NCBI RefSeq assembly: GCF_964204645.1
Contig: NC_134029.1
Location: 1,426,001-1,490,000 of the forward strand
Length of the DNA: 64,000 nucleotides
Direction: 5' to 3'
From: Tubulanus polymorphus
Taxonomy: Eukaryota > Animalia > Nemertea
The notes under the pieces were generated by a model, which saw only the letters and a program-made list of their open reading frames with translations, searched no databases and was not told the origin of the DNA. A program made the translations under genes and the position numbers. This document shows, piece after piece, positions 1 through 64,000 of the stretch (position 1 is its first letter; the number at the start of each line of letters is the position of its first letter).

Positions 1-277
1 CAAGTTTTCCGTTGTCGCCATCTATCACTGTCTCACACAACAAGTATCAAAGTATTTTCTGGAATAACTCAAAACCTTCTCATGAAAGCAAGATCAATTT
101 CGTCAATTTCTTTGCCGTTTTCAAAACTCTAGTCACGAATTTCTGAAACACACAAATCCGTGAAGGATACAGTGTCATGGAAATACCCAATTTAGTCACC
201 CATAATAACCCATCATGAAACATTGTCTGTTAGAAAAATTAAGTTCAAAAAAAGTGTCCATTAGTTTTTCAGTTTAT

Positions 278-350
278 TCCTGAAGATGGCTATGATGTCG
301 AAACGTTGAATAAAATACTGACTCAAGGAAACATTTAATTCTTACTGTGG
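278..350 (+). ncRNA. Minimal hammerhead-like motif (Penelope pLTR relic)
   Basis: tcCTGAAGAtggc-tatgat-gtcGAAACGTTg-AATAAA: core, short stem II, palindromic stem III and downstream polyA signal. Confidence 0.6.
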
Positions 351-3300
351 GATTATATATAATTATCTACACACGACCGTCTCCCTGATTCAATAATCTG
401 ATGTTACTGATTGTTCATAGATAGCGCAGTGGAGTCCAATATTCTGCGTATATCCATCTCAAAGATGTATCATCGACCATGTCTTATACTATAACTCCAA
501 AACGTTTCTTTTCAGTGAACAAATTGATAACATAATATGTAGACATCGTTAGACAAAAGATGGCGTGTATTTGTTTCAAAGAACGGGCACAAGTATCTAA
601 TAGAAAAAAATTCGATCGTCGAAAATTTCATTTTCGTATAATTTCACGCTGACGCGTCCGGTCTAATCGTGACTCTTCGTCACTGAAATTAGACGTCACT
701 AATGACGTAATTTGTTCGCGATCGCGGCCGACGCCGGAAGCGACCGGGTTCTACGGACTCGGATTTAATACGAATAGTTTACATTCCGCTGAATTAGATT
801 CTAGCGAGTGAAAACATCGGTCTTCTAAACATTCCACAAATTGACCGCTTTGATTACTCAACAAATATCCTCTCGATCAGAAATATACGCTTCCGCTCCG
901 ATAGAATTTGCAATAATAATTGGTTTTTGCCCCAGAGCTAAGAAACTCATCCATACTGCTTGCGCTGCTGTTGCTGCTGCTGTTGCTGCTGCTGTTGAGG
1001 TCTTCACTAATCGAATCGGTGCCATCTACATAATACGTTACGATTCCTCTTCGATAAGTTTCTATAATAATTTAACTATCTTTTCTAATTCTTATCAGTG
1101 ATAAGTTTTTTTTTGTGTGGTACTTTTATGTCGCAGTTCAGTTGTTCACGTCATATTTTCATTCTAATTCATTGTTCAACACATTCGTCGTATGAGATTC
1201 TATTTTCTGTTATTCAGGCACAATCATTGTATGATTCTTTGCTGAAAACATTTTAAACTTTAATGTTCACCAAACGACATCCGTACATAATCAACCGTCT
1301 CTAAATCGAGCTAATTACCGCTATGCACGGGTTAACACTGAACCATCCATTTCGATAATGAAGACATGCGTTTCAAACGTGTTGGAAAAGCCTTACTTCG
1401 GAATTAAGCACTGCGTTCTTTTTAACGCAGCTGTGAGTTGAAAATGGACACTCGTATTGTAAGGGCCACTTCGGAACAGCCCTGCACTTCATTTTCATTG
1501 TATCGACCATATACGAGATGTTAAGTGGCAGAAAACGTCTTTCGTGTATATCGTTATCACACCAGACCTCAGTAGAACATCGTGTCAATATTGCCTCTAC
1601 TAATCCACACCAAAGACGCGCGAGTGCTATCGACAATTGCCCTCGACATAAACCATAACTAAAGAGGTCTTTGACATTAACGAAGCAACTCAAACGGTGG
1701 CTGAAAACTTATATATCTATATACAATTCTAGCAGTTCCTACTCGACAATTTCATAACAGACATCACGAGACTCTGAAGATAAGCCATGCACTCGTCTCC
1801 GCTATTCTCAAAACGTCTTGCGTCTTGTATCGGTTTTCGTAAAGAACCTTCCTTCCCTTTGAGGACTAGGTCTATTTTCTTGTCGTACATGATCCGATGT
1901 TTTACCGACACGAAAACGAAATATCTCATTTTATTCGTATCTTTGAATTCAAGTTTCATCGCCGGCCAGTTTTCCGTCGTTGAATACAGTAACGATCTCG
2001 CAAGGAAACGTAAACGTGTTTTTCTAAGTGGTTTTGACGCGAATAATTATTTCATTAAATGCAGTTAATTAACGATTTTGTCGACTTGTTTTAACAACAA
2101 TCTATTCGCCTTAACCCGCAGTGTGTAAACAAAGTAAAAATATAATCGGGCAGCAGCAGTAGCAGCAGCAGCAGGAACAGCACTCTTGTTTCTATTAGAA
2201 ATAACAGTCAGCACGTTTCATATCAAAATAAATAATTGATAGTTATGCGTTGAGAGCATTGAGAATTTTTAAGCATTGATTTATGTGTTACGCGTTATGT
2301 TCGCAGTCTCAAGCTTAGATCGCGCTGGGGATTTTTTTCTAAATGCGTTATACAGAAATTTAGAAATTTGGTTTTTTTCAAATAGTTTCTTACGGCTTTC
2401 AGACTGTTTTCGATTTTCGGGGACTACGCGAGTGTAGTTGGGGAGGGGTTGAAGTCCATACTGTCCGGCATCATTACCTATACGGTTCGGGTGATCTGGG
2501 GACCCTACATTTTTGGAAAGAAGATTGAAGCTCCCAACGGCCTCTAGGACTCTCCCTGCCATGCACCCGCGCCTACAACGAGTTCATATAAATATTTCGA
2601 ATTCTCAAGATCTATTCTCTGACAGGAGTTCATCTAATTATCTAATCGCACTCGATACTAATTGTATAACACAAGTCGCAGGTATCGAAATAAACATCGA
2701 TTTATTTCGTTGGTTAAGACAAAATACGACGAATGGCCGAAAGCGGAAACGTGAATAAATCGAAGTAAATACGGTTTACTCTCTTACTTAGCGAATCATC
2801 TTAGATTGAGTCAGTTCTACTGCAGAGACAGCAAATAGTCAATAAGCTAACTCAGAAAATGCAATTTGCAGCTTAGACTGTCGATGACCACACTGACATT
2901 TCCCATGTATAAAAACGAACTTCGGATATGTTTGTTTGCGCAGAAGGGGAACGCTAATTTTGCGTATAATCAATAGATTCAACCTCAAATGACTCGGTGG
3001 GTACAACAAAAAGGTCGTTTAATGACAGCAGCCGCAGCAGCCGCAGCAGCCGCACTCAAATCAAGACAACAAAGTCTCAGAATGACGTGAAATACATTAT
3101 GGAATAGTCGTCAATTTTTACGAAACCATAACGCAGTATAATTACAAGCGAAAGTAGCAAGACGAAAGTCGTAAGTAGTATTCAACGCTAATGTAAGGCA
3201 ATATGGCGATGACGCAATGAGAAGAGCTTTCTTTCGCTATAGTTTTCATTAAGATGAAATCAGAAGACACACATTTCTATGAATCGGGTCGATTCTCAAG

Positions 3301-5293
3301 CCGCGTGAATATCTAATTATCCCGGTCATAGTCCATCGTCATAATATGTTCCCACAATCAAAAATCGTAGCCAATCTTTACGTGTGGAAATGGTTTATAT
3401 ACCCGAACTCAATCTCAAGTGACTCTCGGACAAACACTTCAATGATAGTTTTTTTCCTTCAGAGCGGGTATTTTCAACCGGTCTCATCGATTACGCACGT
3501 TATCCCCAGCCCTTCTCTCTGCAGCTACGCCTTTTCGCTTTAATTTCGGTAACGTTGCAAGTCTAATGATCTCACGACACGTAATTCTCGCTTCGAATCT
3601 GAAAAAATATTCTCGTTATTGATGTATGTTCATCTCTTCCAGCAACATCTAGAACACCATTCTATCCACGTTTAAATGGCCATATGAAATCCCAGAATAA
3701 GATACTTTCATATAAGTGTAAGTTGTGAGGTTTTATGTTATTACACTGGCCTTAAGACAAAGGGTTTGAAATATTATCAGCATGTTTTGCACCAGTATAT
3801 ATGTCATTGATACAACAGCGACCTGATAGATACCGATCGCCATCACGATTGTCCACTCTTGCTTTGTGTAGACCTAGGCCTATATGTACTGATCAACATT
3901 ATGCATCTTCAATATTTTGCTTCTTATTATCTGGTCCACTTTCTATCGCGTTTATCATCTTGGCGTTCTCCTTCAAGCTCGTCTTCATTGGTTCGCTTAG
4001 ATATCGAATCTAAAGCCCTATATTTCCATTACGAGCATGTACTTTTAGATCCTACTTGTAATCGTTCTAATTATGTTTCACCCACGTCATCTCTCGTCTT
4101 TCTTCTCGTTCAGTTCATCTGATTTCTGCGGGACTGAATTTCGTGAAAGAAGAACTTTCACTCGTGTCGTCGATTTGTCTATGTCGGTTTGTTTTACTCT
4201 TATGAAACCGTGTTAAAAACACAAATCGGTGTTTGTTAATCGAGACACGACACGTGGTCCAGTGAACTAACTCCAATCATTCGTCGTGACATCTCATCTT
4301 TCAGGTTTAAGTCGCTGCGCAGTAGCGGTTTACGTCAGGCGTTCTGACGTAAAAGATCTCACTATTCTCTGACTATACGGCGTGTACCGGCCTCAGCTAA
4401 ATGGGGAACGGCAGCTTTACGTCAAAATTGTCAAAATTAGCTCATCATCAATAAACTTTCAGAACTGAGAACTAATAATCCATACATCATCACAGTACCC
4501 ACCAAATATACCATGAATAAGATTCATTTTACTACTCGGTTATCGAGGTACTTTTTTCATTTATAATTGATTAATCTAAGAGAAAAGTTTTATTCACCGT
4601 AGATTTTAAACGAAATGTGGAAAATATCAACCGAGTAACTGCTGAACGAGGCCTAGTGGATCCTTGCTGCTCGTCATATGGAATCCTCGAGCAGTTGCAC
4701 AAGTAGACTGCGCATGTTGATCGCCTAAGCCTTCAGTTACAGCCCTATTTAGACGGGAATCGTTTCTAAAGGTCATCATTTGATCCGTCTAGCTCTTTAA
4801 ATATCACATCTATAAGGACGACAGGAACCCAACAGCGCTATAGAATTATACACGGCAGTATGACACCTCAATAGGACCACATGTTCTTTCAGCTATACCA
4901 CCAGATGGCGTGAATAACAATAGGACAACTCGTATGAAATTTAAGATGGTTATCCTAATGTACGCCAGCATCACTCGCTTGCCATAAGTGGAATCAAAGA
5001 TAAAAGATTCAAAAGTCAAATGTTATTCTCAAACTTATTAGAAATGAAGTAAGGGTTTACAATATATATGAAGAGAATTGCTCTACATCAGAGCATTTAA
5101 CCAGATAATAAGAAAAAACGCGGTTAAGTCGTCGACCAATATTCACGCTGACAACTCATCAGAGTAAAATGGCGAGACAGTTTTTCCGATGCAACCGTCG
5201 TCACTGGATGAAAATAGCCATCGCCCGTCGAACAACAGGCGAATGTTGAAGACCATTATCAAAACGACGTGATAAGAAATAGCCAGTATTAGA

Positions 5294-5344
5294 CGAGAGA
5301 GAGAGAGAGGGGGGAGAGAGGGAGAGAGGGAGAGAGAGAGGGGA
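5294..5344. repeat. GA-rich simple repeat
   Basis: gagagagagagagaggggggagagagggagagagggagagagagaggggga. Confidence 0.85.
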
Positions 5345-7094
5345 CGTGTGGTTGTTCCATTAGCCGATTATAACTGGTTGACGTGAGATTCTCTGCTGCG
5401 CTCTATAAACAATCCTTACAGAGTTTATGCATACATACATAACAATAGATTAACCTCGTTATAAGACTTCAGCTTCTCGTTGTTGAAAAAGGCACAAAAT
5501 GTCCGCTGTTTTATTCTAATCTAAAGGGCACTCATTCACCCTTGAAAATTCCTGTCTGGTTATTATGATACTGAGTACGAATAGGTCAATTTCGTAGATA
5601 CGCGGAACATAAAACTAGATAGACTTCATCTGAGCGTGTGTTATAAGCTTCCAATCGAGTCTGATGACAAAAAAAAAACATCATTTAGTTTAAATGTATC
5701 CGATACGATGAAAATGAACTCTGATCCTTCTAAGACTCGGGATGGAGTTTTGTTAGTTTAAGAGATAGTTCATTGATCTAATGAAAACGCGGGCGATTAC
5801 GCTCCGTATCTACGTTTTTTTCCATCTCGAATCATTTGGAAGCATCTACGAAAACAGCACGATAGAAAAAGTGGCACTCCTTAAGAGCAGCGCGGGATTG
5901 TGATGACACAAAACGGCTGTTACATCTTTTGTCGATAATTTTTTTCTTTACCGCACGTAAACTGCGCTCTGACGAGTGTATATTCAGTGAATGCACGACG
6001 ACACGGAGTCCGGCTGTAGAATGGACAGTAACGGAAACTGTTAATGGTTATATCATCGGATGTTATACGTCCGGGGGCCATTAGCAACATTCAAACACCA
6101 GAATAGAAAATAAGGAAGACCACGCGGGACTAGTGACGTCATTATCGAAATAGAACGGAAATGCACGAATCGGAAAAACATGGCACCGGTGACGGAATAC
6201 CAGCAAATATTCAGTGAACTTCAGGATCCGGTTCCGCAGTTAAGATTCGACCCGATAGTTTATACTTTCATGGGAATGATACAAAACGTCGTCAATTCTC
6301 TTAGTTTTTCTTCATGCTTTGGGTCATTTTCAATTCATTGGAAATGAACTTGTTTTTGAATAAGAGCGAAACTCAACCGATGACTGTTCTTATCTTTAGA
6401 TTAAGAATCAGTTCATTTCTAATGTTTCAACTATAGAATGAAGTTTAATCAACAACTGACGAGCTGGGTCCAGAGATCTGTGTCAAAACGACGCCATTAA
6501 ATTGATTAAGATTTAATTAGACCTCGTGAACGCAATCGGTTGAAACTATATTTCCTGATCGTTTCTGATCGTTGCTGATACTGATGGAATTTGTAAGATT
6601 AGCCGATTCAGCTCAGCTGTCACACATACACACAACTCCCTGGTATTTAATTACTTCAAGTTCAATAGATCTAGCTGTCTATGAAGTGAATTGTTGACGG
6701 AAAATAACTGTAAAAGCATTAATTAGTATTATTTGCCATGTGAAACATGATTGATCGGGTGATTAGTGGCTAGGAGGAGTCGTAGATGATTCTCAGGGGT
6801 CTCAGTGGTGTATATCGCCTTCTGAAAATATGCGCTGAAAGCGAATCTATATCCGAGTACACGAGTTCGAGTTGGCAGAAAAAAATATGCCGGTATAAAT
6901 AGAAAATTCTACAATAAGAAACAAAAACGAAATGTTCTGTTGATATATGCTATAACAAGATAAAAAGAAACCCCACGGTATGTTAATCTAAAAGATCAAA
7001 AATGAAATGTGTTTATTGTTTCTCTCTCTCTAGAGACCAGCGTCGTCAGGTGTTAAGGAATTATCAAACAGCCGTCATCACATACACTGGTGCA

Positions 7095-7181
7095 GGTACA
7101 CAGTTCCGAGTTAACATTTGACTCTGATTTAACTCATTGAAAATGAACTAACTTTAACTCACAACTGTGGAACTGGGTCCA
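7095..7181. mobile_element. Small MITE, same family as 38911-39010
   Basis: acagttccgagttaacatttgactc…gaaaatgaactaactttaactcacaactgtggaactgggtcc shares both interior and TIR with 38911-39010. Confidence 0.6.
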
Positions 7182-10145
7182 AAATGATTATATATAAACA
7201 AGAAAACAAAACGATCTGAGTGGGTGATTAGAAAGTTGTAAGGAGATTATACAAGTTGTAGTAATTTGAAACAAAAACAAGAAACTGTAGTTATCACAAT
7301 CATTGTAGGATTCTCTACTCTTCCATGTTGCACGAGAATGATGTATTATATACCGGTATATCTGAGGCGAAGGAGCGCGCTATTGTTGGATGTTTAGCTT
7401 GTTTTCTTTGTCGGTGACGAGATTTTACTGAAAGGTTAATAGTGTCGACAGCGGTAACCGAGGCGGACTGACAACTAGTGGTTATTGACGCCGGTTTCTG
7501 CTGTTACAGTTCAGTCCACGGCATCGACGGTTCGTCAATATTAATATGGCGAACCACGATACGATGGGCTGGTTGGATGAAGGGACGAGCGCTATATCAA
7601 CGATGACGTCTTGGCTGAGGTTTGATACCAGTCTAAGACCAACAGTTCTAACTGTTTCGTCTCTAACAACTTAAGATCAGTTCAAGGATTTACCACTACT
7701 TATGGACTTGAGTAACGAGGGGGCAACTGGGCCCAAGGGTCGGTTTGGCAATACTGGCGTTGATTCAAGGCGATACGGTCATCTTGATTCTATAGCTAAT
7801 CTTACCGGTGTTAGGTGACGACCGTGCAACAGAGAAACATCATATCGTGGGGCTTGAGGTTACCCCCGATAAATACTCAGTGATTAACTCAGATATAACA
7901 TTCGATTTTAAACATGGAACTAATAATACAAATGACAAGATACGAGTTTCATTGAGAGATACGGTGTTACTGCCTCATTAGATAAAGGAACTAGTTCAAT
8001 AAGATCTAATTGAATATCTGAGACTTGGTTAAGTTTATTTATTACACAATATCAGACACAGTTTTCTATTTATTACACGGTTATAGGTGTTTGCGTTCAC
8101 GGAGTTCTCGCGCTAAATTACAAACATGCGCAGATGTTTATACGAGAATGCTGTATTAATAAACGCATACCTAACATAAATTAACCAACAAGGGGTTCAT
8201 GATCTTACATAAGATACCCCCTCTATCCTTCTCTCTCACTATCTTCCTCTCTCCCTCTCTCCCTCTCTCTTTCACTACAGATATATACTTCATCAAGGTC
8301 ATTTACTCTATACAGCCTAATACACAGAACACTACTAATTACAGCTGTTCCAGATTTATAATAATTATTCCAGGCTCAGCTCAGCTGTTTTGAACTCTTT
8401 CCAATTTAGTCGTAATATGCACGAAAATTATTTTGAGATCTGATTCGATAATCGAATTTCAGACAAACTCTGGCAAAATGACTTAAGTTTAACAAGATAT
8501 TTCTATTTCTCTCGCTAGTGATGGAAGCATGGAGGAATTGTAAGACGCAGCTCTGACGTCGATCATGCCTTCAACCCACAACATTCTCAATTTGCATATA
8601 TTCACCATAGCTTAATCGGCCTACTACTTAAAAAGTTGTCTTTTAAGAAAACATGGCAATTCCGAGAACTTCCTTCTGGTAATGTCTTATCTATCAATAT
8701 ATCAAATTGTAAATTTGCCAACCTGTCGGGCGATATTGACAGGACCTCCCAAGCCTTAATGCTGAACCAATTATTGGGGGATGTCCAGGAGCAGAATATA
8801 TATCACGTCAAAATAAACAAAGCAATGTTAACAATTAAATGTTAATTCAATTTGAACTTAAATAAATATCAACTAATTAAGGTAAAGTTTCCAAGTAGTT
8901 ACGTTGGATCATTATCATATCGGTCCTTCGTGTCGACTTACTATCGACGAAAGGCTCAAACATTTTTTACTGCAGACCCGCGGTGAGATTCCGGGAGTAT
9001 TCAATGTCAGAATTACCGACGTTAAAAAAGGATGTTTGACTGAGTATTAGAGTGTTTGTCCGTTAGCGAGACGATTAAACCAAGTACAGGAAAAACCTAC
9101 GAAAGCAAATAATATTAACCATGAAAGGATTCTGTCCACTTGACAGGGAAAAGAGACCCTCGTTGCTATGGCGATGTCGTCAAGTGGTCGAGATAGATGA
9201 AACAATCGACATCAGGCGAAACGACGATGGAAGGAACCAAGGAGACGAATCTGGGGATAACACCAGGCGAAGAAATGACACCCAATACCAGACACAACAG
9301 CGAATAAATTACGTTCATTTTATGTGTAACCACTGTCCAGATATTCTTTTCTTGCATATTCGATATTTCTTCAAATTCCGTTTCAAAGCAATCATGAAAC
9401 TTTTATCAAAATTCAAAATTCGTAATTTCACTAAATGTTTCGTGTCGCCTGAGTGATCGATTTCCATTTTATTAACATTGATGAAACGTTCACGCTGTGT
9501 TTAATGTTGTTATGATGATAAAAAAGAACCGCGCTAAGAATAAAAAGAGTCAGAAGAAATGTTTCCTTGAGTTATCAGTACATACGATGCTCGACTGTGT
9601 CCTAAAATCATCTTCAGGAATACTGTATTTCAGGCATATTCTTCAGTAGGATTTCTACACTATCCAAGATTCGTAAGATTGTTAAGAAATTAATTTTTTT
9701 CCCGTATACTGAGTGACCTTTAAAACCGACATTTCCGAGCCAAATACGAAAGAAAAGAATTTTGTAATCAAGTGAAATCCCACGAAATCTAAAATATCAA
9801 AATTGAAATGTTAGAGGCCATTGTTTCCTAACATACATCGTCAGGTGAACTGATATCAGACGGTATTTTTTCATACTTATTAAACTCTACGGCATCTTAA
9901 TTTCACTCGCATCTTATTTTCGGGTACGGGTAATTTGAATCTAATTCCTTTCGACGGCTAAATTTAGAAGAGATGATTCTGGCAGGGACTGAGTGGGATT
10001 AATTCGACAACGATGATGACTAATTGTATGAGATAGGATTAATTGAAGTGGCGACTGATTAGAAATACTGTCTCAGTCTATCACAGAGCACAATCAAATC
10101 ACTAGAATATATATGTGTATACATAGACATACGGGGGGGGGTAAC

Positions 10146-10932
10146 TCTCTCTCCTCCCTCTCTCCTTCTTGCTCCCTCTCTCCTTGCTCCCTCTCTCTCC
10201 TCGCTCCCTCTCCCTCTCTTCCCTCTCTCTCTCCTTCTTGCTCCCTCTCTCTCCTCGCTCCATCTCTCTCTATCTCTCCCCACCCCTCTCTCTATCTCCT
10301 CGCTCCCTCCCTCTCCCCCCTCCCTCTCTCCTTCTTGCTCCCTCTCTCCTTGCTCCCTCTCTCTCTCCTCGCTCCCTCTCCCTCTCTTCCCTCCCTCTCT
10401 CCTTGCTCCCTCTCTCTCCTCGCTCCCTCTCCCTCTCCTCCCTCCCTCTCTCCTTCTTGCTCCCTCTCTCTCCTCGCCCCCTCTCCCTCTCTTCCCTCCC
10501 TCTCTCCTTCTTGCTCACTCTCTCTCTCCTCGCTCCCTCTCTCTCTCCTCCCTCCCTCTCTCCTTCTTGCTCCCTCTCTCTCCTCGCTCCATCTCTCTCT
10601 ATCTCTCCCCACCCCTCTCTCTATCTCCTCGCTCCCTCCCTCTCCCCCCTCCCTCTCTCCTTCTTGCTCCCTCTCTCCTTGCTCCCTCTCTCTCTCCTCG
10701 CTCCCTCTCCCTCTCTTCCCTCCCTCTCTCCTTGCTCCCTCTCTCTCCTCGCTCCCTCTCTCTCTCCTCCCTCCCTCTCTCCTTCTTGCTCCCTCTCTCT
10801 CCTCGCCCCCTCTCCCTCTCTTCCCTCCCTCTCTCCTTCTTGCTCACTCTCTCTCTCCTCGCTCCATCTCTCTCTATCTCTCCCCACCCCTCTCTCTATA
10901 TCTCCTCGATGCCTCTCTCCTCCTCTCTTCTT
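10146..10932. repeat. Compound polypyrimidine (CT-rich) array with higher-order duplication
   Basis: Almost exclusively C/T on the plus strand. The landmark catctctctctatctctccccacccc recurs at 10261, 10590 and 10865. Confidence 0.95.
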
Positions 10933-11334
10933 CGTTCTGAGAAACTCTATCTGTTCATTTGTCGGCGTTAAAAATCTTAACAAGCGATAATGAAGCTGAC
11001 ACTGTGACGCTTTAGAGTTGTATCATGCAGGCAGTTCGTGCAGTCATACTATCGTAAAATGTCAAACTGTTACTGCGAACTGTAGCGAATTAAACGCCCG
11101 AAACGGTTCCCAGTGGATTCATTCATAGATAGTTAATTATATAACCCCAACTGAAAATATTGTAAAATATCTATTGCATGGTCATATACGAATTACAATT
11201 CCCTAAAAAACCGTTAATATGTGGCTATTTTTAGACAACAAAGTTCGGTTGATCACTATAACAGACAAGTCACCAACGTCAACTGTGGTCACTGCACTGA
11301 CCAGACATACTTCCAAACTGAGCCGGTCGCTATA

Positions 11335-11483
11335 GGCGCTGTGGTCTTGTGGTCAGAACGATGAGGTTAGTGAACTACAGGTTTCCGGTTCGAACCCGTA
11401 AAATGTACTGGTGTCATGAAACGGTTACCCGCAAGTCTCTTTTAGCTGTTACAGCCATCATATAGATACATTATTCACCTTTT
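11335..11483 (+). mobile_element. tRNA-derived SINE
   Basis: 5' GGCGCTG-TGGTCTTGTGG (A-box-like) and GGTTCGAACCC (B box) at tRNA-like spacing. The ~80-bp body is repeated at 12750-12830. Confidence 0.75.
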
Positions 11484-12749
11484 GTGGGCAAGGGCTAGGA
11501 ATTTATTTTTTACTGAGTCCATATATACACAACATCATTGCATTAAACATCTATAGCTTTTTAGCTTGAAACAAAGTCTTTCAGTTGAATATTTGAAAAT
11601 ATAAATCATTTTGAATTCCACAACAGTCGATTTAGATCCGGGTTATTTGAGCAATAAGAGCTTCCTATATATACCATTTTCAGCCTTCGAGACGTCGAAG
11701 CGTCTGACGGCGCCATCAAAAGAAAATCAATATCAATCGTTCAGATCGATGTGGAACATTGGAACATAAGCCTTCATCGATGATAACCCAATAACAGAAA
11801 GATGGACGCAGAGTAACTTAAATCATCACCCAACATAAGGCAAACTACGTGTAATAGAATTAGAACGTCGCCCAATCAACTAGTACAAGATTGAAATTCT
11901 CAAGAGTCGTTAGTACTTCTATTAAAGGATTAATATAATCTATCATAGACAGCAGACCGTCTTCATAACTATCCATGCCGCATATACACGACTGAGATGA
12001 AACAACAGTTTCCGATGCTTTTCTATTTTGTGTAACCTCGCGGTTTTCTTGTCATTTTAATTATTTTCTAAGGATGATCTGTAATATACGTCGATGTTAC
12101 TTTCAATGATGAAGTGATTCCGATATACAACCCGCTGATGCACGAGCCCAGCAGAGAATAACAACACATTCCGACTATTACAGAAATAACGTTATTAATT
12201 CGTTGAACTTCTCGTCAAATCCCCTCGTTACTGGTGACGTGACATTTGGACACCGAATGACCACCGCGCATTGAGACGAGAGATGCGTGAGACATTGAAG
12301 ATCTACTTCACACTCTCAGTGCAGTACACGCAGAGCCAGTATCAGCACCGTCAAGGGGCACAGCCAAGGTTATCAAGGTTATCACGACGACGAGGTACCT
12401 TTCCACATCCAAACAACTTCCAAAGCACTTCCTCAACTGACTCATCATTTTCCGCCGTCAAACAAACTAGTCTCTATCCATCTTCGATTCGATAGGTGTA
12501 GGAGTGATATTAAGAGATGCTAATTTAACTGGTAAATTGTGAACAGGTTGGCGATTTCCAAATGGCTGATGTTTTGGAGCCGAGATTTTTAATGATTCTG
12601 TGTTAAAACGTATGTTCGTTATTTGTGTGTTTGTTAAGAAGAGAACGTTTCGCCAAATCTTCGAGAGAATATTTGAAATGATTTATCATTTATAGCTTGA
12701 AGTGTGATCATTATTCTTTACAGACTCTCCCCTTCCCACTCCCACGTGG

Positions 12750-12830
12750 AATGCACTGGTGTCATGAGACCATTCCCCGCAAGTCTCTTTTAGCTGTTAC
12801 AGCCATTATATAGAAACATTATTCACCTTT
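12750..12830 (+). mobile_element. 5'-truncated copy of the same SINE
   Basis: aatgcactggtgtcatgagaccattccccgcaagtctcttttagctgttacagccattatatagaaacattattcaccttt aligns with 11402-11482 and has the same 3' end. Confidence 0.75.
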
Positions 12831-12981
12831 ATGCTCGGTCTCGGTAATCCGAGATACTCCGTGCAAGAAAAAATCATCACATCTGAATAAGAAATCAAGA
12901 GATAGCTTTACGAAAACATCCACATACAAAACCTGAGCTCGGCATCAGAATCTCTACCTCATTTCCCTCTCTTTTTGTACT

Positions 12982-12982
<1 letters not shown>

Positions 12983-13032
<50 letters not shown>

Positions 13033-13033
13033 G
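12983..13033. repeat. (CAG)n microsatellite with one TAG interruption
   Basis: Direct reading. Shorter CAG/CTG runs lie at ~960-995, ~2151-2173, ~3026-3053 and ~60901-60915. Confidence 0.95.
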
Positions 13034-14049
13034 TACTGATTATGAATGAATGTTATATACGATGTTTGCTGTATTGAATCGCGAGTATTACAACTCTTCC
13101 AATAATTATCTGTTAGCCCATAAACGATCCTATTACATCGAATATCGTAAACACTTCAGCATCGCCTTATCATCGAACATCCAACATTCACTTGTCCGCG
13201 CTTTCAATCGGTTTCCGACACCGACACCTGATAACGTTTTCCTGACATAAGCTGAGTTTTTTTTACGATGAGATGAAATCGGAGAGGTCAGTGAGGTCCA
13301 TGAGGTCGGCGAGGTTGATGAGGTGTGGTGCTGATATTTGCTGCCACTGAGGTAAAAGCAGGAATGAATTTGCGACAAGATCCATTGCTTTTTATCAGTA
13401 GTTTAAAATATTGTTGGATATTTTGACCAATTTGATGAATTGAATTTGCCGTTCGATCATCACACGTGACGCGCTGCAATCGGGGTTTACCGCCAGTAAA
13501 GAGAGTTTACCGTTAAATACTGACAGTTTACATGGACGAGGGCCCGTTTTGACATTTCACTCGAGTTGCAGTAGCATTGCGTTATCATTAACTCGTTCTA
13601 TGAAACGCTCCCTGCAGCTCAACAAGCTGGTTTAATACGTGTTACTATTTACGTATTGAAAATTCAATTTTGAAAAAGAGGAATCTTTATTGGGTCGGAT
13701 GCGAAAAGGAAGGTTTATCATCAAATGTGAACATTCTATTCCGCTAAATCTAGCTGCCATGACTTTATGGCTATATGGAGTAATAAGACTTATCACTCCA
13801 AGGACCGTCTGACTAATCTGATACGATCCCCATGCGCCCGCATTGCAAGAAAATTGAAAGATATTCGTTTAAAGAAATTAATAAAAACAAGCACTTTGTA
13901 GGTAAACAGATTTCATGTTATGATTCAATTTGATAGCGGTTCAAGTATTTTATCAGGTTAGTGGCGCTGGTTGCTTTACTCACTGGTGTTACTAGCCAAG
14001 TAAACCTAAACTCAAATGAATAGTTAATACTGTGCGATTTCATTTGAAA

Positions 14050-14097
14050 TCGCGAGCTTTCGCTTCTTGTACACATAGTATCTTCATCAGGAGAACT
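14050..14097 (-). ncRNA. Decayed minimal hammerhead-like motif
   Basis: Minus strand reads ttctcCTGATGAa-gatact-atgtgtaca-agaagc-GAAAGCTC-gcga. Confidence 0.45.
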
Positions 14098-15610
14098 ACA
14101 GGAATGAGTAATTACTATATAAAGATCCGCAATCACACAACGTCAATGAACAATGTACGATCCCGTTAGTGCTTATTTACGAAATGACCTTCACGGAGGT
14201 TTTTACGAGTCTCAGATTTTGATACCGAGATTGCCGGTTACTGGATGCTCGTTCAGATCCCTCAGATACAGCTAACGTCATAAACCACGTGATATACTAC
14301 ACATCCGGGACTCGTAATGGCCGCAATCCTGATAGATCAAACAGATAAAAAATGACAGATTCACCTTGAAAAACATTCTACATTGTATAACAGCTGATAG
14401 ACCAGACACGAAACAAGTCGAAGCCATCATCGGCAGAATGTTCTACGTACTTTAATTTTTAATCATACAGAAACTAAAGATCTGAAAGCTTTTGAAGTCG
14501 AATGTTTTTCAAAAGCAAACATCGCATTGAAAAGAAAATAACACGGTTATTGTTCTTCTTTTGTTACAGTAAGACATTATCTTGTATTTAGTGTGTATTA
14601 TCGGTATGTACGAGGAGTTTGAAGGAATATGATATTGGGATAGAAAATGGCGATGGCCGCAAAATGAACCTCTTTCCCTTCAGACAACAACAACTGAAAT
14701 CCGCAACGAAACTATTTGTTTGGTCTCGATGTCATCGTTAATGAATGATAGAAATTATGAACTGCAGGGAGTTAACGAGGCAGTTATGAAACAACAGGTG
14801 TTATCTGTAATAAAACAGGCTATGCATGTATCCACTTTGAGGAATACCCGACGCAAATATCCACCGTTCTAAAAGCAGCGGGCAGCGTGAAGCGCAGTTG
14901 ATAGAATATTGTAGATTATAATACGTCAATAATTATCTGTCTACTGCAATCATTAAAACCGCTTACGGGTTGTAGGCGCAGATTGAGTCTGCGTTTTTTG
15001 TGATCACAGCTTACGTCATATTCGACCTTAACCTCTGTGTTAATAGATAATGTCGAGATTGTAATTAGACTAATGGCGCAGTGGAAACCTGACGCGTAGA
15101 AGAATTTAAAAAAATACACATTCAGAAAGACGTTATAATACCTCTGCTCATCTTCAGAGTATTCGTTTGAATTGGATACTTCAGATAATCTGAAAATGGG
15201 CAAGTATCCCACCCGAAACGTTCATCCTACCCGAAACGTTCTGACCACGTTCTTCTAGTTCGGGGATATTCTCTATCACTACGACTTTTCTACTCAAAAT
15301 GTCTCGAATGTCAGGGGATTATTTCTAAACGCATCACAGCGATTTATCCACTCACACAAACTGTATAGAATTGATACGCCGCTGCCACAGGTTAATTCAA
15401 ACAGATTTTATTTGAACCAGTAACTGATTTACTTCGTTCAATGCGGATCGATTGAATTCACCACTGAAATACCGGCGCTGCGCATACAGTGAAAAATTGA
15501 GCGAATTAAAACCAAGTCATTCGATCAACAACAGTCGTCAGAAAATAAACCGATCATTTCAATTGCGGGAATGGTTAATTAAAATAGTTGATCAGCGTCA
15601 CAAATAACGT

Positions 15611-15875
15611 CATTCCTCGGCAGGGATTCGAACCCGATGCTCGAATAGACCCAGCGTGTGACTATGTAATTTCCGCCAATCATAAAATCACGTTTCATTC
15701 CAGCCCGAATCTCTGCACCAAAGCAGGTATAGAGGTGATCCGCCCGACACCGCGTCATTTTGGACGTAAATTACAAGTAGTTCGTTAACTGAAGTAAAAA
15801 GTTACCGCTATTTAACGTCCAGTCCGTGCATGATCTCACGATGCCATCAGGTTCGAGTCCCAGCGAGGGTGGATG
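15611..15875. mobile_element. Older related MITE with the same terminal TIR type and a different interior
   Basis: Ends are cattcctcggcagggattcgaacccgatgc… and …cgatgccatcaggttcgagtcccagcgagggtggatg. Flanks caaataacgt and caaatgcga may be a decayed TSD. Confidence 0.75.
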
Positions 15876-18800
15876 CAAATGCGAATATAGCGCAAGACCT
15901 CTCTAATGCACTACAATCACGAGTTTTACTGCCTTTTTCAGAGGGCAACGAACTTTTTGTTTCTATTTATATCAGGGCTATCTACCCATTATTAGATGGC
16001 CCTGGGAAGAGAATAGTTGTTGACGTTGAGTTATTTTGCACGCAGTCACAGCCCACCCACAATGACCCTTGTCGTGAGATAACAGCTAGCATATTATCCC
16101 TTCCTATTGACATAGAAAAAAACTTTTCTTACGAAAAATATGAATAACTGATTGATGATTGCGGAGAAACAGCATACACGCAGTGTATCCTACAAGCCAA
16201 ATGAAGAAATCTGAACCCATATATTTAAGGTAGAGACGAAAGATAGGAGACATGTGGTAAATATTTGACCACTGTGGAAGAGCTGTGCGCTAGTCTGTGT
16301 AGACTCATTCATCACACACAACAAATAAGGCACAAATTGGTTTGCTAACTGATGTGACGTGGGCTCTACGAGGATTGATTACTGACGAAACAATCGTCGA
16401 TAGATGATGAAAGCCCAGGGTTAAACACACGTCACATTCTAGGTGTAACCACGTGTTCTCTTCATAGTCTTCACTCTTTTCCGACGTTAGTGGATGTCAA
16501 CCTCTGAAGGACATAGAGACGCTAATGTGTGTGTAATTGCTGCCTGGAACGTGTACCCATTAAGCCTGGGCCCCACATTCTGATCAGGAGGCATTTGATA
16601 CTTAATTACACCATTCTTTCAGTTTCACGTGTGTTCAGTCCTTCACATTTTTAATTCAAAATGAACTACAAACACCAGACACTAAACATTTTATCAGAAA
16701 ACTTTCAAAAACTGATCGTCCACACTTCCCATGTCTTCAGAACTTCACCTGTATGAGCTGTTTAATTGAAATCTCGCACACCAGACATTAGACTTTTTAT
16801 CAGAACGCTTTTCTTTCGCGCTGAAATGGCGAATATCTGAAGGGGAAGTAGTTTGATATTGGACGCTTCACGTTTCGCCATCAACTTCATATCATCGCAA
16901 GATGCAAATAGCGTGTTCTATTTAACCTTGGGAATTGGAGAAAGAGTCGAATGACGTTGATCGGAAATATGTTGATTCGTTCCTTCCGTGGTCGCAAATA
17001 GAAAAACAATGTGGCGGCGTCGTCTCTTAACCGTAATCGGTACAAAACAGATCGATAATCAACAACATCAACTTCAACCGCAAAAACCACTTCGATATAA
17101 AAATCAGTACATTAAACAATTTATTCTTCTTGTTTCATGTCAGCGCGAACCTTTACCAGATGGTAGAAACTTTAATTCGATTCGTTTTCTATCGATTTGT
17201 GACTTGTGGAAGCGGTGCCTATACCGTACTGCGGTCAATCCGTCGCTTGTCTGAATCTGGAGAAATGACTTCTAACAAATTTAAAGCGTCACTGACCACA
17301 GGAAGATAAGAATCAGCCCTGAAGCGAAGATATGTTTTTTTTCATATTCGCTATTCGTCTATCGCAGACAATATATCGACAACCGAATCAACAGGCTGAG
17401 AATCAAACTGCTAGTCATCTCGGTGGTCGTCTGGCTCGCTCTGACAATAACAACAACGTGAAAATGCTGCACGAATTATTGACCAGTGGTAAATAAGTTG
17501 ATTGGAAAATGGTATTGGCACTTGTATCGGGTGTAATCGTGGACACAGTCCGATTGGATGTAGCTTCGTTATTGCGCGTATTTATACGGGAAAAGGGCAG
17601 CAGATGTTTTCGATTGAATCGAATGTTGATTGACGTCGTATTTCGTCACGGTTCGCTGTTAACCGTCGCGTGGATGCACCAATCAACGACGCGCGTGTAC
17701 GTCGTGACGAGGCATGCTACACTGACTACAGAAATTCGCTACATAAACTCAACAGCACCAGAATGGCTACACTCTTACATAGTATGAGATCAGAGAATTC
17801 AACAGCCAGGGGTACTCTTATAAAATCGTGGCCTCCAATCACACTCTTCTGCTGATTACACGACTTTTTGGAGTGTCTATTTTAACTTCCATTCGATCCA
17901 GGTAGTTTGCTCCGGAATCGTTTCCAGCCAAACACGTGAAAGTCTCATCCTTTCACGACCTCCGAAGTCTCCATTCGGGCGCTCCAAACAGTCTCGTGAT
18001 CACCACTTAGGGAGGACTCCAGATTTCCCGATCTCAGGATAGACATATCAGTAAACAAACTTCGGAGGTTATGAAAGATTATGACCTTAGATTGACGAGT
18101 AAGATTGTCGATCAAATTTAGGAAAAGAAAGTAGTTTTAGAGTTTTAGCCGATTTTAAGATAATGAAAGGATTCGGTTAAAATGTATTCTTCAATTTCTT
18201 AAATACAGGTTTCAGCGGATTTTTACTGAGTTTATTGGAATTTTCCCAAATTCCAGAATGAGAAATGAGGTCGTCTCATAACATCAACCACAGGGGAACG
18301 ACTTAAAGTTCCATTAGTCATAGCACAATACTAATGGCATTTTAAAGAAAGCCTTTGTCATTTGTGAAACGGACCCCGGGACTCGATAGCGGACAAGCGT
18401 GTACATCTTACGCAGAATAGAGAGACGTCAAGACCATTAAATTTAGAATGCAGAATAACATGAACACACGAGAAATGTCGATATGAAGAGTCTGTCGAAA
18501 TCATTTTTCTCCGTTCAATGACGTCAAATTCATAGCATATCTATTTCACGATAAACATATATTACCTCCCGCTCCGGGAGGAGAAAGATCAACGGAGCCG
18601 AAAAGCTCGGCTTTATCTGATGGAAAAACGAACGGAAGAACAGAAACGTTTCCCATTAACAAATTACAAGCACGGAAGTTCAGAAAATGACAAAATGATA
18701 CTTAGCAAATCGCATGAAGTTAATATCATATAGAAATAAGTTATGTTTCGTTTGAAAGTGCATTAATCAGCGTCCGTTTGATGATTTCAGGTAATCCACT

Positions 18801-20176
18801 AGCGCAGGAATAAAATCTACCGACCTAATTGATTTCAACTCCGTAGCGTCCGAGAACTCTCTCAGAAAACCTTATTAGCCTTAAAGCCTAAATCTGAGGC
18901 CATGGTTGATCGAGGGGAAAGGATAACCCAGCTGCGTGTTGAGTCTGCTGTATATATTTCACCGAGTCGAAAAATCGGGGAAATAGAAGATTTTCTAAAC
19001 ATTTCTTCTCAATCCAGTTTGGAGGAGTCTGGCATACATTTTCCCCAAATCTATTGGAACGCACAAATCGTGGAGACAGAAATATGATGAGCCCAAACTT
19101 TCGTTGAGACATAGAATGATTCGATGTGCTTTGCTGATTGTCGCTGTATAATTACTCGACCTATCGCAGTGTATTGTGAATCGTATTGTGCGCTCGTGAT
19201 GGCGTATTCATCTCTTGTATTGTATACGCGTCATTAAGAGCGTGGTCATCTTACCGATCAGGGTCCCTCAGTGGACACCAGCATAAACACATACCGAATC
19301 AATTATTGATTCCTCAATAATTTCAATTATACACTGGTCATCATCGACGTGTAGGCATCTGTGCCTGATACTTGATGGATAACGGCGCCTCAGTAAGTGT
19401 CTCGTTCAAACATCTCACGGCAAATCTGTCGTATTTAAATGTAGCAGTGCTAATTCTGTCATAGCGGTGCTTTACATATAGATTCAATACAGTTTAACAG
19501 TACAATTTATCAAGCGTAGCTCAAGTAACACGAAATAGCCACCAAATATCAAAACTTCTTTCTTGCTGTTCCGTGTTTTAGTGTGCGCTGCCCTTAAACA
19601 AGAAACATTGTCAAACGAAACTAAAAACCTTGTTTCTATTGCTGTGTAGCTTTTAACAACAAGAAACGCATAAATAAAAAAATGTTTCTTGTTTCGATGT
19701 ATTTCTACGGCGTGTTCTAGGATTTAGTCAAATTATCTCCCGGAAAGTCACCAAGCTTCTTGTTTTATTGAAAGGTTTCGAATATTTCCGCTGATTTCGC
19801 ACCGACACGAAATCAGCAGGGGTCATCTTCAGTGATAATTCATCATTTGGGTTTGAAGCACAAATTGACAGACACGAGATATGGACAGGAAAGATCGAAG
19901 GTTCCTTCGAATACATGTCAGTGTTCAAAGTGAACTAATGAATTTGCCGCATCAATGAGTACAGATTCTGACGTTCGTGTCATTTTAATTTCACTGAGCA
20001 AACATTAATATCACGCGATAGAAAGAGAAAGGACGAATTTGAGCCAGTATTTCTCGCGCAGTTCATACAAGCTTTTTTATACAGTGATCAGTTACATGAA
20101 TTACGTAATAACGCAATTTATGATAATTTCACAAGATCTACGACAAACTACATTGATAACATTCCACACGACCTTG

Positions 20177-20210
20177 GGATACGATACGATACGATACGAT
20201 ACGATACGAT
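20177..20210. repeat. (GATAC)n pentanucleotide microsatellite
   Basis: gatacgatacgatacgatacgatacgatacgat. Confidence 0.9.
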
Positions 20211-21914
20211 GGGAGAGAATTATGAGTTTGGATTGCACCATTGAAATATTAGAACTATTATCGGAAGCACTCTCCGGAAAGAAGTGACTTTAAACAAAAT
20301 ATCTTCAGCTTCCCTTTGAACGGTGGGAGAGAGTCAATATCACTGAGGGGTCGGGATGATTCCAATGGGCGGTTGCAAATATCTCAAATGCGTGTTCGCT
20401 AAAAATAGCCTTGGAAAAATAGCCAGGGGCACGAATGAATCCCATTACCTATTCATAAGTGATCACGGACGGACGCTGTTGTTCCCATGAGGGGTTTTTA
20501 ATCGGGCCATAGAAACGCCGCACGTCGTCGTCAATATGACAAGTAGAACTTCAGATATTTTATCGAGAACGGGAAGGATTTATCCAGAAAAAAACCGGTT
20601 CGAGTGCGAAACAGCGAACCTCCGTATGAACGATACGAACTGACCGTGTGAGTAGCCGCATATTGTATCTATCGATCAAAACGAGCTTACCAATACAAAT
20701 TCATATCAAAAAATATTCCTCAGATAATCAGATATTCTTCTTCAGTTAGTCAGTTATTCGTTTGATATCTTTCGCTGACGGTTTTACACGTTTGAAGTTG
20801 AAACCACCCTTTCACGCAGTTTCTATTTATATCACGCGCGATGAAAATATTCATTATCCGTCGCAATTTGAAACCGATACTAACTCGCGTATTATTCGAG
20901 GCGTTATCAGATTTCTTCAATTCCTGGACGAATGAAAGTTCACGGTTTAAGGTTCATACGATGGTCATATTATATAAGCCATCATAATATAGACGACTGA
21001 TGACGTCAGAAGGTGTTTGTTTGATTAAAGCTGTACCAGTGTCTGCTGACTTGCAGCCAGGCAGTACTCACAGTCACATAATTCCACACACGTATTCGTG
21101 TCGGCGACCTGTACCACCGCAATACTAATTACCAACGCTTATGACCAGTGGCTAATGAAAACATAGATATATATCCTCGAAATGCAGGAATGGATCTAGT
21201 TGGGGGTCGACTCGGATAAAGCAAGTTCTCCACCGTGTTTGCTGTTTGTGAAGAAGCCTAGAAAAGATGCGATGTCCAAGAGAATGAGTGTCAAATTTGC
21301 AGGTTTTGATTTGTTTCGAAAAATAATGCTAATCATGTACTTAGGACCTCAGCATGTATTTATTTTGTATATATTTTGACGATTCTGTTTAATTTTTGCA
21401 TTCGACAAAACCGTCTTGACAAAAAGGGCAACTTTAATGGGAAGCCAATGATGTATCACCGAAACCAATCCAGTTTACTGTTCATAGTTCTTCGTCATTT
21501 CTAGATGACCCTGTTAAATGATATACCGAACTCCATATGAAATTTTATCACTTTAAAAAATAATGTTTTCTGTATAAATTCACCGTGTTCCACGCGTGTT
21601 ACCGGATTGCACGTCAAGTGACCCGCACTTATATTTACAGAAAAAACACGACGCCTGTTCGCGATAAACAGCGCCAACCAACGTTAAATAACATTGTCGA
21701 AATAGTTTCTCTCCGTGTATAGATTACATGGAATTACGTCACGGTGTTTACCTATAGAAATGTAATTTATTCTAAATGACGTTGGCTATTATATCAGAGT
21801 CAAGGTAACCACACGAACCAGGCTGAATCGAACTGTTACTTCCGATAAATAATGCAGTTACAGTTGGCCTCACAATGATGCGTGACGTCATCTTCCGACG
21901 GGGTCTAATCTGAA

Positions 21915-22575
21915 TGGGTTTGGCTCCACTTGCTCAGGAAAGCAAGAAAAGGTTCATTCTTGCTTTGGCAAAAGAGGAAGCGGCTCCTTATAGACCTTGC
22001 AAGCGAAGAGTGGCTCCTTCTGTCCTGGCAAGCCTGGAAAGTGGCTCCTTCTGTCCTGGCAAGCGAGGAAAGTGGCTCCTTCTGTCCTGGCAAGCGAGGA
22101 AAGTGGCTCCTTCTGTCCTGGCAAGCGAGGAAAGTGGCTCCTTCTGTCCTGGCAAGCAAGGAAAGTGACTCCTTCTGTCCTGGCAAGCCTGGAAAGTGGC
22201 TCCTTCTGTCCTGGCAAGCGAGGAAAGTGGCTCCTTCTGTCCTGGCAAGCAAGGAAAGTGGCTCCTTCTGTCCTGGCAAGCCTGGAAAGTGGCTCCTTCT
22301 GTCCTGGCAAGCGAGGAAAGTGGCTCCTTCTGTCCTGGCAAGCAAGGAAAGTGGCTCCTTCTGTCCTGGCAAGCCTGGAAAGTGGCTCCTTCTGTCCTGG
22401 CAAGCCTGGAAAGTGGCTCCTTCTGTCCTGGCAAGCCTGGAAAGTGGCTCCTTCTGTCCTGGCAAGCAAGGAAAGTGGCTCCTTCTGTCCTGGCAAGCCT
22501 GGAAAGTGGCTCCGTTTTGCCTTGCTAGCGAGGAGTCCGACTTCGTTTTGCCCTGGCAAGCGAGATAAGTAGCTC
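21915..22575. repeat. 31-bp minisatellite (16 clean units at ~22009-22504, degenerate units at both edges)
   Basis: Unit agtggctccttctgtcctggcaagc(ct/ga/aa)ggaa. Confidence 0.97.
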
Positions 22576-24036
22576 AATTTTTGCGTTGATTTTTCCTGCG
22601 TCGCTTACAGATTGCGTACGGTGACGAATCGGCGGCGTGTGAAAAATTGCCTCGATAAAAACGACGACGTTTCGTTCACTCAACTCGATCGATGTGATGT
22701 ATTAGAGAGAACGGCGCCAAACCGCGGTCGAACGCGCCGCCGTTAATATTCCTAACAGCGGTCAAGATCTGCGCACTAACGAATTAATCAGTGGTAGCGG
22801 TAAATAAGAAGTCATACTAGAATGAATTGCGGGTCAAGGTTGGATTCAGCCACAAACCTCGACATTCAATCATCGTCGCCCGATATTCATATGCATACAA
22901 TACAATATAATGTTTTCTCAAACATCAAATTGATTGATCGTTGAAAATCACTTCAACGCCAACTGTTTTATACTTGAACTGGTTCGTACTCAGTAAAACT
23001 GTATGTTTCACTATAGAGAGGATGCCGTGTTGGAGAGCATTGGCCTTAGTGGTGATTTCAGTGAAACTATATACCGTAGAATTAATAGAAATCCAAAACA
23101 TTTTATTCGAGATCTTATCGCCACACTGCCTTCATCAGGTGCAACGTGAGGATACTGTAAGGGAACCCAGTTATTTTAAGTTCCAAATTAATATTTGAAC
23201 GGTCAGTCGTTTCGAAATCAATTTCATCTTTAGAGTCAAACTCAACCCAGAACTGAGTGGAACTGGGAACCAAGAGTCGAGAGTCAAACCGTGGAAATGG
23301 CATACTTTCTCTAGACTAAAATCATAACCGTGAAATGTGGAACGGATCTTGTCGAGTAAAAGTTAATTCAATTAGGGGTCTATATGATATTGTTCGTCAA
23401 TTAAGTCTTTCAAGTCAACCGCACTCCGCGAATACCACGCAAAGAGAGGAAACGTCTGAAGTATTTGATACAACCGTTAAAATCGATTCAGTTCTATGAA
23501 CAACGCATTCTCTCTAAAGCCTAATGATGTTTCCTATTCGCTTAGTGAATCAGTCACAGCTGCTGAGATGCGGTGCTGCTCCGCGTTCACTGCGCACACA
23601 GGTATTAACTAATACACGGGACCTTTCCGTCTCTTCTGAGACTTCCATAATGAACAACATTCAGTTTCAGAATGTAACGACGGTTGGCTTTCAATGAGCT
23701 ACAACTCCTTCGATGGATGTAACTTCATCAGACAACGACAAAAGAGTGAATTCCTGCGGGGTTGACTGAGGTATGCCGGGAGTGGACTAGACACTCCGCG
23801 TAACGGGATACATTTCAGATTCCTATCAAATGTCAAATATCATCATATTTTCGCCAATTATTTTTCTTTATGAAAATAGAGTTAATAGCGAATTTTTTTC
23901 AATGCTTTACAATTGCATTTCTATTCTAGTTTATTCTAGTCTTTTGATTAATTTTCCAGAATTAAATTACGAGTCAATTCCTTTTCTATTTATTCTAATT
24001 GAATCATTTCTATGTATTTCTATCGTTTTCTATCAC

Positions 24037-24678
24037 ACAGTGGAATCGCATGTCATCGAATACCAGGGGATCAGAAACTCGGATCGTTATAACCGAAGTC
24101 TTGTTGTATGCCGTATGAAATAAATGGAATTTACTTGAACTATGCGGAAGTCGACAAGACACACAATAACCCATTCTCCCTCTGCAGGGACTCGAACCTG
24201 ATGGCATCGCTACACTCAGCCACGGCACGGACCCCTGCATCAGTAGACCGGGTGCGCAGGTACATGCGCAGCTTTCCGAACGAAAACTGGCGGCACCAAT
24301 CAGATTGCTCGTTGTATAATCGTTGAGGCAAATTTCAAAGAAGAACTATAAATGGGAAAACCCGGGATAAAATAAAACGGGATTTCTGATAGGCTAAAAA
24401 TCACACCATCTGAACTGCGCATGTATCTGCGCACACGGTCGATTATGGCAGGGTTTCGTGCCGTGGCAACCTCGATGCCATCAGGTTCGAATCCCTGCCG
24501 GGGGAGGATGACAATAACCGTTAGATGAATACAACTAGAATCAACCAAACATGTTAAGTTTTTTCAGTCAAAGGTTTATATATTTGAGCGACGTTTCAAC
24601 TATTAAAGACGAAAATCTAAATTTGTTATTCCCGATAAATCGTTATATCCGAGTTCATTATAGCTAGATTCATCTGTA
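24037..24678. mobile_element. Decayed Tc1/mariner (pogo/Tigger-like) MITE hosting the 339-bp MITE
   Basis: Left end cacagtggaatcgcatgtcatcgaa versus reverse complement of right end tacagatgaatctagctataatgaa. Subterminal cgttata(a/t)ccga motifs occur on both sides. Confidence 0.45.
24172..24510. mobile_element. Non-autonomous DNA transposon (MITE), 339 bp, long imperfect TIRs, 9-bp TSD acaataacc (Mutator-like)
   Basis: Ends are cattctccctctgcagggactcgaacctgatggcatcg… and …cgatgccatcaggttcgaatccctgccgggggaggatg. acaataacc lies on both flanks. A near-identical copy is at 48657-48995. Confidence 0.9.
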
Positions 24679-26107
24679 CTTTGATTTCGATTTGATACTA
24701 AAAAAAAAAAACGGTGCATCATTGTAGAGTTAAATTGGAGGAGTTGTTTTTAGAGTATAAAAGAAAACCGACGTCAAATGAATATCGTGTAAGCTTCGAC
24801 GGGAAATCTACTGTTTGACGTTTAATACAAGATTTCTCTCTGATTCTGCCATGTAAAACCAATCATGTTTGTGTCACCTGTCGATATCGTAACAAGTCGA
24901 AATTGATTTCATTAATACCAGATATTCGCTCTCCAGCAGATATACTGATATACTAGGGGATATAGCATCGAACTCGTAGAATATCATACATTACAGATGG
25001 CTGAACGCAAGAAATAGAACCTGCTGCATTGTTGATAGCATTAAAAAAACTATAATGATAGATATCTATACAAGAAGTCGAAGTTACTTGCATCGATAGC
25101 ATATATATAAAAACAGACAGGCTCGTAACCAGAATTTGCAAGGGTTCGAACCATACATGAAGTGTCGCCCTTTTCTAGCAAAACAGCAATCTTTACAACA
25201 ATAAGCAGCCCGCCTTATATACTATTAAAATGCTTTCAAAATCGTGAAAATGTCGCTGAGAACACCCCCCCCCCCCCCGCAACGGCTTCAGAAGTGGAAT
25301 TTAGAAATACTCTTGGGAAAATCTGGCATGAACCAAACTCGCACGATTTTATACAAGAAAATACCTCTTTAAACATTATACATAGATTCATATTCTCGAG
25401 TGTATTCGATCAGAGAGATTAAATCTTTACGTCATCACGCGACGCGTGATTGATATTCGAGGGAATTTCCAGTCTTTTGTTATTTTATAATTTCCTCGTC
25501 GAAACTACTTTCGTCTCGGAGAAAAAGAGAGCAAAAAATAACCGTCTGGAACGCGACCGCGTCTCGTCTCTGTACATATTACACCCTGTAAACACGCTGT
25601 GCAGATGAAGTTACGCCGATGATATTTTATTGACTCTATATACAGCACGACTTAGTTTAATCAATTTGCATCACTCATAATAACGACGGGAGATTCGTGC
25701 AACAGATGCCGGCGCGAGCGAGCGGTTCCAATGTCTTTTTAAATGAAAGAGATAGAAAGAGAATTGATGGCTATCAATAATAATTTTGCAGTTGGTGTAT
25801 TATAGATGAACACGGTTCAGCGAAGTGCTTCATTGTTGCTCTTTTACTGACTAGTCTAATCCCTTTATCGCTTCGGTCGAAGGGTAAGGTTTTCCTCGCG
25901 CGCCGGGGGATTAAAAATGTGCCGAGTTCGTGTATAAAATCCACTTGCAGTAATACCTATACTAAAATCTCTAAAAAATGATGTTTTTTATCAGTCTGTT
26001 CTAAACTTCTGAAACAGACGGTTCTAAAAATAGATATCGCATGAAATATGGAACCATTTTTTCTATCGATTGTAATTTCTGGATTTCGTACTTTTGCAGT
26101 CTGTACA

Positions 26108-26147
26108 AATATACATATATATACATATATATATATATACATATATA
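26108..26147. repeat. (AT)n/(ATAC) microsatellite
   Basis: Direct reading. Confidence 0.85.
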
Positions 26148-27297
26148 GCCTCCCTAATATCAACCATGATATAACAAAGCCCCCGTTTCACGATAACGTA
26201 ATTAAAATTTCAACAGCTACTCTTCTGACGTGGTACATGGTCGCGCATCTATGACTAGACAAATTCAGTGTTTGTGACATCTGGTGAAATCGTATACGCA
26301 TAATATCGTGTATATTACACACATGCTTGGTTTTTCTGACTAGAAAAACAGCTGACCATATTACAACACATATATCTAATTACATCAGGTTTATTCCGTG
26401 TATTTTGATATATATATATCAGTAATTGATTGTTGTTATTATTTGACACTAGAAACAGTGCGTCCACACATATCCAGGTTACAATCCACAGGCCCAGTAG
26501 CACCACCACCGGGACATAAAAAGTGAACCTAATCTAACGGCTAGTCTTATTAAGCTGTTAGATGTTAGAACTGAGTTGTTCTTAGACTGGTTTCATGGCC
26601 GTGTATTGGTCCAGAGCAAAAAGGCACAGAGTATTTTAAGGATATTATAATCAGTATTGTTACTAATACAATTTTGGTGCCGTATTTAGCGTTGATATAA
26701 TATAATATAATACCAGTACTATACACAGAATTCAATATACAACTAAACCATGGATAGATTAGTTTTAAATTCTGCCTAAGAATCTAAGATTTCTAAGTAA
26801 CCTAAAATACAGTAGTCGTTACATATTCAAATTAGTTCATTTTTCAAATATTTCGCACTGACGCCGAGTCTGCGTACCGTCACCAGTAGCACGCGTCTAC
26901 CCCGTAAAGAGAAAATTACTTCTCTTTCGTACAAGGCGCCGACGCAAAAAAGGATTAATTAAATGATTGATTAAATAGACGAAGCAATTATTAGATTTTT
27001 ACTTGGGAAATGACCCATGTGTTGTGGTTCGTTGGAAAGGAAATTAAAATCCCCGAGAATAACTCATCGTCTTATAGAGAAAATGAGCGGAAAAATCGTT
27101 CGATCAAAATTAGATTTTTCTATTTTCGATTCGACGATATTAATTTTACGGCACGTTTTGTATAGAAGTGAGCGCATCATCGCTGTAACTCGCCATGACA
27201 ACAAACAGGGAAACCGGCAGATTATTGTAGGCCATGTCTGAGATGACTTCTTTATTGATATAGAGTGCGGGAAGAGACCGTATACACGCAAGATACA

Positions 27298-27363
27298 GGA
27301 TACAGTTCGACAGTTGTGAGTGGAGTCAAATCTTAAATCTGTGGATCTGTGGAACTGGACCCA
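27298..27363. mobile_element. Small MITE, same TIR family
   Basis: ggatacagttcgacagttgtgagt…ctgtggaactggaccc. Confidence 0.55.
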
Positions 27364-30300
27364 GTGTTAAAATACTTTTTCCACACTGAGTTTACTCTGT
27401 GTCAAATCTTAAACTGAGAACAGTCAGTGAACCGGATCCAGAACGTTCGTCCATTTCGATTCACTCCGTTACACTTGAAACTCAAAAAAAAAATTTTCTT
27501 CAAGAAAGATGCGAAAATTCAAATTTTCCGAACACATAGGTTTACGAGGTTGATTTGAGAATATTTATTTGCGAGAGTTTATTCGGTGCATTATCAACGA
27601 AATAATGAACTAATCTTCGATAGTTGACACGGTAAATATAATTCCTTATTTGGAACACGCACGAGTTCGAACAAACAAATTCCTAAATCTAATTGCGCCA
27701 GCATAACGTGTAGTGAGGAACATGTTAATGGATATTGAACGGAATTAAGCGTGAAATATACCGGTAATGCTATTCAGCGCAAGTGTCACTCGCAAAACGG
27801 TCCCGAAATCTCTATTTCTATTAATACGACAAACCATTCACTGAACGCCGCGCTAATAAAACTTATGCCGACCCCGTAATAAAATAAATCGTCTCCTACG
27901 TCTCTTAACGCCTACACAAACATAAAGGAAAATGTGCTGTTTCTGCTGTGAAGGAAGATGTTAAGTTAGTGGTTTTTCGGTGAATCAGAAACGACGACTA
28001 TTAAACTGTTTATCCTACAAGTTACGAGTTCAGCTAGAAACTCGTATCGCTTTCATAACCGAACTTCGTTAATTCGAAAGTTTGAGCATCTATTTCCTCG
28101 AATTAGTTTTTTCTAAATCAGATAATGAACGTTTTCTCAGTTGGGAGGAAACGATAGCGGAATAATTTACATTAATTATCTGGGTATCGCTCGGGAAGGT
28201 TCTCGGAAATGCCGTCGACGCCGCACACGCCAATTCGATTTCCCAGTCGTAGTAACCCCTGAAATGATCCCCCGGTTTTATTAGCCGTATAAAACTAACT
28301 GTAAAACTTTGATCGAATAAACTACGAGATAAAACGCAATTAAGCCGCGATGAAACGGTGTGTACGTAAGAAACTGAAAGACGAAACGGCCTTCGGGATT
28401 CTAAGTATAGCAGCAGTCAACGGTCGTATATACTGCAGAGAAAGTCCTATTGAAATATTAATGCTTCGGTATTTCAGCTCGGTGGAGTTGATTTACCCAG
28501 GGATTCGATGTCGATCTATTACAGGGCCGTTCAAGCTTGCAAACATTCACAGGTTTTGCGCATTTTATGCGTGTTTATGTATATACAATGTACATGTATG
28601 TAATAAAGTGAAAGGTTGTTGAGTTGTAGAGTTTTTTTTATTTTCATCCAGACACCATTTATGTATTGGAGAATTGCTGTTAAATTATGAAACAGGACTC
28701 GACACCGAAAAAAATTAACAATCTAATTTGTGCAGAATATGATGAATTACGCATGATTTCGACGCTATATACATGAAATATAATTTGGCGAATCGATGAA
28801 AGCGAGCAATTTAGAACCATTTTGAATCTAACCGTTCTCATTTCAAACCCAACAGTCTCTCATTTATCACATTTAACGTCATGTTATCGTGTGATTGAAA
28901 ATGAATTATGTTTTCAATATGGAATAACGCTATTACCGTCGCGTCGACCTTGGATGTAAAATAGTTCAGTCTATCAATGAGTGAGTCCTAGAGAGAAGGT
29001 ATTTTTATTACACAATTCTCTTAATTCTAGTAGTATGTTATAAGCAGTGACTGTGTATATATTTACAGGCGCTGACGATGTCTTACAGTAAATTGTGATA
29101 CATGACCAATATACAGACATGTTGTAGTGATGAGCAATGACACATCCGTACTGAGGATGCGGGAAGGAATGAGTAAAGATATCAGCGGTTGATTTGATAC
29201 GACTCAAGACAAGGAACCCCTCAACGATCCCCTTCGATGATGGAAGAATAACTCAACGGATATGTTCGGATTGCACGAAATGCGTTCATTGTTTTTAAAA
29301 TCATTGCGGGAGAGCCTCGGATCTAAAAAAAATTTCTAAATATCCTGCTATACTAAAGACTGCACCAATATTTCGTGTAGAGATTCCGGACAATTTACGA
29401 AAATAATTTCGGATTCGTATTCCATGAGGGAAAATAAAGTTGGATTTTTAAACATGTTTTGTAATGATATTCATCTCGGATTAGGAATGCTTGAAAATCC
29501 TATTCAACTTAAAGTCGATATATTCTATATTCACGAAGATCTGTAACGTATTATCAGAAACAAATCTTCGTCATATAAACATTCAAGACATGAATTCATG
29601 TACATATTTTGAAATTATTCTAGCTAGTCTCGGATACGAGGCTGTAGCGTAGTTTCACTATTGATCATATAAGTCCGTCCGATATGAAAAAGCTTACAGC
29701 CCACTATGAGATTACTAAAGACAACTCATTCTTGCTATAACCGGATTACAGTCATTGCGCTTATATACAGAATTATCGTCGAATATTTCTCGCACAATGA
29801 GTTGCGCGCGTTGACGGCCTTTTCTCTGCCCAGTAATGTTTGTCTAGAATAGGAACTAATTATGAACGACATCAAAACGGCGCGGTTGACAAAAGACGTC
29901 GCGACTCGTTATAATTGGAATTACAAAAACCCGTAGCGAATCCTACTTCACAATGTCGTCGTATATATACTTCCCGTAGATAAGGCTTCCGGCACATGAT
30001 CGCTTAAATCTCATATTTACGTAATTATCTCATTAGTATTTGACCCCGAGAAGTAATCTAATAAAAACTGATTAATTCTTAATCAGGGTTCAAATCCACG
30101 GTTGTTAATTGCGGCTCTCCTTTTAGACCCGGAGGGCCGTTAAACATGAGTGGCTTAAAATTTCATGGCGCAAGGACGCAATCCGGAGCCTGTATAACGT
30201 TCAATGCTATTTTCTCTCTTCGATCTAGACTTCCACGAAAACAGAAGCCATTTCTGCCCCGACCATGAAAGACATATTTTTGTACAAAGCAAACCATGGG

Positions 30301-33300
30301 AAAGGTTAAAACCGCACGAGATCATTTCATTAAAACCTGAATAATCAAATCGATAATGACATAAATTTTAGATGACGTTACATGATTCAGTTTAGAAATA
30401 ATTCAGGACATTATACGCGACCGACAAAAGGAACAGAGATCAATTCTTGGGATTCTTGTTCATAAACAGTTTGTGAGTCAGAGTTGTTTCTAGTAGTGAT
30501 GAGGGTATGATGATATACGTAACATATGAGATATACTACACCAAAGTAGCCACTCATTTTCTTAAGTTTCATTTGGTATCCTTCAAACAGGCTGTACGCA
30601 CCATGGGTGAAATAGTGGCCATGTTTCCCTCGTATATATATAATGTTTAAAAGTGTGTAAATCAGGGAACAATCCGTTTGTGCTAGCTGAACTACTGATG
30701 TTACATTTTGGGAATTCTAATTCTAAATCTCTCAAGTAGATTTTCTGTAGGAGATTTTCTGTAACACGGATTCAAATCTGTCACTTTTATATGATTCGTA
30801 ATGATAAATCAATCTTACCTTTTTGTACGCAGGCCGTCAGCAGAACAACAAACAAACAGCCAATATATTCCAGTGATGTCATGATGGGGGTGCATATAAT
30901 CGGCCCATCAGGCCACTTTACCGCTATGTGGCCACAGCTAGCACCAAACGATGATAATCCTCGTGAAATCCGACTTCATAAATTCCTTTCAATATTCCCC
31001 ATTAAAATCCATAAATTTATTCCGTTCGGGACTCGAGCGAGCGTCGAAAATAATAATAATCCCGTAAAATCGTATAAATCAGAAGAACTTTAGGTCGTAT
31101 TTATAAAAACGTCAGTAACGTCTTTCGCTGCCGTCAATGCAGGCTGATTCTAGTGTACATGGCACGGTGAAATAAAGCGAACCATAGCGTTGCAGCACTC
31201 GCGTGTATAATCGACCAGCGCTACCGATTAACCAATCGTCGGTCGGAGCCGTGCTGAAAGTTGAAGTACGTTCCATGGTGGCAGCAGCGACGAACAATAC
31301 AGGATTACTGAAAATCAACTAACTCGATATTGAATGCTTATAGTATAACATGTGTACGTACTTGTCATCGGCAATAAAGATCAAATGAGGACCGCAGATT
31401 GTCTGTCAGCCTGAGCACACGAATGTTGTGTGCGTGTCCTGGACATGCCCTGCGGGACGGTGCACTGAACGCTAAATAAATGTCTGTCATTTGAAAATGG
31501 CTATCGGTTTAGAAATATTTTCATAAATTCGTATTGTTGGATTAAAACAATAAAAAAATTATAACGAATTGAAAAACAAATTATAATGAATTGAAAATGT
31601 TTGTCAACAGAATGAAGTGGTAATGTTTTCTGTTGATGAGTAGATCCAGCCTAGCATACGTGTGATAAAATCCCTGCGATTTTCTGACGAGTGGAGAATT
31701 CAATTTGACGTCTCCAAAATCGCTCAGATAGTAGAAATTGAAAATTGAGGACCCCGCTCCTCCCAATGTGTTTCTTAGATACTGGACTGGGTGCGAAACT
31801 GTGACAGGATTCGATACGAAAAATACCAAAAATAGAAACGCATTAGACACTGTTAACTAAATTATATGTAAAAATAGTTTTGATACAAACAATGTTTACA
31901 TTCAGTTACGTATAAAGAGTGACAGCGATGGATGCAGAGTTTGTGGAAAGTATGTTCACAGGTGTGTTACACTACGGTAGACTACGAGGGGTTCTCTTAG
32001 ATTATTAGTGTTTATAGGTTGAGAATGGAAGTTTCCCACTGGTGAACTGGTTTCGATTGCTAGAAGTGAGAAATTCTCATCACACAGATCTAACTGTTTT
32101 ACCGAATGATTCCATGTTCCCTTCTTTCACCGGGGTTTTAAGTTCACGCCATTATCACTAGGTGGCGCCTAATTGAACGCCGTTTCTTGAAATTGATGCG
32201 TGACCTCCTGGGCTGCAGAAAACCTGTGGTCGCTGCTTTGCGGCTATATTTATATTTAAACTTCCATTTACTGTAGCATTGTTATTGACTGGATGGTAAG
32301 TGTTAAGTGTTTCTTTGTTTTGAGGCAGCGTCGCCGCTGAAGCGCATTAAGATGGGAAAGACTTTTGGTCTCACCTAACACCACCATCTGGTGGGTTGAC
32401 AGACTGAAAAAAAAACAAATCAATCGCTGAAACGACACGAGTTTCCAAATGATCAATGCTATTTCAGATTTCTCGATTACAAAACAACTTCATGTATAGA
32501 ATGATACGAATGTTAATCTGGTATTTGACAAAAGCTAATCGCTACCTGTCGCAGGAAATCTCTACGGAAAATTACCCTTGTTTCGTATTACCGATTAATA
32601 GATCAATATTAAATGTTGTATTGTTCCCGCGCGCGCCATTTTTCATGTAAGTTTGAAGTAGATTTGAACAAGCTTGATTCATAACAACTTCCGGTAAAGT
32701 GTACTCAAAAGCTGTTTTGTTCGTTTCTGTATGATCCTTAAGCTTTTTCAGTCGCGGGTTCACTTATTCACGAATAGCACTTACGTGATAACACTTCAAA
32801 CAACCACTAATGATCATTACCATTATATCATATGACGTATAATATACCTGTTATTATTTTCGAAAGTCAAAACTCTGTGTCCCACTTCAATAGTTCTGAG
32901 TTAGATTTCAGAGAAAAAAACCGATAACAATATAAATCTCATTATTTTCTGATAGGTCAAAGTGGTTTATCAAGAAAAACATTGTCAGGATCTTATCCCT
33001 TCATCGGGTTAAATACGCGTGAGTTCAGCGAGTATTATAACTATAGGTTTAACTAATTGAAAAATGAACTTATTTAGTACTAAACGGAGAACTGCGAGAC
33101 TCCTGGAACCAGTGAAATACAGTTGTTAGTCGTCTGGGGTTAGAGGCTTTAACGCAGAGAACTGTGAAGGGAACTGAAGCCCTGAATTATCGAAATGATG
33201 GTGGAATTGCATCACGTACAAAACGGTATGCCTCTTGTAATTATGAATATTTCAGTGATGTTTTATGCAAACAGATATTCGCTTCGTTAGATAACGAGCA

Positions 33301-36300
33301 CCACGTGATGAACACTGATGGAAAATAATATACCGGGAAGGCTTATGTCGACTAGTGAGTGCTTGCATGAACTAGCGCAATGCTATCGTTGTCGTACCCA
33401 ACCATTCCGTCAGGTGCTGCCGTTAAACTCATTGTTGACGGATTTTTCATACACTAATATAAATCCGACTTTATTAGTCTACACTTTGACTTGTTACAGC
33501 AGAGAACATGAAAGAATCGTTTTGGTTACAGTCAAGTCATAGTGGCAGCACTTCACAGTGTAGTGAGGCACCGCTAGTCGACTGCAACTAGTCTTTGTCT
33601 ATAGTAAGAGCCGGGTATAACGGATACGACTGGGAGAGAGAGAAAGTGCGTAGAACCACTGCGACTCGTTGCAAATGGCGTCGCTAGCAGTTGCGAGAGC
33701 GCATCGGTTAGATACTGCAGCAAGATCAGTGAATCACGTCCGACCTAAAGCCTACCTTAACAAAATTCAATGAAAAATTCAATTTGCTGGTTCCGGTTTG
33801 AGAAGGATTTCTACACGCACGGATACTGATGCTGATGTTTAATAGTTCCCCTCGGTTGAGCAATTGATATATCTCAAGGGGTCCAGACAGCGGAACCCAG
33901 TGCGCGCTGTATCAGTAGTTTCAGCGAATTCAATTACTGCAGCATCAAACTTCATCCAAGGTCACACAACCAGTCATTGCCGTCCTAATTATGCCAGAAG
34001 TTTCCATACCCGCAGTCACTTCTGTACAACATATGTCCACTATAACGGCTTAATAATATTATCGACTGTGATGATATTAACTCGGATTTCAACTAGAAGC
34101 CGATTTTCCGAACTCTCCCAAAGTTCATATCATATTGTGGTACATGAAAACACGTGTCTGAGTCTGTCAGATCAAACGATATGTTTATAAAATGAAATGT
34201 TATCTAGCTATTTATTAATCAGTGACGATATGAAAAGTAAAAATGATTGTATTAGTTGGGAATTTGAACAGTATCGGACAGAATCAAACTAAGTTTTGGT
34301 AGATGATTCATCGATAGTTGTCACGACGAGTCGATGTCAATTAAGCAGTGATGATTCTGCCGGTCATTATAGTTCTCCTGCCGCTGTTCCCTTCCGATCT
34401 ATATCGATGGGACGGTGATTTTATGCAAGTGTAGTTTACCGAAAGGGCTGCGGGGTGCTGTGTGAATCTAAGGTCGATTGCAACTGCTCACATTTCCGCA
34501 CTTGGATATAAAACCATTCCAGAATATAGCAAATCTTAAACATTCATTTCGTCTACCCATTTTCAATATTGCATTTCTGATATTGATAGCTAATTATTTT
34601 AACTGCTATTCACTAATGCCTGTTTATATTGATCAATATGTCACTGGTGAATTTGTGAGTAGTTTAATTGAACCACTATCGACGGCGTTATTGTTAATTG
34701 TTTGGGGTAAAGCAAAGAATAAGTCGTATTGACTGACATTGAAATATATCGCGTTTAAATGTGATCGTAAGTGGGTTCGATTCCCGTTTTAATCGACGGC
34801 AGTCGAGAATGAATTTCTCCGCGTGAAAACAAAACGTGACGGTATTTTTTACGAGTTGGCTGCGGCGCTCTTTAAATGATGCGTAAATGGAATTCTTGAA
34901 GAAAGGATTTTAAATCCATTTGACAGTGCATTTAAATTCAAAGCTACGCTCGGAGATTAATTTGCATGGTTACGACAGTCAATCAACGTCGGTTCGTGTG
35001 AATTTCCCTTGCGATATAACTGACACGGCGTTTGAATATCATGTCGATTTTCCACAGCAACAATCCTGACGGATTCTGTCAATATTCTCAGAATTAAGAA
35101 TTAGCTGCGAACGCCAACTGTTTCTTTTTTTGTTCTCCCGACAGTGTTGAACTTCAGAATGATATTCAGACAATTTTTTTTTCTAGTTAAATCAGACATA
35201 TTCTCTCAGATTGCTTCCGTGACAAAAAAAGTGCGAGCGAAATGGAGGGTTGGGGTGAAAACTCCCCCCCCCCCCCACCTATCAGTCGTGTCAATGCCCG
35301 TACGTGCATTTTTTTTCTTATTTTCCATTGCAGTTATTCTCTTTACACTCAAACTCTTAACCGAGTTTCGCTCTGTTACAGACAATTTGAAGATGCACCG
35401 GAGAACTTAAAATGTCTCACAGGTTCTCGACACGTCTGCGAGATCAAACGAGATCGCGAGAAGTTCATTTCCTATTTTCTAAGAATAACAAATTAATCTT
35501 TTACCGAGAAAGAATGATAATTAAATGGCTATTTCCGCTAGAACTAAACGTATTTCATTACTTATCAGATTAATCGTACGAATTTAGCACAGTGAAACAT
35601 ATCAAAAAGAAAGGATTGGGAATTTTCGATCTCTGAAAAAAATTAACAGTTTTAACGTTATGTCTTGTGTTCAATGTTCTGTTGATAATAAATGGAAAGA
35701 AGTGGAGGGTTTAAATCGGGAATCGGTCTTAGGAATTGTTATGAAAATTTGGCCCGTTTGCATGGCCGTGACATACATAAATCCAATGAAGTCTTAAATC
35801 TCGAAATTAATCAACTGTAAGATTTGAAAAAAGATGTGCTTAGCCTGGTCTTTAAGTTTCAGTCTCGACTGTAGAACTGACCCCCGTGGTTTCACCAGAA
35901 TTCCGGATGGCGAGAAAATAAAGTATGGTTCATTTGGCGGTGTATTGTAAAGTAATATACGGTTCAGATCAATATAAAGACATTAAAGACTACATCGGAC
36001 AGAGTCGAAGATACGTATATCGAATATACATCACTTAACGGTCACATCACGTCTACTGCGTTATATTAGTTGGGATTACAGCTGATGAAATCCCGCCTAG
36101 ACGGATATATCAGATCGAACACTAATCAATAGGGGGACGGGGATGTAATCAAATCCGATCTGAACTGGACAGACAGCATCGCGCGGTGCAAGAAGAAACC
36201 AATATATTTCTCTATCCGGATGTTCGGTCAATAAAGTAACGGACGAACCTCACCTGTCGCCCGGCGAACATTCATTCAAACCCCGGTCATTTTTCTGAGG

Positions 36301-36370
36301 GAAACATCAGTATAGCTCAATGAAACTTTTCAAAATCTCGTTTTTGTATTGTGGGATTTATTTCATACAA

Positions 36371-37515
36371 CAGACTCCGCACTCAAGTCTGATCTTTTGA
36401 CTAGAGAGTGATATCTGAGTAGGATGGTACAGTAGACTCCGCTCAAGTCAGATCTTTTGACTTGAGAGTGATATCTGAGTAGGATGGTACAGTAGACTCC
36501 GCTCAAGTCTGATCTTTTGACTAGAGAGTGATATCTGAGTAGGATGGTACAGTAGACTCCGCTCAAGTCTGATCTTTTGACTTGAGAGTGATATCTGAGT
36601 TGGATGGTACAGTAGACTCCGCTCAAGTCTGATCTTTTGACTAGAGAGTGATATCTGAGTAGGATGGTACAGTAGACTCCGCTCAAGTCTGATCTTTTGA
36701 CTTGAGAGTGATATCTGAGTTGGATGGTACAGTAGACTCCGCTCAAGTCTGATCTTTTGACTAGAGAGTGATATCTGAGTAGGATGGTACAGTAGACTCC
36801 GCTCAAGTCTGATCTTTTGACTTGAGAGTGATATCTGAGTAGGATGGTACAGTAGACTCCGCTCAAGTCTGATCTTTTGACTTGAGAGTGATATCTGAGT
36901 TGGATGGTACAGTAGACTCCGCTCAAGTCTGATCTTTTGACTTGAGAGTGATATCTGAGTAGGATGGTACAGTAGACTCCGCTCAAGTCTGATCTTTTGA
37001 CTTGAGAGTGATATCTGAGTTGGATGGTACAGTAGACTCCGCTCAAGTCTGATCTTTTGACTTGAGAGTGATATCTGAGTTGGATGGTACAGTAGACTCC
37101 GCTCAAGTCTGATCTTTTGACTAGAGAGTGATATCTGAGTAGGATGGTACAGTAGACTCCGCTCAAGTCTGATCTTTTGACTAGAGAGTGATATCTGAGT
37201 AGGATGGTACAGTAGACTCCGCTCAAGTCTGATCTTTTGATTTGAGATTGATATCTGAGTTGGATGGTACAGTAGACTCCGCTTTAGTCTGATCTTTTGA
37301 CTTGAGAGCGATATCTGAGTTGGATGGTACAGTAGACTCAGCTCAAGTCTGATCTTTTGACTTGAGAGCGATATCTGAGTTGGATGGTACAGTAGACTCC
37401 GCTCAAGTCTGATCTTTTGACTTGAGAGTGATATCTGAGTTGGATGATACATGTACCATCCAATTCAAATATCGTTCTGAAGTCAAAGAGATCTGACTTA
37501 AGCAGGTCTTCTGTG
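36371..37515. repeat. 60-bp satellite, ~18 tandem copies plus one terminal inverted diverged monomer
   Basis: Unit gctcaagtctgatcttttgact(a/t)gagagtgatatctgagt(a/t)ggatggtacagtagactcc, exactly in register with the 60-nt lines. 37453-37515 is its reverse complement. Confidence 0.97.
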
Positions 37516-38397
37516 TTTTCTATTGTTCTAAATGATATAAGACTATTTCCAGCGCGCTGAAAGTGAATACGATCTATCGGAAAGCTGGGTTTTGTGGTGT
37601 ACACACTGAAGACGGTAATTTTCACGATTCGAAGTGTTTATTAATTTATAGTAAATTGCGTGAGAGACAAAAGACTGCAGGTAAGTACGCGTAGGAAACG
37701 CCCAGAGCTATAGATATTGACAGGTACTCTGTAGACCGCTTCAAACATGCACTCTCATTTCCGTGCATCAATAATACCAAGATGAAGCTGCCATCAGTCA
37801 TTTGCTTTCATATTTGTAAATATTACATATAATTGTTCCGACAGATTTGACTTCTCCCATGATAGAATTAAACTAGTCAAAAGTGCGTCGGTAATTTCGA
37901 AGAAAAACGGACACTAGAACGTAGAATGTTTGGATAGATGGATATGTTTCGTGATCATAATTAAACGATGTTTTAGAAAGAATTGAGTACCTCCCAAAAA
38001 TATCGATGAACGCAAAATGATTCATATTATCTTGTGACCCCGGGCCAAGAGTTCTCGTGATTGGGTCGATAGGTTTATCATCTTTCGGCATCTGTCATAA
38101 CAAATCCAACCAGATAATATTTCAGAATTCATACTCTTTGGAGTCCGCCTGTAGCAAGCGAGGATCCAACAGGTGTCGCTAGTGTGTATTCAGATTCGAA
38201 TTCAGTGAAAATCTATTAAATCCTCGCTTAAAATCGCGCTACCTCAAGAGTTTATCAAGATTTCTGTTGAGGGATGAAAATTCATTGAAATAGAACTATA
38301 TTTTGACCAAATTGTCGCCATCTAGCCGGAGAACTGGTTTCATGTTCGAATCGATAACTCAATAACTATTGTTCTTCTTTCTTCCTATATCGAGACT

Positions 38398-38403
38398 TTT
38401 ATT
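38398..38403 (-). terminator. Candidate polyadenylation signal AATAAA for the minus-strand gene (implies a ~1.8-kb 3' UTR)
   Basis: tttatt on the plus strand. The segment 38400-40200 is T/G-rich on the minus strand, as is typical of 3' UTRs. Confidence 0.45.
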
Positions 38404-38910
38404 CAACTATGTATAACAAACTTTTATCTAAATCTAAATCTGCCATGGTTCTATCATTTACCTGTATGTTTATAACCTTTACAATAATAACAGAGCACGG
38501 GTGCAAAACCAATTCTTTTTTACATCATATATTTACATTAAATGTATTACGCGTGTGCAAGTATTTACATTATATAGAATTGCACATTTCACAACATTAT
38601 TTCCTTCTTTCTCGAATTACTGAATCGATTCAGCCGTTTGTTAAAAATCAAACGTTATATCAGCGTAGTCTTTCCATTCATTCACTTGCATCTGCTTCGA
38701 TATTTCTAAAGCAACCACTGAAATTCATGTTTTAAAACAACTTCAATATTCACAGCATATTCCTTTAAATGATAACAATACGGACAGTATCGACTACACA
38801 AGTCACTCGATGATTTACTCGAGGATCTATTATAGGTGCGCGGGGTTAGTATTTATGTATGTTCTAGAAAGTACTTGGCACTTGGAGTAGCTACCATGAA
38901 TCAGATGCCC

Positions 38911-39010
38911 GAGAACCAGCTCCACAGTTCTGAGTTCAGATTTGACTCAAGAGTTGAAAATGAACTGACTTCAAAGTAATATTCAACTCACAACTTTGGA
39001 ACTGGATTCA
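38911..39010. mobile_element. Small MITE with TIR ~ggatccagttccacagtt, inside the predicted 3' UTR
   Basis: gaaccagctccacagttctgagtt…aactcacaactttggaactggattc. Homologous copies lie at ~7095-7181 and ~27298-27363. Confidence 0.65.
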
Positions 39011-40212
39011 GGAGTGCAAGGTCCGATTAAACACTTTACAGAGGTAAGACGCAACCAAACTAGAGGTAATACACACCCCACCCAAACAAGAGGTAATACA
39101 GTTGCAACCGATCGCGTGCAAGCAGCCGCAAAATTGACCTACGCCCGCCTAGTTATATATATATTTATCTAATATTCTTGAGACAATATCAAAGGTCAAT
39201 TTAGCTCCGTTTTCCTATCATTTCAAATAATCTAAATCATTCTCTCTCGCACGAATATAAACATTTTATACAACAATAAACTTTTCTCACATTTCACACG
39301 AAGATGTTCATTAATCGATTTGATTTCGTGTCGTTTGATTCCGCTACTCATCAACGTGATAATCACATTAACATTTACACGCAGGATTTTGCTGGATAAT
39401 ATTTTAATACGCGCCACGTAGAAATAAATAAATAATACACAGATAATAATAATATACAAGATGAAATAATGAAATGCATCGAAAGCTTGGATCACAGGTC
39501 GGCAATTTGCTTAAATTATATCTAATCAAATAAAACTATAAATCACGAATAGTAAAAATAAGGGAGACCATAAAAATCGACCGGAATATAGTACGTATAT
39601 ATGTGTTAAATAGCACTAGTTTGATAGCTTCATTAAAGGAGATTTTCATTCGCTTCTTAAAAAGCACGATTGAAATAGATATCGATTAAATATTGGATGA
39701 GTGATACTTGTATAACAATGAACTACCTCGGACATCATACAGCGTATTGGGTACTATCCGTACAGAATGTCTTACAGCCGTCTATTTCGATAAGGATGTT
39801 ACATGTACTAACCTAAAACAGGGCCAGCGAAAAACAACATATTATTCTCCACTAAGATAAACTACATTAATACATTTTACAGAAAGCAGCTTGATTAAAT
39901 AAAGTACATAAATCGCCTAATAAGGCTTCGCATGGAAAGACTATCAGGGTCCGACAACTAACTTGCATTCAGTAAGTCATTTTTCACGTAATGTATTTAT
40001 ATGGAGAGTGTATTAACGAGATGTCTTTAAATTATAAGAGTTTTAATTCAACGTGTTCCTGGGATAGTTGTGTCTTGTCATGCATTCTTACTTTTAGTAG
40101 GTCTAAAAGTGCCATGGAAATCGTGACGCCCAATCCATGCTGACAGGACCAACTCATAATCATGACTCTGAACTTAACGGCAATATGATTACATTCGAAT
40201 ATCGATGGCGCC

Positions 40213-42656
40213 TTATTTCTTGTTTTCAGAACAACAAAAGCAATTACAAACGTATTCTACGAAATAAGCGAAAGAACCCCAAATACCGGGCGGGAATACA
40301 GGCGTCAACGACCTTGAATTTTCACCTTCATGCATGAGACTGGTATTAGAAGTGACACTATCAGTCAGAGAGGAACATTCACTCGTTTTTCGTTGGCGTT
40401 TTTTCTTCGTTTTCAAAGGAGTCATTTCGATATCGCTATCGGCTACGAAACCTTCATTTCTCAACACGAAATCGGCGTCAGACACGCACGTTTTCATATC
40501 TTCGCAAAAGAGGGCGCTGTCGGAGTTTATTTCGAGTTCGTTACTTCCGGCGGTGGCTAGTTCGTCGTGCGGGGACATTTCCCGCATCAGGATTCCATCC
40601 TCAGCGCTGATCGTGTATTCATCATCCACGTCATCATCGGCGTAACCTTGATCCGACGGTTCGCGGTCGATTTCAGGACACATCAACAACGGCACCGAAA
40701 CGTCCGGTTCCCGCCCGTCTGCGCCGCTCCGGTCAGATGCATGCTCCTTCTTCGCGGCTCCTTTTATCTCCGTCTCTGGAAGATTTACCCCGCATTCAAC
40801 ACAGGACGCGACATCGGGTAGAACTGTTTTTGACTCGTTTTCACTCGTCGTGTTTGTTAGATTGTCGTCGATATCGTCGTGAACGCTCGATAGAGCCTTC
40901 TGTAGAATTACATCGACGAAACTCTTGGCGAACTGGATCTGACCAGGAATATCAGCGCTGGGAACTATAGGTTCAGTGTCTGAGCTACGCTCTGTCTCGC
41001 AGCGAATCAACTCGGCTTCTTCTAATTGGAATGTCGTAGTTCTATCAGGAATATCATTTACAGTGGAATCGACGCAAGCACTAATATTACTACTACAAAC
41101 CCGCTCCTCACTAGAAATATCATCGCCTTCCTCCTCTACTCGCTCAAGCGAGGATACATCATGCGCGAGGGGAAGTTTGTGTTTAGCGAGAATTATTTCT
41201 ATTTCGTCGTTGCTACAAGGTTCAATTACTGAACTCTTTGATTCGGCGGTTTCTACCGGTGTTTCATAGTTGTCTGCGCGATATTCTTCCGTAACGTCAA
41301 CTTCCAACAGAGCAGCGATATCACCACTACGACTTTCATCAGTAGCGACAGTTTCACGTCCGTCGTTCTCGACTGTCTCTGGCGCCGTGATGACAGAATT
41401 ACGAATTTCTCGCTTTTCTTGCTTATCAGTTTCGGAATTGATTTCGTCGTGATTCAACGCCGCCGTTGTATCGGCGGTGAAATGTTTGAGATTTAGTGAT
41501 ACGATATCGGGCAGGTTTTCGACGAGGGGTCCATTAGTCTCTCGTTGAATAATACCGTGAAATGAGAATTCGGTAAATTTAGTCGCGCGCAGTCGCTCGA
41601 TACAATAGCGATCACAGTCGTCGCATGGCTGCCATCGGGGTCCCGAGTAAGCTCCGTTCATTTCCCTATTTGTCGATAAATTCTCACCTAAATCCCACGA
41701 AACATGATTAGTAATCGTATCTTTAATTCGTCCCTTCGTATCTACAGAGCTTTCTCGCGTTACATCATTACTGTCTCTGCAGTAGGAGGAAAGCTGTTCT
41801 AGGGAATCTCTCAAATGAGTGAACAACTTCGGAACTACGTCAACAGTCGGTGAGATGTCACTGCTAACGTCTGAGGAAGCTTTCGAATCGTCGCTCGTTT
41901 GAGATTCGACCGTCGGGCTAGGCGTCAATAGCAGACGGTTTTGTCTTTCATCCGAATTATTCAGAACGTTCTCGTCGTGAACACGTTCGTTATTCGTATC
42001 GCGAATACATATCTCGACGATCGACGGCTGAGTTGAGACGGGCTCGCCGAATATATCTATCACAGTCGTTTGAGGAAGATCGAAATCGCTTCCTAACTGG
42101 AACTGGTCGTGAGTCGTTTCTAACATCGAGTCCTCTACTGTATTTCCGTCTCGGAGACACCCGTTACTCATCGCAGTATCGGTACTGTCCGCTTCCAGTA
42201 GATCCGGGTCGGAGGTTTGTCGCTCCATTTTGTGTGGTACTTCAATCAGCGATAGAGGAACGTCTTTATGATGTGGTTCTGTGACTGGTATCAGATACTG
42301 CGTGAAATCGTTTGGATCAACGACTCCATCTGAATGCTGATTCGGCGGACTCGATTCTGAATTATTATCACCATCTGCACCGTTGTGTTGTTTATTGGTT
42401 TCTTCTTCAGTTTGATTGGAATTGTTTGAATTAAAACGTCTGCCACACGGCTCACCGTTATGAAACGGTAGATTTCCTTCCATAACGACGTGTTGATGAT
42501 TTCCCTGATGCTCGACCGGTTCCGACTCGTCGTCGTCGCTGAGTAGAAATACTTCATCGTCGCTCTCAATAGTTAGATCCAACCCTTCAGATAGTTCACT
42601 ACTCGACTTCAACTGAAAGCTACCGAGCAGAAAGTACGGAAGCTGCTGACTCGAGC
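40213..42656 (-). CDS. Coding exon 4 (terminal, 2444 nt): long D/E/S/T-rich region with an AKAP-like helix, a basic patch (KTKKKRQRK) and a Cys-rich hydrophobic C-terminus
   Basis: The only long non-repetitive ORF in the window (799 aa in the track, whose 'M' is a TTG). The frame stays open upstream to acceptor ttcattttttgtag|GC at 42656, and phase 1 matches the exon 3 donor. Stop codon TAA at 40213-40215. Confidence 0.92.
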
Positions 42657-42899
42657 CTACAAAAAATGAATGAGTTTTTTCATGAAATTTCTGAGAAAGT
42701 GTATTGACCTTCCTGGTACCGGGGATTCGATGGTATGCAAATAAATTACAGCTTAATGACAGAATTCGTATTTGGCATGTCTTTTACAAACCCACTTGTG
42801 ACACCAGCCGGTAGTGAAACAAGGGGTACGATATCGACAAATTTACATAATTGTTATTCAAATGTTAAATACCATTCCTGCGGAACAAGTATTGATTAC

Positions 42900-43071
42900 C
42901 TTTGTGAACTGGTAATGAATCTAATGCCCACATGATGCTGGGTAGATTCCATTTAGCCAGGTGAAGATGGTGCTGATCGTGAACGTAAGTATTTCTCCTC
43001 GGACATTCACCTCGAGTTATTTTACCGTTTCTCTTGTTCATGACGACCCAGCGCCAGTCGTAAACCGAATG
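42900..43071 (-). CDS. Coding exon 3, C-terminal half of the CBM20-like domain (HSVYDWRWVVMNKRNGKITRGECPRRNTYVHDQHHLHLAKWNLPSIMWALDSLPVHK)
   Basis: Acceptor ggtttatgtttgcag|CAT and donor AAAG|gtaatc; 172 nt (phase 0 in, phase 1 out). Continues the CBM20 pattern (Y/F)K(Y/F)VV…(W)E…R…W. Confidence 0.88.
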
Positions 43072-43352
43072 CTGCAAACATAACCATAATATCTCAACAT
43101 ATTCTACCAACCATCGAGTACAACTTAACTTTACACCAGTAAAGAAGGTTACCGTCAATATAGGTGTCTACATAATGCTTTAAAAATGGTCAAAATTGTA
43201 TAACATCTTAATATCCCCCAACATCTTAACAACATTCACACATTGATAGAATGGTTAAAAATAGATACAAGTGACAGAAACATATAAAGGTCCCTACAGT
43301 GTTCTATGGCTTAAATCATAACTTTTACTATAGATTTTCTCGATCATTTTAC

Positions 43353-43630
43353 CTTCGGTAAACAGCAAACAGCGAACCACCAACCATCACCGGGAGGAAG
43401 CTCAACTGCCCGCAAAGCATTCGATCTATCCCTCGAGCCGAGCGGTGGGGCTGAGCCGATAACTGCTGGATTCTCACCAGCCAGGGCCACATGTTGAGTT
43501 AGGAAGACTACGAGTATTTGACCCAGTTCTGACGCCTTCTGTAGAGCGAATTCGGTAACACCAATCTGAGACAAGGCCCAGCCTAGTTTTTCGCGTTCTT
43601 TGTCCCATTTTCGGATCTCGTTGGATGGCT
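43353..43630 (-). CDS. Coding exon 2, N-terminal half of the CBM20-like domain (…ILVVFLTQHVALAGENPAVIGSAPPLGSRDRSNALRAVELPPGDGWWFAVCCLPK)
   Basis: Acceptor cgtttttgtcttccacag|AG and donor CCGAAG|gtaaaa; 278 nt (phase 1 in, phase 0 out). Matches the CBM20 pattern V-x-F…GE-x-x-x-V-x-GS-x-x-x-LG-x-(W)-D-x-x-x-A-L…W…LP. Confidence 0.88.
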
Positions 43631-43730
43631 CTGTGGAAGACAAAAACGAAAGTGATGATAACTCCATATTTTTATAGCCTTTTGTTCAAGAATGGCTCGG
43701 GTCTTCCGGGATATCTTAATCAATGGACCC

Positions 43731-43797
43731 GGGGACCGTTTCACGAGAACGCCTATCGTAGCGAATGAAACTAAAGATCTCTCTATGAAACGGCCCC
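43731..43797. mobile_element. Small MITE with TIR ggg(g/a)ccgtttca (PIF/Harbinger-like ends) in intron 1 of the gene
   Basis: ggggaccgtttcacgaga…tctctatgaaacggcccc. Relatives lie at 60317-60400 and 13540-13612. Confidence 0.65.
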
Positions 43798-45077
43798 GCT
43801 GATTTTTAAGGGACAGCGTTGACTAGATGATGAAATATGGCCGATACTACTGCACTGCTTAGAAAATGAAATTAGCCAAACTGTCGCTCGTCGACTGACA
43901 ATGAACGACAAAGTTATGGAATAATCGCGTATGCGGCCATAAAACCAGGCAGCAAATATACGGAACGGGTCGATCGGATACCGAGGAAGGACAGTACTAT
44001 GATTGATAGCTCTGTTCAAATCATGTCAGCATAAATTAACCTTTTGCCGTATCAATTGATTTCTATGCTTCACGCATGTCGCTCATATTTGAGCTCCTCG
44101 CGGAATGTGTAGGAGGGTATATATGCTTCTCATAAAATAGATTGGTTTTCTACTTCGATCCCGTTTGTACTGCGTCCTTGACCGGATACTCGACGCACAA
44201 AGAGAAGAAAGGATAGGTCTATCAATTTTTGTTGTTAATTTCCGAAATTGTTCTAACGAATTTTACGATACGTTTTTTCAACTGTATTATATTTCTCGAC
44301 GAGTTTCTAGAGGAAATTAGCTTCGACGTGGGAAATAACGTGGTGCGTTTTCTGTTCGTTTCCCGGAGGAATATCAAATTTCGCAGCTTAAAAAAACAGC
44401 GTTTACAACCAGTTAAAACGTTTTAACATTCAATAATTAACTGCTTTAAACTAAAACTTCAATACAATTGCATCGTTTTGTGTCATATCGTTTTTAGTGT
44501 TTCAGAAAACCTACGAATAAGGCGATTTTTCACAAAGATTCCATGAGTCAATTTTACGGTATTTTTCAACTACTGTATTGTCGTTTTCACTCGAAAAATA
44601 ACCATACAATTTCAAGTCTAATTTGATTCACTGAAGTTTCTAGAGATTCACTACAGTGTGCGTATATCTGAAATAAGAGCTATCATACCTACAGACGGTT
44701 GCGCAATCAGTCAAGGGTAGAATCTGAACTAGCTTTCAGCGCGATCGGTTATTCGCTCGTTAGAGTTAAGAATATTTCGGTAACATACGCAACGTGTTTA
44801 TAGCAGAGTTCAGTAGACAACATAGTTCTTTACCTATTATATATACTGAATATACTTATTGAACTCGAAGTGTGCATTTACTCATTTCATTTCATTAGCA
44901 TTCTCGTGCCAAAATAAAGTTTTTCGGAGAAGGAATTTTTATTCAGATTCTATTCATCTCGCTAATGCGCCCTGTTTCTTTACTATAGAATTATTTCATC
45001 TAAAGATCAATAGAAGTTATTTACATCACCGATATCTCAGGTTTTTTATAAGCTATTGTAGTTTATATATAGTTTAC

Positions 45078-45216
45078 CTTTGAATGTGTTCACATCGCTG
45101 GCATTGATCCATCTTTGAAATGGTACAGCTCCGCTGTTTATCGGGTAATATTTCATAGGCGGCGACAAGAGACCATTTTCCCCCTCGTCCTGATTATCGT
45201 CCCCAACTTGGGACAT
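45078..45216 (-). CDS. Coding exon 1 (start codon) of a ~1010-aa CBM20-like/acidic/AKAP-helix protein: MSQVGDDNQDEGENGLLSPPMKYYPINSGAVPFQRWINASDVNTFK
   Basis: The minus strand reads acceptor ...ttctattttcag|TGA ATG TCC..., with an in-frame TGA immediately before the ATG. It is open for 139 nt and ends AAAG|gtaaac (phase 1), matching the phase of the next exon. Confidence 0.75.
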
Positions 45217-48200
45217 TCACTGAAAATAGAAACCGCACAGACAAACATGTGTCATAGTTGAGTTTGATTAGACCAAATAAACCTCTATCAAATCTATATC
45301 ACTCAAATAAAGCAACATATTTCCATGTGACACATATTTGCTTAAATTTAGGAATTAGTAGAATAAATAGACTGCGTTGATACAAAGACAGTTAAAAGAA
45401 TTGTCGTGAGCTCCGTTCCGCTACCTTGAGGAAATTTAGTGGTTCTACGAGTAGATTTGAAATAACTAAGGTGTCTATCACGAGTAAATCCTGCTTTTAG
45501 ATTTGAGATAACTTGACGTGAAGGTGCAGATGAATTTTCCCTTTTTGAGTACGACTGCAAAAATAAAAGGCTACCAAAATATAACTTTCCAAAAGCGATT
45601 ATTGAACTCTGTATACTGGTACCAGAAATCAAGGGATAGAATCCCGAGGTCTGAAGGAATCATTATCACCTCATTCAATATTGAGACATAGTTTGCGTTG
45701 ATCGAGCGAAAAAACCTACGCGTTATTGTACGGTTTGTACGGTTTTTATATCGAGTGACGATCTCCGAAGAGGTCAAGGCCGTAAAATTGATCCGACCGT
45801 AATCAAAAAATCAATCTTCCGCATAAATCATGAGATTTTTCTCGCAGACGATCAGACGTTTATTCAATGCTGTAGTGGCGTTCAGCCAGCTTCCTTCATG
45901 CTGAACATGCAACGATCTTACAGTTCGAACCTCCAAATCTTTGAATATTTCGATTGAATATTATGTGATGCAATTTTGTGATTTGTGTAACTATTTAATG
46001 CGGTAAATAATGTTTATCTATATTGATACTTAGTAAGAGTTCTGTGTGAGTCTGTGCACTACGTCATCGACATTGGCGTTTCAAAATAACGACTACAATG
46101 AATTTTGGCGGTTTTTTGCAATTGAAGTATTTGTATAGCTGTTATTCTATTTTTGATAAATCTTAATAATTACATTTGAGAGGATGTGCATTACATCATC
46201 AATATCGGTGCTAGACTGGTTGCCGGTCAATTCAATTCAATCATCGATATATTCAAATCCAAAATAACTTTATTGATCCTTAATATTATAGATGTGTGAT
46301 ATAGTATTCATTCGCGGTCTAGAGGAGATAAACTCGGTGATGACCGCTGAAGATAACAGTGAAACTGTATGCATGAAATCATGCTGTTCATTTCACTCGA
46401 TACCGTTCATTAGCCGTTCATTAGCGTTGCCTTCACTATCGCTCCCTTGCTGTTAATTGATATGATTTATATATATGTAACTTCTCTGACCGCTCTCTAA
46501 CCACAGTAATAAACACAGTAACTCGAATTTAATTCAATCAACCCCCCTTCAATTTTACATCAGAGTTTACAGTTATATTGATGTTATGTACGGACGTCAT
46601 CTACGTACATATTGTCCACTCGCGTCATATTGGACACATCGAATGACAGTGTGAACCTTTTACTTCAGTAAGTTGCTTAAGTTTTACGTCCAAAATGACG
46701 CGCTATGACATCAGACATATTGTTTCTATAGACCTTGTCCACGTGACGTCACAACGTTTAGTAGTAATATTGGCCGTCAAGCGCAAGCGGCTAAAACTGA
46801 AGTCGAAAATCTGCGTAGACGGCCATTTGACGGCCAATATGACGAAAAATAAAATGTGACGCCTGAAGATGAAATATATAGAAATGCGATATGAAATAAT
46901 AAAGAGTTTTTGGTGATTGCCGATATCTGACCAAAACCACTCCCTGTCAACGATCAATTCTCATACAGTGATTTCACACATTTTTTCCGACGTTGATATC
47001 ATTTATTCCGTTATTGTCAGAATATAATCAATAAGAGCCTCTATTTCGCGTGACCTCGAATGAATAAATCTCGTTTAGTTCGTGTTTATTCAACGCTCCA
47101 GTAGTGCTGATAATAAACCACGTAATGGCGTGTAGAACACGCGCACCTGTTCAATCTGTCCGTACATTGTATCCGAATCTTTAGATTTTTCGGCGAGAAA
47201 TATTGCCATGGTAACATAATTAGAAGGCGCGAAATCGCTTCGAGATACACTTGATATGAGGTAGTTTTTTCCTATCGACTCGTTGAGACTTACACGCTTT
47301 TTTTTCTGACATTGAGTTAAATGTAGTAATGTCGTTTTTACCTTGAAATAGCGAGATTATATGCCTCTTATTCATTTGATTGATTTGACCTGAATTAAGC
47401 CTTATTTTGACATGTTGCTTACATCCGCGGGGAGCGGAACATGGACGGGGTTTGATTTTGAAATCGGAAAGTACAGATTAAGTCGGAAGATCGGTAAAAT
47501 TTACAGAATTTTTGAAGTCATCGTAAATTTTGCAGTAAATTCGTAGATCAACGAAATGATTTCCTCGATTGATGAAATCTGTTTTAACGGTTGATTTATG
47601 AAGTATTTGTGAATATTTACCTGATGATTATCGTTATCCGTTTTCATTCACTAAATGAATAAAGGCACTGGCGAAATTTACAGATTGTCAAGCGGTAGTA
47701 GAATATGCTGCTCTTCTGACATCGTCACTAAACCATCATCTAATTGATCATTGTCTTCTCACTTCTATCTCTGTCTCTCTGTAAGATACAGAAAAAGAAA
47801 TGCGTCTTCATATTTTGCTTGTCTCACAACGACCTTTCTGAAGCCGGGATCGCTTTTACTGTGACGTCACAGCTTTCCGACATGCGTATGAAACTGATTC
47901 ATTGAATGAGATTCGATTTCACCAGAGATTTTCATAATAATTGGCGGAACAAGGTTTTCACTGCGTCTTATTATAGAAAAACAAAGCATCATCAATTCTA
48001 AACCGTGTTATATCTCGACGCGCAATGTTAGAGACATCAGTCGAGATGAAACCTCGTCAGAATACTCTCTATCCTTACAAGCTGATAAAGCGTTATTAAT
48101 AGTGTGTGCTTAGCTCAAGATGGCCCATTCTAGTTATACATACAATGTCCCCAAGATACTGAGCTCTTTCTTGCTATCTGCAATATATTAACGCACATAT

Positions 48201-48656
48201 AGCCTACAATTAGTGTGGTATAATATAGATTGATTTAGCTTGTTTTTTTCTAAGGGTTACTTAAGGAAAATTTGAGCGTGTAATGGTGAAATTAACGAAA
48301 GCCATTAGTCGCGGGAATAATAACTAACAACGTTTTAAAAGCTTAAGTGCGCCCAAAGGGAATTTGCTATGAATTTGTACATAAAGTATATGTGATTAAG
48401 GCGACGAGATACTCGTATACGACTGGCCTTTACGTGCATCTGATACGTGACCTGAAGAATGATATCAATTGTAAATCTGAGTTGTTTGCAGTGAATATAA
48501 AAAGAATAATTCTTATCAATCCAATTGATTTTTGATACAGCTATTGCAGTTTGAACCCGTGGTCGTCCCGACTCAGTAGCGGTCCATTATCATTTCATCT
48601 ACCCACAGTCTGTGATATAGCGAACATATCAAGACGGCAAACAAACCTTCCACAGA

Positions 48657-48995
48657 CATCCTCCCTCTGCAGGGACTCGAACCTGATGGCATCGCTACAC
48701 TCAGCCACGGCACGAACCCCTGCATCAGTAGACCGGGTGCGCAGGTACATGCGCAGCTTTCCGAACGAAAACTGGCGGCACCAATCAGATTGCTCGTTGT
48801 ATAATCGTTGAGGCAAATTTCAAAGAAGAACTATAAATGGGAAAACCCGGGCTAAAATAAAACGGGATTTCTGATTGGCTAAAAATCACATCATCTGAAC
48901 TGCGCGTGTATCTGCGCACACGGTCGATTATGGCAGGGTTTCGTGCCGTGGCAATCTCGATGCCATCAGGTTCGAATCCCTGCCGGGGGAGGATG
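48657..48995. mobile_element. Second copy of the 339-bp MITE, 8-bp TSD tccacaga
   Basis: About 7 substitutions versus 24172-24510 by eye. tccacaga directly flanks both ends. Confidence 0.9.
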
Positions 48996-51900
48996 TCCAC
49001 AGACCACTCGTGCGCAATCTTTAGAATGACCAAGTCGGTCAGTTTTGGATCTTTCTGGTGCAAACCAGACAAAAGGTCACGTTATAGAATGTCTAGCAAC
49101 TTTACTCCGAGGACTGTGCTCAGCACGAAAATCTTACAATGAAACGGCCCATAGAATTCATCTTTTTTTTTCCTAGGAGATAATCGATTACAGAAACTAT
49201 GTATACCGTACATACGTGAAACGTATATACACGTGTATCTTAGGAAGTAATTACTTGTAAATGTCCACATCCAGTTAATTGAATGATCACAGATTTATCC
49301 TGGATTTTCTTTCACCGAGCGGCTGTCTCAATTTCGTAAATAATTGATACATTAAATCGGTTCTGTCATCGGTCGATACCAGATATTGATTAATCGCCAT
49401 TTTCCAATATCGTACATACTAAATAATAATGTGATATATCATATCGGCAATCGACGACAAAAAAACGAAAATGTTCTCATTCTGTTCATGTTGATTTTGC
49501 CTGTTGCCTTTTAGCAGTAAACGTCACGTTGTTGTAAATAAGTATTTCCATAGATTCATCTTTTCTTATTTTTCTGCGATGAAAAGGGCAAACCTTGGTG
49601 AAAATGACAAAGCGTCAACATGGATGTCACCTTCACAAGTTCTGGAGGTGGTTGTATAAACAGTGCAGTACGAAGCTCATCCTGTATCATGCGTCACCAT
49701 GATCAGTAAAAATGGGTTGATTCGTAGGATTCGAGCACTGATGGTGCGAAGTGATCCCGGGTGATCCAGCGAAAAGGGATTTGCGAGCTCTCGGCCCCAG
49801 AGAAACATTGAAAATTTGGTGCCACCGGGGCCGGGGTGCCGCAGAAGGTAAACTACAGAACCTCTGTAATGCACCACACTCTAGCGGCTAATTCGTAAAG
49901 AAAATGGTGCATCGTCGTGCATGAGACAAGCCGGCACTTCTATTTCGAAAAGGGGGTCTTCGCACCGACCAGAGCCAGTGTTGCAAAAGTCGTAGTGAAA
50001 TACTAAGCTAATGCTCGTCAAATAAATCATCTGCGAAGCGAATTCAAGTAGAAATTCATTTCCTACGTACGCCGAAGAAGCTATAATGGAGAAGTTAAGA
50101 AAATGGCAAAGATGGATACATTGACTCTTCTAGAAAAACACCGTTAGAGGAAACGACAGCTCTTCTAGAAAAACACCGTTAGTAGCGATGAGAATTCTGT
50201 ATAACGATCACGAATGCTCGGATTCCAATTATTCCAAAATTGCAAAAACATTGTTTTAGAGCAAAAACCGAATGTAAGGCATACACGTTTATGGTGCTAA
50301 ATCATTCGTAATTCCCCAGGCGCAGTATTAAAAGTGAATCAGCCAGCAGCCTACTCCCACGCGCCTGATAGCTGTATCCGCAGTGTACTGAGAGACAATC
50401 CATCAGGAATACTGTATTCGTCTGCAATACGATGCTGGAAAATCAATCGATCAGTTTGAGTATTACAACAATCCGAAGCGATAGAAACCGTTGCTACTTA
50501 AAATCGTAGCTATCACCGCCGCAGTATCGCAGCAACTTCCGTTTGATATCACTGTCCTGGAAATGGACGCATTGGGAGGCATCAAATGTCGAATTGTCAT
50601 GTTCATCCGTTCAAATTTTTGCAGATATTGTTTCTCAAATCCTATGTTGCAAATACTTAATCAATTCAAACGATTTCAACGTAAGCGAAAATTATGAAAA
50701 ATGTGGTTAGAAATTAACGTAGACATAATTCTCCTGTAAGAGTCCAGAATCAGCCAGAAGAGAAGTCAAGAAGAGGAAAACCCACCGATGAAAAACAAAT
50801 ATGAGGCCTACGAACGGAAAATAACTTCAACATCACGAGTATGTAAACAAAGACATGTTTTCTTGTAGAACATGTTTTTTCTGCGATTTACAGAAGTCGG
50901 TGCCTGGAACACGATGCGTCATCTTTATACAAATATCATCAGTCAAAATAATCATATATAGGCCTACCAGCCTGTAACTATAGTATTACATAGAAATCAT
51001 CGAATCGCCCGGAGGTTTTTGGTAATGTAAGATTAATCCTTATTCGATTCTCGAAGATATTGATGAAATAAAAAAAAACATATGCAAAACAATACATGAA
51101 AGAATGGAGTCGAATGGCCTTGATTCACCTTGTTGTTGACACCGACATTTACCAAGCCTGGTTCAGGTTATTTAGACGTATCACAAATACGTGAGCACTT
51201 ACACGCACTATTCACCTTGGAATGGTGACCTGCCGCCATGTTCTTCGCGTAGATAGAAACGACGCAAAATACACAACATCAACATAACATAACCAGCAGC
51301 AGCATCATCACAACGACACTGGCTCGCAAACAGAGAGGTTTTAGACAGAAAAACAATCCTATTTGGAATATATCAATTGAGAATTAATTAGACATGTACA
51401 AACCTGTCGTCGGTTCATTCACCGGAATCCATCATAATAAAGAACAGTAGCAGAATCTCTAAAGAGCAGCCTCTGCACCTCAATACTACATGCTGCCGTC
51501 AGTGTGTGTGTTGGTGTAGCCGGCTGCTAGCTCTAGACGGCGCAACTGATGACTGATTAATCTACATTAGAATACTACGTGACACAACGCAAATAATCAT
51601 TATATAAATCTCTATTGAATCCAACATTAAAATGTTATATATTTCCTCTATTTCATAAATAATGGTGTTTATGAATACAGCTGTATGATATGTATGGGTT
51701 TGATATGCGACGGAAGGGAAATCTACTTTTTTAATCGGGTGAATAAGTAGAGCAGTTTTATTCCTGTAGAGTTGTCTAGCCACAAATTATTTACGACCTG
51801 GATATACTTAACATGCACGCTATAATAAAACGTCAAATCGAAAGATTAGAAATATTGAAAGAATTCATCTGCAAATGAGTTGTTTTATTCAAGAATTGCA

Positions 51901-52981
51901 CAGCTTTTTTCAGCTTTAGGTAAGAAAACCTACAGAACCCACATACATATTGTCGTTTAAATGTTGTTACTTCATATCAATAATCAAAATATCAAAAATC
52001 AGCTAAGTAAGAATCTGATTTATGATTAGTAAAGCGATATGTGATTATAGATGATTATTCTATCAGTGAACACTTACCGGTGTTATGTCAATTTACTTGA
52101 ATGAATGAACGAGTGAATGATCGTGCGAAATATGCATTCCGGTATTTGTTACGACATTGACACACAGCGCGTCGAGACGACGACAAAACCTAAATAGATT
52201 GTTTTTATTATCTCCGAAATAAACGCGTATAATGAAATGATTGTTGAAAGTGACTGGTTTTTACTTACACAAGGAAACCGTTATAAGGATTGAGACAGCT
52301 TATACATATTCGGCTGACCTAATACTCCAAATATATATGTGACAAGTAAACAACTAAATAATGTCGAAACGTATTTTTGATTAAGATATTGGCTTTATCG
52401 CCAACCTTCGTAAGTTTTCAAGTATTTCAAAGTGTATCACTTTTTGATATCCCGATAATTACTAGTTTAAAGCGTTTGAAAGGTTTTCTATTACAAATGC
52501 GCCATCTATCTAGGTTTATGGCAAAATATTCCGTTTAGACTCCAGGCGTTTTAAAAATCTCTCAATGCTTTAAGTCCTGTATACCTTTCTCTTAAGTATC
52601 TCGGATTACACAGAACAATCTTGGGCCGTATTTGAGTTATGATATGATCAGTATAAATACGTAATGACAATTCCTGACTGCAGCAAATCTTTCTTCGAAA
52701 AAAGACAACGTTGAATCGTATTTCATTAAGCGTTATTTTTAAAAGAAAGCTTCGTCGTAACCGCAGCAAACATATCAAATACAGATTCCGGTTTCAAAAT
52801 GACAATGCGCATTTCCTACGTTCCGTCTGCGCAGTATGAGATCATATATCATTTCGTAATATGACCGAATGGGATGTCCCTTGAATTCTTGTAGAATATT
52901 TTATTTTTTAAAAGAGATATCAAGACCACGGCTTCAAAACGTGACGAGACGTGAAGATGCACAATATCTGTGTATGATGAT

Positions 52982-53172
52982 AACGAGAGAAATACCACAA
53001 TAAATTCAGCCAAAAATGAAAAATTCTATATTAAAATTACTTTATTTCGAGCAACGTTTCGACTAAATGCTATAAGCCATCATCAGGCGTCATAAACCAC
53101 AGTACGCCTGATGATGGCTAATAGCATTTAGCCGAAACTTTTGGCTGAATTTATCGTGGGATTTCTCTCGTT
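52982..53172. mobile_element. Head-to-head inverted pair of Penelope-like pLTR fragments, each starting with a minimal hammerhead ribozyme core
   Basis: Arms 53090->52982 (minus) and 53104->53172 (plus) both read acgcCTGATGAtggct…ag(t/c)cGAAAC, with a 13-nt spacer. The right arm has a ~40-nt internal deletion. Confidence 0.75.
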
Positions 53173-56100
53173 CAAAGCGTGACTTTTCTTACCACGGGCT
53201 ACTTGAACTTTTCTACAAATCGATGGAAGAAAATGATTTCAATTGACGGAGAATGTTTTCATATAAATCTCTTCCGGGTTTATACTTAAAGTCACCGGGA
53301 TAATGTCTCTGATTTCAATCGCTCGCGTGCTGCTCTCAGAAGTCAAATTCCTGATGGCAATAATTCGAAAGCTTTTAAAATTATTGAAATATTATACCCC
53401 TTCAGCGGATACATTACGTTAATAATCAGTGCACCAGTTCGAAACCGTTCAAGGCAGTTTCGTCGAATTTATCTGTCGGGGAAAGATTGGCCGTGAGCAA
53501 ATTCTTCTAATAATTTTAGTATAAACACACGAAGCGTAATCACGTTTTTGACACATTTACCCGGTATCATCATGAAACTCAATTTAGAATGAAAAAGTCC
53601 TGTCTTCGCGGCTAAAGGTATTTGACCTTATCAGAAGTGGTGAATCCCAACGAAACCGTGCGATTCGTTCAGTGTTTCCCGATTCACTACGAACAAAAGT
53701 CATGAACAATTTCGAGAATCTTCAACAGGATGAAGTGGGAACTTGAGCGACCGAGGGAGAGAAAAAGTTTGGGGTGAAAAGCGAAAGGTGAAAGGTGGCT
53801 CTAAAATGAAAAGGTGGACAAAGTTACCCCCAAAAATCAATTCAAACACAAGAATTTTTGTTTGAATCTGCCGTATCTTTCCACTGCCCATTCTTTCACC
53901 TTGACTCCAGTGATTTGGTCCGCAGCTGAAATCTCTACGCGTCTCCCACCGGACATTAAACATCAGGCAATTTTCAGCCATCTAAGACAATTTCGATTTC
54001 TGTAGAGATTCATTTTTTCTCGCGACTCGGCTACAAGAATCGCTGTTTTACGACGTTCTGAGGCCCGAAGATAAGAATATTCAGAACATGATATTGCCAA
54101 TTCATATTTGTTCTCGTGTAGTCGATGAATTGTTTCGTCTCGGTTCTGATCAAGCGATTGTTTATGCCGGGGACACACAGAAACGTAACGGATATTCCAT
54201 GGAGACTCACTAATTGTAACCGTATTGTACAACTTGCAGCAATTTTGGACGCATGTTAATTCCGATGGTTCGTTGTTCTCGGTTCTGATAAATGGATTAT
54301 GAATAAAATTTCGCGTGACATATCATAGCCGTAACTGACATTTATATTCCCAGAAGCGCCGGTGACGACGATAAGAATTCGGGAAAAATAACCCAACAAA
54401 CTTCTTCGTTCATTCCGTTTTCCGATAACGATCATTGACCTCGTACAGCGCAATGATGGATGGAACGATTCAGGAGCAGATGAACTACAAACTCCGATGA
54501 TTTGGTAGGAAAATCACTGTAATCATCTCGGAAAACAATACGTTCAGATACGTAGAAAACATTCGTAACAAAAACAACAGTTTTTTTTGGTTAACGAAAC
54601 CAGTGCATTCTTCAATTCAGTGGGGAACGGCCAAACGCCCCTGTGGCAATCGAGGATTCCACGTACGGCAAGCGAGGATCCACCAGGTGTCGCTAGCAGG
54701 TATTCGGTCTTCCGGATTCAATTTCTTCTAAAATTCCTCTTCCTTTCTCTGAAACGGCGGGGTAGAATGAGCATCTAGATTTTTTCCTAGGTGAAAATCG
54801 AATCCGTATACAAAAACAGTATATTAGTCATACGTCACGTTTGGGAAGCAATTATTACAGCAAACCTTCGCATCACATGCGATTGATACAAAGAATTTAC
54901 TGTCAGTTGTTTTTGTCAAGAACATGCACGAAGTAGAAATGGAACTAGATTTTGCATTAGTTACACTAAACTATCCAGGCGAACTTCGTTAGTCGAGCGT
55001 AATCGAATCCGCTGGTGGTTTAATCAGGAAATCTGTTCAACCATATAGACAGTCGCTTGCCGCAGTACGTGTGACAATGTTCGAGTTAGTAAACACCGCT
55101 GAACACGTGACCAATGAATAGTGTCAGAATGTCACATGATGTAAGTCTGATATTTCATTGTGTTTACTCGAAATCTGATTTTGGTTAAACTACGCGGTTT
55201 CGGATTTCGCTAATACGGATTTTCTTCTAAAATTGCGAGCAAAAAGAAAGAAACCGGATAGAACTGTTAGTAAGACTGTGCTCATTTCAAACGAAATTCA
55301 ATGAATAACCCTGATGCGATTTGAGGATATCAGTATCCCGTGGCGTTATTATATAGTGTTATGGGTATTATGCAACTGCACCTGCTATCACATTATTTCC
55401 TATTCAGAGCCGTAACTAGAGAAATTTAATGCGATTATCCCTGTCAATATTGAGCGCCGTTAGAGCCGTCACAAACCAAAACAAGGATTGAAAATTTATG
55501 AATTATGAATTTCGTTATTTGCTGACTTCGTTGAAGCCATACATACATACCATAGGATAGCCGATTCATTATCTTGCTTTATTCTGTATTAAGATTATAC
55601 AATTTAATTTATAAAAGATTTAAACGAACTTCCATCCATGAATATTTAAGATCAAAAGACATGAAGTTTCTGACTCTGCTCGTCCGGTGTGAAGAAATAA
55701 TTAAAATATGTTGGGTACTAGGTTTGAAGTAAGTAATATACTTTGAAAGAAGAGAATAATTAAGCTCTCTATTCAGCGTTGTTATTCTGTATTCGGTTTT
55801 GTGTCTTCGCATTTCAAGGCGATATGAAAAACGGTGAAGATGACAATTTCCGGAAATCACGCATCGCAAATAACACAATAAGAAGACTTCATATTTCAGC
55901 AGTGATATTAAAAATTATTCCACACGTGACCTGCACACAACAAATACTGATGATTATTGCGAAACAAAGAAAATGTAGCTGTCCTGTAAGAATCGGCTCT
56001 TATAGAAAACGTGACATCTTATCTACTACGTAACAACAAGCGACTAGTTGCACACAGTCAAGGTCGAACAATTGAAAATTGAATTATTCTTATTCAAACT

Positions 56101-59100
56101 AGCAAGTTTTCAAATTGAAATCGAACGTTTCGGTATGAATAAACTAAGAACCGCCGAACCGTTGAACTTGAAATTTCTTACAATATTCGAACATTCATTA
56201 TTACATTTCAACATCTTCAGCTTGTACATCACGACATAACGACTTTAAACCTCACGCGATGACTTGATTTGTACCAAACAGAATCGAGGAATTTAAATAT
56301 AATTTATTGACGCCTATTTCGGATCTGAAAATAGATGAAATGTGCACTGGCCTGTGCTCTCTCCCTCCCTGCCTCCCTGCCTCCTCCCTCCCTCCCTCTC
56401 TCTCTTTCTCTCTGGCCTATTTTTGCCGTTTCCTGAAAAACTCAGAACATTTTTGTCGAACCTTTTAGAGAAATGATTGCGATCAATCAACGGTTGCTTT
56501 TGAGGAAAGTGCGGTAAAAGATTTATCTAAATCGCGACTCTGTTTGACGCCTACTGACCGCATTCACGCTGAGATACTCTTACCAGAAACTCTCTCTGTC
56601 TAATCTGGTATGGTGGTTTTGTTTTTCGGGGTGCAGGGATGGAATTTAGACCTCAGTACAAATAGTACGCTCTTCGATCAAAAATATTGGATGACCTATT
56701 GTGTAAATACGGTAAAAACGCCCACTTTTGAGTGAAAAACCTTCATAGATAAACCCACACAAAACAAAGAGATACAAGATATAACCCGGTGTTGGTTTCT
56801 TGAAGTTAGTACTCTTGGTACCGTATGATATAGATCTAATCTTACAGGCACGGTGTGATATAAACAGTCTTTCGACGCATTCTTTTTTTATATTCAGAGG
56901 GTTGTGATAAATATTGACGAAACGCCGTCCGTGTTGTATCAGATACAACACCACAATCTAATGTTTTAAATGTTGTACATGTTATAAGTAAATACAATAT
57001 TATCATTATTATCATGAGTCCGAAATGTTTCCAAGAGCTTGTACTTTATTTTGTTCATTTATGTATATATCTCCTAATAGTAATCTTCAAGAATACTATG
57101 ATTGCAACAAAATTATCTAATATACAATATATACAATCCAGCACATAGAAGTTAGATTTTATTGTACACAAAGCGTTGTTGATAGTGAATAAAAAGAAGG
57201 TTTTTATTCTTTGACTGTGTATTTTTAATATTTTTCAACGTTTATTTTCAATTCAAATGAAGTAAGTAAACGGTCTACTCTGCGGGGGAGGGGAGAGTTG
57301 TGATTGCGGTGATGATGTTGTCGCGTTGTTGCAGCAAGACTCGCTATACTCAGCACGCAATAGCCACTTTCATTTCGCGTGTTACTCCCGACAACAGTTT
57401 CATCTGAACAGTGCAAGCTGGGACACAACTGAAATCTTCGGATAACTTCAGCATATTTATCACACTATAACACACAATATGGTAAGATTCGAATTTGTCT
57501 TAGTATCTCTGATCACAGATCAGAATTTCAAATTTCATAATTTCTATTTATAACTTATAATGAATGTAAATCGTTTTTGACATTTAGAACTAAGTTAGGA
57601 TAGAGTTTAAATTTTCTTGTCTTAGATGCTCTCGGTAGCAAATGAAATTAAAGATCTTTATTTAAAGCCCGTTTTACAATTTTATTGAAGACTTTCATTT
57701 CGTTGACATTTATGATAACATTTCAAAAGACATGGTTTCATAAAACTTGCGCAACTTCAATCGCAAAATCAAGCGATTTCTCATGATAAGCTTTTTATTG
57801 TCTATTGAATGCAGACTTAAAAGTGCGAATGAGACTGAATGAAACACATTTCAAATTTACAAAGAAAATCGATTTAACGTCAATGTAGAAATAGTCGCAG
57901 ATTCCTGGTCCGTTTCATATTCACTATTACTATAGCAAATATTCTCTAAACTGCGATAGAATTGATGAAAAGTCGAAATAATTGATTCAAGGACTTAATT
58001 GCTTCAAGTTACTTTTCACTTCGAGATATCAAACTGAAAAGGGGAAAGGGGAAGAATTCCGCTGGGTCTCCTTCAGTCGACTCATAACGCGCATAAATTG
58101 AAGTCGAGTCCAGAAGTCAGTTCCACGGATGTCAGTTACTCATTTTACCGTAGTAGAGTTGAGTGTCTCGTTGATATTAAAATCTAATCGAACCCAGAGC
58201 TGTAGAATCATTAATATATCCTAACAGCGGGTGGTGTTCGCACGACGACACCGGACTTCCACTCAGTTAACCATATGGAGCTAATAAACTTGATCAACAA
58301 TAGTTGGACAGTAGAAATACCCAAAATACCAGTGAGCATTTCATTTCTGATGTTCTTGAATGGATGAACGATGTACCTTTAGTCTGTGAATTGGGAGAGA
58401 ACAAGAAATGTCGGTCAAACTTGCTAAATATAAGCTCTTTCTCCGTGACTTTAGAAACGGGGGAAAATTGTCCACGTGAGATATCGAAAAAAAATGAGCA
58501 ATATCCCGCCGTATGAAATCAGAGTTTTTTCTACGGTCGGTTTTTCGTTGATGAATGTCAAATCACGTAACTGAACGAGAGAGGAAGTAGTAGAGATGTG
58601 ATTTGATTGATTCTAGGCGTGACTTCCACACGGCGTCAAATACACCAAAAAAACACTTCTATATCCTCATAAAACTATCGACCACAAAATAACGCAACGC
58701 ATCTCACAGCATGATTCTTCCGAAGGTGATATTTTCTTTATTGTCTTTGTTTTTTTCTCGCTGACTGAAGATGGCTCAGCGCAAACTTCAATACATCAAA
58801 GTGTCTGAATATTGTATGATTTGATTATGTTATTCGCCCGTTAGTTAGGCTGAAGGCGATCAGGCGACTGAAACAGGTAATTGATGAAACACGCGAAAAT
58901 GTGAACAGTTTTGATGTGAATGAAATCGTTTCTTGTTTCGACGAACTGGCTGCCAGGGAAGATAGGCCCGACAGGGGTATCCTGCGGAATTGGCATTCCT
59001 CCATTCCATGGTCACCGCGTATGATTTCTTTATCGAAATGCTTTGAAACATGCGTCTATGATACGAAGAAAATGTAGTTTTTGATTCGATTCTAAATAAA

Positions 59101-60316
59101 ATCTATCAAGAGAATTTTCATGGTTGACTTGAGATTCTCAGAAACACAAGTGGTGGTATCTGCGATAGTTTATCGGTCTGCGCAGTATCGTCTCGATATT
59201 TCATTTCAATTAATTCAGATTTTCACGTGTCTGAAACTGACGTAGTTCGATTCTAGAAATTACGTGACATATCACATCTGTTAAACTAGACCCAGTGACT
59301 AGACTCAGTACAAACCTTATCATTCAATTCTTTAAGAATATTCTGGTGAAACTGTAAATCCGTAGATTACTAAATTATTGCCAGAACAGAAAGCGTCGAT
59401 TAATGTAGCTACGGATACTCTGCATTTTGTGAACAATGAGTAATCTTAAACAGGATAGAGACGAATCATTGCTGCGTTGAGATTAAAAATCCTAGAGCTT
59501 GAAAACTACTTGAAAAACTAATTATCAATGGAAATGAATATCTCACAGCGTCATGCCGTCAACAGTATTTGAGATCGTTGCAAACCCAAACAGGTGTTTA
59601 CGCAGTTTTAACTCCCTGAACGGAGACGTTTCTGAACGGATGACGGGGAGAAGCAAAGCAAACCTTCGGGTATAATCTAGTATTAGCGTAGGCTGTAGGA
59701 TAATCTACCGGTACCCGTGCTGAAAGTGTATCGTAACTGAAGTAGCGTACTATACCAACATCCGCCGAAATCATTCAAGTGTTAAATGGTTAAGCCTCGG
59801 GCTTACATCTGTTTAGACTGACGTGAAGAAACGAGTGAAGATAAATTACTGACTCTCACATTAAATCTCACTGTTTAATCTGATTCTCGCGTCAAATGCC
59901 AAATTTTAAAACTTCTTCAGTTAACGCCAATTTCTTGTAACTTGCTTGTCGTTTATGTAGAATTTTCTAATGGAAATCACGGTCTTATCGCCATAAAATT
60001 CACATTCATCGCGAGTTTATCGAGTCCAACCGAGCATTTTTAGTATGGCTGCTCAGTTTTCGAAACATAAGATCGAAATGAGGTCTTTTTTATAGCTTAC
60101 ATTCGCTTCAAATCTGATCAGAGACGATAATGATTTTAAGTGAATCCATATTGAATCTGTTTCACTCGAATAGACAGAAAATAATCTTTAAAGAATCAAT
60201 TCAGAATAGTTGCAGCAGTAGTGCCTAGTGCCAATCCACAGTTTACAACTCTATCGATAGTTTACTAATTGAAAAGGAACTACTAACTTCAGAGTTGCGA
60301 TCGAACTCAGGGTCCA

Positions 60317-60400
60317 GGGGTCGTTTCAAAGACATAGCTTCTATAAAATGTGATTTTGATATCAGATGTTATGACTAATGACTCCCTGTGAAATGGCCCC
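60317..60400. mobile_element. Small MITE, same TIR family as 43731-43797
   Basis: ggggtcgtttcaaaga…tccctgtgaaatggcccc. Confidence 0.55.
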
Positions 60401-63400
60401 CGGTTGCATGTTTGATTCAAGAACTAAGATGATTTATTCATTTTCAATGATTTGAAACGACTAAAACTTTGAACTTTTTAGAACTGGGTCCAGAACCATC
60501 GACTTTGGGTCTAGAACTATTGAATTTATACCGTTGTCTTAGAATCATGCTCAATATGCGTTCAGATGCTCAATGTGTAATTGAATAGGTGACACTTCCT
60601 ATCTTAGTCAATAAGAACGACCTTTGTGACAAAACCTTCAATAAAACGAGCAAAGGAAACAAACAACTTTACTCTTGTTTTATGTAGATTGAAGGTCTAT
60701 GGTGATTTGATGACTTGTAACATTCATATTATGCGCATACATAATCTACCAAACCCACAGACAAATAAAAACCAACTCGCCATCTTTACATTACGCTGTT
60801 TTGTGATCATCTTAAGATTTATCAGACGTGTGGGAATAGTTGGTATTGTCGCGTCCCGATTACATTTAACGTTTGGGTGACCTGTCGTTTGTCGCCACCT
60901 GCAGCAGCAGCAGCGGCGCACGGTTCGTGGCGTAACCTAGAAAATATCGAATATTTTCCATTATTCATGTAGATTGACTACATCTGCTGAAACTTACTGG
61001 ACTTCCCACGAGTAAGCGCTATCTATTTAGTCTTACCAAGGAGGTAAGGGAGGAGGGTCTTACCTCCTGTTCCCGAATACAGACATGCACTAAAATATGT
61101 TTGTAGTAAAAAAAGGTTTCAATTTCAATTCATCAAAAAAACCATAGGGCTAATTTACCTCACACAATCGACTCCAAGAATGAATTAGTTAATTAGTTCA
61201 TTTTTTTAAGTTTTCGTCTCTAAAGACGAATTGGCAAGAACTGCGAAAATCTGAGTTCAGATTATATTGGGGAAAAATGAAAACAATCATCAAAATAAAA
61301 TCTTCATATTGAAAGCCCGGTTTCTAATGTCGCGTATGAACTGATGAATCAAGTTGTCGACGCCTAGAATAAAACTCTTCATCAAAGTCTAATAAATCGT
61401 ATTTGACGTGTAGAAGTGCTGGATAACTTTTCCGGCGACTTCGCAATTATTTACTAACTACTTCAATTGCTACTCATTATAAGAATCTACTCGATCTTCT
61501 AAAAACCTAAGGTTTTCGACTACAGCAACGAAAGAATCTTATATTCATTGAACGTTTTGTAGTTTGGTTTGATTCTACCAGGACGGCGCGACAGAATCCC
61601 TAATTCTAAATTACACATTGATTCGACCTTTCCTTCGATACTTTTTTTTTGTTTAAATGACCTTGACCATGCCACTGAGGTGCAAAAACTAGTCTAGACT
61701 ACAAACAAACAAATGTAGGTATATTTTCTGATTTGTAATTCGACGATGAAGCCGTTGATTACGAACGAAAGAAGTGGAGAACCTGAGGAGGACATATTGG
61801 TAATTAATGAAATACGGGCTTCATTGTGACCTCCATGTCTGTGTCCATATGCGGACTCCTCCACCGTCCGGAGCAGTCCGTATATGAATTTAAGATTCCA
61901 CGATGTTTGTTTCCTATTTCATTCTCTCTGGTTTCGTGTGTATTTCGATTATACAGTTGATGGATTGAACATGACGAACTATTCAAATTTCTAACATCCG
62001 GTTATTTCAGAAATGAGGTCGATATAGAGGTGCGGTCAACCGGACAAAATGGATGTCGCTTAATTGATTTACACGCGGTCGATGGGCGTCGTGCAAAGTA
62101 AATAATAGGATTAAGTTCTAGTATTGACTTAATACAGTTCAAGTAAATGTCATGCGGAGTTTAAAATGGACAGAATCTCTCTCTAAACTCTCCAGCTAAT
62201 CAAGCATCAAATTAACGATCTGTTTCGATTCTTAATTCATTAATTCATGTCGTGTGTTGTAAATTAAGTCGAAGAATTATGAATCTAGAACAGGCGCGGA
62301 TCCGGAGGGTTAATTCGGGGGCTCGAATCCCAATTTACCAGGTGAAAGATTCCACCAGACATTGATCTATGACGAAAGTCCATTCCTTTGTTCATTAAAC
62401 TTGCATGAAAAATTAACCTTAATTTTCAAAATTTTTTAAAATTCAAACTTTTCAAAAGAACTCCCTACGAGCGCTTCGCACCTTCGCCGCCCGCCACGAC
62501 TATAAGAATAAGCTCTTTTCTAAGAATACGATTGATGATGGTTCAGGAACTGGTACCACAGTTTCCTAACTCAAACTCCGGGGATCTGTTCTTGGTGGAT
62601 CGGATACCTGTTCGGCAGCCACTTATTTCATATCCAACCGAACCGCGGCTCGTTAGCGACATTCGAGGACCTTCTATGAGATCGCTGGAGGACGGAGATC
62701 TGTGCAGTCTGTGTCTCTCAACAATCGGCGATTATTTATCATTATAACGTCCATTACAACTATGTTTCATCGGGAAAGATCACGATAAACTATCAATACA
62801 TCTTCTGTGTCGCCATAATCGGAGGTATAGAACGAGAGAGAGAGAGCGACGGTTTACTGAACCGCATTCGGTAATCTCCACGTAGCGTCTCACTCGAGTT
62901 TTGACGTCGAGCAAGTAAATGTCTCTAGAAAGCGCTATTCGAATTCTTCATCGATTCTTGAAATTCGATTTGAGATGTTTTCCATTCAATTTCAATGGTT
63001 TGTTGACGAGATTGAACGAATTTATGCAATGATAAAAATAGTTTTTTTTTAAATATTCTATGTATGTCGTCCGCATGGTTTCCGGGCGTGCTGGTTATTT
63101 GGTTAGCTCGAACAGTGAAACCTTGTTTGAGAATTGAAACAAAATAGAAAATAAAACACCCGCTACAATTTTAGAATGATTAGAATTAATTCTGAATAAG
63201 AAATTTACTTTTAAGATACAAAAAAATTAGAAAATACACGACGATTCAGACTCTGCCCGTCTAGAGACCATCGTCAGGAGGAGAGAATCAGTTAATGTCG
63301 ATTAATCTCTAAATCTGAATATCCGCTGCATGAAAGTAGTAATCCATTATTTCCAGTTTCCCGCAGTTCAGTTGTTTTGCTTCCTACGGAAACTTTTAAC

Positions 63401-64000
63401 GCGGTTGACGTCTTATTGAAAACCTACTGACAAATAAAACACCTGAGGCTAAGATCCAACAATACATACTCTCATATTCCGTACTGAATAAATCATATAT
63501 ACAACAATTGTTGATCTTGCGCAATTTACATCACATCTAGCTGTTGATTAGAAGTTAATGTTCGTCACCTTTTACGGGACTCGATATTCAACATTATGCG
63601 CGCAGAGGAAGACAGGCATTTATACTAATTTCCTCGTCTAAACAAAGTCTGATTGATGACAGACGATTCATCAATGGTTAATAACCGTTATTCATCAAAA
63701 CGCTTTACTTGATTACCACGCCTAACCACAGTACAGATGATCAACCAGCATACAACTATAAACTCGCTTTCTTATTTCCATAGACAAATAATTAACTCAC
63801 GCTCACGCTCACGCTGAGATAAAATATTCAACTTCAGCGTTCATTAGTTTATTTTCAACTATTTAAATGTTAATCAGAATTGTGGAACTGTCCCCTACAC
63901 TTACGTGTCAGGCGATGTAGACTGATTTCCAAGAACATTTTAGCAGCAAACGGGTTTTTTTCTTTATTTCGATCTGAAATCTAAAAAGCGCTGCGCTTTT

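Follow-up and report, generated by a model that had tools for sequence, protein, structure and literature searches.

A transcribed nemertean gene that joins a CBM20 head of the STBD1 kind to a long acidic tail

The gene LOC141905864 of Tubulanus polymorphus, located on the minus strand of the 64,000-nucleotide stretch of DNA analysed here (the window), encodes a 1010-residue protein in which a CBM20 domain near the N-terminus is followed by an acidic tail of about 800 residues. We regard it as a divergent lophotrochozoan protein of the N-terminal-CBM20 (STBD1alpha) type, probably a membrane-tethered adaptor, and put the probability of this reading at about 0.55. What is unusual is the replacement of the residues of sugar-binding site 1, the acidic tail that has no relative, and the basic cluster followed by a CNCFCC ending; the replacements and the orphan tail, like the gene structure, its transcription, and the fold and family relationship of the head, are shown by the analysis.

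LOC141905864 is a real, transcribed gene of five exons, four of which are coding (45216-45078, 43630-43353, 43071-42900, and 42656-40213). The coding exons are 139, 278, 172, and 2444 nt long, giving 3033 nt (1010 codons and a stop), and are joined in phases 1, 0, and 1; all three donors read AAG/GTAA, and each acceptor is a pyrimidine tract followed by AG. Exon 1 (aa 1–46 plus 1 nt) starts with the ATG at 45216, immediately preceded by an in-frame TGA, exon 2 (aa 47–139) encodes two N-terminal helices (aa 61–81) and the first half of the CBM20, exon 3 (aa 140–196) its second half, and exon 4 the residues 197–1010 and the stop. When exon 4 was searched by itself against a database, the one match was a protein of 1010 residues from T. 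polymorphus, which NCBI lists as 'uncharacterized protein LOC141905864 [Tubulanus polymorphus]' and which is identical to the predicted product and contains all three exon junctions letter for letter. A 4994-nt transcript contig (public run X2) aligns in blocks at 40000-42655, 42899-43071, 43353-43630, and 45078-45223 and omits precisely the three predicted introns, with gaps that are CT..AC on the plus strand and GT..AG on the gene strand; the introns are present in DNA run X1. The spliced contig spans the junctions 45078/43630, 43353/43071, and 42900/42656, and the earlier note's four-exon model, with its phases and its 3033 nt and 1010 residues, agrees with both the NCBI protein and the contig, as does its remark on the ORF track with the six-frame ORF list, in which only fragments of the gene are visible. 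The contig continues for a further 240 nt past 45223, which map to 47625-47864 (the segment 47625-47649 being placed uniquely) and belong to a fifth, non-coding 5' exon (47621..47864, minus strand) with a donor tcag/gtaaat at 47621/47620; this exon is spliced to 45219, just ahead of the ATG, and its upstream limit is merely the end of the contig. We note a full CRE palindrome at this 5' end. At the other end the contig reaches 1506 nt beyond 40000, and the 3' UTR runs below 40213.

By its predicted structure, the segment comprising residues 84–190 (42919..43520, minus strand, broken by the intron 43352-43072) is a CBM20 fold of the STBD1 kind. The AF2 model of this head has a pLDDT of 89.6 and a pTM of 0.84, with the caveat that the alignment behind it consists of CBM20 relatives. 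Its best Foldseek match is the CBM20 of human STBD1 (8x8k; E 5.5e-8, TM 0.84–0.87, rmsd 1.8–1.9), which is also the best PDB match of the protein by phmmer, and of 60 PDB structures matched by Foldseek at E<=0.001 the top 50 are all CBM20 domains. The CBM20-like domain proposed earlier is thus recovered as a beta-sandwich by AlphaFold and Foldseek. CBM_20 is carried by all ten rows among the matches listed in an Atlas search by shape, and by 29 of 30 matches in a language-model search, at 0.97. The HMMER comparison with PF00686, also suggested in the earlier note, stays under the gathering cut-off of 23.3 bits, the whole protein scoring 12.4 bits and the segment aa 40–210 scoring 16.2 bits, and the sub-threshold alignment spans profile positions 3–91 of 97; the profile does not match any single exon, and the locus was missed when all six frames of the genome were scanned with CBM_20. 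Pfam reported no family besides CBM_20 at E<=10, whether the query was the whole protein or aa 755–800, and the claim that a catalytic domain is absent holds. Among 1.84 billion proteins phmmer found 14 matches, the protein's own record and 13 others, all confined to aa 47–200, with E-values for the 13 relatives from 3.9e-29, for a Lineus longissimus protein with about nine CBM20 repeats, to 8.4e-4. After the best one, all relatives are short, and four of these are named records from molluscs or Lineus; nine of ten relatives scanned with Pfam CBM_20 score above the cut-off (36–84 bits).

The placement in the STBD1 family is suggested by layout and by similarity. STBD1alpha has a single N-terminal CBM20 and is restricted to lophotrochozoans, and the multi-CBM20 form STBD1delta occurs in nemerteans (PMC12913940); with one CBM20 at aa 84–190 of 1010 in a nemertean, LOC141905864 fits the STBD1alpha layout. 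The architecture had been called unfamiliar, although an N-terminal CBM20 is already described for invertebrate STBD1 (PMC12913940), and the 'reverse topology of STBD1' is correct as a layout but not as a novelty, since it matches the current description of the invertebrate proteins. A profile built from the relatives recognizes human STBD1 at E 1.6e-19, as compared with 7.8e-7 for GPCPD1, and laforin is absent among the 54 matches listed. In a tree of CBM20 domains constructed without vertebrate sequences, only one of 22 branches is well supported, and the tree does not tie the domain to any one STBD1alpha as its orthologue.

At site 1, all four sugar-binding residues are replaced. R113, R146, G160, and R164 are the equivalents of W293, K322, W334, and N339 of human STBD1 (numbering from PMC11406230), at columns where 20 relatives have W in 18, K in 19, W/F/Y in 18, and N in 14. 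Three of the five site-2 residues are kept (H93, R159, and W180, corresponding to human H271, R333, and W355), and V94 and A95 stand for Y272 and V273. The association of human STBD1 with glycogen is largely reduced by the site-1 mutation N339A (PMC11406230), and so a head without site 1 may bind no glycogen at all. The idea of a glycogen-linked scaffold therefore retains its CBM20-type head, but the link to glycogen itself is weakened by the loss of all four site-1 residues.

Residues 201–1010 have no relative among the 1.84 billion proteins, in the other searched collections, or in the T. polymorphus genome, and this acidic tail of about 800 residues is probably disordered and lineage-specific. 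Its composition is 21% D+E and 19% S+T, and the larger part is a Ser/Thr-rich linker (aa 201–768; 40942..42645, minus strand) whose net charge of -76 bears out the acidic linker noticed earlier. Regex scanning for ATG8-interacting or FIR motifs, of the sort that binds GABARAP-type proteins or FIP200, found EVFLL within an acidic run at aa 231–235 and FHGI at aa 562–565, and IESDDEVFLLSDDDES (aa 226–241; 42523..42570, minus strand) is the sole stretch that satisfies the FIR rule (acidic, bulky hydrophobic, x, x, L/I/V; PMC11406230) in a strongly acidic context, which makes it a candidate motif. Towards the C-terminus, the basic cluster KKKRQRK (aa 947–953) runs into RKTS (aa 952–955; together 40378..40410, minus strand), a match to the PKA consensus R-[RK]-x-[ST]. 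The protein ends in an aromatic and hydrophobic segment with CNCFCC (aa 983–1010; 40216..40299, minus strand), and the Cys cluster reported in the earlier note is present as four cysteines (1000, 1002, 1004, and 1005) within the last 11 residues. The mean Kyte-Doolittle value of 1.1 over 19 residues is too weak for a classical membrane span, and the segment is therefore a candidate S-acylated anchor; the full-length model, otherwise unreliable, has a helix at 986–1007.

We propose that the protein would act as a membrane-tethered adaptor in the manner of STBD1. In the head (aa 61–190), the sugar platform of site 1 appears rebuilt as an arginine-rich face with most of site 2 (His, Arg, Trp) retained, and the head, its specificity altered, would bind either a glucan or an anionic ligand. 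The basic cluster and the Cys-rich aromatic end would probably hold the protein at a membrane through S-acylation, and short motifs of the tail, the acidic FIR/LIR-like motif that closely follows the head and an RII-type amphipathic helix, could recruit partners from autophagy or PKA signaling.

Among the other readings, one makes more of that helix. The protein could be a true A-kinase anchoring protein in which the amphipathic stretch QIQFAKSFVDVILQKALSSVHD (aa 769–790; 40876..40941, minus strand) docks as a helix in the groove formed by a dimer of PKA regulatory subunits, with the Cys tail fixing the complex on a membrane, the CBM20 head directing it to glycogen or another target, and RKTS beside the anchor serving as a local PKA substrate; we consider this possible, if somewhat doubtful. 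The stretch has the RII-binding pattern at aa 773 and 777, and AKSFVDVILQKA agrees with the published pattern at each hydrophobic position, although the pattern is loose and at least one match occurs in 51% of shuffles of the protein. AKSFVDVILQKA is identical to the optimised AKAP-IS peptide at seven of 12 positions. Docking domains of the RII type and of the RI type are both present in the genome, and a complex predicted between aa 755–800 and two RII docking domains scores 0.34 in all three runs, with contact agreement of at least 80% and partner pLDDT of at least 57, whereas the best of three controls gives 0.03; the controls are unrelated proteins, however, with no other amphipathic helices among them. 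In the calibration, on microbial pairs, 51 of 78 solved complexes reach the mark, as do two of 108 mismatched pairs, but passes at or below 0.60 account for only five of the 78 solved complexes and for all four passing mismatches (of 180), so the tool rates 0.34 as weak, and passes this low are wrong more often than right unless there is a strong prior. Moreover, solved structures are rich in complexes of docking domains with AKAPs, and the pass may reflect model memory. The 5420-residue Lineus protein, which is the one other long relative from a nemertean, has similar FA..hh..hh..A helices at aa 5–24 and 115–136, and such helices occur in none of 24 short relatives; the complete CRE palindrome of the transcript is also consistent with a link to PKA. 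Against this, AKAP and RII-binding Pfam profiles match neither the whole protein nor aa 755–800, the unreliable single-sequence model of the full-length protein does not make aa 769–790 helical, and no orthologue of aa 200–1010 was found in any searched collection. The pattern and the complex prediction therefore point weakly to a possible PKA-anchoring role; of the earlier proposal of an AKAP helix in a PKA-anchoring scaffold, the agreement with the RII pattern stands, the shuffles and the profiles count against it, and the complex score supports it weakly.

Alternatively, the protein may be fast-evolving and lineage-specific, with function confined to the head as a pseudo-CBM for a protein or anionic ligand, and with the helix, the FIR-like run, the basic cluster, and the Cys cluster being accidents of a low-complexity region that has no specific partners. 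The confinement of relatives to aa 47–200 in all searched collections, the biased tail composition, the loss of all four site-1 residues, and the fact that each tail-motif test is non-specific by itself all accord with this, but a 2.4-kb open frame has been kept and is transcribed, the succession of basic cluster and Cys/aromatic tail is not a random-looking end, and the RII complex prediction lies well over its controls. Within-species variation speaks to both sides: the listed coding variants include nearly as many non-synonymous (11) as synonymous (12) changes, yet there are about three times as many non-synonymous sites, so that replacements are fewer than expected under neutrality, and a 6-nt deletion polymorphism in the coding sequence is in frame. 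These variants point to constraint that is real but relaxed. We consider the alternative of a functional head with a partnerless tail rather unlikely. An analogue of PPP1R3A/GM, the muscle glycogen-targeting subunit of protein phosphatase 1, is highly improbable. GM is PKA-regulated; it begins with a glycogen-binding module and ends in a membrane anchor, the two being separated by a long linker, and this layout is similar to that of LOC141905864 with its putative anchor and its PKA-consensus RKTS site. However, GM carries CBM21 and an RVxF motif, whereas the module here is CBM20 by Pfam and Foldseek and no strict RVxF PP1-docking motif was found (one loose match, KLGW at aa 61–64, lies within a helix of the folded head), and without RVxF the analogy is already largely refuted.

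An evolutionary extension of the anchoring proposal is that STBD1-family proteins of nemerteans became PKA anchors, with the Tubulanus head re-tuned from a neutral glucan to an anionic ligand and an acylated tail holding the protein on a membrane; we judge this quite unlikely. RII-type helices occur in both long nemertean members (1010 residues in Tubulanus, 5420 in Lineus) and not in the short mollusc relatives. If the idea were correct, a CBM20 scaffold would itself carry PKA, which would thereby be stationed on glycogen particles or on a glycophagy receptor, and the nemertean proteins would be the first CBM20-bearing AKAPs; no AKAP is known to carry a CBM20, and full-text literature searches found no paper on such a protein.

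Compared with known systems, LOC141905864 resembles AKAPs with RII helices of the AKAP-IS, AKAP79, and AKAP18 type in having an RII-pattern amphipathic stretch within a long, probably disordered scaffold and a putative targeting element, but it belongs to no AKAP sequence family. AKAP18 and AKAP79 are anchored at membranes through lipid or basic anchors. The closest sequence relative, Lineus longissimus XP_064623499 (5420 aa, STBD1delta type; E 3.9e-29, 26–36% identity per repeat), is likewise very long and acidic with AKAP-pattern helices, but its CBM20 repeats number about nine and lie in the middle of the protein, whereas LOC141905864 has a single N-terminal one, and most of the repeats retain the first site-1 Trp; its helices are N-terminal, it lacks a Cys tail, and the two proteins do not align outside CBM20. 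Vertebrate STBD1 (genethonin-1), the ER-anchored glycophagy receptor (PMC11406230, PDB 8x8k), provides the best structural and PDB sequence match of the head and similarly joins a CBM20 and a membrane anchor (putative here) to a disordered region (probable here) that contains an acidic motif of the LIR/FIR type (a candidate here), and three of five residues of its special site 2 are retained. The order is inverted, however, the putative anchor being C-terminal and not a clear transmembrane helix, and LOC141905864 differs further in lacking site 1, in having EVFLL as its candidate motif rather than a W-x-x-V LIR, and in its far longer linker. The oyster (Crassostrea gigas) STBD1 keeps W36, K69, W83, and N88 at site 1 and has no hydrophobic anchor (PMC12913940), whereas LOC141905864 has R, R, G, and R together with a Cys-rich hydrophobic end. 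With lophotrochozoan STBD1alpha it shares the single N-terminal CBM20, probably of the STBD1 clade, the lophotrochozoan host, and the absence of a catalytic domain, and its few sequence relatives include short proteins of this type from molluscs; the relatives of this type are tail-less and 130–340 residues long, whereas LOC141905864 extends to 1010 residues with an 800-residue acidic tail.

LOC141905864, on the minus strand at 40213-45216, is a real gene, and its CBM20 domain is real. The earlier note had joined four exons at GT-AG sites, with phases 1, 0 and 1, into 3033 nt and 1010 residues, and this model is the same as a database record: exon 4 alone, searched against 5.8 billion proteins, returned one match, LOC141905864 [Tubulanus polymorphus], 'uncharacterized', 1010 aa and 100% identical, whose sequence carries the proposed junctions and agrees letter for letter with the spliced model. 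The match identifies the window as nemertean DNA, on contig C5 of the worm genome. The exons were queried singly, and every whole-protein analysis took the record (P0001) as its reference. The coding exons lie at 45216-45078 (139 nt), 43630-43353 (278 nt), 43071-42900 (172 nt) and 42656-40213 (2444 nt), all on the minus strand; the three donors all read AAG/GTAA, the three acceptors are all a pyrimidine tract with AG, and in the six-frame ORF list the gene appears in pieces only, as had been observed of the ORF track. A 4994-nt transcript contig from run X2 covers 40000-42655, 42899-43071, 43353-43630 and 45078-45223 and lacks the three introns (CT..AC on the plus strand), which the DNA run X1 covers, so that all three junctions are borne out by transcript. 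The contig carries 240 nt more, mapping uniquely to 47625-47864, and with the donor tcag/gtaaat at 47621 on the minus strand these define one more exon at the 5' end, the fifth, which is non-coding and which the earlier note had missed. An in-frame TGA stands immediately before the ATG at 45216, and the contig reaches 1506 nt below 40000, indicating a long 3' UTR.

The window contains six copies of the full CRE palindrome TGACGTCA where 1.3 would be expected, a count that no shuffle reached (47862-47869, 46744-46751, 6134, 18519, 21001 and 21883); the copy at 47862-47869 coincides exactly with the upstream end of the transcript contig (about 47864), and that at 46744-46751 lies in the first intron. 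Elsewhere in the window, a CT-rich satellite at 10145-10882, whose higher-order units are 219/329 nt long, and a tandem array at 22009-22513 of 16 copies of a 31-nt repeat (95% matches) give rise to spurious long ORFs and to the strong skew in GC seen at 10-12 kb, and we reject the large ORFs near 10.1 kb and 22 kb as genes, since these are tandem-repeat artefacts.

The head of the protein (aa 84-190) is a CBM20 of the STBD1 kind, although it escapes the usual profile. Pfam applied exon by exon gave zero matches because an intron splits the domain, and CBM_20 stays below its cut-off of 23.3 bits both on the whole protein (12.4 bits) and on aa 40-210 (16.2 bits), with the profile nearly fully covered; a six-frame CBM_20 scan of the worm genome flagged seven other loci and not this one. 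Word-based homologue searches with exon 4, aa 60-205 and aa 740-1010 turned up no protein other than LOC141905864. phmmer, run exhaustively over 1.84 billion representatives, yielded 14 hits, its own record and 13 others, all inside aa 47-200, headed by a 5420-aa protein of Lineus longissimus (XP_064623499; E 3.9e-29) with about nine CBM20 repeats. The other relatives are 129-340 aa long and come from Haliotis, Argopecten and Lineus where a source is named, and nine of the ten relatives scanned pass the CBM_20 cut-off (36-84 bits). The contig that carries P0007 is a 3.6-kb piece of environmental genomic DNA and was uninformative.

Structure supports the domain that the earlier note had called CBM20-like. 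With an alignment of the relatives (A1), AlphaFold models aa 60-205 at pLDDT 89.6 and pTM 0.84 as two N-terminal helices (aa 61-81) packed against an eight-strand sandwich (aa 84-188), and the best Foldseek match in the PDB is the CBM20 of human STBD1 (8x8k; E 5.5e-8, TM 0.84-0.87, rmsd 1.8-1.9 A, 25% identity), followed by the CBM20 domains of amylase, glucoamylase, CGTase and GPCPD1. CBM_20 is present in all ten rows listed of an ESM-atlas shape search and in 29 of 30 of a language-model search. The A1 profile matches human STBD1 at 1.6e-19 and GPCPD1 at only 7.8e-7, and laforin is absent among the 54 matches listed. A domain tree of 25 CBM20 sequences, from which vertebrate STBD1, laforin, GPCPD1 and oyster STBD1 were left out, has long branches, with 1 of 22 well supported, and we therefore claim placement at the family level and not orthology.

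The ligand face of the head departs from that of its relatives. In human STBD1, maltotetraose is held at two sites, site 1 (W293, K322, W334 and N339) and an STBD1-specific site 2 (H271, Y272, V273, R333 and W355), and glycogen association of this protein is largely reduced by N339A, H271A or R333A singly and abolished by R333A/N339A (PMC11406230). Oyster STBD1 conserves the site-1 equivalents W36, K69, W83 and N88 (PMC12913940), and the corresponding columns of the A1 relatives hold W in 18/20, K in 19/20, an aromatic in 18/20 and N in 14/20. LOC141905864 has R113, R146, G160 and R164 at these columns, in a register verified against 8x8k, and keeps H93, R159 and W180 of site 2. The net charge of the head is +5, versus -76 for the linker (aa 201-768). 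We infer a re-modelled, basic binding face, which could hold a glucan at site 2 alone, some anionic polymer, or the acidic tail of LOC141905864 itself.

Within the genome, the closest paralogue, at 2820171-2820656 of contig C1 (28% identity over aa 60-183), shares with LOC141905864 the two-helix extension and the CBM20, but is intronless, in one exon. Of site 1 it keeps the first Trp and the Lys, with Q and T in place of the second Trp and the Asn, so that site-1 erosion is not unique to LOC141905864. Contig C1 also carries a pair of CBM20 genes, 6.5 kb from each other (1686217-1686480 and 1692911-1693168), whose site-1 residues are intact; the domain tree places the pair with the Lineus multi-CBM20 repeats (support 90/84), and this spacing and grouping suggest local expansion of the CBM20 family on C1.

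Behind the head the protein is an orphan. Residues 200-1010 have zero protein matches by exhaustive phmmer or in two word-based searches, no tail part was matched at the C1 paralogue or elsewhere in the worm's genome, a language-model atlas search with aa 740-1010 returned nothing, and Pfam had no match in the segments that hold the helix, the tail and the motifs. Among the coding variants listed between individuals, 12 are synonymous and 11 non-synonymous, which together with an in-frame deletion suggests, as an indication only, that constraint is relaxed yet real. That deletion, of 6 nt at 40969-40974 (codons 758-759), is seen in runs X1 and X2. Non-synonymous variants cluster in codons 745-763 in both runs, just upstream of the AKAP-like helix (aa 769-790), within which none of the variants listed falls. 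The FIR rule in a strongly acidic context has a single fit, IESDDEVFLLSDDDES at aa 226-241, directly behind the head, and there is one canonical LIR-like motif, at aa 562-565.

Several readings of this tail have to be weighed. Near its end a basic cluster, KKKRQRK (aa 947-953), is followed by an RKTS PKA-consensus site and then by GIWGSFAYFVEYVCNCFCCSENKK. We reject a classical transmembrane tail anchor as the default, since the C-terminal stretch averages only 1.1 on the Kyte-Doolittle scale over 19 residues and has Glu and Asn inside; because a transmembrane helix is unconvincing, we favor a candidate multiply S-acylated, aromatic, membrane-associated tail. A PPP1R3A-like protein, which the layout resembles, is set aside for want of an RVxF motif. 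On the best-supported reading, LOC141905864 would be an adaptor of the STBD1 type that is tethered to a membrane and whose ligand face is altered.

The earlier note had also proposed an AKAP helix, and AKSFVDVILQKA at aa 769-790 does fit the RII-binding pattern, but 51% of shuffled versions of LOC141905864 also fit it at least once, Pfam has no matching family for AKAPs or RII binding, and phmmer of helix peptides against the PDB found only chance matches to designed repeat proteins. The full-length single-sequence AlphaFold model (mean pLDDT 34) is uninformative even for the CBM20, and its missing helix at 769-788 is therefore not counted. The worm's own PKA regulatory subunits include an RII-type docking domain (first exon 1480-1731 of locus L008 on contig C3, MSFEIPVGLTDLLQDFTV...) and an RI-type one (first exon 1438-1644 of locus L009 on contig C4). 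When two RII docking domains (L008:1480-1614) were modelled together with aa 755-800, the predicted complex scored 0.34 in all three runs against 0.03 for the best control, with contact agreement between runs of at least 80% and partner pLDDT of at least 57; this rates as weak support. The controls were unrelated proteins and not other amphipathic helices, and docking-domain/AKAP complexes are well known to the model. In calibration on microbial pairs, 51 of 78 solved complexes came up to the mark, as did 2 of 108 mismatched pairs, but scores of at most 0.60 took in only 5 of the 78 and all four passing mismatches of 180. The Lineus protein has two near-repeated amphipathic helices of the form FA..hh..hh..A, at aa 5-24 (FATDVAKRVVNLAQKQ) and aa 115-136 (FAAGIAKNVIKLAQMQ), that fit the RII-binding pattern; three pattern hits fall within the first 200 residues of this protein, and at least two occur in 3% of shuffles. 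RII-type helices are found in none of 24 short relatives, and no protein combining CBM20 and AKAP was found described in the literature. We consider it rather unlikely that LOC141905864 anchors PKA, and retain the AKAP reading as a testable minority hypothesis.

STBD1 is, to our knowledge, the sole known cargo receptor in selective autophagy of glycogen. LOC141905864 offers a natural experiment on its family, with most of the STBD1-specific second site kept and the universal first site fully replaced, three positions by arginine, and its head bears both on the contributions of the two sites and on the possible re-purposing of CBM20 for other ligands. If the tail helix binds PKA, it would link cAMP signalling physically and directly to a glycogen-handling scaffold, and we know of no such link in any animal; if not, the gene would simply be a fast-evolving offshoot, peculiar to its lineage, of a family that has expanded.

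CBM20 proteins have been surveyed in 74 metazoans (Ren et al. 2026, PMC12913940), and the invertebrate STBD1 forms were described only as late as that year. Chordate STBD1 carries its CBM20 at the C-terminus, and an N-terminal CBM20 is the normal invertebrate layout (PMC12913940); what the earlier note took for an unfamiliar architecture and a reverse topology of STBD1 is therefore ordinary. The Lineus 5420-aa protein is of the STBD1delta type, the multiple-CBM20 forms present in nemerteans, and oyster STBD1 binds glycogen and GABARAPL2 without a hydrophobic anchor (PMC12913940). LOC141905864 is not new in architecture, and is probably a newly seen variant of the lophotrochozoan-restricted STBD1alpha family with its single N-terminal CBM20.
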